Assembly: GCA_947650155.1 (NCBI GenBank) | Contig: CANSUS010000006.1 | Coordinates: forward strand, 15,558 to 79,557 | DNA: 64,000 nt | From: an uncultured Lachnospiraceae bacterium | Lineage (GTDB): Bacteria; Bacillota; Clostridia; Lachnospirales; Lachnospiraceae | Reading direction: 5' to 3' | Shown here: positions 1-64,000 of the stretch, piece after piece | Layout of the letters: each line of letters starts with the position of its first letter | How positions within the stretch are numbered: the stretch's first letter is position 1 | Notes under the pieces: generated by a model | What the model was told of the DNA's origin: nothing | The model's input: the letters and a program-made list of their open reading frames with translations, nothing else | The model's database searches: none | Position numbers and translations under genes: made by a program

Positions 1-1446
1 ACAGAAACCATATATTATGTAAAGGGGGAGGAGAAAGCGACTGCATGTCCTGAAAAAATCAGAAAATTATACCTGCCCTCTTTGGAAAATACGGATGCCA
101 TTATTATTGCGGAGGGAGCCGGAAAAGCGGATCTTGAAAAATCAAAAAATTTTTTGAAGGACTGTTTATATAAAAATGAAATAGAAAGCGAAATTATTTA
201 TTTGGATGAACTGCTAAAAGATGCATATGAGACAGAAATTTATCAAAGAGAAAGGGGAAAGATAAAAGGGAATCAATCTGTATTGCTTTTTAAGAGCAAA
301 TCGCTCTGTTATGATTCCACCAATTATTTTGTAGATCGATTGTCCGACGTTTTTGAAAAGGATGGGTATCATACGGAGATTCTGGATTTTGAAAAAGCAG
401 GAGAAACGGGATTGGAAAATTTATTAACGGGGAAGTACGCGGCAGTTTTTGATTTTAATTCTAATCTCCCGCAGGCGCTTATGGATGATGGAAGGTATTA
501 TCTTGATTGTTTTCATGCCCCGTTTTTTCAAATACTTTTAGATCATCCGCTGTATTTTCATTCCGCATTAAAGGAAAAACTGAAGGAGGAATATGTCTGC
601 TGCATTGATGAAGGCCATGCGGAATATGTGAAAAAATATTATCCTCACGTTAAGGAAGCCTGTCTGATGCCGATTCCGGGGATATATAACGGAGATTTTG
701 AAAATCTGCCGCCGTTTGAAGAAAGAAAAATGGATATTTTTCTTCCGGCGACTTATGAAAGGCCGGAAAAATACGAATGGGAAATTGCACAGGCAATCCC
801 GGATATACAGGATGGCATTTGGGACGTGATCGGACAGATGAAAAAAGATCCGGGTATTTCTATGGAAAAGGCTTTGGAAAATATGCTGGTGCATCAGGAA
901 ATGGACTGTCTGGACAGGAATGGGAAAGCGACGGTTTTTCATGCTCATTTTCTTGCGGATATGTATATCAACGCTTATTATCGGGAAAAGGCCGTGAAGG
1001 AACTTTTAAAAAACGGTGTCAGATTACATGTCTGCGGACAGGGATGGGAGCAGTTTGAAGGAGAAGGAAAAGAAAACCTGACAGTGATTCCGGCAGTGGA
1101 TTTCAAAGAAATCAGCGGACTCATGCAGCAATCGAAAATAGTCTTGAATATAGCATATGCCTTTAAAAACGGATGTCATGACAGAGTACTTAGCACGATG
1201 CTAGCAGGCGCCGTCAGTGTGACTTCCAGAAATCCTTATATGGAGTCGCATTTTGATGAAAATGAGATTGTTTTTTATTCTATGGAAGAACTTGAGAAAC
1301 TGCCAGCGATATTATGCGGACTTCAAAAAGAGGATGAACGGCTTAAAGTACTTGCTCAAAACGGTTATAAAAAGGCGGCGCAAAAGTATACATGGCAGGC
1401 CAGAGCAGAGGAATTTGAAAAATTGTTTTTACGTGTCCTTACATGA
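1..1446 (+). CDS. CgeB-like / family-1-type glycosyltransferase domain protein, 5' end probably outside the window
   Basis: The frame is open from base 1. The track start at 82 is a TTG with no SD. The C-terminal part (HDRVLSTMLAGAVSVTS...YTWQARAEEF) resembles the CgeB/Glyco_trans_1_2 type domain. Confidence 0.55.
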   Translation, partial: TETIYYVKGEEKATACPEKIRKLYLPSLENTDAIIIAEGAGKADLEKSKNFLKDCLYKNEIESEIIYLDELLKDAYETEIYQRERGKIKGNQSVLLFKSKSLCYDSTNYFVDRLSDVFEKDGYHTEILDFEKAGETGLENLLTGKYAAVFDFNSNLPQALMDDGRYYLDCFHAPFFQILLDHPLYFHSALKEKLKEEYVCCIDEGHAEYVKKYYPHVKEACLMPIPGIYNGDFENLPPFEERKMDIFLPATYERPEKYEWEIAQAIPDIQDGIWDVIGQMKKDPGISMEKALENMLVHQEMDCLDRNGKATVFHAHFLADMYINAYYREKAVKELLKNGVRLHVCGQGWEQFEGEGKENLTVIPAVDFKEISGLMQQSKIVLNIAYAFKNGCHDRVLSTMLAGAVSVTSRNPYMESHFDENEIVFYSMEELEKLPAILCGLQKEDERLKVLAQNGYKKAAQKYTWQARAEEFEKLFLRVLT

Positions 1447-1473
1447 ATAATTCCCCAACATTTCCACATACTA
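1445..1473 (+). promoter_or_regulatory. Forespore sigma-G/F-type promoter motif upstream of spoVT
   Basis: GAATA-N17-CATACTA matches the Bacillus sigma-G consensus GHATR-N17/18-CATXHTA. It lies about 50 nt upstream of the spoVT start. Confidence 0.45.
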
Positions 1474-1525
1474 ACTCCATATCACGCTGCAGAAAGCAGA
1501 AAAACAATGGAGGAAATACACAAAT

Positions 1526-2071
1526 ATGAAAGCAACGGGAATTGTTAGAAGAATAGATGATTTGGGACGTATTGTAATACCGAAGGAAATCAGAAGAACG
1601 CTGCGGATCAGAGAAAGCGATCCGTTGGAGATTTTTACAGACAGAGAGGGAGAAATTATTTTAAAAAAATATTCTCCGATCGGTGAAATGAGCACATTTG
1701 CTAAGCAGTATGCGGAGAGCCTTTCACAAGTATCCGGGCATACGGCATTAATTACAGACAGGGATCAGTTTATTGCGGTCTCCGGCGGATATAAACAGGC
1801 GCTTGGGAGGGCAATCAGCAGAGACTTAGAGGAAAAGATAAACAATAGAGAAAATGTAGTCGCTACCAAGGGAGACAGAAATTTTATATCGGTTTTTGCA
1901 GAAGGAAACGAGGATTATGTACATGAGGCAGTCAGCCCTATTATTTGTGAGGGAGATGTGATCGGCTCCGTCGTATTGATCGAAAACGACAACAAGTCCA
2001 AAATGGGAGAAGTGGAGCAGAAGCTGATTTTATCGGCAGCAGGGTTTCTTGGCAGGCAGATGGAACAGTGA
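1526..2071 (+). CDS. spoVT: Stage V sporulation protein T (AbrB-family SpoVT)
   Basis: The N-terminus MKATGIVRRIDDLGRIVIPKEIRRTLRI is the AbrB/SpoVT swapped-hairpin DNA-binding motif. Length is 181 aa with a GAF-like C-terminus. SD is GGAGGA. Confidence 0.9.
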   Translation: MKATGIVRRIDDLGRIVIPKEIRRTLRIRESDPLEIFTDREGEIILKKYSPIGEMSTFAKQYAESLSQVSGHTALITDRDQFIAVSGGYKQALGRAISRDLEEKINNRENVVATKGDRNFISVFAEGNEDYVHEAVSPIICEGDVIGSVVLIENDNKSKMGEVEQKLILSAAGFLGRQMEQ

Positions 2072-2165
2072 CAAAAAGAAAAATTGACATACCTAGATAT
2101 TCTATGTATAATATAAAGCATAGATTGTCTAGGTATTTTTGTATGGTGAGAAGGGAGGAAGGCGA

Positions 2166-2552
2166 ATGGATAAGAAAATGATGGCAATGGGAACTTCCAT
2201 GCTGATTTTGAAACTGTTGGAAACAAAGGATATGTATGGCTATCAGATGATAAAGGAACTGGAGGAAAGAAGTGAAAATATTTTTTCCCTGAAGGAGGGC
2301 ACACTTTATCCAATTCTACATAATCTGGAAAAAAACGGGGATATTGAAAGCTTTGAGAAAACTTCTGAAACAGGAAGAATACGGAAATATTATCATATTA
2401 CGAAAAGCGGGAGCAGAGCGTTAGCACAAAAACAGGAAGAGTGGGGAACTTTTCGCAGTGCGGTAGAAAAAGTACTAAAAGCACCGGTGTATGAGAGTGT
2501 GTTTGATGCACTTATAGAAAAAGGAGGCAGCATGTATGGGATTTTGCGTTAA
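2166..2552 (+). CDS. PadR family transcriptional regulator
   Basis: ILKLL...MYGYQMIKELEERS...LKEGTLYPILHNLEKNGDIES is the PadR winged-helix signature. The start is moved to the ATG behind SD AGGGAGGAAGG. Confidence 0.85.
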   Translation: MDKKMMAMGTSMLILKLLETKDMYGYQMIKELEERSENIFSLKEGTLYPILHNLEKNGDIESFEKTSETGRIRKYYHITKSGSRALAQKQEEWGTFRSAVEKVLKAPVYESVFDALIEKGGSMYGILR

Positions 2553-4062
2553 CGAAGAAGATTGTGTAAAAGAATTTATGAGCGCTGTGCAGGAACAGAT
2601 CAGTTATAAACCGATCAGAAAAACAGCATGTAAAGAGTTGGAAAATCATCTTGAAGATAAAGCGGAAGAGTACATAAAATCGGGAATGAGTAATGAACTG
2701 GCTGTATTGCAGGCAGTAAAGGAAATGGGCGATCCTGTGACAGTAGGGGTAAAACTGAACGAATCTTATTCCCTGCAGAAGGAGTATAAGCTTTTAGGGC
2801 TGATTTTGCTTTCCGTATTCGGAGGTATTCTTTCAAACTTTGTATATGGATATGATGTTTTCTATTCTTCTTACTTTTATCTTGGCGTGGCAGTTCTTTT
2901 AGTAGTAACGGTTTATGGATATCGGTTTTGTGTGATACATAGAAAATTATTAACGGCAGTCGCCATCCTATATGGTTTTGTATGGAGCGGATATGGCATT
3001 ATTAGCGGAATATTAAGAATGAAGGGACTGCCCGGCATCAGTGAAATATTATGGAGGTGGAATGCGGACAGTGAGGGAATTTTTTCAGAATTATTTTCGG
3101 AACTGATGCTCCGATTATTTTCGATGACAGTTCAGTTTAATGGAATGTTTTTCATGATTCCATTTTGTGTGATACTGATTTTTCCCAGAGCGGATGCGGG
3201 GGATAAAAAGAAGCAGACGGCGGGGCTTATCCTTTCCGGTGTATTTGTATTTGCCGTAACGGTCAGTACTGCATTAGGTCCGACGGCACATTATCTGCTT
3301 TCGGCAGTCAGTATTGTGATTGTTTCTTATTTGGCGCTTTCCATAGCGGCTGCATGGAAGAAGAAAAATATCCTGATTCCAATCCTGTTCTCGTTGGCTT
3401 GTTTTTTATTTTTGTTTACCTATAACGGCGCCGGATTACATAAAAGTATAGAGCTTTTTGCGACGCCCGAAAAACAGGCGGTAAGTATCTGGGAGGACGG
3501 CTATAATGGCGTTTTAATCAAAGAATTGCTGGGACGATCCAGGCCTGTGGGCAGTGTCAGCCTGACGGAGGAGGAAATCAGAAATTATGCCACCGGTGAC
3601 TGGTATTTCACAGGAGAAAAAGACTTTAAAATGCCTTCCTATATTGAGGAAAAGACGCAGATAGAGGATATTCTGCCGCAGCATTATTTGAATAACTATC
3701 GGATCGCTTATGTGATCATTCGATACGGATGGGTGGCAGGCTGCCTGTTTTTGGCAGGTCTGGCGGGACTGATTGCACTGCTTTTTTATACCACATTTCA
3801 AATAAAGAACCGGCTTGGATTCTTACTGGCATTTGGCAGCAGCATGGCGCTTAGTATGCAGATATTGATTTATATATTGGGAAATTTCGGACATCAATTA
3901 GGGAACTTTCCGAATCTGCCTTTTATCTCGGAAGGAATTGTAAGTATTATTGTGAATATGACGCTGGCAGGAATCATTTTATCTGCGTACCGATACGACA
4001 GGGTAATTGGGGAGCAGTCTGCAACGACATGGAAGACAGGGAGGAAGGCACAAAAGGTTTAG
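2536..4062 (+). CDS. Polytopic membrane protein: PadR-partner N-terminal helical domain plus a degenerate SEDS (FtsW/RodA)-like C-terminal region
   Basis: It overlaps the end of the PadR gene, suggesting coupling. It has many hydrophobic helices. The C-terminal NLPFISEGIVSIIVNMTLAGIILS resembles the SEDS PLPF(V/I)SYGGSS block, but with substitutions. Confidence 0.5.
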   Translation: MGFCVNEEDCVKEFMSAVQEQISYKPIRKTACKELENHLEDKAEEYIKSGMSNELAVLQAVKEMGDPVTVGVKLNESYSLQKEYKLLGLILLSVFGGILSNFVYGYDVFYSSYFYLGVAVLLVVTVYGYRFCVIHRKLLTAVAILYGFVWSGYGIISGILRMKGLPGISEILWRWNADSEGIFSELFSELMLRLFSMTVQFNGMFFMIPFCVILIFPRADAGDKKKQTAGLILSGVFVFAVTVSTALGPTAHYLLSAVSIVIVSYLALSIAAAWKKKNILIPILFSLACFLFLFTYNGAGLHKSIELFATPEKQAVSIWEDGYNGVLIKELLGRSRPVGSVSLTEEEIRNYATGDWYFTGEKDFKMPSYIEEKTQIEDILPQHYLNNYRIAYVIIRYGWVAGCLFLAGLAGLIALLFYTTFQIKNRLGFLLAFGSSMALSMQILIYILGNFGHQLGNFPNLPFISEGIVSIIVNMTLAGIILSAYRYDRVIGEQSATTWKTGRKAQKV

Positions 4063-4164
4063 ACTTTATTCATTGTAATATCTACCCGTATATGATACAC
4101 TTTGAATAGTATTTTATCAATGATTGATCCGGTTTCAATTGTAAATTGGATATGGAGTATATTT

Positions 4165-6096
4165 ATGAGAAAGATTGCTCTTATAATGGACGGGTGGAAA
4201 CGTTTTTTTACTTATGCATGGCCGGCTGGAATATTAGAGAGGATTCATGAAACAAATGAAGATGTGAATCTCTATATTTTTACCAGTTCTGGAAACTGGA
4301 GTAAGGATGAGGATTATACAACAGGCGAATACAATATTTACAGACTTCCGAAACTGGATGAGTTTGATGGTATTATTTTAGATTTGGATAATATTATCTG
4401 TCAGGATGTGCAGGAAGAATTGATAAAAAGAATAGACAAACTGGATGTGCCGGTCATTTCTATCGGAAAAGAGGCTTCGGATTTTTATTATGTTGGCATC
4501 AATAATTATAAAGCCATGAAAGAGGTTATCAGGCATTTGCACCAGCATCATAAATGCCGGAAATACTGGTTTATAATGGGGCCAAAAGGCAATTATGAAA
4601 ACGAGCAGCGGATGAGAGCGCTTAAGGATTATATGGCAGAAGAGGGGATTCCTTTTTCTGAGGATGAATTTTATCTTGAAAGTTTTGAATATCAGTGCGG
4701 TGTGAATGGATTTAAATATTTGTATGAGAAATATCATTTTCTGCCGGAAGCAGTTATTTGCGGAAATGATAATATTGCAGTAGGTGTATGTGAAGCGGCA
4801 GGAGCATATGGCTATACGGCTCCCCGGGATTTTTTAATTACAGGTTTTGATAATTTTGATAAGGCAGCATATTATGTTCCTCAAATTGCTACAGTGGAGC
4901 ATAACAGGGAAGAAGTCGGTTACTGCTGTGTCGATTTGTTTTTGCGTTTGTGGGCAGGTGAAAATGTATCCAGATTTCATTATACGAAAGCGGAAGGAAT
5001 CTTCTGGGGAAGCTGTGGATGCAGGAATGAGATTGAGCTGGATGCACGTGAGCATCTGAAAAATCAAATTCTATATGGAATTGAGTCGGATGAATTTGAC
5101 GAAGAAGTGCTTTTTCTGGAATATGAGTTGATGCAGTGCAGTACTGTAAAGGAAATGATGAACTGTATTCCACAGTGTATTCCATCTATGCGTTGTGATG
5201 CCATGTATCTGATTTTGGATGATCATATTAATGCATTTAAAAAGCATCCTGAACTATACATTAATCAGCAGTTAGATGATGAAGGTTTTTGTACGACAGG
5301 TTATCCTGATACAATGAGGGTAAGTTTTGCTTATGAAGACGGAAAAGTACTTGACACAGAGGACATGACGATCCAAAATATTTTCCCAATGTTTGATTAC
5401 AGGGAAGGCGGAAAAAATTTTCTGTTTCTTCCATTACATTTTCGGAGTAAGACTGTGGGATATTTTGTAATCCGCAATGCTGTTTATCTAATGGAAAAAC
5501 AGTATCTTTTCCAGATTATAAAAACGCTTACTACGGCAATAGAGAATTTACATAAAAAAGAAAAACTGGAATATATGAACCAGATGTTGTCAGAACTATA
5601 TATCAGAGACGCGATGACGGGGATGTATAACCGTTTTGGCTATCAGAGTCTGGCAGCGGAGTATTTTACAAGGATGCATGAGAACAAAGAGAGCATTCTT
5701 ATTATGTTTATTGATTTGGACAGGTTAAAATATATTAATGATAATTTTGGACATGAATGGGGCGACTTTGCTATTATAAGAACTGCCAAAACCATTATGA
5801 AGTACTGTGATAAAGAAGCGATTCCTGCCAGAACCGGAGGGGATGAATTTGTACTTGTCCAACGAAGCATACCACGGGAAGAAGCGGAGAAGATGATACA
5901 GAATATCCGACAGGAGCTGACAGAGATTTCCGCGAAAGAAAAGGCGCCTTTTGGTTTGAGCGTCAGCGTAGGCATGACGATTACATCCCCGGAGAGTGGA
6001 AAAACTATGGAAGAGTACGTCAGGGAAGCGGATGAGATTATGTATCAGGAAAAGACTGCCAAAAGAATGGAGCGGAAGTCGGAACGGGAACGCTAA
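4165..6096 (+). CDS. Diguanylate cyclase (GGDEF) with an N-terminal LacI/PBP1-type sugar-binding-like domain
   Basis: The C-terminus has DAMTGMYNRFGY...FIDLDRLKYINDNFGHEWGD...RTGGDEFVLV (GGDEF). The N-terminal ~300 aa look like a periplasmic-binding-protein type I fold, with no signal peptide. The start is moved to the ATG behind a GGAG SD. Confidence 0.8.
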   Translation: MRKIALIMDGWKRFFTYAWPAGILERIHETNEDVNLYIFTSSGNWSKDEDYTTGEYNIYRLPKLDEFDGIILDLDNIICQDVQEELIKRIDKLDVPVISIGKEASDFYYVGINNYKAMKEVIRHLHQHHKCRKYWFIMGPKGNYENEQRMRALKDYMAEEGIPFSEDEFYLESFEYQCGVNGFKYLYEKYHFLPEAVICGNDNIAVGVCEAAGAYGYTAPRDFLITGFDNFDKAAYYVPQIATVEHNREEVGYCCVDLFLRLWAGENVSRFHYTKAEGIFWGSCGCRNEIELDAREHLKNQILYGIESDEFDEEVLFLEYELMQCSTVKEMMNCIPQCIPSMRCDAMYLILDDHINAFKKHPELYINQQLDDEGFCTTGYPDTMRVSFAYEDGKVLDTEDMTIQNIFPMFDYREGGKNFLFLPLHFRSKTVGYFVIRNAVYLMEKQYLFQIIKTLTTAIENLHKKEKLEYMNQMLSELYIRDAMTGMYNRFGYQSLAAEYFTRMHENKESILIMFIDLDRLKYINDNFGHEWGDFAIIRTAKTIMKYCDKEAIPARTGGDEFVLVQRSIPREEAEKMIQNIRQELTEISAKEKAPFGLSVSVGMTITSPESGKTMEEYVREADEIMYQEKTAKRMERKSERER

Positions 6097-6143
6097 AAAT
6101 GCAAATGGACCTGAAAATGAGGATTAGAGATTTTGAAAAGATT

Positions 6144-6169
6144 ACAGCCGCTTTTTAAAAAGCGGCTGT
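6144..6169. terminator. Bidirectional intrinsic terminator between convergent genes
   Basis: Perfect hairpin ACAGCCGCTTTTT/AAAAAGCGGCTGT with A/T runs on both sides. Confidence 0.8.
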
Positions 6170-6205
6170 AAAAATATTTGTAATGTCTTATTATAGAAAA
6201 TGCTG

Positions 6206-7660
6206 TTATAATTTATTCATCTGGCTTAAAAGTTCAATCTTCGTATCATAAAGTTTCTGGGAGAGATCCACATATACTTCATGGGGATTTACAAGTCTTC
6301 TTGTTTCCTCCCAGAGCGTATTTAATTCTTTTTGACAATATTCCCTGATTTCCATTGTTTTTGGGGATGTATACACACATTCCCCATTTAAAAATACAGG
6401 CGTCAAAATTTCACGGAGGATATAACTGCCGGCTTCTAAGCGCGTGTGTTTCCAGGGTTCTATTGGATCAAATAAAAGCAGGCTGTTTTCTTCAGAAAAA
6501 TGTTCTTCTTTCAGACAGATCAAATCGGCTTTTATTTTGCCGGATTCTTTTTCATAAATACGATATATTGTTTTATTCCCCGGATTGGTTACCTTTTCTG
6601 AATTTTCGGAGAGTTTAATCTTAGGAATGAATGTACCGCTCTCATCCCGGATTGCTGCAAGTTTGTATACGCCGCCAAAGGAAGGGTTGTCCTTGGAGGT
6701 GATCAGATTTGTACCAACACCCCATGAAGTGATAGCGGCGCCCTGCGTTTTTAAGCTGTCGATCAGAAATTCATCCAGATCGTTGGAGGCAGAAATAACT
6801 GCGTCTGTAAATCCGGCTTCGTCCAACATTTTTCTTGCACGTTTGGAAAGATATGCAAGATCACCGCTGTCCAGGCGAATACCATAATTATCAAGAGTAA
6901 TGCCGTTTTCCCGCATTTCACGAAATACCCGGATGGCATTGGGAATGCCGGACTTTAAGGTGTCGTAGGTATCTACTAAAAGGATACAGGCGTGAGGATA
7001 CATATCTGCATAGGTTTTAAATGCAGTATATTCATCAGGAAAACTCATAATCCAACTATGCGCATGAGTACCCTTGACCGGTACATCAAACAGCTGTCCG
7101 CAAAGCACATTAGAAGTGCCGACACAGCCGCCGATGACTGCGGCTCTTGCACCAAGGACTCCAGCGTCCGGTCCCTGCGCACGGCGCAGACCAAATTCCA
7201 TAATGCCGTCGCCTTTTGCGGCATAACATACTCTGGAGGCTTTGGTAGCAATCAGGCTTTGATGATTGATAATATTTAAAATAGCAGTTTCTACAAGCTG
7301 CGCTTCCATAATCGGTGCAATGACTTTGACCATTGGCTCCCTTGGAAACATGACAGTGCCTTCCGGAATGGCATAGATATCGCCGGAGAATTTAAAATCT
7401 TTTAAGTAAGTCAGAAAATCATCTTCAAAAATACCCAGACTTTTCAGATAATCAATATCTTCTTTATCAAAATGCAGATCCTTTATATATTGGATGATCT
7501 GTTCCAGACCGGCGGAAATGGCATAACCGCCGCCACAGGGATTGGTACGGAAAAAAGCGTCAAAAATAACGGTCTCATTGCGGTCTTTGTGTTTAAAATA
7601 CCCCTGCATCATTGTCAATTCATAAAGATCAGTTAGAAGTGTCAGATTTTGTCTGTCCAT
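6206..7660 (-). CDS. pncB: Nicotinate phosphoribosyltransferase
   Basis: LLTDLYELTMMQGYF N-terminus. Length (484 aa) and overall pattern are typical of NAPRTase. Confidence 0.9.
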   Translation of the reverse strand: MDRQNLTLLTDLYELTMMQGYFKHKDRNETVIFDAFFRTNPCGGGYAISAGLEQIIQYIKDLHFDKEDIDYLKSLGIFEDDFLTYLKDFKFSGDIYAIPEGTVMFPREPMVKVIAPIMEAQLVETAILNIINHQSLIATKASRVCYAAKGDGIMEFGLRRAQGPDAGVLGARAAVIGGCVGTSNVLCGQLFDVPVKGTHAHSWIMSFPDEYTAFKTYADMYPHACILLVDTYDTLKSGIPNAIRVFREMRENGITLDNYGIRLDSGDLAYLSKRARKMLDEAGFTDAVISASNDLDEFLIDSLKTQGAAITSWGVGTNLITSKDNPSFGGVYKLAAIRDESGTFIPKIKLSENSEKVTNPGNKTIYRIYEKESGKIKADLICLKEEHFSEENSLLLFDPIEPWKHTRLEAGSYILREILTPVFLNGECVYTSPKTMEIREYCQKELNTLWEETRRLVNPHEVYVDLSQKLYDTKIELLSQMNKL

Positions 7661-7795
7661 GAGAAAACCTCCCTAAAATTTTATCATTATTATAGCACAT
7701 AATTACGTAAATGTTATTATAATATTAAATTGTAAACAACCAGTACTTTGAGTATAATAATGAAATAGATAGAAAGAAAAGGAGGATCTATTTAA

Positions 7796-9043
7796 ATGGG
7801 AAGCAAACGCAATATTATTGTAGGACAGTCAGGCGGTCCGACAGCCGTCATTAATTCCAGTCTGGCAGGGGTGTACAAAACTGCAAAAGAAAGAGGATTT
7901 GATAAAGTATACGGGATGCTGCACGGAGTGCAGGGTTTTTTGGATGAGCAGTATGTGGATTTATCTACCCAGATACACAGCGATATTGATATTGAACTGT
8001 TAAAGCGTACTCCTTCGGCTTTTTTGGGTTCCTGCCGGTATAAACTGCCGGAGATCCATGAAAATCCGGAAATCTATGAGAAGCTGTTTCAGATCATGGA
8101 TAAACTGGAGATCGAAGCCTTTATTTATATTGGCGGGAATGATTCTATGGATACCATTAAAAAGTTATCCGATTACGCCATTGTGAAAGGACATCCACAG
8201 AAGTTTCTTGGGGTTCCAAAAACGATAGACAATGATCTGGCTCTTACGGATCATACGCCTGGATTTGGAAGCGCTGCAAAGTATATTGCTGCTTCTACAA
8301 AGGAGATCATCAGGGATGCTTTAGGGCTTACTTATAACAGCGAATCCATTACAGTGATTGAAATAATGGGACGGAATGCCGGATGGCTGACCGGTGCGTC
8401 CGCTCTTGCAAAGACAGAAGAATGCGACGGACCGGACGCTATTTATCTGCCGGAAGTGGTCTTTGACATTGACAAGTTCTTAAAAAAGACAAAAGAGTTA
8501 TTAGCGAAGAAAAAATCAATTGTAATTGCCGTATCAGAGGGGATTAAGCTGGCGGATGGACGATATGTCTGCGAATTATCGGGCGGTTCAGATTATGTGG
8601 ATGCCTTTGGGCATAAGCAGCTTCAGGGAACGGCGGCATATCTTGCGAATTATCTGGGTGCGGAAATCGGATGCAAGACGAGAAGTATTGAGTTTTCCAC
8701 ATTGCAGAGAAGCGCATCTCATATGGCTTCTCGTGTGGATGTGGATGAGGCGTTTATGGTAGGGGGCGCTGCCGTGAAAGCAGCAGATGAGGGAGATAAC
8801 GGGAAAATGGTAGTTATTGACCGTGTCTCTGATGATCCTTATCAAAGCGCTGCAGGCATTTATGATGTTCACAGAATTGCAAATCATGAGAAATTGGTTC
8901 CCCGTTCATGGATGAATGAAGAAGGGGATTATGTAACACAGGAATTTATCAATTATATAGAGCCATTGATTCATGGAGATTATCAGCCGTTTATGGTAAA
9001 TGGTCTGCCAAGACATTTGGTTCTGAAGCAGGATAGACAGTAG
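7796..9043 (+). CDS. pfp: Phosphofructokinase, probably PPi-dependent (diphosphate--fructose-6-phosphate 1-phosphotransferase type)
   Basis: PFK family motifs GQSGGPTAVIN, IGGNDS and PKTIDNDL are present. Asp in GGxD and Lys in PKTIDND are the residues associated with PPi use rather than ATP use. Length is 415 aa. Confidence 0.8.
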   Translation: MGSKRNIIVGQSGGPTAVINSSLAGVYKTAKERGFDKVYGMLHGVQGFLDEQYVDLSTQIHSDIDIELLKRTPSAFLGSCRYKLPEIHENPEIYEKLFQIMDKLEIEAFIYIGGNDSMDTIKKLSDYAIVKGHPQKFLGVPKTIDNDLALTDHTPGFGSAAKYIAASTKEIIRDALGLTYNSESITVIEIMGRNAGWLTGASALAKTEECDGPDAIYLPEVVFDIDKFLKKTKELLAKKKSIVIAVSEGIKLADGRYVCELSGGSDYVDAFGHKQLQGTAAYLANYLGAEIGCKTRSIEFSTLQRSASHMASRVDVDEAFMVGGAAVKAADEGDNGKMVVIDRVSDDPYQSAAGIYDVHRIANHEKLVPRSWMNEEGDYVTQEFINYIEPLIHGDYQPFMVNGLPRHLVLKQDRQ

Positions 9044-9237
9044 ATTCAGGAGAAGCGTAGTACAGCAGTTTGGGTTTTAGATTGTGATAAAATGAAAGAG
9101 GTCATAAATGAAACCGGACTGCTGTAAATTATCGCTTTTTTATGGGTTTGTCGATAGTGGCGAAACATGCATCATAAAAGGTACTACGAAAGAGGATTGC
9201 TGTTATAAATATGTTTTTGAATAAAGGAGCAATGACA

Positions 9238-9846
9238 ATGAGGATAATAAGAGGCCGGAAATTAAAATTTAACGTTTTTGTTGGCTGCTTTGTTACAATT
9301 TTCATAATAGCATTGTCAGCATGGCTGCTGATGAATCGTACAAATAATGTTTTTGAGGAGATGTATTATTCGGAGTATCCGTCTTTTTTTGCCGGTATTA
9401 CCAAAACATCAATGAGAAATATAGATGATTTGATATTATATCCTGAAGATTTTGTAAAAGAACTTGACGGAAAAGCAGTGCCTTACCTTATCCCGCTGGA
9501 AGTAGTGGATGGGGTGATGATCGAAGTAGAGAAAGGCAAAGGTTTATTATTTGGGAAAGTTATTTCTAATGATAATTATACACTGATTTGTAAATATAAA
9601 TATGTGGTGGAGGAAAAAACATTATATTTTGAAGTTCATTTTAAAGAAAAGGATACGGAAGAAATCATGGATGATGAAACAGAAATCTGGCTGGCATTTT
9701 TAGAGGATCGGGGGATGGAAAATGTGTCTATAGAAGAACTCAGGGAAAAGGTATTAAATGAAACAGTAGAAAAATGGCTTGCGGGAAATGAGAAGAGTAA
9801 GTTTACTATGGAAGATTGGGGAGAGTTTAAAGTTGCATATCAATAA
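9238..9846 (+). CDS. Hypothetical membrane-anchored protein, tandem paralog A
   Basis: N-terminal TM helix. It aligns end to end with the next ORF (...EKWLAGNEKSKFTMEDWGEFKVAYQ). Confidence 0.7.
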   Translation: MRIIRGRKLKFNVFVGCFVTIFIIALSAWLLMNRTNNVFEEMYYSEYPSFFAGITKTSMRNIDDLILYPEDFVKELDGKAVPYLIPLEVVDGVMIEVEKGKGLLFGKVISNDNYTLICKYKYVVEEKTLYFEVHFKEKDTEEIMDDETEIWLAFLEDRGMENVSIEELREKVLNETVEKWLAGNEKSKFTMEDWGEFKVAYQ

Positions 9847-9847
9847 T

Positions 9848-10444
9848 ATGTTGGGAAAAAGGTTTAGAAAGGTTATTATTGGGATCGCTGCTGGAATCAT
9901 TATGACAGGAAGTGTATGGCTGTTACATAACCGGACAGATAACCTATTTGAGGAGATATATTTTTCTGAATATCCATCGATTGTCAGAAGCGGGGTCGTA
10001 AATGAGTCCTTAAAAAATATAAAAGGATGGAGCGGGGTCGAAAAATCTTTAGAAAAGGATTTAAGCGGAAATTTGAAAATTTATGGTTTCCCAATAAAGG
10101 TAACTGAAAAAGTATGGGTTGAGATAGAAAAAGAAGGAAGAGTATTATTTGGCAGTACGATTGAGGAGAACCAAAATGCTTTATGCTTCTTTTATGAATA
10201 TAAATTAGAAGAAAAAACGCTGTATGTAAAGGCATATTTTCATCAAAAAGATGCAGAAGAACTAAGGAGCGGCATGACAGAAGAATTAGAGGAATTTCTG
10301 GCAGGGCAGGGAATGGACGCGGTGACAATAGAGGAACTACGGGATAATATATTAAAAGAAATAGTAGAAAAGTGGCTGGAAGGAAATAAAAGAAGTAAGT
10401 TTAGTATGGAAGACTGGGGAGAATTGGAGATTGTATATGAATAG
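9848..10444 (+). CDS. Hypothetical membrane-anchored protein, tandem paralog B
   Basis: Same architecture and conserved blocks as 9238-9846 (WLLHNRTDNLFEE, EEKTLY, EKWLEGNKRSKFSMEDWGELEIVYE). It starts 1 nt after the previous stop. Confidence 0.7.
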   Translation: MLGKRFRKVIIGIAAGIIMTGSVWLLHNRTDNLFEEIYFSEYPSIVRSGVVNESLKNIKGWSGVEKSLEKDLSGNLKIYGFPIKVTEKVWVEIEKEGRVLFGSTIEENQNALCFFYEYKLEEKTLYVKAYFHQKDAEELRSGMTEELEEFLAGQGMDAVTIEELRDNILKEIVEKWLEGNKRSKFSMEDWGELEIVYE

Positions 10445-10474
10445 TCTTCAGGGAGGAACAGGGAGAGACTTAAG

Positions 10475-11620
10475 ATGCGAAACGGGATCATTGAATTTAT
10501 AAAAAAGGAAACGGTGTTGTGCGCTGCGATTATACTGGCGGCAGTATCCGTATTTTTTGTCCCGCCAGACAGGGAATATTTTACCTATATTGATTTCAGA
10601 ACGCTGGCGATTTTATTTTGTCTGATGAGTGTGATGGCAGGGTTACAGAAAATCGGATTGTTTAAATGGATTGCCAAAAAGCTTCTTGGCTGTGTAAAAG
10701 GCAGCTGCAGCCTTGTTCTGATTTTGGTCTTATTGTGCTTTTTTTCGAGTATGCTTATTACCAATGATGTGGCGTTGATCACGTTTGTGCCGTTTACTTT
10801 TACGGTATTGAATATGCTGGGGGAGGATGGAAAAAAGAGGCTGCTTCTGCCTGTTGTCGTGATGCAGACAATTGCGGCGAATCTGGGCAGCATGCTGACG
10901 CCGGTCGGCAATCCGCAGAACTTGTATCTTTTTGGAAGAGCAGGGATTTCTATCAGCCGTTTTTTGTTGTTAATGCTGCCATATACCATTTTGTCATTTA
11001 TCCTTTTGGCAGGATGGAGCCTGATACAGGGCAGTACATATTCTAAAAATTTAGACCTGGCGGCAGTAACTGTAGAGGAAGAGATCCTGTTTGAGAAAAA
11101 GACAAAATATTTGCTTATTGTTTATTTTACGCTGTTTTTTCTCTGTCTGCTTGCAGTGGGGCATATATTGCCGTGGCAGGCGGTTCTTCTGCTGGTTTTT
11201 GTTATAATATTTGTGATGGACAGGCAGGCGATTACAAAAGTAGACTATTCTTTGCTTTTCACATTTGCAGGGTTTTTTATCTTTATCGGGAATGTAGGAA
11301 GAATCCCGGTATTTTGTGAATTTTTGCAGGAAATGGTAGGAGGCAGGGAAGTGTATACTGCCATTATTGCAAGTCAGGTCATCAGTAATGTCCCGGCGGC
11401 ACTGCTTTTGTCAGGATTTACAGAAGATTTTTCCAGTCTCATTATCGGGACTAATCTGGGCGGACTGGGAACTTTAATCGCGTCTATGGCAAGTCTGATT
11501 TCTTATAAATACGTGGCAAAAGAAGCGGGGGAGCGTAAGGGGAAATATATTGGGTTGTTTACGGCAGGGAATGTCTGCTTTTTGGCGGCGCTTATTATTT
11601 TAAACATATTACTGCGCTAA
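10475..11620 (+). CDS. ArsB/NhaD (citrate transporter-like) superfamily anion permease
   Basis: About 10 TM helices. The GNPQNLYLF motif is typical of the ArsB/NhaD permease superfamily. Confidence 0.7.
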   Translation: MRNGIIEFIKKETVLCAAIILAAVSVFFVPPDREYFTYIDFRTLAILFCLMSVMAGLQKIGLFKWIAKKLLGCVKGSCSLVLILVLLCFFSSMLITNDVALITFVPFTFTVLNMLGEDGKKRLLLPVVVMQTIAANLGSMLTPVGNPQNLYLFGRAGISISRFLLLMLPYTILSFILLAGWSLIQGSTYSKNLDLAAVTVEEEILFEKKTKYLLIVYFTLFFLCLLAVGHILPWQAVLLLVFVIIFVMDRQAITKVDYSLLFTFAGFFIFIGNVGRIPVFCEFLQEMVGGREVYTAIIASQVISNVPAALLLSGFTEDFSSLIIGTNLGGLGTLIASMASLISYKYVAKEAGERKGKYIGLFTAGNVCFLAALIILNILLR

Positions 11621-11696
11621 TCATATTTTTTGCATATTTTAATTTCTACATAATAGAATATAGTACAAGTACAAAGTAAAGCAGGGAGGGAATATT

Positions 11697-11753
11697 GTGA
11701 AAAATAAATTTTTCACAGGCGGATTTGTGCTTGCGCCCAAATTTGCGTGTTGA
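11697..11753 (+). CDS. Candidate 18-aa upstream small ORF (V/M-KNKFFTGGFVLAPKFAC)
   Basis: GTG start 6 nt after a strong SD (AGGGAGGG). It overlaps a perfect 22-bp palindrome and ends 19 nt before the next gene's start codon. Confidence 0.3.
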   Translation: MKNKFFTGGFVLAPKFAC

Positions 11754-11772
11754 GCAAGAATGGAGGATTATT

Positions 11773-11994
11773 ATGAGGCTGGAAGAACTTTTTTCAGGGA
11801 AGCTGTTTATTTCTGATCTGGGAGAGACACAGACTGTAGTAGAGAATGAGAAGGAGATTGTAATAGGGCAGTATGCAGTCTGGGCGCCGGTCAACGGAGC
11901 GGAAAAGCATCAAATTGTAGAGGTCGGAGATGATCTTGGACTTTTAATGAGCAAGTATAATATTTCCGAAGAAAGCGTATGTGTTTTGGCATAG
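11773..11994 (+). CDS. Hypothetical small protein (73 aa), first gene of the four-gene cluster
   Basis: ATG behind SD TGGAGGA. I recognise no family. Confidence 0.6.
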   Translation: MRLEELFSGKLFISDLGETQTVVENEKEIVIGQYAVWAPVNGAEKHQIVEVGDDLGLLMSKYNISEESVCVLA

Positions 11995-12044
11995 ATTAAG
12001 AGTAAAGAGAATTTGAATCTGGCAGAGCAGAAATGGGGACGAGA

Positions 12045-12479
12045 ATGAAAGTTGAAAATTTGGTCACGTCGATTGGAGCGGCGGTTCAGGATGCACACAG
12101 AATCATTGAACAAAAATATATCAGTAATTTTTTCGATCATTATTTTATTGAAGACAAGGATGAAATCACAGACAAATATACATATAAACCTAAAACGGTA
12201 GAAATTTTACTTTCGGATTCTCAAGAACAAAAGGTAATTTCAGCTCCAATAGCAGCATTGGCACAGCATACAAATATGAATTTGGAATATATCAAGCTGA
12301 ATCTAAATATTAGTGTGATAAATGAAACGGAAGATGAAATAGAAATTACTTCGCAGGCCGCAGTTGATAAAAGTACTGGAGACAGTACAAAATATGGCGA
12401 GTTGGAACTTATGTTTAAGTGCCAGAATGCGCCGGAGGGAATATCCAGAATAGAAACATATTTAGACGGAATTTTATAA
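12045..12479 (+). CDS. Hypothetical protein, paralog 1 (possibly DUF2589-like)
   Basis: Shares the N-terminal block LVTSIGAAVQDAH and the later block ISAPIAALAQHTNMNLEYIKLNLNISV with the next ORF. The DUF2589 resemblance is from memory only. Confidence 0.6.
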   Translation: MKVENLVTSIGAAVQDAHRIIEQKYISNFFDHYFIEDKDEITDKYTYKPKTVEILLSDSQEQKVISAPIAALAQHTNMNLEYIKLNLNISVINETEDEIEITSQAAVDKSTGDSTKYGELELMFKCQNAPEGISRIETYLDGIL

Positions 12480-12542
12480 TTTTTGTAAATTAAAAAATTT
12501 GCCGGGAAAAAATGGCATTTTTATAAAAAAGGAGGTAAGGGA

Positions 12543-13118
12543 ATGGCGATTAGTAAAGATTTTGTTGGATTGCCGTTAGGATTGTTGGTATCTCAACCGA
12601 TTATTGAGGTAGCAAAAGGGCAGGCAGAGCTTTGTAATGTTTATCTGGAACAATTGTTTAAACTGGCATTTAAAAAAATGCCGGACACAAATAAGAATGA
12701 AGCGGTCGAAACAAGAGTTGTGAAATTTAAACTTAACAGAACTATTGTGGATGCAAACAGTGGTTCAACAAAGCCGGTTGCCGTTGAGGTAGAAGCGCCG
12801 CTTTTGTCACTTGTTCCGGTACCGGCATTTACGATGGATGAAGCGACAGTAAAATTTACTATGGAGGTAAAGGAATCTACAGTTGATAAGGTAACAGTTG
12901 GTACAGAGAATACGTTTACGGGAACCTTTGGCGTATGGGGATATAATAGTACGATATCAGGTAAGGTTACCACTAATATAGAAAATACACGAACCTCGGA
13001 TAAAAGTGCTAAATATGAAATATATGCAAGAGCGGCACAGCAGCCCCCGTCGGAAGGGATGGCAAAGCTGACCAGTCTTTTTGCTTCTGTAATTGAACCA
13101 ATAACAACTGGAAAGTAA
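12543..13118 (+). CDS. Hypothetical protein, paralog 2 (possibly DUF2589-like)
   Basis: Strong SD AAGGAGGTAAGG. GLPLGLLVSQPIIEVAKGQAE and VEAPLLSLVPVPAFTMDEATVKFTMEV parallel the previous ORF. Confidence 0.65.
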   Translation: MAISKDFVGLPLGLLVSQPIIEVAKGQAELCNVYLEQLFKLAFKKMPDTNKNEAVETRVVKFKLNRTIVDANSGSTKPVAVEVEAPLLSLVPVPAFTMDEATVKFTMEVKESTVDKVTVGTENTFTGTFGVWGYNSTISGKVTTNIENTRTSDKSAKYEIYARAAQQPPSEGMAKLTSLFASVIEPITTGK

Positions 13119-13151
13119 TAGGGATGTTGTGAGAGGAATGGGAAAGGCATA

Positions 13152-13487
13152 ATGAGAATCGGAAATCATGATTATACCTTTGCAGAAAAGAAGTATGGTA
13201 AAAAGGGCCGGGGCGTATTGGTTATTATAAATGGTATTGGAGCCAAAAATAATAAGGAAGGATATAGATTAGGGCGTGATTATAATCCACATGACAAAGA
13301 TTCAAACTGGTATTTGAAACAGCAGCATTATAATTTATTTTATAGAGAGCTGGGAATTGCTGTTGCAAACCGACTGGAAAACGGACAGCAAAACTGGAAC
13401 GATCATATTAGCTGGCCGAATACAATTCATGCCCGGATTCATAGGATAGAATATCATGCAATACGAGAGGACCTTTATTATTCTTAG
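13152..13487 (+). CDS. Hypothetical protein (111 aa), last gene of the four-gene cluster
   Basis: ORF in the same orientation, 33 nt after the previous stop. I recognise no family. Confidence 0.5.
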   Translation: MRIGNHDYTFAEKKYGKKGRGVLVIINGIGAKNNKEGYRLGRDYNPHDKDSNWYLKQQHYNLFYRELGIAVANRLENGQQNWNDHISWPNTIHARIHRIEYHAIREDLYYS

Positions 13488-13625
13488 ATATACTATTTTT
13501 TATAATGCGGTAGTGGCATATCCTTCACGCCAAAGTACACTCATAATTTTCAATTCCGAGTCAAAAAGCTAAATGTTCATTGATATTATCCTCCATACGC
13601 TACTATGGTAGTTTGGAAAAAATTC

Positions 13626-13654
13626 TTGACATATTCTTTCGTATTATGTATAAA
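13626..13654 (+). promoter_or_regulatory. Near-consensus sigma-A promoter
   Basis: TTGACA, a 17-nt spacer, then TATAAA with TG immediately upstream. Confidence 0.65.
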
Positions 13655-13697
13655 ATAATTAATGAGCATTAGCTCAGCTATAAAAGCGTATGCTTTT

Positions 13698-13801
13698 GTA
13701 AAAAGCGAGTGGTCCCTACCGTAAGTGGGAATGGTAAAAGCAGTGGTCCCTACTGTGAGTGGGAGTGGTAAAAGCAGTGGTCCCTACTGTGAGTGGGAAT
13801 T
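13698..13801 (+). repeat. Three tandem direct repeats (36, 34 and 34 nt)
   Basis: Units are GTAAAAGC(A)GTGGTCCCTACYGTRAGTGGGARTG at 13698-13733, 13734-13767 and 13768-13801. Each can fold as UCCC(U)AC-YGURA-GUGGGA, and the two variable positions fall in the loop. Confidence 0.9.
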
Positions 13802-13812
13802 GTGAATGTTAT

Positions 13813-13840
13813 GGCTGCGAGATTTTCGCAGCCTTTCATT
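13813..13840 (+). terminator. Intrinsic terminator
   Basis: GGCTGCGA-gattt-TCGCAGCC is a perfect 8-bp stem followed by TTTCATTATTT. Confidence 0.75.
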
Positions 13841-13951
13841 ATTTGAAATCAAAAGTTTATATAGTATACATAAGGATGAAGGACAAATTTTGAAAGTAAA
13901 CTTTCAAATATTGATTGGTATGTGCGCTGAAGCGCACAGGGAGGTATAATA

Positions 13952-15649
13952 ATGAAGACAGCGGAAGAACTTCGTACGAAATTACGATCTATTGATCACA
14001 GGGGCTATCCGGCATATAAAGATTTAAAAGGAGAATATGATTTCAGGGATTATATCCTCTCCATTGATCATGTACAGGGAGATCCTTTTGCGGCTCCGTC
14101 CAGACTGTCTGTCCGGGTACAAAGGGCAAAAGCGGGGTTCCCGGCGGAATATTATGAAGAAACAGAAAAGAGGATTACCTTGCAGGATCATTTGACCAGA
14201 TTATTTGCAAAGCAGATAGGGGGAGGCAGCTTTCAGGCAAAGGGCTCAGGGAAGAGCGGGCTTTTGTCGGTTTCACGATGCGGGCAGGAAGTGTTGGAAC
14301 GTACGGCGTGCAGAGTAGACGGCGGTCTGGTGATAATACGGTTTGAAGCGGGGTTTCCGGCCAACGGGCGTTCGATCAATGCAGGTGAACTGGAAAAAAT
14401 GCTTTTTTCTATTTTGCCGGAATGTGTAAGGAAAAGTCTTTACTTTGAAAAAATTAATAAAGAAGCGTTAAAAGAAGCAATTATGCTTTGCGAGGATCAG
14501 CAGTTTATCAGGAACGGGCTGTCGGAGCAGGGGCTATGCGCCTTTATTGCAGACGGAGCCGTTTTGCCAAGACAGAGCGGGGTGTCGGATAAGCCGTTAA
14601 AGGATGCGGTAAAGTTCCGGTCGCCGGAGTCAATGAAAGTAACCTTTTTGCTTCCGAACAGAGGAAAGATTACCGGAATGGGAATCCGAAAAGGAATTAC
14701 GCTTTTTGTAGGCGGCGGCTATCATGGAAAATCTACAGTGCTGCAGGCTTTGCAGAACGGTGTATATAATCATATTGCAGGCGACGGCAGGGAGTTTGTC
14801 ATCACGGATGCCACTGCAATGAAGCTTCGGGCAGAGGATGGACGGAGCGTTTCTAATGTGGATATTTCGCCGTTTATCTCACACCTTCCAAGCGGAAAAG
14901 ATACCGGACATTTTTCTACAGAGGATGCCAGCGGCAGTACTTCTCAGGCAGCAGGATTAATGGAAGCAATTGAGAGTGGAAGCAGTCTGTTTCTGATTGA
15001 CGAGGATACTTCAGCAACAAATTTTATGATTCGGGACAGGCTGATGCAGCAGGTGATCAGTCCGAAAGAGGAGCCGATTACACCGTTTATCAACCGGGTA
15101 AACAGCTTATATCAGGATTTGGGAATTTCTACGGTGCTTGTGGCAGGCAGCAGCGGATCTTATTTCCATGTTGCGGATCATATTGTGCAGATGAAGGAGT
15201 ACGTGCCGATCGATATTACGAAGAAAGCGAAAGAAGCCGCACAGAACTTCGCTGTATTTGACACTGTGAAAGAGGCGTTTCCTGATTATGTAAAAGAACG
15301 CAGACCGAAGCCGGATATGGCGTTAAAGAAGGAAGAACGGTTAAAGATTAAGGCAATGGGAAGAAATGAGCTTTTGATCGCTAAAAATTCCGTAGAGTTA
15401 AGATATATGGAGCAGTTAAACGATGAGGAACAGACGATGGCTCTCGGATTTTTATTAAAGCAGTTAGAACTGAATCTGTTTGACGGACGAAAAACACTGG
15501 TGCAGGCAGTGGACATGCTGGAGGAACAGCTTAACAAAGGCGGATTGGAGAGTCTGTTCGGGAGAGGCGAGGTCAGCGCATCACTGGCACGTCCCAGAAG
15601 GCAGGAGATTTTTACCTGTGTGGACCGGTATCGGAAATTATATTTTTAG
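13952..15649 (+). CDS. Predicted ABC-class ATPase (COG3044 / ABC_ATPase-type) of unknown function
   Basis: 565 aa. The N-terminus LRSIDHRGYPAYKDLKGEY...GDPFAAPS and the Walker-A-like GGGYHGKST are typical of this uncharacterised ATPase family. Confidence 0.75.
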   Translation: MKTAEELRTKLRSIDHRGYPAYKDLKGEYDFRDYILSIDHVQGDPFAAPSRLSVRVQRAKAGFPAEYYEETEKRITLQDHLTRLFAKQIGGGSFQAKGSGKSGLLSVSRCGQEVLERTACRVDGGLVIIRFEAGFPANGRSINAGELEKMLFSILPECVRKSLYFEKINKEALKEAIMLCEDQQFIRNGLSEQGLCAFIADGAVLPRQSGVSDKPLKDAVKFRSPESMKVTFLLPNRGKITGMGIRKGITLFVGGGYHGKSTVLQALQNGVYNHIAGDGREFVITDATAMKLRAEDGRSVSNVDISPFISHLPSGKDTGHFSTEDASGSTSQAAGLMEAIESGSSLFLIDEDTSATNFMIRDRLMQQVISPKEEPITPFINRVNSLYQDLGISTVLVAGSSGSYFHVADHIVQMKEYVPIDITKKAKEAAQNFAVFDTVKEAFPDYVKERRPKPDMALKKEERLKIKAMGRNELLIAKNSVELRYMEQLNDEEQTMALGFLLKQLELNLFDGRKTLVQAVDMLEEQLNKGGLESLFGRGEVSASLARPRRQEIFTCVDRYRKLYF

Positions 15650-15667
15650 AAGCAGGGAGGATTTGAG

Positions 15668-16513
15668 ATGCATTCACCATTGGAAATTGCAAAAGGATTT
15701 GTGGAAATCGGGATACATAAAGTAAAATTATCCGTCTGGAAAATGTTTGTCCTGGGATGTTTTGCGGGATGCTTTATCGGCTTCGCAGGGATCGCATCCA
15801 CGACTGTGTCCGCCACGGTGGAAAACGCTTCCGTGGCAAGGCTGCTCAGCGCAAGCGTATTTCCCGCAGGAATGGCGATGGTGCTGGTGGCGGGCAGCGA
15901 GCTTTTTACGGGAAATAATCTGATCATCATCAGCGTTTTGCAGAAGAGAATTAAGATGCGGGAAATGTTTAAAAACTGGCTGTTCGTATTTTTGGGCAAC
16001 TTTGTAGGCGCGTCTTTCGTGGCGTTTCTGGTGGTGTATGGACATACGCCGGATCTGTATAGCGGCGTGCTGGCGGAAAAGATGGTGGCGGCAGGTATGG
16101 TGCGGGTGACGCAGAGCTTTTTGGAGGCGTTTTTCAGAGGAGTACTCTGTAACATTTTGGTCTGCCTTGCAGTTTGGTCTGCTTTTGCGGCGAAGAACGT
16201 ATCAGGAAAGCTTTTGATGAGTTTCTGGCCGGTAATGTTGTTTGTACTCTGTGGATTTGAACACAGTATTGCCGATATCTATTTTGGCGTTGCGGCGATA
16301 CTTACTGCTTCGGAATATGGAATTGCGGCGGAGGGTTTGAACTTAGGGAGCTTTCTGCTTAAAAACCTTCTGCCTGTGACGCTGGGAAATATTGTGGGCG
16401 GTGCAGGAATCGTGGGAGTGGGCTACTGGCTGGCATACCTGCGTCATACGCCTCATTCGCCCATGTCGATCGAGGATGAACAGGAGGAATTGGACAGCGC
16501 GGAAGAATATTAA
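15668..16513 (+). CDS. Formate/nitrite transporter (FNT) family channel
   Basis: Six TM helices, and the LCGFEHSIAD motif matches FNT GFEHSIAN. Confidence 0.85.
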   Translation: MHSPLEIAKGFVEIGIHKVKLSVWKMFVLGCFAGCFIGFAGIASTTVSATVENASVARLLSASVFPAGMAMVLVAGSELFTGNNLIIISVLQKRIKMREMFKNWLFVFLGNFVGASFVAFLVVYGHTPDLYSGVLAEKMVAAGMVRVTQSFLEAFFRGVLCNILVCLAVWSAFAAKNVSGKLLMSFWPVMLFVLCGFEHSIADIYFGVAAILTASEYGIAAEGLNLGSFLLKNLLPVTLGNIVGGAGIVGVGYWLAYLRHTPHSPMSIEDEQEELDSAEEY

Positions 16514-16654
16514 GAGATATATAGCTATTTATTTTTTCTTAAATCCGGCAGGCTGCTTCTACGGTGGCAGGGAGTTCCAGACAGCCATTTTCTCTCAGAC
16601 ATACAAAGAAGATTTCCGTATAATCCTTCGGTAAGAGTAAGATAATCTAAATTT

Positions 16655-16715
16655 TTATTCCAACTTTATTCCCAATATATTATAATCAAAAAATTGGGAA
16701 TAAAGTTGGGAATAA
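16655..16715. promoter_or_regulatory. 22/23-bp inverted repeat bracketing a TATAAT box, a candidate operator
   Basis: TTATTCCAACTTTATTCCCAAT, 16 nt containing TATAAT, then ATTGGGAATAAAGTTGGGAATAA. It lies 17 nt upstream of the next CDS. Confidence 0.5.
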
Positions 16716-16731
16716 ATCCATATCGAGGAGA

Positions 16732-18093
16732 ATGTCAATGGATATAAAACAGATTGTATTAGATTTATGTGCCATGAATGATGAACAGGAATGGTTTGAA
16801 TTTAAAGAGAATTGGTTTCAACCGGAAACATTAGGAGAGTATGTTTCCGCGTTATCAAACGCTGCGGCGTTCCATTATAAGAAATATGCTTATTTTATAT
16901 GGGGAGTTGAGGATGAGAATCATAAAATAGTTGGGACGACATTCAACCAATATTGTGACTATAATAAAGAACCTTATCAGAATTATCTTGCACGAAATCT
17001 TTCTCCGAGCTTGAATTTTTCTTTTGAGGAAGTTGAGATTCAGCAAAAAAGAGTTGTCGTATTGGTCATACCTGCGGCTTTTGAGATACCTACTGCATTT
17101 AAGGAAAAGCGGTATATAAGGATTGGATCATCGAAATGCAATATCAAGGACTATCCTAGGAGAGAGATTGAACTTTTTAAGATGCTTGATGGGAGAACAG
17201 AAACCATAGAAACAATTCCGGCAAAATATCAGGAACTTACTTTCCAAAAATTGTTTGGATATTATGGTTCAAAAGGAATTGTTTTAAATGATAAAACCTT
17301 TATAAAAAATTTAGGTTTACGCAATGAAGAAGGACAATTCAATTTATTGGCACAGCTGCTTTCGGACGATTCTCATTTTCCTCTCAGAGTATCTATATTT
17401 GAGGGGAAAACGAAAGGAACAAATCTGTTTTCAGTCAGGGAGTTTGGGAATAACTGCCTTTTATACAGTTTGGATGAATTATTGCGGTATGGCGACGTGC
17501 TCAATATCATACAGGCAGATGAAACAGACAGGGTTGTGGAAAGGAAAGAAGTGCCGCTGTTTGATAACAAGGCATTTCGGGAAGCAATCATCAATGCTGT
17601 CCTGCATAACAAATGGACAGAGGGAAACGAACCGATGATTTCCGTTTTTTCTGACAGAATAGAAATCTTATCAAGAGGCTCTCTGCCGCCGGCACAGACA
17701 ATGGAAGGCTTTTATATGGGGGAATCTGTTCCTGTGAATGAAAAACTGTCGGAAATATTTCTGCAATTGCATATCAGTGAGAAATCAGGGCGGGGAGTTC
17801 CTAAAATAACGGAAATTTATGGTAAAGAGGCGTTTGCATTTCGAGAAAATTCAATTGTTGTAACAATACCATTGAAAAAAATTAAAAAAGCCTCGAATAA
17901 AAAGCCATTAAATGCAAGAAGAAGAACAATTTTGACAGAAATGAGGGATAATCCCAACATAACGGCTGAAGAACTTCGTAAAATCTTAGGAATCAGTAAT
18001 ACGGCAGTAGAAAACAATATTTCATTTCTGCGTGAAAATGGCTATATTGAGAGAGTTGGTTCAAAAAAAGCAGGATATTGGAATGTGTTATAG
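16732..18093 (+). CDS. AlbA_2 (Schlafen-like divergent AAA) domain protein with a C-terminal winged-helix domain
   Basis: The N-terminus EWFEFKENW...ALSNA...YFIWGVED is typical of the AlbA_2 domain. The C-terminus ITAEELRKILGISNTAVENNISFLRENGYIERVG is a wHTH. Confidence 0.7.
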   Translation: MSMDIKQIVLDLCAMNDEQEWFEFKENWFQPETLGEYVSALSNAAAFHYKKYAYFIWGVEDENHKIVGTTFNQYCDYNKEPYQNYLARNLSPSLNFSFEEVEIQQKRVVVLVIPAAFEIPTAFKEKRYIRIGSSKCNIKDYPRREIELFKMLDGRTETIETIPAKYQELTFQKLFGYYGSKGIVLNDKTFIKNLGLRNEEGQFNLLAQLLSDDSHFPLRVSIFEGKTKGTNLFSVREFGNNCLLYSLDELLRYGDVLNIIQADETDRVVERKEVPLFDNKAFREAIINAVLHNKWTEGNEPMISVFSDRIEILSRGSLPPAQTMEGFYMGESVPVNEKLSEIFLQLHISEKSGRGVPKITEIYGKEAFAFRENSIVVTIPLKKIKKASNKKPLNARRRTILTEMRDNPNITAEELRKILGISNTAVENNISFLRENGYIERVGSKKAGYWNVL

Positions 18094-18280
18094 AGAACAG
18101 AGATAAATATTTAAAGAGGACAAACCGATTAATTGCACAAGTGGAAGCAGTTTTTAAAGAATAGCATGGAAAAGATGACTGAATTTGCTTTTTGATGCCA
18201 AGAAACCTTGATTTTAATTCATTCCTGTAAGAAAAAATAAGCAATTGACATTCCCGCATTCTTCGTCTTATAATATAAAA

Positions 18281-18601
18281 CACACACAAAAAGACGTTGA
18301 CGAAGACAGTAAGCATCCATTGAAGTTTCAGCGAGCCGGAGAGGGTGGGAGTCCGGTACGAGTAGAAGGCTGCCGAAGATCACTTCCGAGTTGCAGGTCC
18401 GAACCGTTGTCTGTAAGTGTAGCAGCAGAGAACCATACGCTGCAAGGCTTTAGTCAAATAAGTAGGAACTGACGGTTTTCCGCCGTTAAAGGAACACATA
18501 TAAAACTGTTTTGATGGAAAGAGCAGAAAACAGGGAGTATGTTTGTAACAGGTGGTATAACGGGATTTTGCCCCGTCCTTTTACAGGACGGGGTTTTTTT
18601 A
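18281..18601 (+). promoter_or_regulatory. T-box leader with isoleucine specifier AUC, upstream of ileS
   Basis: Promoter TTGACA-N18-TATAAT at 18245-18274. The specifier loop GAAGAUCACUUCCGAG has AUC at 18379-18381. A T-box-like AACAGGUGGUAUAACGGG follows. The terminator is CCCCGTCC-ttttaca-GGACGGGG plus T7. Confidence 0.85.
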
Positions 18602-18631
18602 TGCGCACGGACGCGGAAAGGAAGGAAGATA

Positions 18632-21600
18632 ATGTACGAAAAAGTATCCCCCAATCTTAATTTTGTAGAACGAGAAAAACAGACGTTAGATTTTTGGAAT
18701 GCAAATCAGATTTTCCAAAAGAGCATGGACAGCAGAAAAGAAGGACCCACTTATACTTTCTATGACGGACCGCCAACGGCAAACGGAAAACCGCATATCG
18801 GTCATGTGCTGACCCGTGTCATAAAAGATATGATTCCCAGATATCGTACCATGAAAGGATATATGGTGCCGAGAAAGGCGGGATGGGATACCCACGGACT
18901 TCCGGTAGAGTTAGAGGTGGAAAAACTGCTTGGACTTGACGGAAAAGAGCAGATCGAAGAATATGGGCTTGATCCTTTCATTGCGAAGTGTAAAGAAAGC
19001 GTATGGAAATATAAAGGCATGTGGGAGGACTTTTCCGGTACGGTAGGATTTTGGGCGGATATGGAAGATCCGTATGTGACTTATCATGACGATTATATTG
19101 AATCGGAATGGTGGGCGTTAAAGGAGATTTGGAACAAAGGACTTTTGTATAAGGGCTTTAAAATTGTGCCTTACTGCCCTCGCTGCGGGACGCCCCTCTC
19201 TTCCCATGAAGTTGCCCAGGGGTATAAAGATATCAAAGAGCGTTCTGCGGTAGCAAGATTCAAAGTAAAAAATGAAGACGCTTATATCCTTGCATGGACC
19301 ACAACACCCTGGACGCTGCCTTCTAATGTGGCGCTCTGTGTTAATCCGAACAAAACCTATGCAAAGGTAAAGGCTGCCGACGGTAATACCTATTATATGG
19401 CGGAAGCGCTGCTTGACAGCGTGCTTGGCAGACTTGCAAAAGAAGAAAATAAAGAAACCGGAGAAGCAGCCGTAAAGGCCTATGAGGTTTTAGAAACTTA
19501 TACGGGAAAAGATCTGGAATATAAAGAATATGAGCCGCTCTTTCACTATGCGGTGGATAGTTGTGAAAAACAGCATAAAAAGGCATTTTATGTTACCTGC
19601 GACACCTATGTCACATTGACGGACGGTACGGGCGTGGTTCATATCGCGCCGGCATTTGGTGAAGACGATGCGAACGTAGGAAGAAGTTATGACCTTCCCT
19701 TTGTACAGCTTGTAGACGGAAAAGGGGAAATGACAAAAGAAACGGATTATGCGGGAGTCTTTTGCAAAAAGGCTGATCCGATGATCTTAAAGGATCTGGA
19801 GGCAAAGGGGCTTTTATTTGACGCGCCTAAATTCGAGCATAGCTATCCGCACTGCTGGAGATGCGATACGCCGCTTATTTATTATGCAAGAGAATCCTGG
19901 TTTATCAAAATGACGGCTGTCAAAGAGGATCTGATCCGCAATAATAATACGATCAACTGGATTCCGGAATCGATTGGGAAAGGCCGTTTCGGCGACTGGC
20001 TTGAAAATATTCAGGACTGGGGTATTTCCCGTAACCGTTATTGGGGAACGCCGCTTAATGTGTGGGAATGCGAGTGCGGACATATGCACGCAGTGGGAAG
20101 CCGTAAGGAACTGGCGGAACTGAGCAGTTGTCCTGACGCCGCTAAAGTAGAACTTCACAGACCCTACATCGATGCAATTACCTTCCCCTGTGAAAAATGT
20201 GGAAAAATGATGCACAGAGTACCGGAAGTAATAGACTGCTGGTTTGACTCCGGCGCTATGCCGTTTGCGCAGCATCATTATCCATTTGAAAATAAAGAAC
20301 TGTTTGAAGCGCAGTTCCCGGCGCAGTTTATTTCCGAGGCGGTAGACCAGACCAGAGGATGGTTCTATTCCCTGTTGGCGGAATCCACGCTTCTTTTTAA
20401 TAAAGCGCCTTATGAAAATGTCATAGTCCTTGGACATGTGCAGGACGAAAACGGACAGAAAATGAGTAAATCCAAAGGAAACGCAGTAGATCCTTTTGAC
20501 GCGCTGGCAACCTACGGCGCAGATGCGATTCGATGGTATTTTTATATCAATTCGGCTCCCTGGCTGCCTAATCGTTTTCATGGGAAAGCAGTACAGGAAG
20601 GACAGCGTAAGTTTATGGGAACGCTTTGGAATACCTATGCGTTTTTTGTACTCTACGCGAATATAGACGAGTTTGATGCGACAAAATATCAGCTGGAATA
20701 TGATAAACTTTCCGTTATGGATAAATGGCTGCTGTCAAAATTAAACAGTCTGATTACGGAAGTGGACGGCGATTTGGAGCATTACCGTATTCCGGAAGCG
20801 GCAAGGGCGCTGGACAGTTTCGTGGATGATATGAGTAACTGGTATGTCAGAAGAAGCAGGGAGCGTTTCTGGGCAAAGGGCATGGAACAGGATAAGATCA
20901 ATGCATATATGACCCTTTATACAGCGCTTGTAACAGTGTGCAAACTGGCGGCGCCGATGATACCTTTTATGGCGGAGGATATTTACCGTAATCTTGTATG
21001 CAGTATTGATAAGAACGCGCCGGAAAGTATTCATTTATGTGATTATCCGCAGGCGGACGCCTCTTTTGTGGATCAGAAACTGGAAGAGGATATGGATGAA
21101 GTTTTGAAAGTTGTGGTAATGGGACGCGCATGCAGAAATGCCGCTAATATTAAGAACCGTCAGCCGATCGGGCATATGTTTGTAAAAGCGCCGAATATGC
21201 TGGATGAATTTTATCAGGCGATTATCCGGGAAGAATTGAATGTAAAGGAGGTAATCTTTACAGAGGATGTACGTGAATTTACAAGCTATACCTTTAAGCC
21301 GCAGCTTCGTACCGTTGGTCCAAAATATGGAAAACAGCTGGGCGGAATTAAGGCGGCGCTTGGTTCTTTGGACGGTAATGCGGCAATGGACGAACTGAAA
21401 GCATCGGGCGCATTAAAATTTGATGTGGACGGTACGCAGGTGGTATTGACAGAAGAGGATCTGTTAATTGAAATGAGCCAGAAAGAAGGTTATATGACCG
21501 AGGCGGATAATACGGTGACGGTTGTTCTGGATACCAATCTGACAGAAGAATTGGTTGAAGAGGGCTTTGTACTGGAACTGATCAGTAAGATTCAGACGAT

Positions 21601-21814
21601 GCGAAAAGAATCAGAAGAAAATCTGGAAGTAACAGATCACATCAGAGTGTCCATATGCGGCAATGAAAAACTGGCGTCAATTATGGAAAAGAATCAACAG
21701 GCAATCGCAGGAAAAGTTCTGGCGGATGCAATGACTGTGGGCGATACGTTAAAGACATCAAAAGAGTGGAACGTAAACGGTGAAAATGTGACGATCTGTA
21801 TTGAAAGGGTGTAA
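18632..21814 (+). CDS. ileS: Isoleucine--tRNA ligase (long, type-2-like)
   Basis: PHIGH and KMSKSKGN class I motifs are present, along with a CP1 editing domain. The start is moved to the ATG after the T-box terminator (SD GGAAGGAAG). Confidence 0.95.
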   Translation: MYEKVSPNLNFVEREKQTLDFWNANQIFQKSMDSRKEGPTYTFYDGPPTANGKPHIGHVLTRVIKDMIPRYRTMKGYMVPRKAGWDTHGLPVELEVEKLLGLDGKEQIEEYGLDPFIAKCKESVWKYKGMWEDFSGTVGFWADMEDPYVTYHDDYIESEWWALKEIWNKGLLYKGFKIVPYCPRCGTPLSSHEVAQGYKDIKERSAVARFKVKNEDAYILAWTTTPWTLPSNVALCVNPNKTYAKVKAADGNTYYMAEALLDSVLGRLAKEENKETGEAAVKAYEVLETYTGKDLEYKEYEPLFHYAVDSCEKQHKKAFYVTCDTYVTLTDGTGVVHIAPAFGEDDANVGRSYDLPFVQLVDGKGEMTKETDYAGVFCKKADPMILKDLEAKGLLFDAPKFEHSYPHCWRCDTPLIYYARESWFIKMTAVKEDLIRNNNTINWIPESIGKGRFGDWLENIQDWGISRNRYWGTPLNVWECECGHMHAVGSRKELAELSSCPDAAKVELHRPYIDAITFPCEKCGKMMHRVPEVIDCWFDSGAMPFAQHHYPFENKELFEAQFPAQFISEAVDQTRGWFYSLLAESTLLFNKAPYENVIVLGHVQDENGQKMSKSKGNAVDPFDALATYGADAIRWYFYINSAPWLPNRFHGKAVQEGQRKFMGTLWNTYAFFVLYANIDEFDATKYQLEYDKLSVMDKWLLSKLNSLITEVDGDLEHYRIPEAARALDSFVDDMSNWYVRRSRERFWAKGMEQDKINAYMTLYTALVTVCKLAAPMIPFMAEDIYRNLVCSIDKNAPESIHLCDYPQADASFVDQKLEEDMDEVLKVVVMGRACRNAANIKNRQPIGHMFVKAPNMLDEFYQAIIREELNVKEVIFTEDVREFTSYTFKPQLRTVGPKYGKQLGGIKAALGSLDGNAAMDELKASGALKFDVDGTQVVLTEEDLLIEMSQKEGYMTEADNTVTVVLDTNLTEELVEEGFVLELISKIQTMRKESEENLEVTDHIRVSICGNEKLASIMEKNQQAIAGKVLADAMTVGDTLKTSKEWNVNGENVTICIERV

Positions 21815-21907
21815 AAAATCGGTTATACTATTGGGTATGTAGTCAAGGTTGGGAGAGTCTGACTTTGACTTGTTACTCATGGAAATCAATCAAGGAGGAT
21901 AGGAGAT

Positions 21908-24424
21908 ATGTTAATATCAACAACACCAAAAGCATCAGCAGCACAGGCGAAGCAGACTTTGGCAACTTTTGATAAAGAGCTTTTTAAACGAAGCGTTTTA
22001 TATAATGTAAAAACTCTTTACCGTAAAACTTTGGAAGAAGCAAGCGAACAGCAGATTTTTCAGGCTGTTTCCTATGCGATCAAAGATGTAATTATCGACC
22101 ACTGGTTAGAGACGCAGAAAGAATATGAAAAAAAAGATCCTAAGACGGTTTATTATCTGTCTATGGAATTTTTGATGGGACGTGCCTTAGGAAATAATTT
22201 AATTAATTTGCAGGCATACGGAGAAGTGAAAAAAGCTTTAATGGAGCTCGGAATTGATATTAATATGGTAGAGGATCAGGAACCGGATGCAGCGCTTGGA
22301 AACGGCGGCCTTGGCAGACTTGCAGCCTGCTTTCTGGATTCTCTCGCTACACTCGGATATCCTGCATATGGCTGTGGAATCCGTTACCGTTACGGTATGT
22401 TTAAACAGGAAATCAGGGACGGCTATCAGGTAGAAGTACCGGATGTATGGCTGGCTGACGGAAACCCGTTTGAACTTAGAAGACCGGAGTATACAAAAGA
22501 AGTAAAATTTGGCGGATATGTTAATGTTTATATTGACGAAAACGGCAGAAGTAATTTCGTACAGGAAGGATATCAGTCCGTACAGGCCATTCCTTATGAT
22601 ATGCCGATCGTCGGATACGGAAACGGAATTGTAAATACACTTCGTATCTGGGATGCACAGCCGGTAGAGTGTTTCCAGCTTGATTCTTTTGATAAGGGAG
22701 ATTATCAGAGAGCGGTAGAGCAGGAGAATCTTGCAAAGAATATTGTAGAAGTGCTTTATCCGAACGATAACCATTACGCAGGTAAGGAGCTTCGTTTAAA
22801 ACAGCAGTATTTCTTCATTTCTGCATCAGTGCAGGAAGCAGTTGAGAAATATATGCGTACACATAAAGACATTCGTAAATTCCATGAGAAAGTGACGTTC
22901 CAGCTCAACGATACTCATCCGACAGTGGCAATTGCCGAATTGATGCGTATTTTGATGGATGAGCATCATCTTACATGGGACGAAGCATGGGAAGTGACGA
23001 CAAAGACCTGTGCTTATACAAACCATACAATTATGGCTGAAGCGTTGGAAAAATGGCCGATCGAGCTTTTCTCAAGACTGCTTCCGAGAATTTATCAGAT
23101 TGTAGAAGAGATTAACCGTCGTTTTGTGGCAAGAATCGAACAGAAATACGGTGCGAATCAGCATGAATGTCAGGAAAAGATCCGTAAGATGGCGATTATT
23201 TACGACGGACAGGTGAAGATGGCGCATCTCGCTATTGTTTCAGGATACTCTGTAAACGGTGTGGCAAGATTACATACAGAGATTTTGAAAAAACAGGAAT
23301 TAAAAGACTTTTATGAAATGATGCCGGAGAAATTTAATAACAAGACGAACGGCATCACACAGAGAAGATTTTTACTGCATGGAAATCCGCTTCTTGCCGA
23401 GTGGGTAACGGAGCATGTGGGAAGTGACTGGATCACAGACCTTCCGAAGATTAATAAATTAAAAATTTATGCTGATGATGAAAAGGCACAGCAGGAATTT
23501 ATGAACATTAAATACCGTAACAAGGTAAGACTGGCACAGTATATCAAAGAACACAACGGTATCGATGTAGATCCCCGTTCTATCTTTGATGTGCAGGTAA
23601 AGCGTCTGCATGAATATAAACGTCAGCTTTTGAATATTCTTCATGTAATGTATTTGTATAACGAGTTAAAAGAGCATCCGGAGATGGATTTTTATCCGAG
23701 AACTTTCATCTTTGGCGCAAAGGCGGCAGCAGGATACCGGAATGCAAAGCTTACCATTAAGCTGATTAACTCCGTTGCAGATGTGGTAAATAATGATCCG
23801 GCAATTAACGGAAAAATTAAAGTAGTATTTATAGAAAATTACAGAGTTTCCAATGCTGAGATTATTTTTGCGGCGGCAGATGTTTCCGAGCAGATTTCCA
23901 CTGCAAGTAAGGAAGCTTCCGGTACAGGTAACATGAAGTTCATGTTAAACGGCGCTCTTACTTTAGGTACGATGGATGGTGCGAATGTAGAGATTGTAGA
24001 AGAAGTCGGAGAAGAGAATGCCTTTATTTTCGGTCTGAGTTCAGATGAGGTTATTCAGTATGAGAATTTCGGCGGTTATAATCCTATGGAGATCTTCAAT
24101 AATGATCCTGATGTGAGAAAAGTATTAATGCAGTTAATCAACGGTACTTTTGCACCGGATGATTCAGAGCGTTTCCGTACCCTTTACAACTCACTGCTTA
24201 ATACGCAGAGTACGGCGAAGGCGGATACTTACTTTATTTTGAAAGATTTTAAGGCATATGCAGAAGCGCAGAAAAAAGTAGAGGCGGCTTATAAGAATGA
24301 GTCCGGTTGGGCAAGAAGCGCGATTTTGAATGTGGCATGTTCCGGTAAGTTTACATCGGACAGAACGATTCAGCAGTATGTGGATGAGATCTGGCATTTG
24401 GATAAGGTGACTTTAGAAAAATAA
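21908..24424 (+). CDS. glgP: Glycogen/alpha-glucan phosphorylase
   Basis: EASGTGNMKFMLNGALTLGTMDGANVEI is the PLP-lysine block. Length is 838 aa. Confidence 0.95.
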   Translation: MLISTTPKASAAQAKQTLATFDKELFKRSVLYNVKTLYRKTLEEASEQQIFQAVSYAIKDVIIDHWLETQKEYEKKDPKTVYYLSMEFLMGRALGNNLINLQAYGEVKKALMELGIDINMVEDQEPDAALGNGGLGRLAACFLDSLATLGYPAYGCGIRYRYGMFKQEIRDGYQVEVPDVWLADGNPFELRRPEYTKEVKFGGYVNVYIDENGRSNFVQEGYQSVQAIPYDMPIVGYGNGIVNTLRIWDAQPVECFQLDSFDKGDYQRAVEQENLAKNIVEVLYPNDNHYAGKELRLKQQYFFISASVQEAVEKYMRTHKDIRKFHEKVTFQLNDTHPTVAIAELMRILMDEHHLTWDEAWEVTTKTCAYTNHTIMAEALEKWPIELFSRLLPRIYQIVEEINRRFVARIEQKYGANQHECQEKIRKMAIIYDGQVKMAHLAIVSGYSVNGVARLHTEILKKQELKDFYEMMPEKFNNKTNGITQRRFLLHGNPLLAEWVTEHVGSDWITDLPKINKLKIYADDEKAQQEFMNIKYRNKVRLAQYIKEHNGIDVDPRSIFDVQVKRLHEYKRQLLNILHVMYLYNELKEHPEMDFYPRTFIFGAKAAAGYRNAKLTIKLINSVADVVNNDPAINGKIKVVFIENYRVSNAEIIFAAADVSEQISTASKEASGTGNMKFMLNGALTLGTMDGANVEIVEEVGEENAFIFGLSSDEVIQYENFGGYNPMEIFNNDPDVRKVLMQLINGTFAPDDSERFRTLYNSLLNTQSTAKADTYFILKDFKAYAEAQKKVEAAYKNESGWARSAILNVACSGKFTSDRTIQQYVDEIWHLDKVTLEK

Positions 24425-24441
24425 ATCAGAGTAATAATGAA

Positions 24442-24485
24442 AAATCCCTGTCACGGATAAAATGATTCATGGCAGGGATTTTATA
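24442..24485 (+). terminator. Intrinsic terminator after glgP
   Basis: AAATCCCTG...CAGGGATTT stem followed by TTAT. Confidence 0.6.
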
Positions 24486-24512
24486 AAAGACAAAAAAAGC
24501 GGAGGAGAATGC

Positions 24513-26801
24513 ATGGTAAAATTATATGAAGGCGGAGTATACCTTGTAAATGGAACAGAAATGATTCCTGATGGTAATGACGCCATAAATGCTGTAAAAA
24601 GCAAAACAGGAAAAGAGGTTACGAAAGAATCAGCGGCAAAAGAAACAATTGCTTACGGAATTTTAGAAAAGCATAATACATCAGGCAGTATGGACAAGTT
24701 AAAGATTAAATTTGATAAATTAACTTCCCATGATATTACATTTGTAGGTATTATCCAGACGGCGCGGGCGTCAGGGCTTGAGAAATTCCCGATTCCTTAT
24801 GTGCTGACAAACTGCCATAATTCACTTTGTGCAGTGGGTGGAACAATCAATGAGGATGACCACATGTTTGGACTGACCTGTGCAAAGAAATACGGCGGCG
24901 TTTATGTGCCCCCGCATCAGGCCGTGATTCATCAGTTTGCAAGGGAGATGCTTGCCGGCGGCGGAAGGATGATCTTAGGATCTGATTCCCATACCCGTTA
25001 TGGCGCGCTTGGCACTATGGCGATGGGGGAAGGGGGCCCGGAGCTTGTAAAGCAGCTTTTGAATCAGACTTACGATATTAATATGCCGGGAGTAGTAGGC
25101 GTATATCTGAAAGGCTCGCCGGTAAAGGGCGTAGGTCCGCAGGATGTTGCGCTTGCAATTATTGGTGCGGTATTTAAAAACGGATATGTAAAAAATAAAG
25201 TGATGGAATTTGTAGGACCGGGCGTGGAAAGCTTAAGTGCAGATTTCCGTATCGGTATCGATGTTATGACGACGGAAACAACCTGCCTTTCTTCGATATG
25301 GAAGACGGATGACCAGATCAGGGAATTTTACGATATTCACGGCAGAAGTGAAGAATATAAAGAATTAAAGCCGGGTGATGCGGCTTATTACGACGGTATG
25401 ATAGAAGTGGATTTAAGTCTGATCAAACCGATGATCGCTATGCCCTTCCATCCGAGCAACACTTATACTATTGAAGAGTTGAATGCAAATCTGACGGATA
25501 TTTTAGAAGACGTAGAGAAGCGTGCCGCAGTCAGCCTGGACGGCGCTGTGGAGTTTACGCTGAAGAATAAAGTAAGAAATGGAAAATTCATTGTAGATCA
25601 GGGTATCATTGCAGGCTGTGCGGGCGGCGGATTTGAAAACATCTGCGCGGCGGCAGATATTTTGAAGGGAAGCTATATTGGCTGCGACGAGTTTACTTTA
25701 AGCGTATATCCGGCGTCTACTCCGATTTATATGGAACTAATGAAAAACGGATGCGCGGCGGCGCTGTTAGAAACAGGTGCGGTGCTGAAAACGGCATTTT
25801 GCGGGCCTTGCTTCGGCGCGGGCGATACGCCGGCGAACAATGCTTTCAGCATTCGTCATTCTACCAGAAACTTCCCGAACAGAGAGGGATCTAAATTACA
25901 AAACGGACAGATTTCCTCCGTTGCGCTTATGGATGCACGCTCTATTGCGGCGACGGCGGCAAATAAAGGAGTACTGACTCCTGCGACGGATTTCGACGGT
26001 GAGATTGGAAAATATAAATATCATTTTGACAGCAATATTTATGCAAACCGTGTATTTGATTCCAAAGGAGTGGCAGACCCATCTGTAGAAATCCATTTTG
26101 GTCCCAATATCAAAGACTGGCCAACGATGTGCGCACTGCCGGAAAATCTGGTTCTGCGTGTTGTTTCTGAGATTCATGATCCGGTTACGACGACGGATGA
26201 ATTGATCCCTTCAGGCGAGACTTCTTCCTATCGTTCTAACCCGTTAGGACTGGCGGAATTTACACTTTCCAGAAAAGATCCGAACTATGTGCCGCTTGCG
26301 AAGGAGATTCAGAAAGCGCAGACAGCGGTTATGAACGGGGAATGTCCTGCAGGCGCAGTACCGGAAGTGGAAAATATTATGAAGGTGATCTGCAAGACTT
26401 ATGAAAATGTGGGGAAAGAAAATATTGGTTTTGGTTCCACGATTTTTGCGGTGAAACCGGGCGACGGTTCTGCAAGGGAACAGGCGGCCTCCTGTCAGAA
26501 AGTATTAGGCGGATGGGCGAATATTGCAAACGAGTATGCAACAAAAAGATACCGCTCCAATTTGATTAACTGGGGGATGCTGCCGTTTATCATCGAGGAG
26601 GGAGAACTGCCGTTCAAGAATAAGGATTATTTGTTTATTCCGAGTATTAAAAAGGCGGTTGAAGAGAAAGCCGATACGATTAAGGCGTATGTGGTCGGCG
26701 GGTCAGAACTGAAAGAGTTTACGCTGAAGCTGGGCGAGCTTACCGATGAAGAAAGACAGATTATTTTGAAAGGATGTCTGATCAACTATAACAGAGTTTA
26801 G
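24513..26801 (+). CDS. Aconitase-family hydratase with fused catalytic and swivel domains
   Basis: [15 protein letters not shown] and [10 protein letters not shown] blocks match aconitase/IPM-isomerase family motifs. The start is moved past the glgP terminator to the ATG behind SD GGAGGAG. Confidence 0.75.
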
Positions 26802-26810
26802 AAGTGGAAT

Positions 26811-26837
26811 TAAAGTTTTAGGGCAATTGACCGATAT
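26811..26837 (+). promoter_or_regulatory. Sigma-D/FliA (sigma-28)-like promoter motif
   Basis: TAAA-N15-ACCGATAT against the Bacillus sigma-D consensus TAAA-N15-GCCGATAT. Confidence 0.4.
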
Positions 26838-26956
26838 AATAATTACAGACAGGAAAATGTTACTAAAATCTTCTTTATTATAATTATAAATTGATTTTAT
26901 TGACAGCCGGCAGAACCTGTATGTGATGCAAACAGGAATATTGGAAAAGAGGCCAC

Positions 26957-27009
26957 GGACGGTAAAAATCAGGGAAAAGGATTTTCCCGGTATTTGCCGT
27001 CCTTTTATG
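26957..27009 (+). terminator. Intrinsic terminator-like long hairpin in the 26.8-27.1 kb intergenic region
   Basis: GGACGG...GGGAAAA-gga-TTTTCCC...CCGTCC followed by TTTTAT. Confidence 0.55.
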
Positions 27010-27089
27010 TTAATACAGGGACGTAATGTGTTGATGAAGGAACATCTGCACAGACATAAAATGGCGAAAAAGAGGAAGGAGGCGCAGAT

Positions 27090-28376
27090 GTGCGTATAAG
27101 TTCGGCCAATGTGGATATGTATTCAGACAGAACCTATTCGTCCCAAAGTTACGAATCAGAGACAACGCAGATTGTATCTGATCCTATTTTAGTGAAAATG
27201 GTCAAACTGGAACCTAAAAAGGATTTAGGAAAGAACGAAGCTGTCAAAAGTGAAATGGAAGAAACTGTTTTTGAAAAAGAAGTGACTCAGAATGGAGAAA
27301 CAGGGGCGGATACCAAAGAAGCGGAAGAGACAGAAGGTGAAATTGTAGAGAAGGGAACAAAAGAAACGTACTATGTTCCGTTAAATACAGGAAAAATAGC
27401 CACATCACAACAGTTGAAAGACAGACAGACGATCAGACAGCAGTGCATTCAGTATATTCTGGAAATGTTATTTTTAAATAAGGAAAGAAGAGCGAACCGC
27501 CAGGGGATCAAAAAGACTTCTTTTCAGGATTGGCTGAAAGAAAAGGAAAATGCAGGATCATCCGGTTCCACAACAGCTTCTTATTATGATAAAAATGATA
27601 ACAGGAAAAGCAGTTTTACATCATCGGGAACGTATACTGTAGGTGAGAAATTTGATATAGGAGATTTTACAGGCACCTTTTTAGGATATGCGAATGTGGG
27701 GAGCAGAACGTCGATCCGTGAAAGCAGGACAGAGTATTACAGTGAAAAAGAAAGAACATCCTATCAGACGAAGGGAACCGTCGTAACAGCTGACGGAAGA
27801 GAAATTGAATTTAATTTAAGCTTTGCAATGAGCAGGGGATTTGAAAAATACTATAATGAAAATCATGAGAAAAAAGTAGTTTCCTTCTGTGATCCGTTAG
27901 TGATTAATTTAGACAGTACCATGCCAAGCGTATCGGATGAAAAGTTTTTATTTGATATTGACGGAGACGGCGTGCTGGATACCATCTCAAAGCTTTCAGA
28001 AAAAAGCGGTTATCTTGCCATAGATAAAAACGGGGATGGTCAGATCAATGATGGAAACGAGTTATTCGGCACAAAGAGCGGAAATGGATTTGCAGATCTC
28101 GCAGAGTATGACAGCGACGGAAACGGCTGGATTGACGAAGGGGATGAAATCTGGGATAAGCTGATGATCTGGTGTATGGATGAAAATGGGAAGACAGAGC
28201 TTTATCATGTTTCCGAAAAAGGAGTCGGCGCGATCTGCCTTCAGAATGTTTCCAGTGATTTTTCCTTAAATTCGTTAAAAACAAATCAGACCAATGCGGC
28301 GGTGAGAAGTACGGGAATTTTCCTGTATGAAAACGGAGGAGTCGGCACAGTACAGCATATGGATCTGGCAATATAG
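27090..28376 (+). CDS. Hypothetical protein with EF-hand/RTX-associated-like calcium-binding Asp-rich repeats
   Basis: GTG start behind SD AGGAAGGAGG. The C-terminal half has DIDGDGVLD, DKNGDGQINDGNELFG and DSDGNGWIDEGDEIWDKL. Confidence 0.6.
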   Translation: MRISSANVDMYSDRTYSSQSYESETTQIVSDPILVKMVKLEPKKDLGKNEAVKSEMEETVFEKEVTQNGETGADTKEAEETEGEIVEKGTKETYYVPLNTGKIATSQQLKDRQTIRQQCIQYILEMLFLNKERRANRQGIKKTSFQDWLKEKENAGSSGSTTASYYDKNDNRKSSFTSSGTYTVGEKFDIGDFTGTFLGYANVGSRTSIRESRTEYYSEKERTSYQTKGTVVTADGREIEFNLSFAMSRGFEKYYNENHEKKVVSFCDPLVINLDSTMPSVSDEKFLFDIDGDGVLDTISKLSEKSGYLAIDKNGDGQINDGNELFGTKSGNGFADLAEYDSDGNGWIDEGDEIWDKLMIWCMDENGKTELYHVSEKGVGAICLQNVSSDFSLNSLKTNQTNAAVRSTGIFLYENGGVGTVQHMDLAI

Positions 28377-28388
28377 AAAAAAAGTAAC

Positions 28389-28553
28389 GGTTCAGCTTCC
28401 CGCCTGTCGACAGATCAAAATTCTAACGTCACCGCGCTCCCGCTCTGTTCCAGACGTAACAGTACTAGGCTCAAAAATACTTCGCCAAGTGCTGACGTCT
28501 TCCAAAGGGTTCCTTTTAGGATTTTGATCTATCGGCAGGCGGGAGGCTGAACC
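28389..28553. repeat. 165-nt element closed by a 33-bp (extendable to 38-bp) imperfect inverted repeat; either a structured RNA or a MITE-like element
   Basis: GGTTCAGCTTCCCGCCTGTCGACAGATCAAAAT (28389-28421) pairs with ATTTTGATCTATCGGCAGGCGGGAGGCTGAACC (28521-28553). There are 3 non-Watson-Crick positions, and 2 of them are G-U on the plus strand. Confidence 0.8.
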
Positions 28554-28565
28554 ATTACGAAAAGA

Positions 28566-28592
28566 ATAGAATGAAAGACATTTACATACAAT
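28566..28592 (+). promoter_or_regulatory. Sigma-E-type promoter motif upstream of spoIID
   Basis: ATA-N16-CATACAAT matches the mother-cell sigma-E consensus (ATA-N16/18-CATACA-T). Confidence 0.5.
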
Positions 28593-28607
28593 AGAAGAAA
28601 GAAATGT

Positions 28608-29567
28608 ATGGGATGCCTGATGGAAGAGAAAAAAAATATAAAAACCAAAAAGACCATACAAAAATCCTATATCTGGGAGTTTTGTATGGTCTTTTGTATT
28701 ATGCTGATGCTGCCTGTAAATATATCGCTTCTGTTTTCAAGAAAGGAAATGAAAGAATCACAGGGACAGGAAGAGATACTGGAAGGGGAGGACAAAAAGG
28801 ATATTTTGAAATCCAGACTGGAATGGGAGGTGCTTCACGAGCTGGCAAGAACAATCCCTATCGATTATGAGCCGGAGACATTGAAAGCACAGGCGGTTAT
28901 ACTGCGGACAAACATTCTTGCAGATTGGGAAGAGGGAGAAAATAATTTCAAACCCGTTTTGCTTTATGCCTATAAAACAAGATGGGGATCGGATTATGAA
29001 AAAAACTGTGAAAAATTATATGAGGCGGTAATACAGACAAGTGGTATGTATCTGGAAAAGGATCGTAAACCAATAAGAGCCCCGTATTTTCGTTTGAGCA
29101 ATGGCAGTACAAGAAACGCGTCTGAATGTATAGAAGGAGACTATGAGGAGTATCCTGCTGTAGAATGCAGGAAAGATCTGATGAGCCGTGATTTCCTGAA
29201 GCGGATAGAAATAAACGGAACGATTTTTGCAGAGAAAATCAGTGAAATGACAGGGAAACCGGTCTCGTATGAGCAATTAAAAGCGGCACAGGTTACTTAT
29301 CAATATGACAGTGCAGGATATGTGCTTGTAGTCCATATAGGGGAAGAGGAGGTTGGAGGAGAAGCATTCAGACAGGAATTTTTGTTGTCTTCTTCGGATT
29401 TTTTTATTACATATGAAGAACAGCATGTAACAATAGAAACAAAGGGTATTGGAACAGGAATCGGGTTTTGCCAATATGGGGCAAACGAGATGGCAAAAGA
29501 AGGAGAAGATTTCCTGAAACTGCTGGATTATTTTTTTACAAATATTGCAATATCAAAAACTGAATAA
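28608..29567 (+). CDS. spoIID: Stage II sporulation protein D (SpoIID/LytB lytic transglycosylase family)
   Basis: AQAVILRTN, YFRLSNGSTRNASE and GFCQYGANEMAKEG are the SpoIID family blocks. Confidence 0.85.
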   Translation: MGCLMEEKKNIKTKKTIQKSYIWEFCMVFCIMLMLPVNISLLFSRKEMKESQGQEEILEGEDKKDILKSRLEWEVLHELARTIPIDYEPETLKAQAVILRTNILADWEEGENNFKPVLLYAYKTRWGSDYEKNCEKLYEAVIQTSGMYLEKDRKPIRAPYFRLSNGSTRNASECIEGDYEEYPAVECRKDLMSRDFLKRIEINGTIFAEKISEMTGKPVSYEQLKAAQVTYQYDSAGYVLVVHIGEEEVGGEAFRQEFLLSSSDFFITYEEQHVTIETKGIGTGIGFCQYGANEMAKEGEDFLKLLDYFFTNIAISKTE

Positions 29568-29624
29568 CCGCGCAAATTTCGGTAAGACTATTTCTATAAA
29601 ATTAAATGTCGGCAGGAAAGGAGC

Positions 29625-30638
29625 ATGATTATAGAAATGAAAAAGAAAAATGGATCGCGCGGGGGAATAGGAAAAGAGAAGGCCATAATGTTGGCGGCTT
29701 CTGTTTTTGTCTTAAGTGCATTGACGTTAACAGGTGTATATGTAAGAGGAAATAATGGGAAGCAAAATGATGATGGTTATTCCATTGATTTGAGTTCATT
29801 GGAAAATAATAATATTGCGGAAGATCAGGCAGAAGCAGACGTGGAAGAACCGGATGCTTCCCTTTTGGTACAAAACCCCAGTGCGGAATACGAACTGGAT
29901 CTGGAAGCGGTATTGGAAGAAGGAGAATTAGATAATGCGGAGCTTGCCGAGGTGGGAAAGGAGAAAAATAATGGAAATCCTGCACAAACAACACAACAGC
30001 CACAGACGCCGCAGACAAATAAAGAGGCTTCGGAAACAAATTCTGCAGATGAAACACAAAGTACTAAGAAAGAGGACGCAGGTCAGGAGACAAGCCCGTC
30101 TACAGAAACTCTTCCTTCACAGGGAGCTTCCTCCACAGACATTCCATCACTGGATGAAGAAGCGGCGCTGCCTGGTGAAGAAAGCGCTTCCGTTTCTACG
30201 ACAACAACGTGGAGGGCATTGGAGTTTAAAGAGGAATCAGGTCTTGTTTGGCCTACGGTAGGAGAGATCTTAATTAATTACAGCATGGATCAGACAACTT
30301 ATTTTCCTACACTTGCTCAGTATAAATACAATCCTGCCATAATTATACAGGCAGCGGAAGGAAAAACAATTGTTGCCGCAGCAGATGCACAGGTTTTAGA
30401 TATTTATGAGGATGATGAAATAGGAAATGCAGTAAAAATGGATTTGGGAAACGGCTACGAATTAATTTATGGACAACTTGCTGACATCCAGGTAAGTAAA
30501 GGCGCTTATGTTTCTGCAGGCGATGTAATCGGGGTAGTCAGTGCACCTACAAAGTATTATAGTGTGGAAGGAAGCAACCTGTATTTACAGCTTTCTAAAG
30601 ATGGGGAGCCAAGGAATCCGTTGACTTTACTGCCGTAA
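29625..30638 (+). CDS. SpoIIQ-like membrane protein with a degenerate LytM (M23) domain
   Basis: N-terminal TM helix, a low-complexity linker, and a C-terminal M23 fold in which the metal-binding His residues are replaced (LGNG, YGQL, NLYLQL). It lies directly downstream of spoIID. Confidence 0.65.
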   Translation: MIIEMKKKNGSRGGIGKEKAIMLAASVFVLSALTLTGVYVRGNNGKQNDDGYSIDLSSLENNNIAEDQAEADVEEPDASLLVQNPSAEYELDLEAVLEEGELDNAELAEVGKEKNNGNPAQTTQQPQTPQTNKEASETNSADETQSTKKEDAGQETSPSTETLPSQGASSTDIPSLDEEAALPGEESASVSTTTTWRALEFKEESGLVWPTVGEILINYSMDQTTYFPTLAQYKYNPAIIIQAAEGKTIVAAADAQVLDIYEDDEIGNAVKMDLGNGYELIYGQLADIQVSKGAYVSAGDVIGVVSAPTKYYSVEGSNLYLQLSKDGEPRNPLTLLP

Positions 30639-30657
30639 TCTATATTGTAAATGGACA

Positions 30658-30685
30658 AGTTTGTGCCATGTAAACGGCACAAACT
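30658..30685 (+). terminator. Intrinsic terminator
   Basis: AGTTTGTGCC-atgtaaac-GGCACAAACT. Confidence 0.6.
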
Positions 30686-30746
30686 TGATTTAATGTATAT
30701 CTGAAGGTAGATTTTTTATGAATACAAAGAAAGGATATTAAACAGA

Positions 30747-31919
30747 ATGAGCCGTATTTTTATAAAGAATGGGAAAATTATGACTATGGCAGGTCTCATT
30801 CATGAACATGGCAGTATTTTACTGGAAGAAGGAAAAATACAGGCAGTCGGTAAAATTCAAATCGATGAGAAAAAAGAAGATCTGACAGTAATCGATGCAA
30901 AAGGAAATTGGGTCATGCCCGGGCTTATGGAGGCGCACTGCCATATAGGAATCAGTGAAGAGAAGAAAGGGATGGAAGGGGATGACTGCAATGAAAACGT
31001 AGAACCTGTTACACCCTGGCTTCGGGGAATTGACGCCATAAATCCAATGGACGCAGCTTTTGATGATGCGGTAAGAGCGGGGATTACAACAGTAATGGCC
31101 GGCCCTGGCAGCTCGAATGTGGTTGGCGGACAGTTTGCAGTAATAAAGACAAAAGGAAGATGTATCGACGATCTGATTCTTAAGGCGCCTGCTGCCATGA
31201 AGGTAGCATTTGGTGAAAATCCGAAAGTAAACTACAGCGGTCAGGGAAAAATGCCGGTGACCAGAATGTCAATTGCAGGAATGCTCCGCCAGGAAATTTT
31301 TGCAGCGAAGCAGTATCTGGAAAACAAAGAAAGTAATGCGGAAAATTTTGAAGAAGATTTTCAGTATGAAAGCTGGATTCCTGTTTTAAAAAAGGAAATT
31401 CCCATAAAGGCGCATGTGCATAGGGCGGACGACATTTTTACAGCGCTTCGTATTGCAAAGGAATTTGATTTGAATATTACTTTGGACCATTGCAGTGAAG
31501 GACATTTAATAGCTGAAGCCATTGCAAAAAGCGGGGCGCCTGCCATTGTGGGACCGGATTTTGCAAGCAGAAATAAAATAGAAGTACAAAATATGGCATT
31601 TAAGACAGCAGGAATTTTACAAAAGGCAGGAACACTCGTTGCCATCACAACAGACCATCCTGTATCAATTATAAAATCCCTTCCGCTATGTGCCGGTATG
31701 GCAGTAAAAGCGGGTCTTCCTTTAGAAGAAGGATTAAAGGCAATTACTATCAATCCGGCGGTGATCTGCGGAGTGGAGGACAGGGTTGGAAGTCTTGAGG
31801 TAGGAAAAGATGCAGATGTAGTTATTTTTTCAGGAAATCCAATGGAAGTTTTTACGGAAACGCTGTGCACGATTATAGACGGAAATATTGTTTATCAGAA
31901 AGAGGGTTTCTTGACGTAG
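30747..31919 (+). CDS. Amidohydrolase family metallo-hydrolase
   Basis: MPGLMEAHCHIG is the HxH metal motif. The TIM-barrel amidohydrolase pattern runs through to DADVVIF. Confidence 0.75.
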   Translation: MSRIFIKNGKIMTMAGLIHEHGSILLEEGKIQAVGKIQIDEKKEDLTVIDAKGNWVMPGLMEAHCHIGISEEKKGMEGDDCNENVEPVTPWLRGIDAINPMDAAFDDAVRAGITTVMAGPGSSNVVGGQFAVIKTKGRCIDDLILKAPAAMKVAFGENPKVNYSGQGKMPVTRMSIAGMLRQEIFAAKQYLENKESNAENFEEDFQYESWIPVLKKEIPIKAHVHRADDIFTALRIAKEFDLNITLDHCSEGHLIAEAIAKSGAPAIVGPDFASRNKIEVQNMAFKTAGILQKAGTLVAITTDHPVSIIKSLPLCAGMAVKAGLPLEEGLKAITINPAVICGVEDRVGSLEVGKDADVVIFSGNPMEVFTETLCTIIDGNIVYQKEGFLT

Positions 31920-31990
31920 GTTTCATACCGGGGGTATAATACAAAGGATACTTTATATGAAAACATCAGCGTGGGAAAGGTATATGTTAC

Positions 31991-33370
31991 ATGAGACAAA
32001 AGATCCTATTGTGTCTGATAAACGTTGTCATATTGTTCACAGGATGTTCTGCAAAAGAGACAGAAACAGTTCCGATAATACCAAAGGCAACAGGGGGAAT
32101 GGAGAAAGAACCCATACTGGAATATACAATTCCTGATTGTGCGCCGGGTATCCTTGTGAATCAGGCAGGATACAAAATTGAAGACAAAAAAGTTGCCATA
32201 TTCCGGGGGAAAACTCTGCCGGATACTTTTCATGTCTGCAATGCCGAAACGGGGGAGGTTGTTTTTGAGGGAAATCTGGAACTACGGGGAAGCGACAAGG
32301 TAACAGGAGAGCAGATTGGATATGCCGGTTTTACGGAGGTGCAGACGCCGGGGGAATATTATATTGAGTCCGATATTTTAGGGTATTCCTATACTTTTCC
32401 TATCAATGATAAGATTTATAAGGAGCTTTTGGAACAAAATATACTCAGATTGCATACAAAAGTTGAAAATAGGGAGTCATTAACAGAAGAAGAAATTACC
32501 AATACCTGTAAAGCAGTGACGAATATTTTGATTGCTTTTGAGATGCATGGAGAAATATTCGGAGATGATCTGGGAATTCAGGAGAGTGGGAATGAAATTC
32601 CGGATCTTATAGATATCCTGCATTCTCAAATCATTTTGTTATCAGAGCAGAAGGAGATCGTACTTTCATCTGCTGATTGGGAGATGGTTTCTTACTATGC
32701 ATCGGCAATTGCAAAATTCAGCTATACATATAAAGAATACGACAGTGTATTTGCAACTTCCTGTCTGCAATTGGCGGATTCGGTATGGAGATATATGGAA
32801 AGAAATGCCTCTCAGGTGGACGGCAAATTTCGATTTATGGCAGCCGCTGAATTATACAGGGTATCGGGCGGCGGAAAGTATCATAATTATATAAAAGAGT
32901 ATTGCAGGAATACTGAGGAGCCGGTGAATGCGGAAAGAGAAGCGGTGTATGGCGCTGTGACCTATATTGCAACAAGGCAGCAAGTTGATATGGATATTTG
33001 TGCACGGTTTATGAAAGAGATTATGAACGAGGCGGAGGAAATATCTGCGCAGACAGGAAGTTCATTTTATCAGGTAAACATAACTGCAGACCAGAAAAAT
33101 AATGATGAAATTATGTGGGATATGGTGGTGCTTACTATTGTGGATCATGTAATTTCAAATCATGAGTATGCAACGATTATTGAAAATCACCTTCACTATC
33201 TGCTTGGCCGTAATTCTATGGCAATCAGTTATGTGGACGGTGTGGGGGAAAGGGATTATTCTGTGAAAGAAGGGCAGCAGTCCATAATGGATGGTGGTTT
33301 TAAGGAGTCTGCACTGCTGTTTATGCTAAGCGAAGTGAATGACCGTGATATAGAGGAAGAACAGGAATAA
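31991..33370 (+). CDS. Lipoprotein with a cellulase-type N-terminal Ig-like (CelD_N-like) domain and no obvious GH9 catalytic motifs
   Basis: Lipobox LFTGCS. VNQAGYKIEDKKVAIF...GEYYIESD...SYTFPI resembles the Ig-like module that precedes GH9 domains. I did not see the DAGD/H-R-R type GH9 motifs. Confidence 0.45.
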   Translation: MRQKILLCLINVVILFTGCSAKETETVPIIPKATGGMEKEPILEYTIPDCAPGILVNQAGYKIEDKKVAIFRGKTLPDTFHVCNAETGEVVFEGNLELRGSDKVTGEQIGYAGFTEVQTPGEYYIESDILGYSYTFPINDKIYKELLEQNILRLHTKVENRESLTEEEITNTCKAVTNILIAFEMHGEIFGDDLGIQESGNEIPDLIDILHSQIILLSEQKEIVLSSADWEMVSYYASAIAKFSYTYKEYDSVFATSCLQLADSVWRYMERNASQVDGKFRFMAAAELYRVSGGGKYHNYIKEYCRNTEEPVNAEREAVYGAVTYIATRQQVDMDICARFMKEIMNEAEEISAQTGSSFYQVNITADQKNNDEIMWDMVVLTIVDHVISNHEYATIIENHLHYLLGRNSMAISYVDGVGERDYSVKEGQQSIMDGGFKESALLFMLSEVNDRDIEEEQE

Positions 33371-33474
33371 TGAAAGCACTTTTTGCAAGATATATAGCAC
33401 TAAATCATCTTTTTATCGGAAAAGTGTGCTGATAAAATGAAGGAAGGAAATGTAAGGGAGGGATACATGCATTT

Positions 33475-34500
33475 ATGAAGATAGTAGTTTTGGCAGGCGG
33501 GATCAGTACGGAAAGAGATGTTTCTTTAAGCTCAGGAACTATGATATACCATGCATTAAAGGAAAAAGGACATCAGGTAATTCTTTTGGATGTGTTTTTA
33601 GGATATCAGGGTGATACGGCACATCTTTTTGAATTGGATGAGGATTGGGCTAAGGAAACGGGAAGGGTGACAGAAAAAAATCCTGATATAGAAAAAATTA
33701 AGGCAATGCGCCCGGACGGGGATAAAGTTTTTTTCGGACCGAATGTACTTACAATCTGTCAAAGCGCAGATATTGTATTTTTGGCGCTGCATGGAGAGAA
33801 TGGAGAGAATGGAAAAGTGCAGGCCTGTTTTGATTTAATGGGAATTAAATATACAGGAACAGATTATGTCAGCTCGGCTCTTTGCATGGATAAGGGACTA
33901 ACGAAAGAAATGTTTGCTTCTCATAATATTCCTACGCCGAAGGGAATTTCTCTGAAAAAGGGAGAAGAGGATCGAAGGGAGGTGCCGCTTCCCTGTGTGG
34001 TAAAAGCATGCTGCGGGGGGTCCAGTGTAGGCGTATGCATTGTACAGGATGAGAAAGAATATGAAAAAGCAAAAGAAGAGGCATTTTTGTATGATAATGA
34101 AGTGATTATTGAGCAATATATAAAGGGACGTGAGTTTTCAATCGGCGTAATGGAGGGAAGGGCGCTTCCGATTATAGAGATTGCGCCAATAAACGGTTTT
34201 TATGATTATAAAAATAAATATCAGGCAGGGAGTACGGTAGAGACTTGTCCGGCGGCGCTGAGTGCAGAAAAGACGAAAGAAATGCAGGGCTATGCGGAAG
34301 CAGCATTCAGAGTATTGCGTTTAAGAAATTATGCCCGTATGGATTTTATGATGAATGAAAAGGAAGAGATTTATTGTCTGGAGGCGAATACGCTTCCGGG
34401 AATGACGCCTACATCGCTTCTGCCACAGGAGGCGGCAGCAGAAGGAACTTCGTATGGGGATCTGTGTGAAAAGATTATCAGAATTTCGTTAAATGCCTGA
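33475..34500 (+). CDS. ddl: D-alanine--D-alanine ligase
   Basis: GGISTERDVSLSSG, HGENGENG and EANTLPGMT blocks. Confidence 0.9.
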   Translation: MKIVVLAGGISTERDVSLSSGTMIYHALKEKGHQVILLDVFLGYQGDTAHLFELDEDWAKETGRVTEKNPDIEKIKAMRPDGDKVFFGPNVLTICQSADIVFLALHGENGENGKVQACFDLMGIKYTGTDYVSSALCMDKGLTKEMFASHNIPTPKGISLKKGEEDRREVPLPCVVKACCGGSSVGVCIVQDEKEYEKAKEEAFLYDNEVIIEQYIKGREFSIGVMEGRALPIIEIAPINGFYDYKNKYQAGSTVETCPAALSAEKTKEMQGYAEAAFRVLRLRNYARMDFMMNEKEEIYCLEANTLPGMTPTSLLPQEAAAEGTSYGDLCEKIIRISLNA

Positions 34501-34513
34501 ATGGAGGATCAGT

Positions 34514-35908
34514 ATGAAAAATATGACGTTAGTGTCAATTGCGGAGAGCTGCGGCGGTACGGTTCATAATGCAGGTACAGAGTGGGATAAAACAGCAGCG
34601 GGGGTCGTAATTGATTCCCGAAAGGTGGAGAAGGATTATATATTTATTGCAACAAAGGGGGAACGTGTCGACGGGCATAACTTTATCCCGCAGGCAGCAG
34701 AAAAAGGCGCGATGGCTGTTGTATGTGAAAAAGTGCCTGAAGGAGAAAAAATCCCCTATATTCTTGTGAAAGATTCTTTTCAGGCATTGAAGGACATCGC
34801 GGAATATTACAGAAAACAGCTTTCAGTCAAAGTTGTGGGGATTACAGGAAGCGTGGGAAAGACAAGTACGAAGGAATTTATTGCCGAAGTGCTTTCACAG
34901 AAATTTAAAGTGTTAAAGACGGAAGGAAATTTCAATAATGAAGTAGGTCTTCCGCTTACAGTGCTGCAAATACGGGAGGAACACGAAGTGGCGGTACTGG
35001 AAATGGGAATCAGCCATTTTGGGGAGATGCACCGGCTCAGTAAAATTGCAAAACCGGATATCTGTGTTATGACTAATATTGGACAGTGCCATTTGGAGTT
35101 TTTAGGTACGAGAGAAGGAATCTTAAAAGCGAAGTCAGAAATTTTTGATTATGCTTCAAAAGATGCTGCAGTTTTTGTAAACGGTGATGACGACATGCTG
35201 CAAACAGTACGGGAAGTAAACGGAAAACCGCTTGTCTATTTTGGATTTTCCGAAAAGAATGACGTTTATGCAACAGACATGGAAAACAGAGGACTGTTTG
35301 GCAGTGAAGTAAAGATTCACCGGATGCGGAAAAACGGAGTGGGAGAATGCTATGCCGTTTCGATTCCTCTGCCGGGAGAGCATATGGTATATAATGCGCT
35401 GGCAGCCGCGAGTGTGGGAAGGGTACTGGGATTGAGCACAGAGCAGATTCAGGCGGGTATTTCTTCAGTAAGACCGGTAGGAGGAAGGAGCAATATTATC
35501 CGGGGTGAAAAATATATTCTGATAGACGACTGCTATAATGCAAATCCGGTGTCTATGGAAGCGGCAATTGATCTGCTGAAAATGGCGCTGACAAGAAAAG
35601 TGGCCGTTTTGGGAGATATGTTTGAACTGGGAGAAAACTCCGACGCCCTGCATGAGAGAGTCGGCAAATATGCAGTGGAAAACGGGGTGGATATGCTTCT
35701 TTGCGTAGGAGAGAACGCCCGCTTTATGTATGAAGCGGCGCAGAAAAAGAAGGAAGAAGTCCGTACAGATGCCAGACTGCATTATTTCAAGACAAGGGAA
35801 GAATTAGAACAGGTGATAGAGAGCCTCTTAACGGAAAAAGATACGGTGCTGATCAAGGCTTCTCATGGAATGGGATTTGAGAGTATTGTAAAAAAGCTGT
35901 CGCAGTGA
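34514..35908 (+). CDS. murF: UDP-N-acetylmuramoyl-tripeptide--D-alanyl-D-alanine ligase
   Basis: GITGSVGKTSTKE P-loop, DDCYNANP, and position downstream of ddl. Confidence 0.9.
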   Translation: MKNMTLVSIAESCGGTVHNAGTEWDKTAAGVVIDSRKVEKDYIFIATKGERVDGHNFIPQAAEKGAMAVVCEKVPEGEKIPYILVKDSFQALKDIAEYYRKQLSVKVVGITGSVGKTSTKEFIAEVLSQKFKVLKTEGNFNNEVGLPLTVLQIREEHEVAVLEMGISHFGEMHRLSKIAKPDICVMTNIGQCHLEFLGTREGILKAKSEIFDYASKDAAVFVNGDDDMLQTVREVNGKPLVYFGFSEKNDVYATDMENRGLFGSEVKIHRMRKNGVGECYAVSIPLPGEHMVYNALAAASVGRVLGLSTEQIQAGISSVRPVGGRSNIIRGEKYILIDDCYNANPVSMEAAIDLLKMALTRKVAVLGDMFELGENSDALHERVGKYAVENGVDMLLCVGENARFMYEAAQKKKEEVRTDARLHYFKTREELEQVIESLLTEKDTVLIKASHGMGFESIVKKLSQ

Positions 35909-35917
35909 CAGCTTTTT
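35891..35917 (+). terminator. Intrinsic terminator overlapping the murF stop codon
   Basis: AAAAAGCTGTC-gcagt-GACAGCTTTTT. Confidence 0.7.
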
Positions 35918-35958
35918 GTATTCTGTAAGTCTGCCCGTAAAATACGGCAGCGTTTACT

Positions 35959-37209
35959 TTATTGATTAAATTCACAAATATATCCGACTTTTCCCTTATA
36001 AGAAGGCGCGGCAGCTAAAATATCGTCCGGCACGTCATTCAGGTAATAACTTTTATCGGAGTTCCGGTAAAAGAGAACGACATATTCTTCTTTTACTTCG
36101 ACGCCATCCTCACGCAGACCTCTATAACTCGGTTCTCCTTCCAGCCAGAACTGGAACAGGGCATTATAGAGAGCAAGCATAGGATAACCGCCTTCAATGC
36201 CGGGTTCCAGCCAGCTGATATCTTTTGCGCCTACAAAGAAAGTAATATTGTTTTTTTCCTCTGCGGCAATCTGTTCTGTGATCCGGTCCCATTCCTCGAA
36301 AGAAGTGATGGTTGCCAGATAGCCTCCTTTTTTCCGGCAGGCGGCGTCTGCTTCAGACCAGGTAAGGTCTTCTATCACCAGTTCATAACGGTGCCCGGCA
36401 GAGGTAACGTCTCCTGTTTTTAAAACAGAGAGAATTTCATCGCAGATATAATATTTTTCCGGTTCTACAGCCTGCTCAAGGGGATAGGCAGCAGTTAATT
36501 TTTCTTTGTACTCTGCTTCGTTTACCGTTTCGCCGTTCCAGGCATATATATAAATGGGATTACCCTCTTCGTCTAATGTAGTGCCGTTTTCTCCATCCTG
36601 ATAAGTTCCGCCGCAAAGATAATCCCATTTTCCGTCTTTGATGGTGTAGACATCATCATAATAATAACCCATCTTGCCTTCCTGATTACAGAGAAGACTG
36701 CCTTTTTCAATATAATTAAAATAAAGACGCGATGTCTGTAAAACGTCCAGTCTGTTAGAATGCCATGTCAAAAGCATACATCCGCCGGCTTCGTAGCCTG
36801 AATCAATTACCAGCTCCGGTATGTCGTCTTCATCTACATAGATCAGGCTGTAAGTACAGGCATCTTTACTCTCCAGTGCATTAATATAGTCCATATAAGC
36901 ACGCTGCCAGGCTTCCACATCCGGTATGTCATTGGAAACAGGCTCTTCGGGTGAAACAGGAAGGGGTTCGGTACTTTCTGCTTCCGGGGTTTCGGCAGGG
37001 GGAATGGTTTGAGTTTCCGATTCCTGAATTGCAGTTATGGTTTCAGGGATTGTCCATTCATTTATTGACGCACTTTCTGTTTCCGGCAAAGCATCTGCCT
37101 GAGGCGCAGTACCCGTCTTGCTGCAGGATGACAGGCAGCATAGTATTAAAGTGCATAATGGCGGGACAAATAACTTTTTAATGGTTATCAGGTAATTTTT
37201 TCGTGACAT
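35959..37209 (-). CDS. Lipoprotein with a C-terminal C-type lectin-like domain
   Basis: Lipobox LSSCSK. The C-terminus has TWSEADAACRKKGGYLATITSFEEWDRI...WLEGEPS...GYICEF, a CTLD pattern. Confidence 0.65.
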   Translation of the reverse strand: MSRKNYLITIKKLFVPPLCTLILCCLSSCSKTGTAPQADALPETESASINEWTIPETITAIQESETQTIPPAETPEAESTEPLPVSPEEPVSNDIPDVEAWQRAYMDYINALESKDACTYSLIYVDEDDIPELVIDSGYEAGGCMLLTWHSNRLDVLQTSRLYFNYIEKGSLLCNQEGKMGYYYDDVYTIKDGKWDYLCGGTYQDGENGTTLDEEGNPIYIYAWNGETVNEAEYKEKLTAAYPLEQAVEPEKYYICDEILSVLKTGDVTSAGHRYELVIEDLTWSEADAACRKKGGYLATITSFEEWDRITEQIAAEEKNNITFFVGAKDISWLEPGIEGGYPMLALYNALFQFWLEGEPSYRGLREDGVEVKEEYVVLFYRNSDKSYYLNDVPDDILAAAPSYKGKVGYICEFNQ

Positions 37210-37242
37210 TTTCGACCTCATTTCCAATTTACCGGAGAAATG

Positions 37243-37683
37243 TTATTTCATGTAAAGATCTGCAATCTGTGCAGAATGTTCAGGATAATTTTCTTTCAAA
37301 TACATTAAATATTGCAATGCGCTTCCTTCGTATACATGCGTATCTCCGAATAAATCAACTTCATAACAATTGCGGATTACATTTATAATACAGTTTTCTG
37401 TGTGATCTTCTTTACAGTCTTTACATTCTTTTAGAATATGTGCAATTGCAGTTTCCAGTTCCAATTCATCAAATGGTTTGAGATCCATTGTCGGAACATG
37501 TGCCGTGCCTTCCGGGACTTCTTTTTTAGGTTCTTTTTGATAATCTTTGATACATTGTTTGGCATAGCCTATCGTGCAGCTTTTTCCCTGACACTGGCTG
37601 CAGGAAATTCCGTCTAAGCAGCAGTTTTCCAAATCGCTCCAAACTAAATCAGCATCTAATCCTTTCTTATGTACTTCTCCCAT
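37243..37683 (-). CDS. Cysteine-rich hypothetical protein
   Basis: Start behind SD GAGGAGGA. Cys clusters are CCLDGISCSQCQGKSC and CKDCKEDHTENC. I recognise no family. Confidence 0.55.
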   Translation of the reverse strand: MGEVHKKGLDADLVWSDLENCCLDGISCSQCQGKSCTIGYAKQCIKDYQKEPKKEVPEGTAHVPTMDLKPFDELELETAIAHILKECKDCKEDHTENCIINVIRNCYEVDLFGDTHVYEGSALQYLMYLKENYPEHSAQIADLYMK

Positions 37684-37885
37684 ATATGTCCTCCTCTTCT
37701 TTTTATGTATGAAAAAGTATAAGCATATGGACAAATTATATCATAGGAAAGCGGGGAAAGGAATAGTAAAGGAAACATATAGACGGGTTTTTCGGGCAAG
37801 ATTTCTTATGGTAACGTATTGACGCGGCAAAATGACAGGACTATAATTTAGTCGTTAATAAAAATACCTTGGAGGGGAAAATGAG

Positions 37886-38836
37886 ATGAAAGTATTAGAA
37901 AAAATCAGTGATTTTTTTGGAAAGTTTATGGCGTTTATTGTGCTTGCAGTCGCGGCACTGGCACTGTTTGTGCCTGTTTCCTGTACATGGATTCAGACAG
38001 GCTGGGTAAATTACCTGCTGATGATTGTTATGTTCGGAATGGGTCTTACTTTAAAACTGGAAGATTTTAAACTTGTTTTTACAAGACCGAAAGATATATG
38101 TGTGGGCTGTATTGCCCAGTTTACCATTATGCCGCTTTTAGCATTTGGTCTGGGAAAAGTATTTGGTCTTGACGCTGCATTACTGGCAGGCGTGATATTG
38201 GTAGGAACCTGTCCGGGCGGAACATCCAGCAACGTGATTACCTATATGTCAAAAGGCGATGTAGCTTTGTCAGTGGGAATGACGAGCGTTAATACTCTTT
38301 TAGCGCCGCTTCTTACTCCGGCAATTACCTGGCTTTTACTCAGAACAACGGTAAATGTAGATCCGGTCAGTATGTTTATGTCCATTATTAAGGTTGTCAT
38401 TATTCCGATTGCGCTCGGATTTATCATTAACAAACTTTTTGGTCAGGTTACACAGAAGTTAGTAACGGTTCTTCCGACGGTTTCCGTTATTGCGATCTGT
38501 CTGATTGTTGCATCCGTAGTATCCCATAATTCAGAGAAGATTTTTTCTACAGGAATTGTGGTATTTGCGGTCGTAATCCTGCATAATCTGCTTGGATATG
38601 CGTGCGGATTCGGTTTAGGGAAACTGTTGAAGCTGAATGCGTCCAAGACAAAAGCGTTATCGGTTGAGATTGGAATGCAGAATTCCGGACTGGCTACAAG
38701 CCTTGCCGGCACAGCGTTCCCGGATCTTGCAATGGCAACAGTTCCCGGTGCGATTTTTTCGGTATGGCATAATATATCAGGTGCAGTTTTAGCAAATATT
38801 TATAATAGATGGAGTGATGATTCGGAAGAGAAATAA
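37886..38836 (+). CDS. Bile acid:sodium symporter (BASS/SBF) family transporter
   Basis: GTCPGGTSSNVITYMSKGDVALSV and MQNSGLA blocks. Promoter TTGACG-N17-TATAAT lies upstream. Confidence 0.8.
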   Translation: MKVLEKISDFFGKFMAFIVLAVAALALFVPVSCTWIQTGWVNYLLMIVMFGMGLTLKLEDFKLVFTRPKDICVGCIAQFTIMPLLAFGLGKVFGLDAALLAGVILVGTCPGGTSSNVITYMSKGDVALSVGMTSVNTLLAPLLTPAITWLLLRTTVNVDPVSMFMSIIKVVIIPIALGFIINKLFGQVTQKLVTVLPTVSVIAICLIVASVVSHNSEKIFSTGIVVFAVVILHNLLGYACGFGLGKLLKLNASKTKALSVEIGMQNSGLATSLAGTAFPDLAMATVPGAIFSVWHNISGAVLANIYNRWSDDSEEK

Positions 38837-38881
38837 TGCAGCAGACAGATCTAAAGATAGGCAGAAAGATACTTATTTGCA

Positions 38882-38923
38882 AAAGGACATCAGGGCAGAT
38901 TGGCTGTCTGGATGTCCTTTTTA
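38882..38923 (+). terminator. Intrinsic terminator
   Basis: AAAGGACATC...GATGTCCTTTTT. Confidence 0.7.
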
Positions 38924-39134
38924 TATATAAATTGTGGGAGTGAAGGAAACTCCATTTAATTTAAGAACAACTGTTATAGAATTAAAAGAAAGCAAACATG
39001 AGTTTTTGATATCAATTTTTCCGAAAACTTCATACTTATTTGATTATTAAAATGTTATAATACTAATATTATTACTTACTACTTTAATCGATGTTAGAGA
39101 AAGTGCAATAACAAGAGTACAAGGGGATGCAAAA

Positions 39135-40694
39135 ATGAAAAATTATAATTTAAAAGCATTAGTATCATTATGTTTGAGTATATGTGTAATAGGGAATCCA
39201 TTGTTAGCGAATGCACAGGAATTGAATTGTGATATGACTGAACAAATAGAAAAAAATGAATATTTCATTCAGGACAGCGTTCCAATGTATGAGGACATAT
39301 CAGAAGAGATAAATGTTGAAGAATATACATTTAATAATATGGAAAGAGAATATACTGAAGAAATTGGAATGGTGACGGAGCTGCCGAGTCAGACAGATGG
39401 AATAAGCACTTTTTCAACAGGAGACAGTCAGGAGAATACAGACCCCAATTATGCATATTTGATTGTACATGAAGACATAAAACAGGGGATATTGACTAAG
39501 ACGAGCGAGATGCGGTGGTATGGATGTATACTTGAACAGACCAGTAAAGTATCTATGATGATGCAATCTGTACCAGAGGTGGATGTAGATATTTATGTAT
39601 TTCAATTGGATCAAAGTACAAATGAACTTAATTTGATTGGAGGCACAGCTACATCAGGAGCTGGAGTATCTGAATATTATAGTGAGATTCTTAATCCAGG
39701 TATTTATTATTTTGCTATTAGTGCCTATGAGGGAAATGGTCAATATGCACTTGCATTTTATGCAACACAGGATTTGGTTAATGAGGTAAATGATGGCATT
39801 GATGTTGCTACGGTAATCTGCGATGGAGATGCAATTGAGGGAATTATTGATAACCCGTTTGACAATGATTATTATACATTTACTTTAACATCGGCTATGC
39901 TTGTAAATATTACAACAGACCTTGGAGATTATAAAGCAACTTTCATAAAGTCGGACAGCTCCCAGCATATATATAAACTTTCCAATAAAGACGAGGTTTA
40001 TCAGCTTAGTGCAGGGACATATTATCTCAATATTAATAGTAAAGATGGAACATATAATACAAGTCAAGCGTATAATATATCATTTAGCAATATTGCTAAT
40101 ATCGCTGATGATTCAAGAGCAACATATTTTACAGTAAATGAGCCTGCACACATAGTTTTTCAGTCAGATCAAAATGGCATGAATATGTATGTGAATGGAA
40201 ACAAAATAGACGTAAGTTACAAATATTATCTAGATTCCTCTAATTCTGCCGGAACGCAAGTTTATGATATAGTGTTGGAAAATAGTGAATATTTACGTGC
40301 CAAAATATATGAGAACCAATTTTTATTTGAAGATTGGGAGACTACGGTACGAGTCGGTATGATAATGCCAGATACAGTATATTATCATGGTGGAAGTAAG
40401 GGAACGAATTTTATTGGTGATGTATTGGAACTGTCTATATATTCAGATTCGGCATTTTATAAGATACATTGTGTATGTAGTGGCGCATATGCGGCAAATC
40501 GTATGTATGATGACAGGGCTTATGTTACGGTTCTTATTGATCCAAATACAGGAAAATTGGTTGATATTGAAAAATTTAATTATTTTTATGATTATGCAAC
40601 AGGTTCTAATAGTATGACGTATACCAGACCGAATAGTTATGCTACGAAATATTATTATCCATATGCTAACGGTAAAGAGCCGACGGAATGGTAA
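39135..40694 (+). CDS. Secreted protein with two pre-peptidase C-terminal (PPC)-like domains and an unknown C-terminal domain
   Basis: Signal peptide ...LLANAQE. It has two units of the D..Y/W-Y-x-F ... G-x-YY-(F/L) PPC pattern (MRWYGCIL...GIYYFAIS and NDYYTFTL...GTYYLNIN). The codon usage is AT-rich. Confidence 0.55.
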   Translation: MKNYNLKALVSLCLSICVIGNPLLANAQELNCDMTEQIEKNEYFIQDSVPMYEDISEEINVEEYTFNNMEREYTEEIGMVTELPSQTDGISTFSTGDSQENTDPNYAYLIVHEDIKQGILTKTSEMRWYGCILEQTSKVSMMMQSVPEVDVDIYVFQLDQSTNELNLIGGTATSGAGVSEYYSEILNPGIYYFAISAYEGNGQYALAFYATQDLVNEVNDGIDVATVICDGDAIEGIIDNPFDNDYYTFTLTSAMLVNITTDLGDYKATFIKSDSSQHIYKLSNKDEVYQLSAGTYYLNINSKDGTYNTSQAYNISFSNIANIADDSRATYFTVNEPAHIVFQSDQNGMNMYVNGNKIDVSYKYYLDSSNSAGTQVYDIVLENSEYLRAKIYENQFLFEDWETTVRVGMIMPDTVYYHGGSKGTNFIGDVLELSIYSDSAFYKIHCVCSGAYAANRMYDDRAYVTVLIDPNTGKLVDIEKFNYFYDYATGSNSMTYTRPNSYATKYYYPYANGKEPTEW

Positions 40695-40761
40695 ATTTAT
40701 TTAGTTAAGGTGATATGTATTCAAATTGTAAGCATGGTAAAACATGCAGATAGGAGCGTGT

Positions 40762-41607
40762 ATGGAAATTCAAAAATTAGGATGGAGAGATATAAACATA
40801 TTTGATATGGTTAAAAATTCTGTATCACAAAGGAAGGACGAGGCAATAAACTCACATATGTCTTTTGAAGATCAGCCCGCTGTTGATGTTTTTATCTCGG
40901 AGGAAGGATATGGGGCGCTTAGGGACAAACTGAAACAGTCAGGATTGGAAAGTAAGACGGATTGGCAGAATAACATTGAGACATTAATAGAACAGGCTAA
41001 AGTGGAGGACGGCTCCAAAGAATTGCAGGTTATTTGGGATCTTTGTAATGAAATAGGAAAAGCTGCAAGTTCAGAAAATTGCGGAAAAAGTACAAGGGGA
41101 GAATTACCGGATTTAATGGAATCCGCCATGAGTGCATATGAAAAGCTTTATAACGGATTGATTGAAAAGCATAAGAATGGTGACAGATGGCTTGAGTATG
41201 GCGGTATCACAAAATGTATGACGTTAGAAGCAGATTTGGATGCGCTTGATGAAGCTTATAAATTATATACGGGACGAATAGAGGCAGTAGCCAGAATCCA
41301 GCAGACGAATAAACATTTTGAGCAAGAGTATTATAGAAGCCAATATTCGGGTCAGCGGATCAGAAAACATAGTTTATCGGAAATTCAGACACCGGGTAAT
41401 TCTCAATTTCAGGATAACGGTTATCATTATTTGGATGAAGATTACATAAACACTATTTCTTCTATCATGGAAGAAGGAAGAAGGAAATTCCTGGGTTTGC
41501 TTAAAACGCCTCAATATAAGCAGGGAATGTCTGCAGGAATTGTGTCTGGCCTGATAAATGGAAATAAGGATTTTTTGGAAAAAACAAAAAAATTATTTTC
41601 TAAGTAA
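40762..41607 (+). CDS. Hypothetical protein
   Basis: ATG behind SD TAGGAG. I recognise no family. The AT-rich context is shared with the upstream gene. Confidence 0.5.
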   Translation: MEIQKLGWRDINIFDMVKNSVSQRKDEAINSHMSFEDQPAVDVFISEEGYGALRDKLKQSGLESKTDWQNNIETLIEQAKVEDGSKELQVIWDLCNEIGKAASSENCGKSTRGELPDLMESAMSAYEKLYNGLIEKHKNGDRWLEYGGITKCMTLEADLDALDEAYKLYTGRIEAVARIQQTNKHFEQEYYRSQYSGQRIRKHSLSEIQTPGNSQFQDNGYHYLDEDYINTISSIMEEGRRKFLGLLKTPQYKQGMSAGIVSGLINGNKDFLEKTKKLFSK

Positions 41608-41663
41608 AATCAGCATTGTATATATTATGAATGAAACATATGTTTATAAATGGCTTTCCTGAG

Positions 41664-41714
41664 AAAAAAGATTATTGTACCTGTCGACATAACGGCGATA
41701 CAATAATCTTTTTT
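41664..41714. terminator. Bidirectional intrinsic terminator
   Basis: 16-bp stem AAAAAAGATTATTGTA / TACAATAATCTTTTTT between convergent genes. Confidence 0.8.
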
Positions 41715-41717
41715 ATG

Positions 41718-42452
41718 TTATACCAGTTCTTTATTTTTAAAATAAGTATCAGAAATAACTTTTTGAACATAAGCGCCTACAAATTTTTTGTCTTCTTTGT
41801 TCAGTTCGCTTATATAAATCGGCTTTCCGTATTCAATGACAACATGCGCTTTTTTGATTTTCGGGAAATGGTCTTCCCAAATGGCGGAGGTGTTGTTTAA
41901 ACAGATCGGTACAATAGGGCATCCTGATTTCTGTGCAATTTTAAAGCTGCCCTCGTGGAAAGGGAGAAAAGTATCTACAGGTTTTTTACGGCTGCCTTCA
42001 GGAAAGATACAAATGGATATACCGGATTTTACTTTTTCAATTCCTTCTAAAATAGTCTGTAATCCCTTTTTCAGATCATCCCTGTCTAAGAAAAGACAGT
42101 GCAGGTTTTTCATCCATTGACTAAGGAGAGGAACTTTTAATATTTCCGCCTTAGATACATATCCGGTTGGTCTTGGGACTCTCACATAGGTGAGTACGAT
42201 GTCAAAATAGCTGCTGTGGTTTGCCACATAAAGGACGGCGGTATCTTTTGGAACATTTTCCTCTCCGATTACGGTTATCTTCACGCCTGACAAGAACAGC
42301 ACGCAGCGGAATGCCCAGTTTACAATGGCAAGGGAACTACGGCTCTTGGCATCCATGTTTATTTTTCCAATGATCCATTCAATGAAAAAAATGGGAATGG
42401 AACAAATGAGAAATAAAACGACAAACAGAACGACTAAAATAAAACGTATCAT
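41718..42452 (-). CDS. plsC: 1-acyl-sn-glycerol-3-phosphate acyltransferase
   Basis: NHSSYFD (HX4D) and FPEGSR motifs, with an N-terminal TM helix. Confidence 0.85.
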   Translation of the reverse strand: MIRFILVVLFVVLFLICSIPIFFIEWIIGKINMDAKSRSSLAIVNWAFRCVLFLSGVKITVIGEENVPKDTAVLYVANHSSYFDIVLTYVRVPRPTGYVSKAEILKVPLLSQWMKNLHCLFLDRDDLKKGLQTILEGIEKVKSGISICIFPEGSRKKPVDTFLPFHEGSFKIAQKSGCPIVPICLNNTSAIWEDHFPKIKKAHVVIEYGKPIYISELNKEDKKFVGAYVQKVISDTYFKNKELV

Positions 42453-42636
42453 AATGAATTTCCTTTTCCGTGAGCCTGAGTGGTAAAGAGGCTTTTGTAT
42501 GTTTTCTTAAATTTATTATAGCGGACGGGGGTAGGGAGCGCAACCTAATATTACAAAGTGTTCATTTTAGTTTTGACTTGCCATGTACAATTTGATAAAA
42601 TTTAAGGCAAAACGAGGAAGCAGGCGGGGCAGGATT

Positions 42637-44145
42637 ATGTTATTTAATTCCTATATATTTATTTTTTTATTTTTACCGATTACGCTAGTCGGATGGTTTT
42701 TACTGAACCGCATAGAGAAATATAAAGCGGCGCAGGCATTTCTGTTTGTTATGTCGCTTTGGTTTTATGCATATTTTGATATAAGTTACCTTTCTATTAT
42801 TCTTGTAAGCTGTCTGATCAATTATTTATTCAGTTTTCTTTTGACCAGATTGGAGGGCGCAGCGGTAAAGAAGGGTATGATGATAGTAGGCTGTGTGGTC
42901 AATCTGGGAATTCTGGGATATTTTAAATATTATGATTTCTTTTTGGAGAATCTGAACGCTTTGTTTTCTGCGGACTTTTCACTGAAACATATTTTACTGC
43001 CGCTTGGGATCAGTTTTTTTACGTTTCAGCAGCTTTCTTTTGTGATTGACAGATGTAAGGGAAAAGCGCCTCACTATGAGTTGCTCGACTATTTGAATTT
43101 TGTTACTTTTTTTCCGCAGCTTATCGCAGGACCGATTGTATTGCACAGCGAATTGATTCCACAGTTTCAGGACAGGAAGAAAAGAAAATTTAACGCAGGG
43201 AGTTTCGCACAGGGAACAGCCTTTTTTGTAATCGGTATGGGAAAAAAGGTACTGCTTGCGGATACTTTGGCGAAAGCAGTGAATTATGGGTTTGGAGAGA
43301 TTGCAGGATTGGATTCTCTTTCGGCAGCTTTCACAGCGCTTGCCTTTACGTTGGAATTATATTTTGACTTCAGCGGATATTGCGATATGGCGGTAGGAAT
43401 CGGAAAGATGTTTCAAATGGAGATTCCTGATAATTTTAATTCTCCATATAAATCAACGTCAGTGAAGGAATTTTGGCGGCGCTGGCATATGACATTGGGA
43501 AGATTTTTTACAACTTATGTTTATATACCGCTTGGAGGAAGCCGTAAAGGGAAACTCCGCACAGTGATAAACACTATGGCGGTGTTTTTGCTTAGCGGTT
43601 TGTGGCATGGGGCGAATTGGACATTTGTATTTTGGGGATTTCTGCATGGCGTCGGGGTATCGATAAACAGTTTGTTTTTGGGTACGAAGAAAAAAAAGAA
43701 TCTGAATGAAACGGAAAATCAGAGCAAAGCAGGTTTGATCGGGAGGCATATGGCACAATTTGTTACTTTTATATATGTCTGTCTGGCATTTGTATTTTTC
43801 AGAAGCGATTCGATGGCAGATGGTTTTCTGTTTTTCAGAAGGCTGTTTTCCTTTGAGTATAACGGCAGTATTTTTGCAATAGCGGACGCGGTGTCTGTAT
43901 CTGAAATTTATATTATTACAAAAGCGCTTTCCATGAAAGCGCCGCAGCTTCTCGGCATGGTGAATATGGTGGTGATTTCGTTTGTTATATTGGTCAGCAT
44001 ATTTGTGCTGTGCAAAAAAACGACAAGAGAAATAGTACAAAACAATTCCTGGAGTAATGGATTTGCGTTACGGATGGCAGTGTTGTTTGTCTGGTCGGTG
44101 TTGTCGCTTTCAGGAGTCAGTACCTTTTTGTACTTTAATTTTTAA
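42637..44145 (+). CDS. MBOAT family O-acyltransferase (AlgI/DltB-like)
   Basis: The MLFNSYIFIFLFLP N-terminus, FWRRWHMTL and LSGLWHGANW blocks are typical of MBOAT. Confidence 0.85.
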   Translation: MLFNSYIFIFLFLPITLVGWFLLNRIEKYKAAQAFLFVMSLWFYAYFDISYLSIILVSCLINYLFSFLLTRLEGAAVKKGMMIVGCVVNLGILGYFKYYDFFLENLNALFSADFSLKHILLPLGISFFTFQQLSFVIDRCKGKAPHYELLDYLNFVTFFPQLIAGPIVLHSELIPQFQDRKKRKFNAGSFAQGTAFFVIGMGKKVLLADTLAKAVNYGFGEIAGLDSLSAAFTALAFTLELYFDFSGYCDMAVGIGKMFQMEIPDNFNSPYKSTSVKEFWRRWHMTLGRFFTTYVYIPLGGSRKGKLRTVINTMAVFLLSGLWHGANWTFVFWGFLHGVGVSINSLFLGTKKKKNLNETENQSKAGLIGRHMAQFVTFIYVCLAFVFFRSDSMADGFLFFRRLFSFEYNGSIFAIADAVSVSEIYIITKALSMKAPQLLGMVNMVVISFVILVSIFVLCKKTTREIVQNNSWSNGFALRMAVLFVWSVLSLSGVSTFLYFNF

Positions 44146-44162
44146 AGGAGGAGTCAGAACAC

Positions 44163-45248
44163 ATGGAGGAAAAGGAACTGCTGCAAAAACAAAAAAGATT
44201 TATCAGAAATTTTGCCATACAGTCGGCAATGCTCCTGATTCTGGCGGGGGCGGCAGTCATTATTTTCGATCCGTTTTTTCATTTTCATAAACCGATCGGC
44301 AGCTTAAAGGCAGTTGTGACAAAAGCAGAATATCAGTGTATCGGCACAGTGCGTAATTTTGATTATGACAGTATCCTGCTCGGCTCTTCCGTTGCGGAAA
44401 ATTATAATAACAGGTGGTTTGACGAAGCATTTGGGACAACGACGATAAAAGGAATAAAAAGTTCCGCCGCAACAGTCGATTTGATCTATTACCTGAACGA
44501 GGCATTTGGGGCAAAGAAGGATACGGGTATCAAAGAAGTTTATTACAGTATGGATCTGTTTGCTTTAAGTGCGGATGCAGAAAGAGTATTTCCTGACGAT
44601 TCCCTGCCCTTGTATCTGTATAATGAAAATCCGATAGATGATGTAAACTATATTTGGAATAAGGATGTGATATTTGAGCATATTCCCTATTTGTTTGCAA
44701 TGACTTATCTGGATGATTATGATGAAGGCGCGTCTTATAACTGGGCTCAGTATAAAATTTTTTCAAAGGAAGAGACTTTAAGCCATTACAGCAGGCCGAA
44801 AGAAGTTTTGCCGATGCTTTCGGAGGAAGATTATAAGCAAAACATAGATGCCAATATTTCCCTGATAGAAGAGGTGGTAAAAGCACATCCCGAAACCACA
44901 TTCCGTTTTATATATCCGCCGTATTCCATGCTTTGGTGGGATGCCGCATACCGTAACGGGGAGACGGAGCAAAATCTGTATGCGGCGGAGCAGGCGGCGG
45001 AAAGACTGCTTACTTATGAAAATGCAGAATTGTATTATTTTCAAAATGATGAAAATTTGATTACGGATCTGGATCATTATATGGATACGGTGCATTTTTC
45101 AGATGAAATTAATTATTTTATTGTAGAGCAGATGAAAGAGGGGAATTATAAACTTACAGAGGAAAATTATGTGCGGGAGTTGGAAAAGATGGGTGAACTG
45201 GCGGAAAAGATAGAGACGGAGTATATAAGAAAATATTTTGAAGAATAA
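44163..45248 (+). CDS. Membrane-anchored accessory protein of the MBOAT acyltransferase (DltD/SGNH-like, tentative)
   Basis: It lies 17 nt after the MBOAT gene and has one N-terminal TM helix. LGSSVAEN and DTVHF could be SGNH-like Ser and Asp-x-x-His blocks. Confidence 0.5.
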   Translation: MEEKELLQKQKRFIRNFAIQSAMLLILAGAAVIIFDPFFHFHKPIGSLKAVVTKAEYQCIGTVRNFDYDSILLGSSVAENYNNRWFDEAFGTTTIKGIKSSAATVDLIYYLNEAFGAKKDTGIKEVYYSMDLFALSADAERVFPDDSLPLYLYNENPIDDVNYIWNKDVIFEHIPYLFAMTYLDDYDEGASYNWAQYKIFSKEETLSHYSRPKEVLPMLSEEDYKQNIDANISLIEEVVKAHPETTFRFIYPPYSMLWWDAAYRNGETEQNLYAAEQAAERLLTYENAELYYFQNDENLITDLDHYMDTVHFSDEINYFIVEQMKEGNYKLTEENYVRELEKMGELAEKIETEYIRKYFEE

Positions 45249-45304
45249 AACTAAAACTTTCAATTATTTTGAGTGCGCGCCTGAAGCGGCAGATGGGAGT
45301 AAAA

Positions 45305-46654
45305 ATGTTATTGATAAAAAATGGTTATCTGATCGACCCCGGGAATCATAGAGAGGGAAAAAATGATATTTTAATTGAGAATGGGAAGATCACACAGATA
45401 AAAGAAGAGATCAAAATGGAACAGGCAGCTGCCTTCAGGCAGGAAGGGGAAGACATACAGATAATAGATGCGGACGGCCTTGTAATAGCGCCGGGCCTTG
45501 TGGACGTCCATGTGCATTTCAGAGATCCGGGATTTACCTATAAAGAGGATATTGAAACCGGAGCAAAAGCGGCGGCAAAGGGTGGATTTACCACAGTCGT
45601 ATTGATGGCAAATACGAAGCCCGTAGTCGATCAAGCAGACACGCTTCAATATATATTGGAAAAAGGGAAAAAGACCGGTATCCATGTGGAAAGCTGCGTG
45701 ACGGTTACAAAAGGAATGCAGGGGAAAGAACTGACGAATATGTCAGAATTGAAGGCTGCCGGGGCGGTCGGAGTTACGGATGACGGCGTTCCGCTCTTAG
45801 AGGAAGGATTGGCGCGAAGGGCAATGGAGCGTGCGGCAAAGGCGGGAATGCCCATCAGCTTTCACGAAGAAGATCCGGCATACATTGAGAATAATGGGAT
45901 TAACAGGGGAAAAGCTTCGGAATATTTCGGTATTGGCGGTTCCGACAGACAGGCGGAAATTAGTATGATAAAAAGGGATCTGGAGATTGCGTTGGAAACG
46001 GGCGCGGTTATTAATATCCAGCATATCAGTACGAAAGAAGGAGTAGAACTCGTCAGACAGGCAAAAAGAAAGGGCAGCAATATTCATGCAGAGGCGACGC
46101 CGCATCATTTTACTTTAAATGAAGAAGCGGCGATAGAATACGGAACCCTTGCTAAAATGAATCCCCCGCTTCGGGAAGAGGAGGACAGGCTTGCTATTAT
46201 AGAAGGATTAAAAGACGGGACGATCGATTTGATTGCGACAGATCATGCACCGCACAGCGAAGAAGAAAAGAAAAAAAAGATAACGGAAGCTCCCAGCGGT
46301 ATCATCGGTTTGGAAACTTCTTTCAGTCTTGGCATTGCCCGGCTGGTAAATACGGGATATTTGTCCATGATGGAACTGATGGAAAAAATGTCTTATAATC
46401 CGGCGAAATTATACGGACTTCCGGGTGGGACGATAGAGGAAGGCGCGCCGGCGGATCTGGTCATTTTCGATCAGGAGAAAACATGGAGAGCAGACAGTTT
46501 TGTGTCAAAGTCTTCTAACTCACCGTTTTTGGGAAAGACAATGACAGGGCAGGTGTGCTATACTATCTGCAATGGAAAAATTGTTTATAAAAATGTGGAT
46601 GAAAGCCGCATTTTTCATAATGATTTGAACCGCCAAAGGCGGCATGGAGGATGA
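45305..46654 (+). CDS. pyrC: Dihydroorotase
   Basis: PGLVDVHVHFRDPG, ATDHAPH and operon context with pyrK and pyrD. Confidence 0.9.
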   Translation: MLLIKNGYLIDPGNHREGKNDILIENGKITQIKEEIKMEQAAAFRQEGEDIQIIDADGLVIAPGLVDVHVHFRDPGFTYKEDIETGAKAAAKGGFTTVVLMANTKPVVDQADTLQYILEKGKKTGIHVESCVTVTKGMQGKELTNMSELKAAGAVGVTDDGVPLLEEGLARRAMERAAKAGMPISFHEEDPAYIENNGINRGKASEYFGIGGSDRQAEISMIKRDLEIALETGAVINIQHISTKEGVELVRQAKRKGSNIHAEATPHHFTLNEEAAIEYGTLAKMNPPLREEEDRLAIIEGLKDGTIDLIATDHAPHSEEEKKKKITEAPSGIIGLETSFSLGIARLVNTGYLSMMELMEKMSYNPAKLYGLPGGTIEEGAPADLVIFDQEKTWRADSFVSKSSNSPFLGKTMTGQVCYTICNGKIVYKNVDESRIFHNDLNRQRRHGG

Positions 46655-46656
46655 AT

Positions 46657-47463
46657 ATGGCTCAGAAAAAGAAGGTATCAGCTGTTATAACAGCACATAA
46701 AGAAATTGCACCCAATATTTTTGATATGTGGATGCGGACAGAACTTGCAGGAGAAGCAAAGGCGGGACAGTTTATTGCAGTGTATCCCAAAAATGCGAGT
46801 ACTTTGCTGCCGAGACCGATCAGTATATGTGAGGTGGATGAAAAGAGGGAAAGCCTGCGTATTGTATATCGTATTGCAGGAAAGGGAACAAAAGAATTTT
46901 CAACGTATCAGGAAGGGGAAAGCATTGCGATTCTTGGAATTTTAGGAAATGGGTTCCCAATGGAAGCAGGATTTGTGACGAAAATTTTCCTCATGGGAGG
47001 AGGAATCGGAATTCCGCCTATGCTGGAACTTGCAAAGGAACTTTCAGATCATGCTGCAAATACAGGGAGCGGGAAACCTGAAATTAACATCATTTTAGGA
47101 TATAGAGACTCCAAGTTGTTTTTGAAGGAAGATTTGGAAAAATACGGAAATGTGTTTGTAGCAACAGAGGATGGAAGTACAGGGACAAAAGGAAATGTCA
47201 TGGATGCAGTCAGGGAAAACGATCTGCATGCTGATGTGATTTTTTCCTGCGGTCCTATGCCGATGCTTCGGGCAATTAAGAATTACGCAAAGGAACAGGG
47301 AATACCGGCATATATTTCTTTGGAAGAGAGAATGGCATGCGGCGTAGGCGCCTGTCTTGGCTGTGTGTGCAAAACCAAAAATACAGATCATCATTCGCAT
47401 GTCAATAATGCAAGGATTTGTACGGACGGGCCTGTTTTCGAGGCGGATGAAGTGGAAATTTAG
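46657..47463 (+). CDS. pyrK: Dihydroorotate dehydrogenase B electron-transfer subunit
   Basis: FAD/NAD-binding fold and the C-terminal 2Fe-2S cluster motif CGVGACLGCVC. The start could instead be 46651. Confidence 0.85.
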   Translation: MAQKKKVSAVITAHKEIAPNIFDMWMRTELAGEAKAGQFIAVYPKNASTLLPRPISICEVDEKRESLRIVYRIAGKGTKEFSTYQEGESIAILGILGNGFPMEAGFVTKIFLMGGGIGIPPMLELAKELSDHAANTGSGKPEINIILGYRDSKLFLKEDLEKYGNVFVATEDGSTGTKGNVMDAVRENDLHADVIFSCGPMPMLRAIKNYAKEQGIPAYISLEERMACGVGACLGCVCKTKNTDHHSHVNNARICTDGPVFEADEVEI

Positions 47464-47552
47464 ATGCAGAACAGAAAAGATACAGGCGGAGAGTGGATGC
47501 ATGATACTCCGCTTGATTTGCAGGTGTGCAAAATACACAGATAGGAGCATTT

Positions 47553-48455
47553 ATGAATACAAAGGTAACGATTGCAGGTGTGGAATTTAAAAATCCGGTC
47601 ATGACGGGTTCGGGAACTTTTGGTTCCGGAATGGAGTATGGAGAATTTGTAGATTTAAACCGTTTGGGGGCTGTAGTGACAAAAGGAGTTGCCAACGTGC
47701 CGTGGGAAGGAAATCCAACGCCCAGGGTTGCCGAGGTTTATGGAGGAATGTTAAATGCAATCGGGCTGCAGAATCCTGGCGTCGATGTGTTGATTGAAAG
47801 AGATCTTCCTTTTATAAAGCAGTATGACACGAAAATTATTGTGAACGTATGTGGAAAAACAGTAGAAGATTATATTGAGGTTGTGGAAAAGCTTGCTGAC
47901 AAAGAGGCAGACATGCTGGAAATCAATGTATCCTGCCCAAATGTGAAAGAAGGTGCGATTGCTTTCGGGCAAAAGGCGGACAGTCTGTTTGCTATCACTT
48001 CCAGGATTAAAAAAGCGGCGAAACAGCCGATCATTATGAAGTTAAGTCCTAATGTGACAGATATTACTGAAATGGCGAAGGCGGCGGAGGCGGCAGGAAG
48101 CGATGCCATTTCTCTGATCAATACGCTGACCGGCATGAAAATAGACATCAATAAACGGGCCTTTGTCCTTGCCAATAAAACAGGCGGTCTTTCCGGTCCG
48201 GCAGTCAAACCGGTGGCGGTACGGATGGTGTATCAGTGCGCTCAGGCAGTGAAGATCCCGATTATAGGAATGGGCGGTATTGCGAATGCGGAAGACGCGC
48301 TGGAATTTATAATGGCAGGCGCAACGGCGGTGGCAGTGGGCGCGATGAATTTTGTTAATCCGTATACCACAGTGGAAGTTGCAGATGGGATTGAAGCGTT
48401 TATGAAGGAGAAGCAGGTTGAGGATATTCAGGAATTGATTGGGTGTGTAAAGTAA
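47553..48455 (+). CDS. pyrD: Dihydroorotate dehydrogenase B catalytic subunit
   Basis: FKNPVMTGSGTFG, NVSCPN and GGLSGPAVKPVA blocks. Confidence 0.9.
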   Translation: MNTKVTIAGVEFKNPVMTGSGTFGSGMEYGEFVDLNRLGAVVTKGVANVPWEGNPTPRVAEVYGGMLNAIGLQNPGVDVLIERDLPFIKQYDTKIIVNVCGKTVEDYIEVVEKLADKEADMLEINVSCPNVKEGAIAFGQKADSLFAITSRIKKAAKQPIIMKLSPNVTDITEMAKAAEAAGSDAISLINTLTGMKIDINKRAFVLANKTGGLSGPAVKPVAVRMVYQCAQAVKIPIIGMGGIANAEDALEFIMAGATAVAVGAMNFVNPYTTVEVADGIEAFMKEKQVEDIQELIGCVK

Positions 48456-49491
48456 GGATAACGGCGGCAAAAGCTCCGCACAATTTTCCGCATATTAATG
48501 CAGGCAGCATATCCGGTTCTGTGCTTAAAGTGAATGCCATTTGAGCGGCAAGCAGGCTGGTGCCGCTTACCAGAAATGCGCCGGCGGCTGTTTTCCCTCT
48601 GGAATCCATATCGGAATAGAGGGAAAAGACCGGAATGGCGCTTACGCATCCAATCAGCATGCCGGTCAGGCTTTGCGGTTTCAGATGAAGTTTTGCGCCC
48701 AGAAATGTGAAAGGTTTTTCTAACAGTCTGCGCAGAAGTTCTGCTACCGGAAGGCTTCCCAGCATAACGATGCCGATAGAGGAGACTACACTCATGGCGT
48801 CTTCGATGGGAGTCATTCCAGGGATAAGAGTCCATCCGCAGAGAGATTTTACTGCTGCCAATACCAGACCGACAGTGACCAAAGCCCGTATACCGTCTGC
48901 TAAGATGCAAAATCCTTTCACCATTTTATCCGGTATTTTCCATAGTCCAAGCAATAGCAGCAGTGCGGAAACAAAAACAGGCAGATTCTGATGAATACTT
49001 TCCCATAGGGATAATCCTGCAAGAATTCCTCCTGACAAAAGACCTGCCGGCATTGCAGCCAGTCCAAGCATAATTCCCTTTGCAAAATATTTCCGGTCTT
49101 CTTTACAAATCATGCCCATACCCACAGGGATGGTGAATACTATTGTGCATCCAAAAACAGCGGATACAACAATCCCTGCATAGCTGCCAATTCTGCTGTC
49201 TATAGCAAGTTCTGATGCTAACTGGTAGCCGCCCATATCGATGGCAAGTATACTTCCAAACATGGCGGGATCTACGCCGACAGACTGGTACAGCGGAACA
49301 ATCACCCGACCCAAAACATCAGCCAATACGGGGGCAAAGCAGATCATTCCTGCCATAGAAAGCGCCGTAGGCCCCATAAGACGGAAACCTTCTTCAAATT
49401 TATCGCCATATCCGAATTTATTTCCAAGAAGCCTGTCGGCGCCGCCTATTATGATGCCGATGGACATAATAATCATAAGTATTTGATTCAT
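48400..49491 (-). CDS. eutH: Ethanolamine utilisation protein EutH (ethanolamine permease)
   Basis: N-terminus MNQILMIIMSIGIIIGGADRLLGNKFGYGDKFEEGF and a polytopic profile typical of EutH. Its 3' end overlaps the pyrD 3' end by 56 nt. Confidence 0.8.
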   Translation of the reverse strand: MNQILMIIMSIGIIIGGADRLLGNKFGYGDKFEEGFRLMGPTALSMAGMICFAPVLADVLGRVIVPLYQSVGVDPAMFGSILAIDMGGYQLASELAIDSRIGSYAGIVVSAVFGCTIVFTIPVGMGMICKEDRKYFAKGIMLGLAAMPAGLLSGGILAGLSLWESIHQNLPVFVSALLLLLGLWKIPDKMVKGFCILADGIRALVTVGLVLAAVKSLCGWTLIPGMTPIEDAMSVVSSIGIVMLGSLPVAELLRRLLEKPFTFLGAKLHLKPQSLTGMLIGCVSAIPVFSLYSDMDSRGKTAAGAFLVSGTSLLAAQMAFTLSTEPDMLPALICGKLCGAFAAVILTLHTQSIPEYPQPASPS

Positions 49492-49789
49492 TTTAACACA
49501 CACCTTTTATGGATTCATTTTCTATCTCTGATTCTATTGCAGATTATAGCATAAGCGTCGATATAATTCCATTTTATTATGATTATCGAATTGTTTTTTA
49601 CTCCAAGGAATAAACGGCTTTACAGTATGCAACTTTGATGCATCTATACGATATAATGAACAAAAATATTTACAATTCATTTTAACAGATACGGGCGTAC
49701 TGCAGCGCGCAGGGGGTATAAGGTTGAAAGAAAAACGCTTTCAACTATTGAATTTGAGTGTCTGCTAAAGCAGACAGATGGGAGTAAAT

Positions 49790-51712
49790 ATGAAAAAGAA
49801 GTCTATTTTTCTTGTAGTATTATTGATTGGCATCACACTGCTTATATCCTGTAAAAAAACGGACAGTCCACAGGAGGAATCCGTATTGGATCAAACCGAA
49901 GAGGATAATCCTGAAGAGAAGCTGGCTGCAGAACAAAAAGAATTATATACTTCTTATATAAAAGAACTGGACAGGATGCTTTTGGATAATCAAAAACAAG
50001 GGCAGGAGGGAGAACTATACCGGGAATTTGTAGGCACCATTTATCTTTTTTATCCGGCAAATTATGAAGGAGGACTATGTGCCGGTTACATAGATGGGAA
50101 AACGACGTTTTTCCAGTTGGTTACTGCAGATAAAGCGAGGGAAAAAGAACGGCAGAGATATGAGTGCAGGATATTGGAGGATGGCAGTTTCTGGTTTACT
50201 TATCAGACAGAGAGCAGATCTGAGAAAGATTTGCCTGACTATATTGTAAATAATGATGTACTGCGTTTTGAAAGGATAGATGATGTTTATGATGACGAAT
50301 GGGAGAATCCGGAAGAGGAAAAAGAACTTCGCAGACAGGAATCAGAGCGGTATATGGCAGAGGAAACAGAGGGGGAAATACAGGAATTTTGGGTATTAAA
50401 GGACCGAATATACCGGATTGACAGAGACGGGGAAATTTTTATCGATGTGGCACAGCAGAAGGAGGTCTGTATCGCAGAGTTTTTAAAAGGACAGTTGAAC
50501 CGTATTAACTGTCAGCTCAGAGTGAGTGAAGCTGTTATGGAGGAAGTGGAAAAATACAAACCGGAAGGCTATAGTTTGTTGTGGGAAAAAAATGCATGGA
50601 GTCATATTGCTGTCTGTGATTTGAATCATGATGGCAGGATGGACTATGTTGCGGCTTTGTATCCGGATGACTTTGAGGAAGAACGAAGGTATGAGGGGTT
50701 CAGCCCTTATGAATTTATACCACAATATTATGCAGCCAGCTTTTGGCTTTTGTTATCTGCAGAGAATGGCGGTTATGAACAGATCTCTTTATCCGATAGC
50801 ATTGAATATTGGGATACAGCGCTCAGTTTGGTGGAAGTGGTATTTGTGGACGAGGGAATCCTGCAATTAGAATATTTTGTCGGCCGCACTCCTTACACAA
50901 ATGCCGTACTTCAATTTTACTATGATGAGGAGCAAAAAGACTTTTATGTGCTTCGTTCCTATTACAGAGATTCAAATAATGCAATATTGACAGGCGATGT
51001 GGATAATTACGGAAAAACAAAGATGTCCTGGTATTTTTCCCCGGCATATGAAGCGTTTGAAAGTGTGTGGGAGAGCGTAGATGACGTTCCCATGCAGGGC
51101 GGCAATATGCTTGGATATTATTGTTATAGTGACAGTTTTCAATATAGATGCGAAAATCTGCTGGAGGAGCATCATATAAACAGCCTGATCTGGGAAAAGG
51201 AATATGAACTGTTTTTAAGCTTGAAACAGTATTATCCTTCGATGAAATTGAATTTCCATATGATTACGAGTCCTACTTTTTATGGCTCCAGGCTGGTCAG
51301 CGGACAGGTGGAAGTATGGGGGCATGCAAACGATCAATATGATGTTGAGACGTATATGCCGATTATGGTTGATAAACAAGAAGGAACCTATGTAACGGTG
51401 ACAGGACTTCTGGAAAAGGAGGAGTTTGCGCAGATTTTTGACGAATGGGCAAAAGACGATAACGAGCTTACTTACAACAGGCTGACGGAAGAAGAAAAAG
51501 AGTGGTGTGACGAGACGATAGAACAATGCTGGGAAAAGGCGGATCTGACGGAGAATTTTCTTGGGGAAAAAGATAAAATTTTATTTCTTCAAATTGTAGA
51601 GGATGGTATCCTGATGCGGGTGTGGCCGGAATCAGACACGATGGGACCGGAGTACCATTTCCTGATCGATAAAGAATATTTCTGGGGAACCGAGGTTTGG
51701 GATTATTTCTAA
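49790..51712 (+). CDS. Hypothetical lipoprotein (640 aa)
   Basis: Lipobox LLISCKK. I recognise no family. Confidence 0.6.
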   Translation: MKKKSIFLVVLLIGITLLISCKKTDSPQEESVLDQTEEDNPEEKLAAEQKELYTSYIKELDRMLLDNQKQGQEGELYREFVGTIYLFYPANYEGGLCAGYIDGKTTFFQLVTADKAREKERQRYECRILEDGSFWFTYQTESRSEKDLPDYIVNNDVLRFERIDDVYDDEWENPEEEKELRRQESERYMAEETEGEIQEFWVLKDRIYRIDRDGEIFIDVAQQKEVCIAEFLKGQLNRINCQLRVSEAVMEEVEKYKPEGYSLLWEKNAWSHIAVCDLNHDGRMDYVAALYPDDFEEERRYEGFSPYEFIPQYYAASFWLLLSAENGGYEQISLSDSIEYWDTALSLVEVVFVDEGILQLEYFVGRTPYTNAVLQFYYDEEQKDFYVLRSYYRDSNNAILTGDVDNYGKTKMSWYFSPAYEAFESVWESVDDVPMQGGNMLGYYCYSDSFQYRCENLLEEHHINSLIWEKEYELFLSLKQYYPSMKLNFHMITSPTFYGSRLVSGQVEVWGHANDQYDVETYMPIMVDKQEGTYVTVTGLLEKEEFAQIFDEWAKDDNELTYNRLTEEEKEWCDETIEQCWEKADLTENFLGEKDKILFLQIVEDGILMRVWPESDTMGPEYHFLIDKEYFWGTEVWDYF

Positions 51713-51773
51713 TAAGAGGATAATCCGATTTATGCACTTAATGACTATGAGTATCTGATGCCGGGAATGGCGC

Positions 51774-53315
51774 TTAAGATTCCAGCGCCAACCCATTCTC
51801 CATAAGCCGATACACTTTTGTACATACTTCCTCAATATACTTTCTGTCATGAGAAATACTGATAATGGCGCCCGGAAAATCAGATAACATCTGTCTGATT
51901 ACAGGAGCGGACAAAGGAGAAAAATTCCGTGTCGGTTCATCCAATATCAAAACATTTGCATTGGACAGACTCATTTTCAGAAGGAGGATTTTTGCCTTCT
52001 GACCGCCTGACAGCCCGGCTATCGGGTGGTCCATTTCATCTGCGGTATATTTTAGCGCGCCTAAATAGGTTCTGATCATAGTCCGTCTTTGTTTATCGCC
52101 GGATTCATCCAGAAATTCTACAGGCGTAACGTCCATATTTAAAAGCTCCTCATAATTTTGAGGCATGTATTCTGCATGAATATCATCCCTTGCAAGCAGT
52201 TCTTCTGCGATTTTCCGAAGCAGGGTAGTTTTTCCGGCGCCATTTGTACCAATAATACCTATTTTTTCCGAGCCCCGTACTTGTAGTTCAATCCGGGAGG
52301 ACAGACAACGTTCTCCGTCGGGAGTATAGAGATTTTCCAGATAGTATTCAATGACGGTCTTTCCAGCGGGAATAGCGGAGTTTTTATCTCCGAGTTTAAA
52401 GAAAATTGCACTTTCCTGTTCCGGCATTTCCGTCATATTTTCATCTTCTCTTTCAAAGCGGTGCTGCAATGCTTTCACTGCATGCATTTTTTTCTTAAGC
52501 AGTCGTCCGCCGCTGGGGTCCTGTCTTGAAATGACAGCCTGTTCATAATCCACTCTTTGATAAATCCTCCTGAATTTTTCATCCCGGATTTTTTTATCCC
52601 TTCTGTCACTTAATGCCTGCTGCTCCTGTTTTTCAAATTTAGAAAGACGTTCCTTTTTATATTGCAGATAAGGCATATTTGCAATCGTATAGCGGCAAAG
52701 CGTTTTGTGCCGGATCTGTTCTAAATGTATGACCATATTTGTCGTATTTTCAATCAGAGTTTCATCGTGGGAAATATACAATACAATGTGCGGCCATTCC
52801 TTAATCAGGGTTTCCAGCCATTCTAACGTTTCAATATCAATATCATTGGAAGGTTCGTCTAAAAGCAGTACCGTAGGTTTTCCAATTAAAAGGCGGATCA
52901 TCTGTGCCTTTACTTTTTCCCCGCCGGATAATGATTTCATTTTCTGTTCAAGATAAAAGAAGTCGACGGGGATATGAAAATCTTTTGCGTATTTTCCTAA
53001 TTCCTTTGGAGATAAATCCAGAAACATCGGTTCTTCCATAAAAAATTCATAGACAGATTTGGATTTATCCTGCTCGGAAAGTTCCTGAGGAAGATAGCCC
53101 AGGTGCTCTTTGTTTAAAATCCGTTCTCCGGAAACTTCTATATAATCTTCTATTAACTCTGGGTCATAGATCCATTTCAATAATGTGGATTTACCATTTC
53201 CTTCTTCTCCGATGATCACAGCCTTGTCACCGTCATTTAACACACAGGAGAAATCTTTGAGAATTTCCTTTAGATCTTTTTTATGGGTAAAAGACAGATT
53301 TTTGATTTGTAACAT
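51774..53315 (-). CDS. ABC-F family ATPase, candidate ribosome-protection (ARE-type) protein
   Basis: Two ABC cassettes with no TM domain (GEEGNGKST/LSGGEKVKAQ and GTNGAGKTT/LSGGQKAKIL), joined by a charged ~80-aa linker. Length is 513 aa, and a long attenuator leader lies upstream. Confidence 0.8.
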   Translation of the reverse strand: MLQIKNLSFTHKKDLKEILKDFSCVLNDGDKAVIIGEEGNGKSTLLKWIYDPELIEDYIEVSGERILNKEHLGYLPQELSEQDKSKSVYEFFMEEPMFLDLSPKELGKYAKDFHIPVDFFYLEQKMKSLSGGEKVKAQMIRLLIGKPTVLLLDEPSNDIDIETLEWLETLIKEWPHIVLYISHDETLIENTTNMVIHLEQIRHKTLCRYTIANMPYLQYKKERLSKFEKQEQQALSDRRDKKIRDEKFRRIYQRVDYEQAVISRQDPSGGRLLKKKMHAVKALQHRFEREDENMTEMPEQESAIFFKLGDKNSAIPAGKTVIEYYLENLYTPDGERCLSSRIELQVRGSEKIGIIGTNGAGKTTLLRKIAEELLARDDIHAEYMPQNYEELLNMDVTPVEFLDESGDKQRRTMIRTYLGALKYTADEMDHPIAGLSGGQKAKILLLKMSLSNANVLILDEPTRNFSPLSAPVIRQMLSDFPGAIISISHDRKYIEEVCTKVYRLMENGLALES

Positions 53316-53624
53316 ATATGCATTCCTCCTTTATTCAAAAAGTCTGCTTTCATAGCCGAAAGCAGACTCACACATAAAAGAAGACCTGTTGATTTTGTCC
53401 GGGCAAAAAAATAACACCTATAGACAAGCAAAAGGTTTCAATGATACGGTGATAATCTAATTCGGCATACGAAAACAAACCTACCTGTTATAGGTTAAAT
53501 TCAAAAATTGTTGTTTGTTTCGTCCAAATTAAATTATCTGCAATACATCCTATCACCTTTCACAATCTATCTGTGCCTTTCTTAAACTGACTGTAGTGTA
53601 TCACGCCGCTGCTTTTATGTCAAG
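53316..53624 (-). promoter_or_regulatory. Promoter plus ~270-nt leader with a terminator/attenuator upstream of the ABC-F gene
   Basis: Minus strand: TTGACA-N17-TACACT (53595-53623). Mini-ORF MYCR at 53534-53548 behind AAAGGUGA. Terminator AGUCUGCUUUC-ggcuau-GAAAGCAGACU plus U5 (53337-53368) lies directly before the SD AAAGGAGG. Confidence 0.65.
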
Positions 53625-53679
53625 CATGGCATAAAGTATAATTTTGCAGAATATATTTAGTTAGAATAAGTGTGGAGGT

Positions 53680-55266
53680 ATGAATAAATTGGAATTAGTG
53701 AAACAGAGTATACATATGGACCGGAAGAAATGTGTAGCCGGCACACAGACCACTTTGGAAACCGACGTAAATATTCCCGATAATAAGCCGGATGCAGAAA
53801 GTGTTGTGCTGAGCAAGGGTACCATTGTAATTACAGACAGTAAAAGTTCAGACAACCATGTGATGGTGAAAGGAAAATTGCAGTTTGCTCTTTTGATACA
53901 ATCGGATTTGGGCGGTTTGTATTCGGTAAATGGAGAAATTCCTTTTGAAGAACAGGTTTATATGGAAGGAACCAGTGTTTCGGATGTGGCGGATATTACA
54001 TCCTCTTTGGAAGACATGACGGTAGACCTGATCAACTCACGAAAACTCAGCGTGCAGGCAGTTGCGGGTTTTAAACTGTGTGTAGACGCCATTTGGGATG
54101 AGGATATGGTTACGGGAATCATGGTCAATGAAGAAACGGACGGCGCGGTGGAGTGCAGCAGAAAAAGAAAAGATATTGCACAGATCGCCATTCAGAAAAA
54201 GGATATTTTCAGAATGAAAGAGGAACTAGAACTTCCTCAGAATTATCCCAATATTACAGAGTTAATCTGGCATGATGTGCAGCTGCTTAATGTGGAGTTT
54301 AAATTGCTGGAAGAAAAAATAACTGTGCAGGGTTCGGCGCAGGTATTCCTTATTTACGAGAGTGAAGGAGAGGAAGGAAGGATAAAGACTTACGAAACGA
54401 CCATTCCCTTTGGCGGGACAATTGACTGTTATGGGTGTAAAGAGAGTATGATTCCGGCAATCCGTTTTGAAGTTGGAGCGGAAAATATGGAAATACGGCC
54501 GGATTTTGACGGAGAGTCAAGGGTTGCCGGATTGGAACTTATTCTTAATATGGATATCAAAATGTATGAAGAAGACCATATGGAATATGTGGACGATGCT
54601 TACGGGATAGAGAAAGAGATCGAATTATCCAGAAAAGATTCCACCTATAAGAAAATCCTGCTTTGCAATAATGATAAACTGAAAGTTTCAGGGAAATTGG
54701 AAGCGCCTAAAATAACAGATGGAATCTTGCAGATTCTTCATAGTGACGCCCTGATTCAGGTAGATGAATTGAAAGAAGAGGATGGAAAGATTGTGGCGGA
54801 AGGGGCGATCAGGCTGCAAGTGCTTTTATCCACCGGTGAAAGTGAAAAGCCTTATACAAAAGCAGAAGGCTATCTGCCCTTTACCTATGAAACCGAGCTG
54901 CCCGCCTATGATGATAAGTGCAGCTTTGAACTGCAGCCTGTTTTATCGACTATGATGGTGAGTCTGTCGGGAAGCGGCGATGTGGAAGCAAAGGCTGTGA
55001 TGGTAGTTAACCTGATCGTGTTTGAAGACATGAATCTGTCGGGAATTACAGAAATGAAGGTTTGGGACGCGGATCAGGAAAGAAGGAACAAACTTCCGGG
55101 GATTGTTGGCTATATGGTGCAGGAAGGCGATGAACTGTGGGAAATCGGTAAGAGGTATTATGTGCCGGTATCTCAGATATTGGAGTTTAATAACCTGTCA
55201 GGTGAAAATGTGAGAACAGGAGATAAACTTTTGATCGTAAGACAAGGAAAAGCCAGAACCGATTAA
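53680..55266 (+). CDS. DUF3794 (SPOCS)-repeat protein with a C-terminal LysM domain, likely sporulation-associated
   Basis: The C-terminus YMVQEGDELWEIGKRYYVPVSQILEFNNLSGENVRTGDKLLI is LysM. The upstream repeats resemble the DUF3794 architecture. Confidence 0.6.
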   Translation: MNKLELVKQSIHMDRKKCVAGTQTTLETDVNIPDNKPDAESVVLSKGTIVITDSKSSDNHVMVKGKLQFALLIQSDLGGLYSVNGEIPFEEQVYMEGTSVSDVADITSSLEDMTVDLINSRKLSVQAVAGFKLCVDAIWDEDMVTGIMVNEETDGAVECSRKRKDIAQIAIQKKDIFRMKEELELPQNYPNITELIWHDVQLLNVEFKLLEEKITVQGSAQVFLIYESEGEEGRIKTYETTIPFGGTIDCYGCKESMIPAIRFEVGAENMEIRPDFDGESRVAGLELILNMDIKMYEEDHMEYVDDAYGIEKEIELSRKDSTYKKILLCNNDKLKVSGKLEAPKITDGILQILHSDALIQVDELKEEDGKIVAEGAIRLQVLLSTGESEKPYTKAEGYLPFTYETELPAYDDKCSFELQPVLSTMMVSLSGSGDVEAKAVMVVNLIVFEDMNLSGITEMKVWDADQERRNKLPGIVGYMVQEGDELWEIGKRYYVPVSQILEFNNLSGENVRTGDKLLIVRQGKARTD

Positions 55267-55270
55267 ATGA

Positions 55271-55315
55271 AAAAGCTGCTGTATTTACTGAAAACGGTAA
55301 ATACAGCAGCTTTTT
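55271..55315. terminator. Bidirectional intrinsic terminator
   Basis: 18-bp stem AAAAGCTGCTGTATTTAC / GTAAATACAGCAGCTTTT. Confidence 0.85.
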
Positions 55316-55334
55316 AAATCAGTTTTGTTATCAA

Positions 55335-55931
55335 TTAGTTGACATCGTCTGTTTTTGCGGATGCAGCCAGATCGTCAAATTTCTTCATAACAGCGTCATA
55401 TGTCTGTCTCGAAATTTCCGGAAGGCTGCCGCCCCATGTCTTTTCAGCCTGTTTGTAACCTTTGATAAATGCATTGCGCATTTCCTCAACTTTACTCGGA
55501 TCTCCGCCTGTAAGTGCGGTTGCAAACTGAATAATACGATCGGAAGTCTTATTTACTCCCCAATAACCGTCTTCTGCAATATCTTTTTGAGCCTGTGCTT
55601 TTGTTGCAGGATCTACTTTGAAATCTCCTTTAGACAGGAAAGACCAAATGTCTGTTGCCTGTCCGTAAGTAGTGGACTGCTTTGTCATTAACTGCTCTAC
55701 AAGGCTCTTAAAGCGTGCAGTTCTTTCTTCAGCATCAGCTTTTAATTTTGCAACCATGTTTGTGTCGGTTTTGTAAGTTTTTTTAGAAGCAGACGACTCA
55801 TAAACGACACCGCTTGCCGGTTTCTTTGTCGTCGTTGTTTCCGCTGCCTTCTCAGTTGTTTTTGATGTCTGGTTGTATGCAGAATAGGTATCTGCTCCCG
55901 TAACTCCATTTACGTTCATACTCATGACCAT
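55335..55931 (-). CDS. Hypothetical protein (198 aa)
   Basis: Start moved to the ATG behind SD AAAGGAGA. I recognise no family. Confidence 0.55.
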   Translation of the reverse strand: MVMSMNVNGVTGADTYSAYNQTSKTTEKAAETTTTKKPASGVVYESSASKKTYKTDTNMVAKLKADAEERTARFKSLVEQLMTKQSTTYGQATDIWSFLSKGDFKVDPATKAQAQKDIAEDGYWGVNKTSDRIIQFATALTGGDPSKVEEMRNAFIKGYKQAEKTWGGSLPEISRQTYDAVMKKFDDLAASAKTDDVN

Positions 55932-56133
55932 TCTCCTTTCTAAGTCACTGGCAGGAAGTTTCTGACTTCCTTTATTTACCATCCGTGGTTTTATAAATAG
56001 TTCTTTGTTACTATTATATCGGCAGGGAAAGCTTACTAGATTACCCTTTTGATTGATTTTTCGGAAAAAATTGTATATAATTAAATACAATATCTTGTAT
56101 ACAAGAATAAGGAAGGCGGACACAGGACAGTTT

Positions 56134-57060
56134 ATGGAACAGTTGAAGGAAAAGGCATACGCTAAGATCAATCTTTCTTTGGACGTAGTAAAGCGCAGGG
56201 ATGATGGATATCATGAAGTAAAAATGATTATGCAGACGATTGGGATTTATGACGAGATTACAATAGAAAAATGCGAAAAAGGGATTTATGTTACAGTCAG
56301 CATGGGAGAAGATTTTAAGGGAGAGAGCCTTTCCGGTGATGAAAATAATCTTGTTTATAAGGCTGCAAAGCTTATCATGGACAGTTATGGAATGAAAGAA
56401 GGAGTAAAGATCCATTTGGAGAAACGAATTCCGATGGCAGCGGGAATGGCAGGCGGAAGTACAGATGCGGCAGCAGTATTCAGAGGAATGAATCAGTTGT
56501 TTGCATTGAATATGGATGCAGAACAGATGAAAAAAATGGCGGTGAAGATTGGTGCGGATGTTCCTTATTGTATAGAAGGAGGGACTATGTTATCTGAAGG
56601 CATCGGAGAGATTTTAACCCCCTTAAAGCAGGCGCCTGATTTCAAGCTGTTGATTGCAAAACCTGATATCAGCGTATCCACAAAATATGTCTATGAAAAT
56701 TTGGATTTACAGGCAGTAAAAAAGCATCCTGATGTGGACGGAATGGTTTTTGCAATTGAAAATGGGGACAGGGATGGAATTTTGAAACGGATGGAGAACG
56801 TGCTTGAGAATGTGACATTGAATCAATACCCTGTCATTCGTGAGATTAAGACATGGATGATGGAAAACGGTGCACAGAATGCACTGATGAGCGGGAGTGG
56901 TCCTACGGTATTTGGAATATACAAAGATCAGAAAAGTGCAGAAGAAGCGGCCAGACTGTTAAGGGATAAAAAGCTTGCAAAGCAGATATTTACAACAACA
57001 ATTGCGGGATATGGAAAAGAGTCTGCTAAAGCAGACAGGAAAGAGGTGCGGGATGAATGA
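56134..57060 (+). CDS. ispE: 4-(cytidine 5'-diphospho)-2-C-methyl-D-erythritol kinase
   Basis: AYAKINLSLDV and PMAAGMAGGSTDAAA are GHMP kinase motifs. Confidence 0.9.
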   Translation: MEQLKEKAYAKINLSLDVVKRRDDGYHEVKMIMQTIGIYDEITIEKCEKGIYVTVSMGEDFKGESLSGDENNLVYKAAKLIMDSYGMKEGVKIHLEKRIPMAAGMAGGSTDAAAVFRGMNQLFALNMDAEQMKKMAVKIGADVPYCIEGGTMLSEGIGEILTPLKQAPDFKLLIAKPDISVSTKYVYENLDLQAVKKHPDVDGMVFAIENGDRDGILKRMENVLENVTLNQYPVIREIKTWMMENGAQNALMSGSGPTVFGIYKDQKSAEEAARLLRDKKLAKQIFTTTIAGYGKESAKADRKEVRDE

Positions 57061-57748
57061 TAACCTTCAAATGAACGGCGACGAGTTTTTACCGCTCAGA
57101 GATGTTGTTTTTAATACATTGAGACAGGCGATTCTGACAGGGGAATTAAAACCGGGAGAACGTTTGATGGAAATTCATCTTGCGAATAAGCTTGGGGTGA
57201 GCAGAACGCCAATCAGGGAAGCTATACGGAAACTGGAACTGGAAGGTCTGGTGACGATGATTCCGAGACGCGGTGCAGAGGTGGCGGAGATAACGGAAAA
57301 GAGCCTGAAGGATGTTTTGGAAGTCAGAAGAACGTTAGATGCCTTGTGCGCGGAACTGGCTTGTGATAGAATCAGTGACGGGGAACTGGAAGCGCTCAGG
57401 ATGGCGTGCCTTAAATTTGAAGAGGCGACAAAAACGAAAGATGCACGTATTATAGCGAAGGCAGATGTGTCATTACATGATATTATTGTAAAAGCAACAG
57501 GAAACCAGAGGCTGATTCAGCTTGTAAATAATTTGTCAGAACAGATGTACAGATACCGTTTTGAGTATATTAAAGATGAAAGTGGTCATGCAAACCTGAT
57601 TGACGAGCATAGAATCATATATGAGAGTATAAGAAAGAAGGATAAAGAGACGGCAGCCAATGCTGCGAAGCTGCATATAGACAATCAGGAAAAATCAGTT
57701 ATGAAACAGATACAGATTGAAAAACAGGAAAGAGGCAGAAGAAAATAA
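57053..57748 (+). CDS. GntR family (FadR/FCD-type) transcriptional regulator
   Basis: LANKLGVSRTPIREAIRKLELEGLV HTH plus an FCD-like C-terminus. ATGAATGA overlaps the ispE stop. Confidence 0.85.
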   Translation: MNDNLQMNGDEFLPLRDVVFNTLRQAILTGELKPGERLMEIHLANKLGVSRTPIREAIRKLELEGLVTMIPRRGAEVAEITEKSLKDVLEVRRTLDALCAELACDRISDGELEALRMACLKFEEATKTKDARIIAKADVSLHDIIVKATGNQRLIQLVNNLSEQMYRYRFEYIKDESGHANLIDEHRIIYESIRKKDKETAANAAKLHIDNQEKSVMKQIQIEKQERGRRK

Positions 57749-57814
57749 AAATTGAATAGAAGTAAAAGATCTGAACCATACTCTTTGTAAAGGATAAGAA
57801 ACGGAGGAGTTAAG

Positions 57815-58042
57815 GTGAAACAATTACGATCTTTTATTTCGTTGATATTTATTGGGATTTTATGGTGGGGACTTATTTATCCCGATCTTTGCTTCGTAGA
57901 GGGAACTTATGAAACTGCTGCAGGAATTTCGGCACAGATTTTTGGAAAACAGGAAGAGAAAACGGACGAGGAGGCTTTTAAAGATCTTTTGGAAGCAGGA
58001 CCGGACAGAATAATCATAAAAAGTAAAATAATGAGGAAATGA
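57815..58042 (+). CDS. Small membrane protein (75 aa)
   Basis: GTG behind SD GGAGGAG, one TM helix, and a stop overlapping the murI start. Confidence 0.45.
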   Translation: MKQLRSFISLIFIGILWWGLIYPDLCFVEGTYETAAGISAQIFGKQEEKTDEEAFKDLLEAGPDRIIIKSKIMRK

Positions 58043-58884
58043 ATTCAATGACAGGCGATAGAGAACAACTTATGGCTGCACCGGTGGGGGTATTTGATTC
58101 CGGAGTGGGCGGATTGACGGTGGCAAGGGAGATCATGCGTCAGATTCCTAATGAAAAAATTGTATATTTCGGAGATACGGCAAGAGTACCTTATGGGAGT
58201 AAATCCCGTGATACGGTTACCAGATATTCCAGACAGATTGTCCGGTTTTTGCAGGCGCAGAAAGTAAAAGCGATTGTAGTTGCCTGCAATACGGCAAGCG
58301 CATATGCGCTGGATGAACTGGAAAAGGAGATAGACATTCCGATACTGGGTGTAGTGAAACCCGGTGCAAAAGTAGCTGCTGAGGCTACAAAAAATGGAAA
58401 AATCGGTGTGATTGGTACGGAGGGGACGATAAACAGTCATATATATGCTACATACATCAGGCAGATCAATGAATCTATAAATGTGATTGGAAAAGCATGC
58501 CCGCTTTTGGTTCCGCTTGTCGAAGAGGGACTTTTAAAAGATCCGGTTACGGATGAAATTGCCATGCGTTATTTAAACGAGCTGATTGATCTGGATATTG
58601 ATACTTTGATATTAGGATGCACTCATTATCCGCTAATCCGCTCTACAGTAGGAAAGATTATGGGGGATAAGGTGACATTAGTCAATCCGGCTTATGAAAC
58701 GGCAAGGGAATTAAAAGAGCTGTTGTTTGCGGAAGGGCTGCTGAATCAGAAAGAAATGAGTTTGGGGGAAAATAAATATCGTTTTTTTGTCAGTGACGGA
58801 GCGGAAAAATTTCAACAGTTTGCTACTTCTATTCTAAAATATGGTATACTGTCAGCGAAAACAGTAAATATAGAAGACTACTAA
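58039..58884 (+). CDS. murI: Glutamate racemase
   Basis: VGVFDSGVGGLTV, VACNTAS and GCTHYP motifs. Confidence 0.9.
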   Translation: MNSMTGDREQLMAAPVGVFDSGVGGLTVAREIMRQIPNEKIVYFGDTARVPYGSKSRDTVTRYSRQIVRFLQAQKVKAIVVACNTASAYALDELEKEIDIPILGVVKPGAKVAAEATKNGKIGVIGTEGTINSHIYATYIRQINESINVIGKACPLLVPLVEEGLLKDPVTDEIAMRYLNELIDLDIDTLILGCTHYPLIRSTVGKIMGDKVTLVNPAYETARELKELLFAEGLLNQKEMSLGENKYRFFVSDGAEKFQQFATSILKYGILSAKTVNIEDY

Positions 58885-58915
58885 GGAAACAGAGTAACAG
58901 GGAGGATTTCTCGGA

Positions 58916-59359
58916 ATGAAAAAGGACGTATTGTTAGCGATCAAAGGGCTTCAGTTTGAACCGGATCAGGATGAAAGCAAAGTGGAAACCATTAATTTTG
59001 CAGAATACTATAATAAAAATGACCAACATTATGTGATCTATGATGAAATAACGGAAGGATTCCATGAGAGTACGAAAAACATTATAAAGTTTAAAGAGCA
59101 TTCCCTTGATCTTACGAAACGGGGACTTGTCAACGTACATATGGTCTTTGAAGAAAATAAGAAAAACATGACCAATTATTCTACTCCATATGGAAACATA
59201 TTAATCGGGATCGATGCAAAAAAGGTGACCTGCACGGAAAAAGAAGAACAGATCATGGTGGATGTGGAGTATGCTTTAGAAGTAAATTACGAATATCTCG
59301 CGGATTGTAAGATTCAAATGAATATTTGTGCAAAAGAGTCCGGGATGGAATTAAAGTAA
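58916..59359 (+). CDS. DUF1934 (YwiB-like) beta-barrel protein
   Basis: Size and pattern (LLAIKGLQFEPDQDE...HYVIYDE...) are typical of the DUF1934 family. Confidence 0.6.
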   Translation: MKKDVLLAIKGLQFEPDQDESKVETINFAEYYNKNDQHYVIYDEITEGFHESTKNIIKFKEHSLDLTKRGLVNVHMVFEENKKNMTNYSTPYGNILIGIDAKKVTCTEKEEQIMVDVEYALEVNYEYLADCKIQMNICAKESGMELK

Positions 59360-59390
59360 TCTATCAGGTCCGATCGATTGGGCAGAAAAG

Positions 59391-59425
59391 AAAGGGAACT
59401 GTTAAAAATCTGACAGTTCCCTTTT
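59391..59425. terminator. Bidirectional intrinsic terminator
   Basis: AAAGGGAACTGT-taaaaatctg-ACAGTTCCCTTTT. Confidence 0.8.
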
Positions 59426-59448
59426 CGTCTGTATTCTCTTTCCGTTTA

Positions 59449-59925
59449 TTATTTTAACGGCTTTGCACCTGCTTTTTCCTGCAGTTTTTCAATATTACGT
59501 TTAAAGAATCCTTTCTTTTTCTGTTCTACCGGTGCGAGTTTGCCGTGAAGCCCTTTTACATCTGTAATGTAAATACCGCTGACAACAGCCTTGACTTCTT
59601 TTTTTACAGGTACGGAATCAAAAATTTTCTCATCACAGACTAATGACATGATCTGTGGTCCGACCTTTGCTTTTACAATCGGTAGTTTTGAGCCCCGCAG
59701 CAGTTTTGGCGTCTGCTCAAGAACAATGGCAGGAAGTCCGGCATCTTTTAGCTTCATCCGTTTTTTATCAATGATGAGCATGGAGACTGTCTGTTTTGCC
59801 GCCTCCAGCTGTTCCTGCTGTTCAGCCTGTCTTTTCTGTGCTTTTTTGCCTACAAAATATAAAATTACAATACCAACAATTAAAACTGCTAAAATGACTA
59901 ATAATACAATTGACCATGTACTCAC
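59449..59925 (-). CDS. Hypothetical membrane-anchored protein
   Basis: GTG behind SD AGGAGGA, with an N-terminal TM helix. I recognise no family. Confidence 0.5.
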   Translation of the reverse strand: MSTWSIVLLVILAVLIVGIVILYFVGKKAQKRQAEQQEQLEAAKQTVSMLIIDKKRMKLKDAGLPAIVLEQTPKLLRGSKLPIVKAKVGPQIMSLVCDEKIFDSVPVKKEVKAVVSGIYITDVKGLHGKLAPVEQKKKGFFKRNIEKLQEKAGAKPLK

Positions 59926-60102
59926 GGGTATTCCTCCTAAGAACTTTGATGTACAAAATATTGTATCATCCTTTTTTTTATTAAGCAAGTAAAACAAGGG
60001 ATATTTGAGTCCTTAATGGGGAACTGCTTGAAGAAAAACTGTAAATGCGTTAATATGAATAGGAACTTTTTAAAGTGAAGCAAAAATGGAAAGGAAAGTC
60101 TG

Positions 60103-61587
60103 ATGGGAGATGTTTTCGAGAATATGATGTCTAATATCGGTTCAGTATGGCGGGTATTTTCTTCATATTTAATATTTATTAATATGTTTTTATCCATTGT
60201 AATTATTTTTTTTCAGAGAAAAAACCCTCAGTCTGTTTGGACATGGCTTCTGATTTTATATTTTATTCCGATTATTGGTTTTATTTTATATTTGCTGATC
60301 GGTATGGACATGCATAAGCAGAAGATGTTTAAAGTGAAAGAGATTGAAGACAATCTGAATGATATCATCAGATGGCAGGAGAATCACCTGATTAGCAGAG
60401 AATTGGAGAAAAAAGACCCGGAGATTATGGATTATTCTGATCTTGTTTTATATAATCTGGAAACAGGCCGGGCAGTTCTTACAGATGATAATGATATTAA
60501 GATCCTGACGGATGGAAATGAAAAATTTGATACGCTGATCGAGGACATGGAGAAGGCGGAAGATTTTATTCATATTCAGTATTACATTATAAAAGATGAC
60601 GTATTGTTTAACCGTATAAAAGAAGTATTGGTACGAAAGGTAAAACAAGGGGTGGAGGTGCGTCTTCTTTTTGACAGTATGGGATGCCGTTCCGTACCTT
60701 CCAGATATTGGAGAGAGCTAAAAAAAGAGGGTATTTTTATAGCGGAGTTTTTCCCGGCAGTCCTGGGCAGGTTTCAGCTGCGTATGAATTACCGTAATCA
60801 TCGCAAAATTGTCGTCATTGATAATAATGTTGCATATGTGGGCGGATTTAACATAGGAAAAGAGTATATTGGGCTGGATGAAAGATTCGGCTATTGGAGA
60901 GATACGCATCTGCGTATTGAAGGAAGTGCGATTATAACACTAAATACCCGGTTTCTGCTGGACTGGAATTATGCTGCCAAGGAAAATCTTCTGATTAATG
61001 ACAGATATTTCGGGCTGCCGCAGAGAAGACATCCGCAGGGGTGTGAAATGCAGATTATATCCAGCGGACCGGATTCACGGATGGAAAATATCCGTGATAA
61101 TTATCTGCGTTTAATTGGAAAAGCCAAAAAAAATATTTATATCCAATCTCCCTATTTTATACCAGATGATGCCGTGCTGGCGGCGCTGATTGTTGCCGTA
61201 TATTCAGGAATAGAGGTTAACATTATGATTCCCTGTAAGCCGGATCATCCATTTGTATATTGGGCAACCTATTCCTATATTGGTGAACTGGTCATGGCAG
61301 GTGCAAACTGTTATACCTATAATAAAGGTTTTCTGCATTCCAAAGGAATTGTGGTAGACGATAAAGTTTTTTGTTATGGTACTGCCAATATGGATATCCG
61401 AAGCTTTGCACTGAATTTTGAAGTGAATGCCATTGTTTACAGTGAAGAAAAGGCGAAAGAAATGAGAGAGTTTTTTGAAAAAGATCTGGAGCATTGCAGT
61501 CAGATTACAAAAGACGTCTATGCCAGCCGTTCTCTTCTGATCCGCGTGAAGGAACAGGGAAGCAGGCTGCTTTCCCCGCTTTTATGA
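60103..61587 (+). CDS. cls: Cardiolipin synthase
   Basis: Two N-terminal TM helices and two HKD motifs (HRKIVVID and HSKGIVVDD). Confidence 0.9.
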   Translation: MGDVFENMMSNIGSVWRVFSSYLIFINMFLSIVIIFFQRKNPQSVWTWLLILYFIPIIGFILYLLIGMDMHKQKMFKVKEIEDNLNDIIRWQENHLISRELEKKDPEIMDYSDLVLYNLETGRAVLTDDNDIKILTDGNEKFDTLIEDMEKAEDFIHIQYYIIKDDVLFNRIKEVLVRKVKQGVEVRLLFDSMGCRSVPSRYWRELKKEGIFIAEFFPAVLGRFQLRMNYRNHRKIVVIDNNVAYVGGFNIGKEYIGLDERFGYWRDTHLRIEGSAIITLNTRFLLDWNYAAKENLLINDRYFGLPQRRHPQGCEMQIISSGPDSRMENIRDNYLRLIGKAKKNIYIQSPYFIPDDAVLAALIVAVYSGIEVNIMIPCKPDHPFVYWATYSYIGELVMAGANCYTYNKGFLHSKGIVVDDKVFCYGTANMDIRSFALNFEVNAIVYSEEKAKEMREFFEKDLEHCSQITKDVYASRSLLIRVKEQGSRLLSPLL

Positions 61588-61736
61588 GTGGTTTCTATTA
61601 AAAATGTGTGAACTTATCGGGGAAAAGCTTTCACAGGGTATTTATTTATGTTATGATAAGAAACGTTGGAAACGGAAATGTTCACTTATAAAAGAATACA
61701 GTAAGTATGCCAGGGAAAGGAATCGGTTAGATTATT

Positions 61737-62921
61737 ATGAAAAAAAAAGTATTATATTTTTTTACGGCAGTTATGAGTGCCGTAATAGTAAGCGCATGTG
61801 GTAAAGAGCCTTCTGAAAAGGTGGAGAGTTCTGAGGCAGTTGGTACAGAAAGCGCGGACAAAACGGAGAATACGGATACAGAACAAAGTGAATCAGGCAC
61901 AGAAACACAGTCAGACTATCTGGCATTAAAAGATATGGATGTGGAAAGCCGCGTGACATTGAATGAGTATACGGGGATGTCAGTGACTTTACAGAGTCCG
62001 TCCGTAAGCGAGGAAGAGGTTGATGCATATATTGCGGATGCACTTGGAGCGCTGGCCGGTAAAGAAGAAGTGGCCATATTGGACAGAGCGGTGGAAGAAG
62101 GAGACAGAGTAAATATCAACTATGCAGGAACGGTAGACGGGGTAGCTTTTACAGGCGGTACGGACGATTCTGAGGAAGGTACGAATCTTACAGTTGGCGC
62201 AGGCGGATTTGTTCCGGGGTTCGAGGAAGGGATTATCGGAGTTATGCCCGGAGAGACTGTGGATGTAAATGTGACATTTCCGGAAGACTATCATGAAGAA
62301 CTGGCGGGAAAAGACGCGGTATTTGCGATTACGGTAAATGGGATTGCGCCGTCCGAGCTGACGGAGGAATTGCTTTCCTACCTTAATACAGAAATGACTA
62401 CGATTGAAGAATACAGACAATTCGTGTATGATAAACTTATGAAAAGTAAACAGGATGAGTTTGACTATTATTATGACAATCAGGTTGAGGACGCCATTAT
62501 ATCCACTCTGATAGAAGAATGTACCTATATGGAAGTTCCGGAAGAACTCGTGGAACGGTATCATTCCAATATTGTCAATAATCTGACAGTGACTGCAAAC
62601 AGGTACGGAGTAGATCTGGAGACCTATGGATTTTTGGCATATGGCATGCTGAGCTTGGAAGATTTTGAAAAATTGATGGAAAGCTGGGCGGAACAGTCTG
62701 CAAAACAGGCGGTTGCATTCCAGGCAATTGCCAATATAGAAGATTTAAATGTCAGCGACGAGAAATTGGATGAAGAATTAGAAAGTACGGCTGCAAGTTA
62801 TGGACTTGGTTCGGTTGATGAATTTTTGAATGGCGGCTCGAAAGAAGAATACAGAGAATATCTTATGTTTGAAAATGTAATCAATTTCCTGAGAGAACGC
62901 ACTCAGGTAACGGTAGAATAA
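61737..62921 (+). CDS. Lipoprotein with a trigger-factor-like FKBP PPIase domain and C-terminal chaperone domain
   Basis: Lipobox VSACGK. VNINYAGTVDGVAFTGG...GAGGFVPGFEEGIIGM...VTFPEDY matches the trigger factor PPIase block. The helical C-terminal region also resembles trigger factor. Confidence 0.65.
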   Translation: MKKKVLYFFTAVMSAVIVSACGKEPSEKVESSEAVGTESADKTENTDTEQSESGTETQSDYLALKDMDVESRVTLNEYTGMSVTLQSPSVSEEEVDAYIADALGALAGKEEVAILDRAVEEGDRVNINYAGTVDGVAFTGGTDDSEEGTNLTVGAGGFVPGFEEGIIGVMPGETVDVNVTFPEDYHEELAGKDAVFAITVNGIAPSELTEELLSYLNTEMTTIEEYRQFVYDKLMKSKQDEFDYYYDNQVEDAIISTLIEECTYMEVPEELVERYHSNIVNNLTVTANRYGVDLETYGFLAYGMLSLEDFEKLMESWAEQSAKQAVAFQAIANIEDLNVSDEKLDEELESTAASYGLGSVDEFLNGGSKEEYREYLMFENVINFLRERTQVTVE

Positions 62922-62975
62922 AAAAAAGTTCAGTATGAACAGAAGCCGAAAGTGAAGGAAGAGAGGTATAAAAAG

Positions 62976-64000
62976 GTGGAACTAACAGAAATCAGAGATT
63001 TATATCGCAATACGGAGCAATATGCGGATCAAGAGGTTACCGTAGGCGGATGGGTACGAAGTAACAGGGATTCAAAGACATTTGGATTTATTGTAATCAA
63101 TGACGGAACTTTTTTTGAACCTTTGCAGATCGTATACAGCGACGGGCTTGAAAATTTTGAAACAATATCCAAATTAAATGTAGGAAGCGCAATCGTAGTA
63201 AAAGGAAAGATTGTTTTGACGCCGCAGGCAAAGCAGCCTTTTGAAATGCAGGCAGCGGAAATTATTTTGGAGGGCGCTTCTTCTGCAGACTACCCGCTTC
63301 AGAAAAAACGTCATAGTTTTGAATATTTGAGAACCATTTCGCATCTGCGTCCCAGAACGAATACCTTTCAGGCAGTTTTCAGAGTGAGATCTCTTTGTGC
63401 ATATGCCATTCATTCCTTTTTTATGGAAAGAGGATTTGTGTATGTGCATACACCGTTGATTACGGGAAGCGACTGTGAAGGCGCCGGGGAAATGTTTCAG
63501 GTTACCACACTGGACATGACGAATCCGCCGCTTACGGAGGACGGAAAAATTGATTACAGTCAGGACTTTTTCGGAAAAGAGACGAATCTTACCGTAAGCG
63601 GGCAGTTGAATGTGGAAACTTATGCGTTTGCCTTTAAAAATGTATATACTTTTGGACCGACGTTCCGTGCGGAAAATTCCAATACAACAAGACATGCGGC
63701 AGAATTTTGGATGATCGAGCCGGAAATTGCATTTGCAGATCTGAAAGATGATATGATCCTTGCAGAAGCAATGTTAAAATATGTGATCCGGTATGTGCTG
63801 GATCATGCACCGGAAGAGATGAATTTTTTTAATCAGTTTGTAGATAAGGGACTGATTGACAGATTGAATCATGTATTAAATTCAGACTTTGGACATGTGA
63901 CTTATACGGAAGCAATTGAGATATTGGAAAAGCACAATGAGGAATTTGAATATAAAGTATTTTGGGGATGTGACTTACAGACAGAGCATGAACGTTATTT
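62976..64000 (+). CDS. asnS: Asparagine--tRNA ligase (3' end outside the window)
   Basis: The frame is open to the window end, so it is absent from the ORF track. GTG behind [27 protein letters not shown] is the OB domain. [10 protein letters not shown] and [21 protein letters not shown] are class II motifs. Confidence 0.9.

Follow-up and report, generated by a model that had tools for sequence, protein, structure and literature searches.

The interval at 13626-13840 of the 64-kb stretch of Lachnospiraceae DNA analysed here (64,000 nucleotides, referred to as the window) carries a promoter, tandem repeats and a terminator. By comparison with related loci, we have little doubt that it is an orphan member of the ToxI family of antitoxin RNAs, and we consider it very likely that it is the toxI array of a ToxIN-family type III cassette, left behind after the loss of toxN. 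The original prediction had described a type III antitoxin-like array with no recognisable toxin, and both parts of that description held: homologous modules (78-91% identity) directly precede PF13958 ToxN genes in other genomes, and neither tblastn (best E 0.06) nor a ToxN profile HMM run on six-frame segments (best E 0.14) detected toxN in the window. A complete ToxIN system has a PF13958 gene directly 3' of the terminator; the gene that follows here is an ABC-ATPase gene of housekeeping type, and the locus is thus the antitoxin part alone. The surroundings in the window are chromosomal (transporters, a DUF2589 operon, the ATPase gene and ileS). The features are listed below; L-numbers (L001, L031 etc.) are labels of homologous loci or contigs from other genomes or metagenomes.

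13604-13625, + strand: A-rich, UP-element-like stretch upstream of the -35 box, at the left edge of the toxI module; homology to toxIN cassettes of other species begins here
13626-13654, + strand: toxI promoter, TTGACA (13626-13631), 17-nt spacer, TATAAA (13649-13654), from direct reading
13663-13676, + strand: leader hairpin P1, UGAGC-AUUA-GCUCA, from direct reading and folding
13679-13700, + strand: leader hairpin P2, UAUAAAAGC-GUAU-GCUUUUGUA, ending at the first A-run, from direct reading and RNAalifold
13700-13735, + strand: toxI unit 1, 36 nt; A-run 13700-13704; hairpin CCC(U)AC-CGUAA-GUGGG within 13713-13730
13736-13769, + strand: toxI unit 2, 34 nt; A-run 13736-13739; hairpin within 13747-13764
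13770-13803, + strand: toxI unit 3, final and incomplete (about 0.9 of a unit); A-run 13770-13773; hairpin within 13781-13798
13813-13844, + strand: intrinsic terminator GGCUGCGAG-AUU-UUCGCAGCC plus T-rich tail; hairpin 13813-13833 with 8 Watson-Crick pairs, 1 G-U pair and a loop of 3
13834-13886, + strand: probable decayed 5' remnant of toxN (ribosome-binding region, start codon, about 15 codons, MKKQRFHLYHIDMKY), tentative
13952-15649, + strand: ABC-class ATPase gene (PF20446, PF09818, PF21117, from Pfam), outside the toxin-antitoxin module

The near-consensus promoter, the two small leader hairpins, the three tandem repeats and the 8-bp terminator with its T-tract, all of which had been proposed from the sequence, were recovered at these positions. 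The promoter was confirmed by direct reading; our promoter-consensus scan omits it because the scan demands a T at the last -10 position. Across eight aligned modules the -35 box is invariant and the -10 box varies only at its last two positions, and we infer that transcription would start near 13661. In P1, the stem is kept at other loci while the sequences of loop and stem change, e.g. GAGCGGCAGCUC, GAUAGG...CUUAUC and GAGAAAUAAUCUC, as judged by eye only, since RNAalifold did not call this hairpin. For P2, RNAalifold on 17 leaders called 9 pairs, and 5 of these show compensatory double changes (one pair, for example, is GC in 9 leaders and AU in 8). Tandem Repeats Finder (TRF) placed the array at 13701-13800 with a period of 34, 2.9 copies, 92% matches and a score of 170, and this is the sole tandem repeat scoring at least 60 in the 64-kb window. 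The motif GGTCCCTAC-N5-GTGGGA is found without mismatch just three times, at 13711, 13745 and 13779, and allowing up to 3 mismatches adds a single 3-mismatch match, giving 4 compared to 0.35 expected by chance. Folding of the + strand over 13655-13845 gave z = -3.6 relative to shuffled sequences. As to the statement that no open reading frame fits the interval, two mechanical ORFs, 13759-13893 (44 aa) and 13806-13949 (47 aa), do overlap it, but run through the repeats and the terminator.

The units are less uniform than had been proposed. Polymorphism is not confined to the pentaloop, since AAAAA and GCGAG in unit 1 correspond to AAAA and GCAG in units 2 and 3, and the sequence 3' of the hairpin reads GGGAAU or GGGAGU. 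Of the proposed UCCC(U)AC stem, the part CCC(U)AC/GUGGG is supported, but the closing U-A pair is not conserved among homologues. Two covariations were seen, both counted over units that are not phylogenetically independent: the hairpin pair 2-5' is C-G in 53 units and U-A in 5, and the first loop base changes together with the linker (CAGU goes with ACUG in 26 units, and GGU or G(N)GU goes with ACCG in about 28). The latter exchange, A-U for G-C, is compatible with a compact H-type pseudoknot in each unit. An A-run is present in every linker of the window array, as putative sites of ToxN cleavage.

We compared the array with the homologous modules found by a double-hairpin pattern scan in 16 other species genomes, all of which have the repeats and terminator architecture and most of which also have the leader layout. 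The module is directly followed by a PF13958 ToxN gene in at least 7 genomes, and an eighth such gene runs past the end of its sequence; these toxN-linked modules sit in other Lachnospiraceae and Oscillospiraceae genomes. The ORFs downstream in L001, L002, L007 and L015 match PF13958 (ToxN_toxin) with E values of about 1e-46 to 1e-48, and the best PDB match of these proteins is 4ATO, the ToxN of B. thuringiensis (E = 1e-17). Over promoter, leader, repeats and terminator, the window module is 78-91% identical to the toxN-linked modules. The repeats are 95-99% identical to those of homologues, among them L001, L013 and L015 with their full toxN genes. Unit 1 is 1 nt off the first units of L006, L008, L012 and L013, unit 2 is identical to the second units of L001 and L013, which adjoin intact toxN genes, and unit 3 is identical to the last unit of L001, L006, L008, L012 and L013; the identities of units 2 and 3 were scored over a 35-nt comparison window that starts 2 nt upstream and overlaps each unit by 33 nt. 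The homology of the window to toxN loci is limited to about 13604 to 13849, with blastn matches to L008, L012, L001 and L013 beginning at 13604-13624. In canonical toxIN loci, toxI and toxN are separated by a terminator (PMC5086642, PMC3401426), and the repeats of the family are 31-62 nt long and present in 1.9-5.6 copies (Blower 2012, Table 2, PMC3401426). The window array, with 34 nt and 2.9 copies, falls within this range, and promoter and Rho-independent terminator are conserved in the homologous modules.

Among characterised systems, the ToxI of the B. thuringiensis plasmid pAW63 has 2.9 copies of a 34-nt repeat that is cleaved at A/AAAA (PMC5086642), i.e. the same unit length, copy number and promoter-repeats-terminator layout as in the window, and by analogy the A-runs of the window linkers would fit this cleavage preference. 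The likeness is one of unit length, copy number, layout, A-runs and toxin match. Unlike the pAW63 system, the window locus is chromosomal, has no toxN and precedes an unrelated ATPase gene. CptIN, the family towards which the original prediction had pointed, is also a type III system with the same overall layout, and it occurs in the same gut clade (Coprococcus, Eubacterium rectale). It was rejected since CptI repeats are 40-48 nt long (Blower 2012, Table 2, PMC3401426) compared to 34 nt here, and the toxins of the homologues belong to the ToxN/AbiQ family PF13958 and not to CptN; the family is therefore ToxIN, with B. thuringiensis-like 34-nt units. Searches of Rfam (release 15), with E up to 10 for the region, gave nothing at E<=1 between 12500 and 15000 (best IS128, E = 1.8, on the terminator) and no match that reached the gathering score anywhere in the window, so that the cis-regulatory family hit sought as a check was not found. 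The toxN-linked homologues L013 and L061 are without an Rfam match as well, which indicates that this toxI subfamily is simply absent from Rfam and that the negative result is uninformative on identity. The module had no blastn match in PLSDB plasmids or INPHARED phages, and the exact double-hairpin pattern gave 0 matches in IMG/VR; relaxing the pattern brought up a single viral contig, L061, which has a related orphan array and a toxIN. A phage-encoded pseudo-ToxI was rejected as the class of the window array in view of its chromosomal context and the lack of a phage or plasmid match.

The state of toxN varies among the 16 loci: 8/16 have a long gene, 3/16 only an N-terminal stub (101, 40 and 25 aa) and 5/16 none. 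Among metagenome contigs of the L001 species, L043 carries a 51-aa toxN stub, and in L044 and L047 the arrays are fused to unrelated DNA. Chromosomal toxIN loci, some of them with full repeats but truncated toxins, were reported earlier from gut Lachnospiraceae, Ruminococcus torques and Roseburia (Blower 2012, PMC3401426), that is, from the same bacterial group and family, and the stubs in L006, L009, L012 and L043 are parallel cases. In the window, by comparison, the toxin is wholly gone except for a possible remnant of about 50 nt. As the Blower survey began from toxin homologues, toxin-less arrays were undetectable in it; what is new with respect to that survey is the finding, described below, of an array conserved in two species and linked to the ATPase gene.

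The roughly 50 A/T-rich nt that follow the terminator were tentatively assigned as the decayed 5' end of toxN, with several indels and a lost start codon. In a position-restricted local alignment with the post-terminator sequence of toxN-bearing loci, the shuffle P was 0.004 for L006, 0.01 for L012, 0.016 for L008 and L048 and 0.02 for L013; the alignment was not significant for L001, L015 and L043, and an unrestricted search was not significant either. By hand count, this stretch is about 72% identical to toxN-linked L006 (57 aligned columns, 7 gap events), compared to 89% identity for the module, in which the sole gap is one whole repeat. A search for a remnant common to the window and L031 fell short of significance (P = 0.17 and 0.05).

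We also considered that the array might be orphan only locally, with a cognate toxN or a second toxIN elsewhere in the genome for which it serves as a working second antitoxin. Selection by a resident ToxN would be expected to conserve the repeats in this way, several type III loci per genome have been reported (Blower 2012, PMC3401426), and in the viral contig L061 a toxin-less array adjoins a complete toxIN. Against such a split system, there is no toxN within the 64 kb, and none of the conspecific and sister-species contigs fetched, each covering the local region only, has a ToxN relative. We regard this arrangement as rather improbable.

We also examined conspecific contigs and related species for the orphan array. 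The array is present in all recovered conspecific contigs that span the site (more than 10 samples); the module is identical among them and has 2 or 3 repeats, so the variation in copy number for which a check had been proposed does exist. In a sister species, represented by L031, the orphan module lies directly upstream of the same ABC-ATPase gene (94% amino-acid and 83% nucleotide identity to the window); as to the proposed co-occurrence, the linkage of array and ATPase gene is thus kept, but the upstream gene is a different one. The two modules are 91% identical, with differences at 17/183 sites compared to 106/218 four-fold sites (49%) of the ATPase gene (binomial P ~1e-30), the divergence of which is uniform from the first 150 nt. 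The best conserved parts of the module are the repeats (58/62) and the spacer-plus-terminator block (alignment columns 220-262; 40/41), compared to 28/32 in the promoter. The promoter spacer and the leader account for most of the 17 differences, and those in the leader fall into loops (AUUA to GGCA in P1, GUAU to AUUU in P2), between the hairpins, or change an A-U pair of P2 to G-U. With the module 91% identical while 49% of the four-fold sites differ, the array is probably still constrained, and we lean somewhat towards selection on the orphan array over neutral persistence. Diversity within species is uninformative on this point, since the L031-type strains have 0 differences in the 256-nt module and the first 400 nt of the ATPase gene are equally invariant.

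The alternative is that the array is a neutral leftover of a toxN deletion, without present function and bound to decay, as the toxin can be lost freely and the antitoxin cannot go first. Such a relic fits the series across species from full toxN over stubs to none, as well as the variable repeat number among conspecific contigs. It also fits the right junctions, which differ: the gap from the terminator to the ATPase gene is about 110 nt in the window and about 35 nt in L031. With different junctions and no demonstrable shared remnant, toxN may have been lost independently and recently in the two lineages, in which case the conservation of toxI would reflect past selection by a toxN in cis and not selection on the orphan. 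A neutral relic is harder to reconcile with the 91% identity of the module across two species next to a gene differing at 49% of its four-fold sites, with a toxN remnant that is far more decayed than the module in comparison with the same relatives, and with the intact promoter, both leader hairpins, units and terminator, two of the units being identical to units in a functional context. We consider a neutral relic possible, but doubtful.

Two further relatives, L050 and L051, nest with L031 in ATPase identity, yet have no repeats. They retain the neighbours and only the -35 end of the module, joined to a new -10 before the ATPase gene; in L051 the remainder of the module is about 28 nt, GTAGTTTGGAAAAAATTCTTGACATATT (local alignment score 34 compared to a shuffle maximum of 28). 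Since intergenic regions with and without the array gave an uninterpretable global alignment in MAFFT, local alignments were used instead. The loss of repeats in these relatives, again as expected of a neutral relic, means that the array is dispensable in some lineages. An absence of the repeats where both neighbours are kept had been named beforehand as speaking against the prediction; it was found to be true of the L050/L051 lineage, and it does not bear against the ToxI identity. The history of the array needs two losses or recombination, and gene conversion from another toxI copy may be a source of the similarity between the modules.

The same relatives bear on the expression of the ATPase gene. 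To the original prediction, this gene had appeared to have a promoter of its own; no promoter-like site of at least 9/12 was found between the terminator and the ATPase ATG in the window. Terminator read-through thus probably feeds the gene, and we consider it somewhat more probable than other sources that read-through from the toxI promoter is the main origin of ATPase transcription. In L031, the ATPase ATG lies about 35 nt past the same terminator, exactly at the start position of toxN in canonical loci. Transcripts passing the terminator would now supply transcription of the ABC-ATPase gene, which would occupy the former place of toxN (promoter capture). The post-terminator spacer of the window showed no significant homology to the 5' UTR of L051 (scores 19-20, shuffle mean 19).

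Taken further, promoter, repeats and terminator could have been exapted as a leader which, as promoter and attenuator, mainly sets ATPase expression, with antitoxin activity being irrelevant. In favour of this, there is no other promoter-like site ahead of the gene, the L031 start codon is in the toxN position, the linkage of toxI and ATPase gene is kept despite differing upstream genes, and L050 and L051 keep the toxI -35 box within their ATPase promoter. However, the repeats of a mere leader should drift, and it is the repeats and the terminator block that are best conserved; L050 and L051 express the ATPase gene without repeats or terminator; more distant orthologues have ordinary promoters, such as the TTGACA-17-TATAAT of the array-less L041; and no Rfam cis-regulatory family matches. 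We judge a mainly regulatory role unlikely.

An even closer relation, in which the ABC-ATPase is a new protein partner of, or toxin for, the repeat RNA, was considered because in two species the gene takes the place of the toxin behind the terminator and its C-terminal domain is MRB1590_C, suggesting an MRB1590-like fold; MRB1590 is described as an RNA-binding ABC-fold ATPase (PMC4538832). This gene, however, is very widespread (8000 matches at E<=1e-100), orthologues at 73-97% nucleotide identity have no array (L037, L041, L050-L054), there is no PADLOC defence match, and the homologues of the array pair with ToxN elsewhere. As array-less orthologues are ubiquitous, the ATPase was rejected as a toxin, and a partnership of any kind appears very improbable. 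As a separate observation, PADLOC on eight neighbouring proteins gave matches only for a 453-aa Schlafen/AlbA_2-HTH protein at 16732-18093 (best PDC-S50, E = 1e-9), and none for the flanking ATPase or the DUF2589 operon.

Returning to the array as a toxI orphan left after toxN loss, the following course may be proposed. The strong promoter would give an RNA of about 180 nt, ending mostly at the terminator, and this precursor would remain unprocessed without ToxN. A cognate ToxN arriving with a toxIN-bearing mobile element or phage, or encoded by another locus of the genome, would cleave this RNA at its A-runs (UAAAAG), and such cleavage would free 34-nt pseudoknot-like units that would inhibit ToxN. 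The array would thus act as a toxin-less 'immunity' or anti-addiction RNA. The same logic applies to the pseudo-ToxI of phage TE, a stand-alone repeat array that escapes the ToxIN of Pectobacterium atrosepticum and neutralises ToxN supplied from elsewhere (PMC5086642). The phage array is a counter-defence that arose from repeat expansion or capture, whereas the window array is chromosomal, a product of toxin loss, and has a cellular gene 3' of it.

Comparable cases exist among type II systems, where solitary antitoxins and chromosomal anti-addiction modules are kept without their toxin and have been proposed to protect against incoming plasmid toxins. These orphan antitoxins are proteins, whereas that of the window is a putative processed repeat RNA, the specificity of which would be one ToxN subfamily.

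Toxin-led surveys are blind to RNA antitoxins without a toxin, and in about half of the species in which the scan found this toxI subfamily, toxN is degraded or absent. We tentatively suggest, as something short of an even chance, that toxin-less type III arrays form a selected class of stand-alone small-RNA genes, which would provide chromosomal immunity to incoming ToxN and also be collected on mobile elements as 'antitoxin islands'. If they are expressed and competent, orphan arrays would be RNA 'immunity genes' that could blunt plasmid addiction and phage-abortive killing by a cognate ToxN, and the spread of mobile elements and phages among gut Lachnospiraceae would then be affected. Provided that the inferred read-through takes place, the locus would also be a clean natural case of a selfish cassette donating a strong promoter and a leaky terminator to a host gene. 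Should the suggestion hold for the islands, they could disarm the abortive-infection systems that new hosts possess, whether of ToxIN, CptIN or TenpIN type; multi-array islands, if confirmed, would be a new anti-defence cargo consisting solely of small RNAs.

Toxin-less arrays were also seen in clusters, of up to six arrays, on probable mobile elements. In L005, six consecutive array units with consensus promoters and periods of 34-53 nt adjoin TnpV and Zeta-toxin genes, and similar toxin-less array clusters are present in L003 and L011.

Direct reading of window positions 13400-14100 bore out each element that had been predicted here, namely a promoter, two small hairpins, three repeats and a terminator:

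13626-13654, + strand: toxI promoter, TTGACA (13626-13631), 17-nt spacer and TATAAA (13649-13654), read directly
13663-13676 and 13679-13700, + strand: two small leader hairpins, read directly
13701-13800, + strand: three head-to-tail units (TRF: period 34, 2.9 copies, score 170)
13813-13833, + strand: terminator, then a T-rich tail (sequence read and terminator analysis)

This array is the only tandem repeat scoring at least 60 in the 64-kb window, and there are exactly three copies of the hairpin motif, at a chance expectation of 0.35 matches with up to 3 mismatches. Differences between the units had been placed in the pentaloop alone, but the linkers were found to differ as well (AAAAA/GCGAG vs AAAA/GCAG; GGGAAU vs GGGAGU). 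The Rfam covariance search originally proposed was run on the array region and on the whole window and gave no match for the array, to a cis-regulatory family or otherwise.

A scan of one genome per species, requiring two hairpin copies (TCCCTAC-N5-GTGGGA) 8-24 nt apart, yielded 16 loci from Roseburia, Ruminococcus, Oliverpabstia, Eubacterium, Lachnospiraceae and Oscillospiraceae MAGs, and also picked up one Coriobacteriaceae and one Muribaculum MAG. Most of these loci share a consensus promoter, a hairpin leader, GUAAAAAG, repeats and a terminator, and in most of them an ORF starting MKKQRFHLYHIDMKY... begins 20-30 nt past the terminator. Their products are assigned to PF13958 ToxN_toxin (E about 1e-46 to 1e-48) and have B. 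thuringiensis ToxN (4ATO) as nearest solved structure, and a database search with the toxin of scan locus L013 returned 773 relatives, named 'AbiQ' or 'type III toxin-antitoxin system ToxN/AbiQ family toxin' at source. Homology of the window to the scan loci (blastn) is limited to about 13604-13849; towards toxN-linked loci, identity amounts to 78-91% over the whole module and 95-99% over the repeats, and units 2 and 3 match letter for letter units adjoining intact toxN in the scan loci L001 and L013. B. thuringiensis ToxI consists of 34 nt repeated 2.9 times and its ToxN cleaves at A/AAAA (PMC5086642); the window array likewise comprises 2.9 copies of 34 nt with an A-run in each linker. Because of this homology, the identical units and the common repeat format, the array is, as judged from sequence, a ToxI of the ToxIN family, from which it descends and like which it would work. 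The original prediction of a type III antitoxin-like array without a toxin is supported by this homology, but its CptIN lead was rejected on repeat length, since CptI units measure 40-48 nt (PMC3401426) vs 34 nt here. The toxin gene that defines a complete type III system is absent from the window locus.

Among 59 distinct units compared, the stem CCC(U)AC/GUGGG hardly varies, and a single pair covaries (C-G in 53, U-A in 5, U-G in 1); the U-A pair first drawn as closing the stem is not kept among the homologues. Covariation also connects the 5' linker to the first base of the loop (CAGU-ACUG in 26 units; about 28 have GGU or G(N)GU with ACCG). This putative second helix uses an A and a C also belonging to the hairpin and, together with a 3-bp CCC/GGG stem, would give a compact H-type pseudoknot, in agreement with ToxI RNAs as described in PMC5086642. 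The second leader hairpin (P2) has five compensatory pairs among 17 leaders. A distant toxIN locus (L049, 12544-13140, + strand), whose toxN is ~30% identical to the Lachnospiraceae toxins and whose repeats measure 36 nt, keeps the identical hairpin UCCCUAC-N5-GUGGGA; between its two units, a linker/loop change preserves the proposed second helix, with A-U in one and G-C in the other.

Neither tblastn with four diverse ToxN proteins as queries nor a ToxN profile HMM on all six-frame segments detected toxN in the 64-kb window. That the array serves as antitoxin to a toxN at another place in this genome is rather improbable. As originally noted, the flanking genes are unrelated to known type III toxins: domain assignments identified a DUF2589 operon upstream, and an ABC-class ATPase (PF20446/PF09818/PF21117) followed by a formate/nitrite transporter downstream. 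The features around the array are:

11725-13487, + strand: four-gene operon upstream of the array (89 aa; DUF2589, 148 aa; DUF2589, 191 aa; 111 aa)
16732-18093, + strand: 453-aa protein encoded two genes beyond the array, with Schlafen/AlbA_2, a HATPase_c_4-like region and, at the C terminus, a winged-helix HTH
18288-18583, + strand: T-box leader upstream of ileS (Rfam 82 bits, E = 3e-18)

The 453-aa protein, with weak PADLOC matches (PDC-S50, E = 1e-9; CARF/Csa3-like HTH), may be a defence-associated regulator. The T-box is missed by a default Rfam scan because its score lies just below the gathering score of 93; the mechanical ORF start at 18539 falls within it, and the true ileS start probably lies near 18632, the position called in L017.

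Loss of toxN is seen elsewhere too: the gene is long in 8 of the 16 scan loci, reduced to an N-terminal stub in three (L006, 101 aa; L012, 40 aa; L009, 25 aa) and absent from five, and in metagenome contigs of the L001 species toxN is cut to a 51-aa stub (L043) or the array runs into unrelated DNA (L044, L047). Lachnospiraceae toxIN loci are already known, as are loci with full repeats and terminators but shortened toxins, noted by Blower et al. 2012 (PMC3401426), whose search was toxin-led and therefore blind to full orphans. Phage pseudo-ToxI are toxin-less arrays able to neutralise ToxN (PMC5086642). Full-text literature searches, of incomplete coverage and hence no proof of absence, gave no description of orphan ToxI arrays. 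In the window, 13834-13886 (~50 nt past the terminator) aligns to the start of toxN, from its ribosome-binding region through about 15 codons, in L006, L012, L008, L048 and L013 (shuffle P 0.004-0.02, comparison restricted to the equivalent position). Since an unrestricted search was not significant, we regard this segment as only a probable decayed 5' remnant of toxN.

Exact-protein look-up of the two neighbours of the array gave conspecific contigs from >10 samples as well as one NCBI MAG (GCA_948497985.1); in all of them the orphan module is identical and occupies the same site. As the original prediction had proposed to check, the copy number varies: there are three repeats or two, the latter by a clean 34-nt loss of unit 2 with the rest identical. 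This comparison at 13701-13800 drew on L022, L023, L025, L029 and L030; several short-read contigs (L024, L027) break off within the array. The next-closest ATPase orthologues (94% amino-acid, 83% nucleotide identity) belong to a sister species (L031-L036, L055-L060), in which a two-repeat orphan module directly precedes the ATPase, with the ATG ~35 nt beyond the terminator, and a TauE gene lies upstream. Of the two neighbours, it is the ATPase that stays linked to the array in both species. The operon also precedes the ATPase without repeats in L051 and is replaced in L031, so it does not depend on the toxI module.

Compared with all toxN-linked modules, the window and sister modules share derived characters: an extra base before hairpin 1, GCUCAG, GCGAGU in unit 1 and GCGAGA in the terminator. 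They differ at 17/183 sites, mostly in the promoter spacer and leader, as against 106/218 four-fold sites of the ATPase (binomial P about 1e-30); the leader differences fall in hairpin loops, in inter-hairpin positions or change a P2 A-U to G-U. Divergence of the ATPase is even from the first 150 nt onward, so there is no recent recombination tract. In alignment with L006, identity is about 72% for the toxN remnant, which shows seven gap events (hand count), and 89% for the adjoining module; since the remnant has diverged more than the module against the same relative, the comparison suggests that the orphan array remains under constraint. The array could instead be a neutral relic, which we consider possible though doubtful. 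Within the sister species, the module and the first 400 nt of the ATPase are equally invariant, a pattern that favours neither reading. The right-hand junctions of the two species are not alike and no toxN remnant common to the window and L031 could be shown by local alignment, so each lineage may have lost toxN independently and not long ago. The genome may also hold a toxN or another toxI at a different place.

Repeats are absent from L050 and L051, whose ATPase is 93-97% identical to that of L031 at the nucleotide level. Relatives keeping both neighbours without the array, which would speak against the original prediction, are represented by the L050/L051 lineage; the array is dispensable there, which does not argue against its being a ToxI. 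What remains in L050/L051 is a ~28-nt left end, made up of an A-rich stretch and TTGACATATT and joined to a new -10, and in this lineage the toxI -35 would have been recruited into the ATPase promoter. A more distant orthologue (L041) has its own promoter, TTGACA-17-TATAAT. One had also been supposed for the ATPase in the window, but no promoter-like site lies between terminator and start codon. Whereas terminator read-through supplies toxN in canonical loci (PMC5086642, PMC3401426), here it would now feed the ATPase, as no other promoter is visible. The array might have been exapted as attenuator or leader of the ATPase, which we hold to be unlikely; that the ATPase is a new RNA partner of the array is highly improbable. 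These alternatives, the neutral relic and a toxN elsewhere included, overlap with an orphan antitoxin on what the array is and part from it on its present role.

The sequence comparisons show that the array is homologous to modules linked to toxN, that toxN is missing from the window and that the orphan module has persisted; from this we infer the following working. The strong promoter would give a ~180-nt RNA ending at the terminator, which would remain a precursor without ToxN. A cognate ToxN, brought by an incoming toxIN-bearing element or encoded elsewhere in the genome, would cleave it in the A-runs and then be trapped by the 34-nt units.

The chief reason to consider that toxin-less arrays may be a selected stand-alone RNA class is given by clusters of 3-6 consecutive toxin-less units, each with promoter, tandem repeats and terminator, in three scan loci:

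L005, 3230-4950, + strand: six consecutive units
L003, ~5880-7000, reverse complement: similar to L005
L011, 230-1000, + strand: similar to L005

All six L005 units have a 12/12 consensus promoter (TTGACA-17-TATAAT) and most a terminator, with repeat periods of 36, 34, 49, 53, 43 and 36 nt. Some cluster arrays are variants of the window toxI and others unrelated units in the cptI/tenpI size range; ORFs overlapping the L005 cluster contain no toxin families. This cluster is flanked by genes for TnpV, a Zeta-toxin-domain protein and a VWA protein, which suggest cargo of a conjugative element; a tRNA fragment closes the locus. The clusters look like antitoxin-only islands on mobile elements. Likewise, a 56-kb viral contig (L061, IMGVR_UViG_3300029574_000132) carries an orphan toxI-like array of 3 x 34 nt (10790-11130, - strand) with a covarying stem variant (GUCCUAC/GUGGAA) and a promoter and terminator of its own. 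A complete toxI-toxN follows directly downstream of this array, and its toxN shares 59% identity with the toxin of L001. Separately, the Muribaculum-binned locus (L016) has six near-perfect units and lacks toxN. The Coriobacteriaceae MAG (L010, ~6700-6990) has an orphan three-unit array with GC-rich leader and terminator on an actinobacterial contig, flanked on both sides by the direct repeat GAGAAAAGGGGTTTGGCCCC; the flanking repeat may represent either a target duplication or a repeated element, and it hints that a toxin-less module was transferred on its own.
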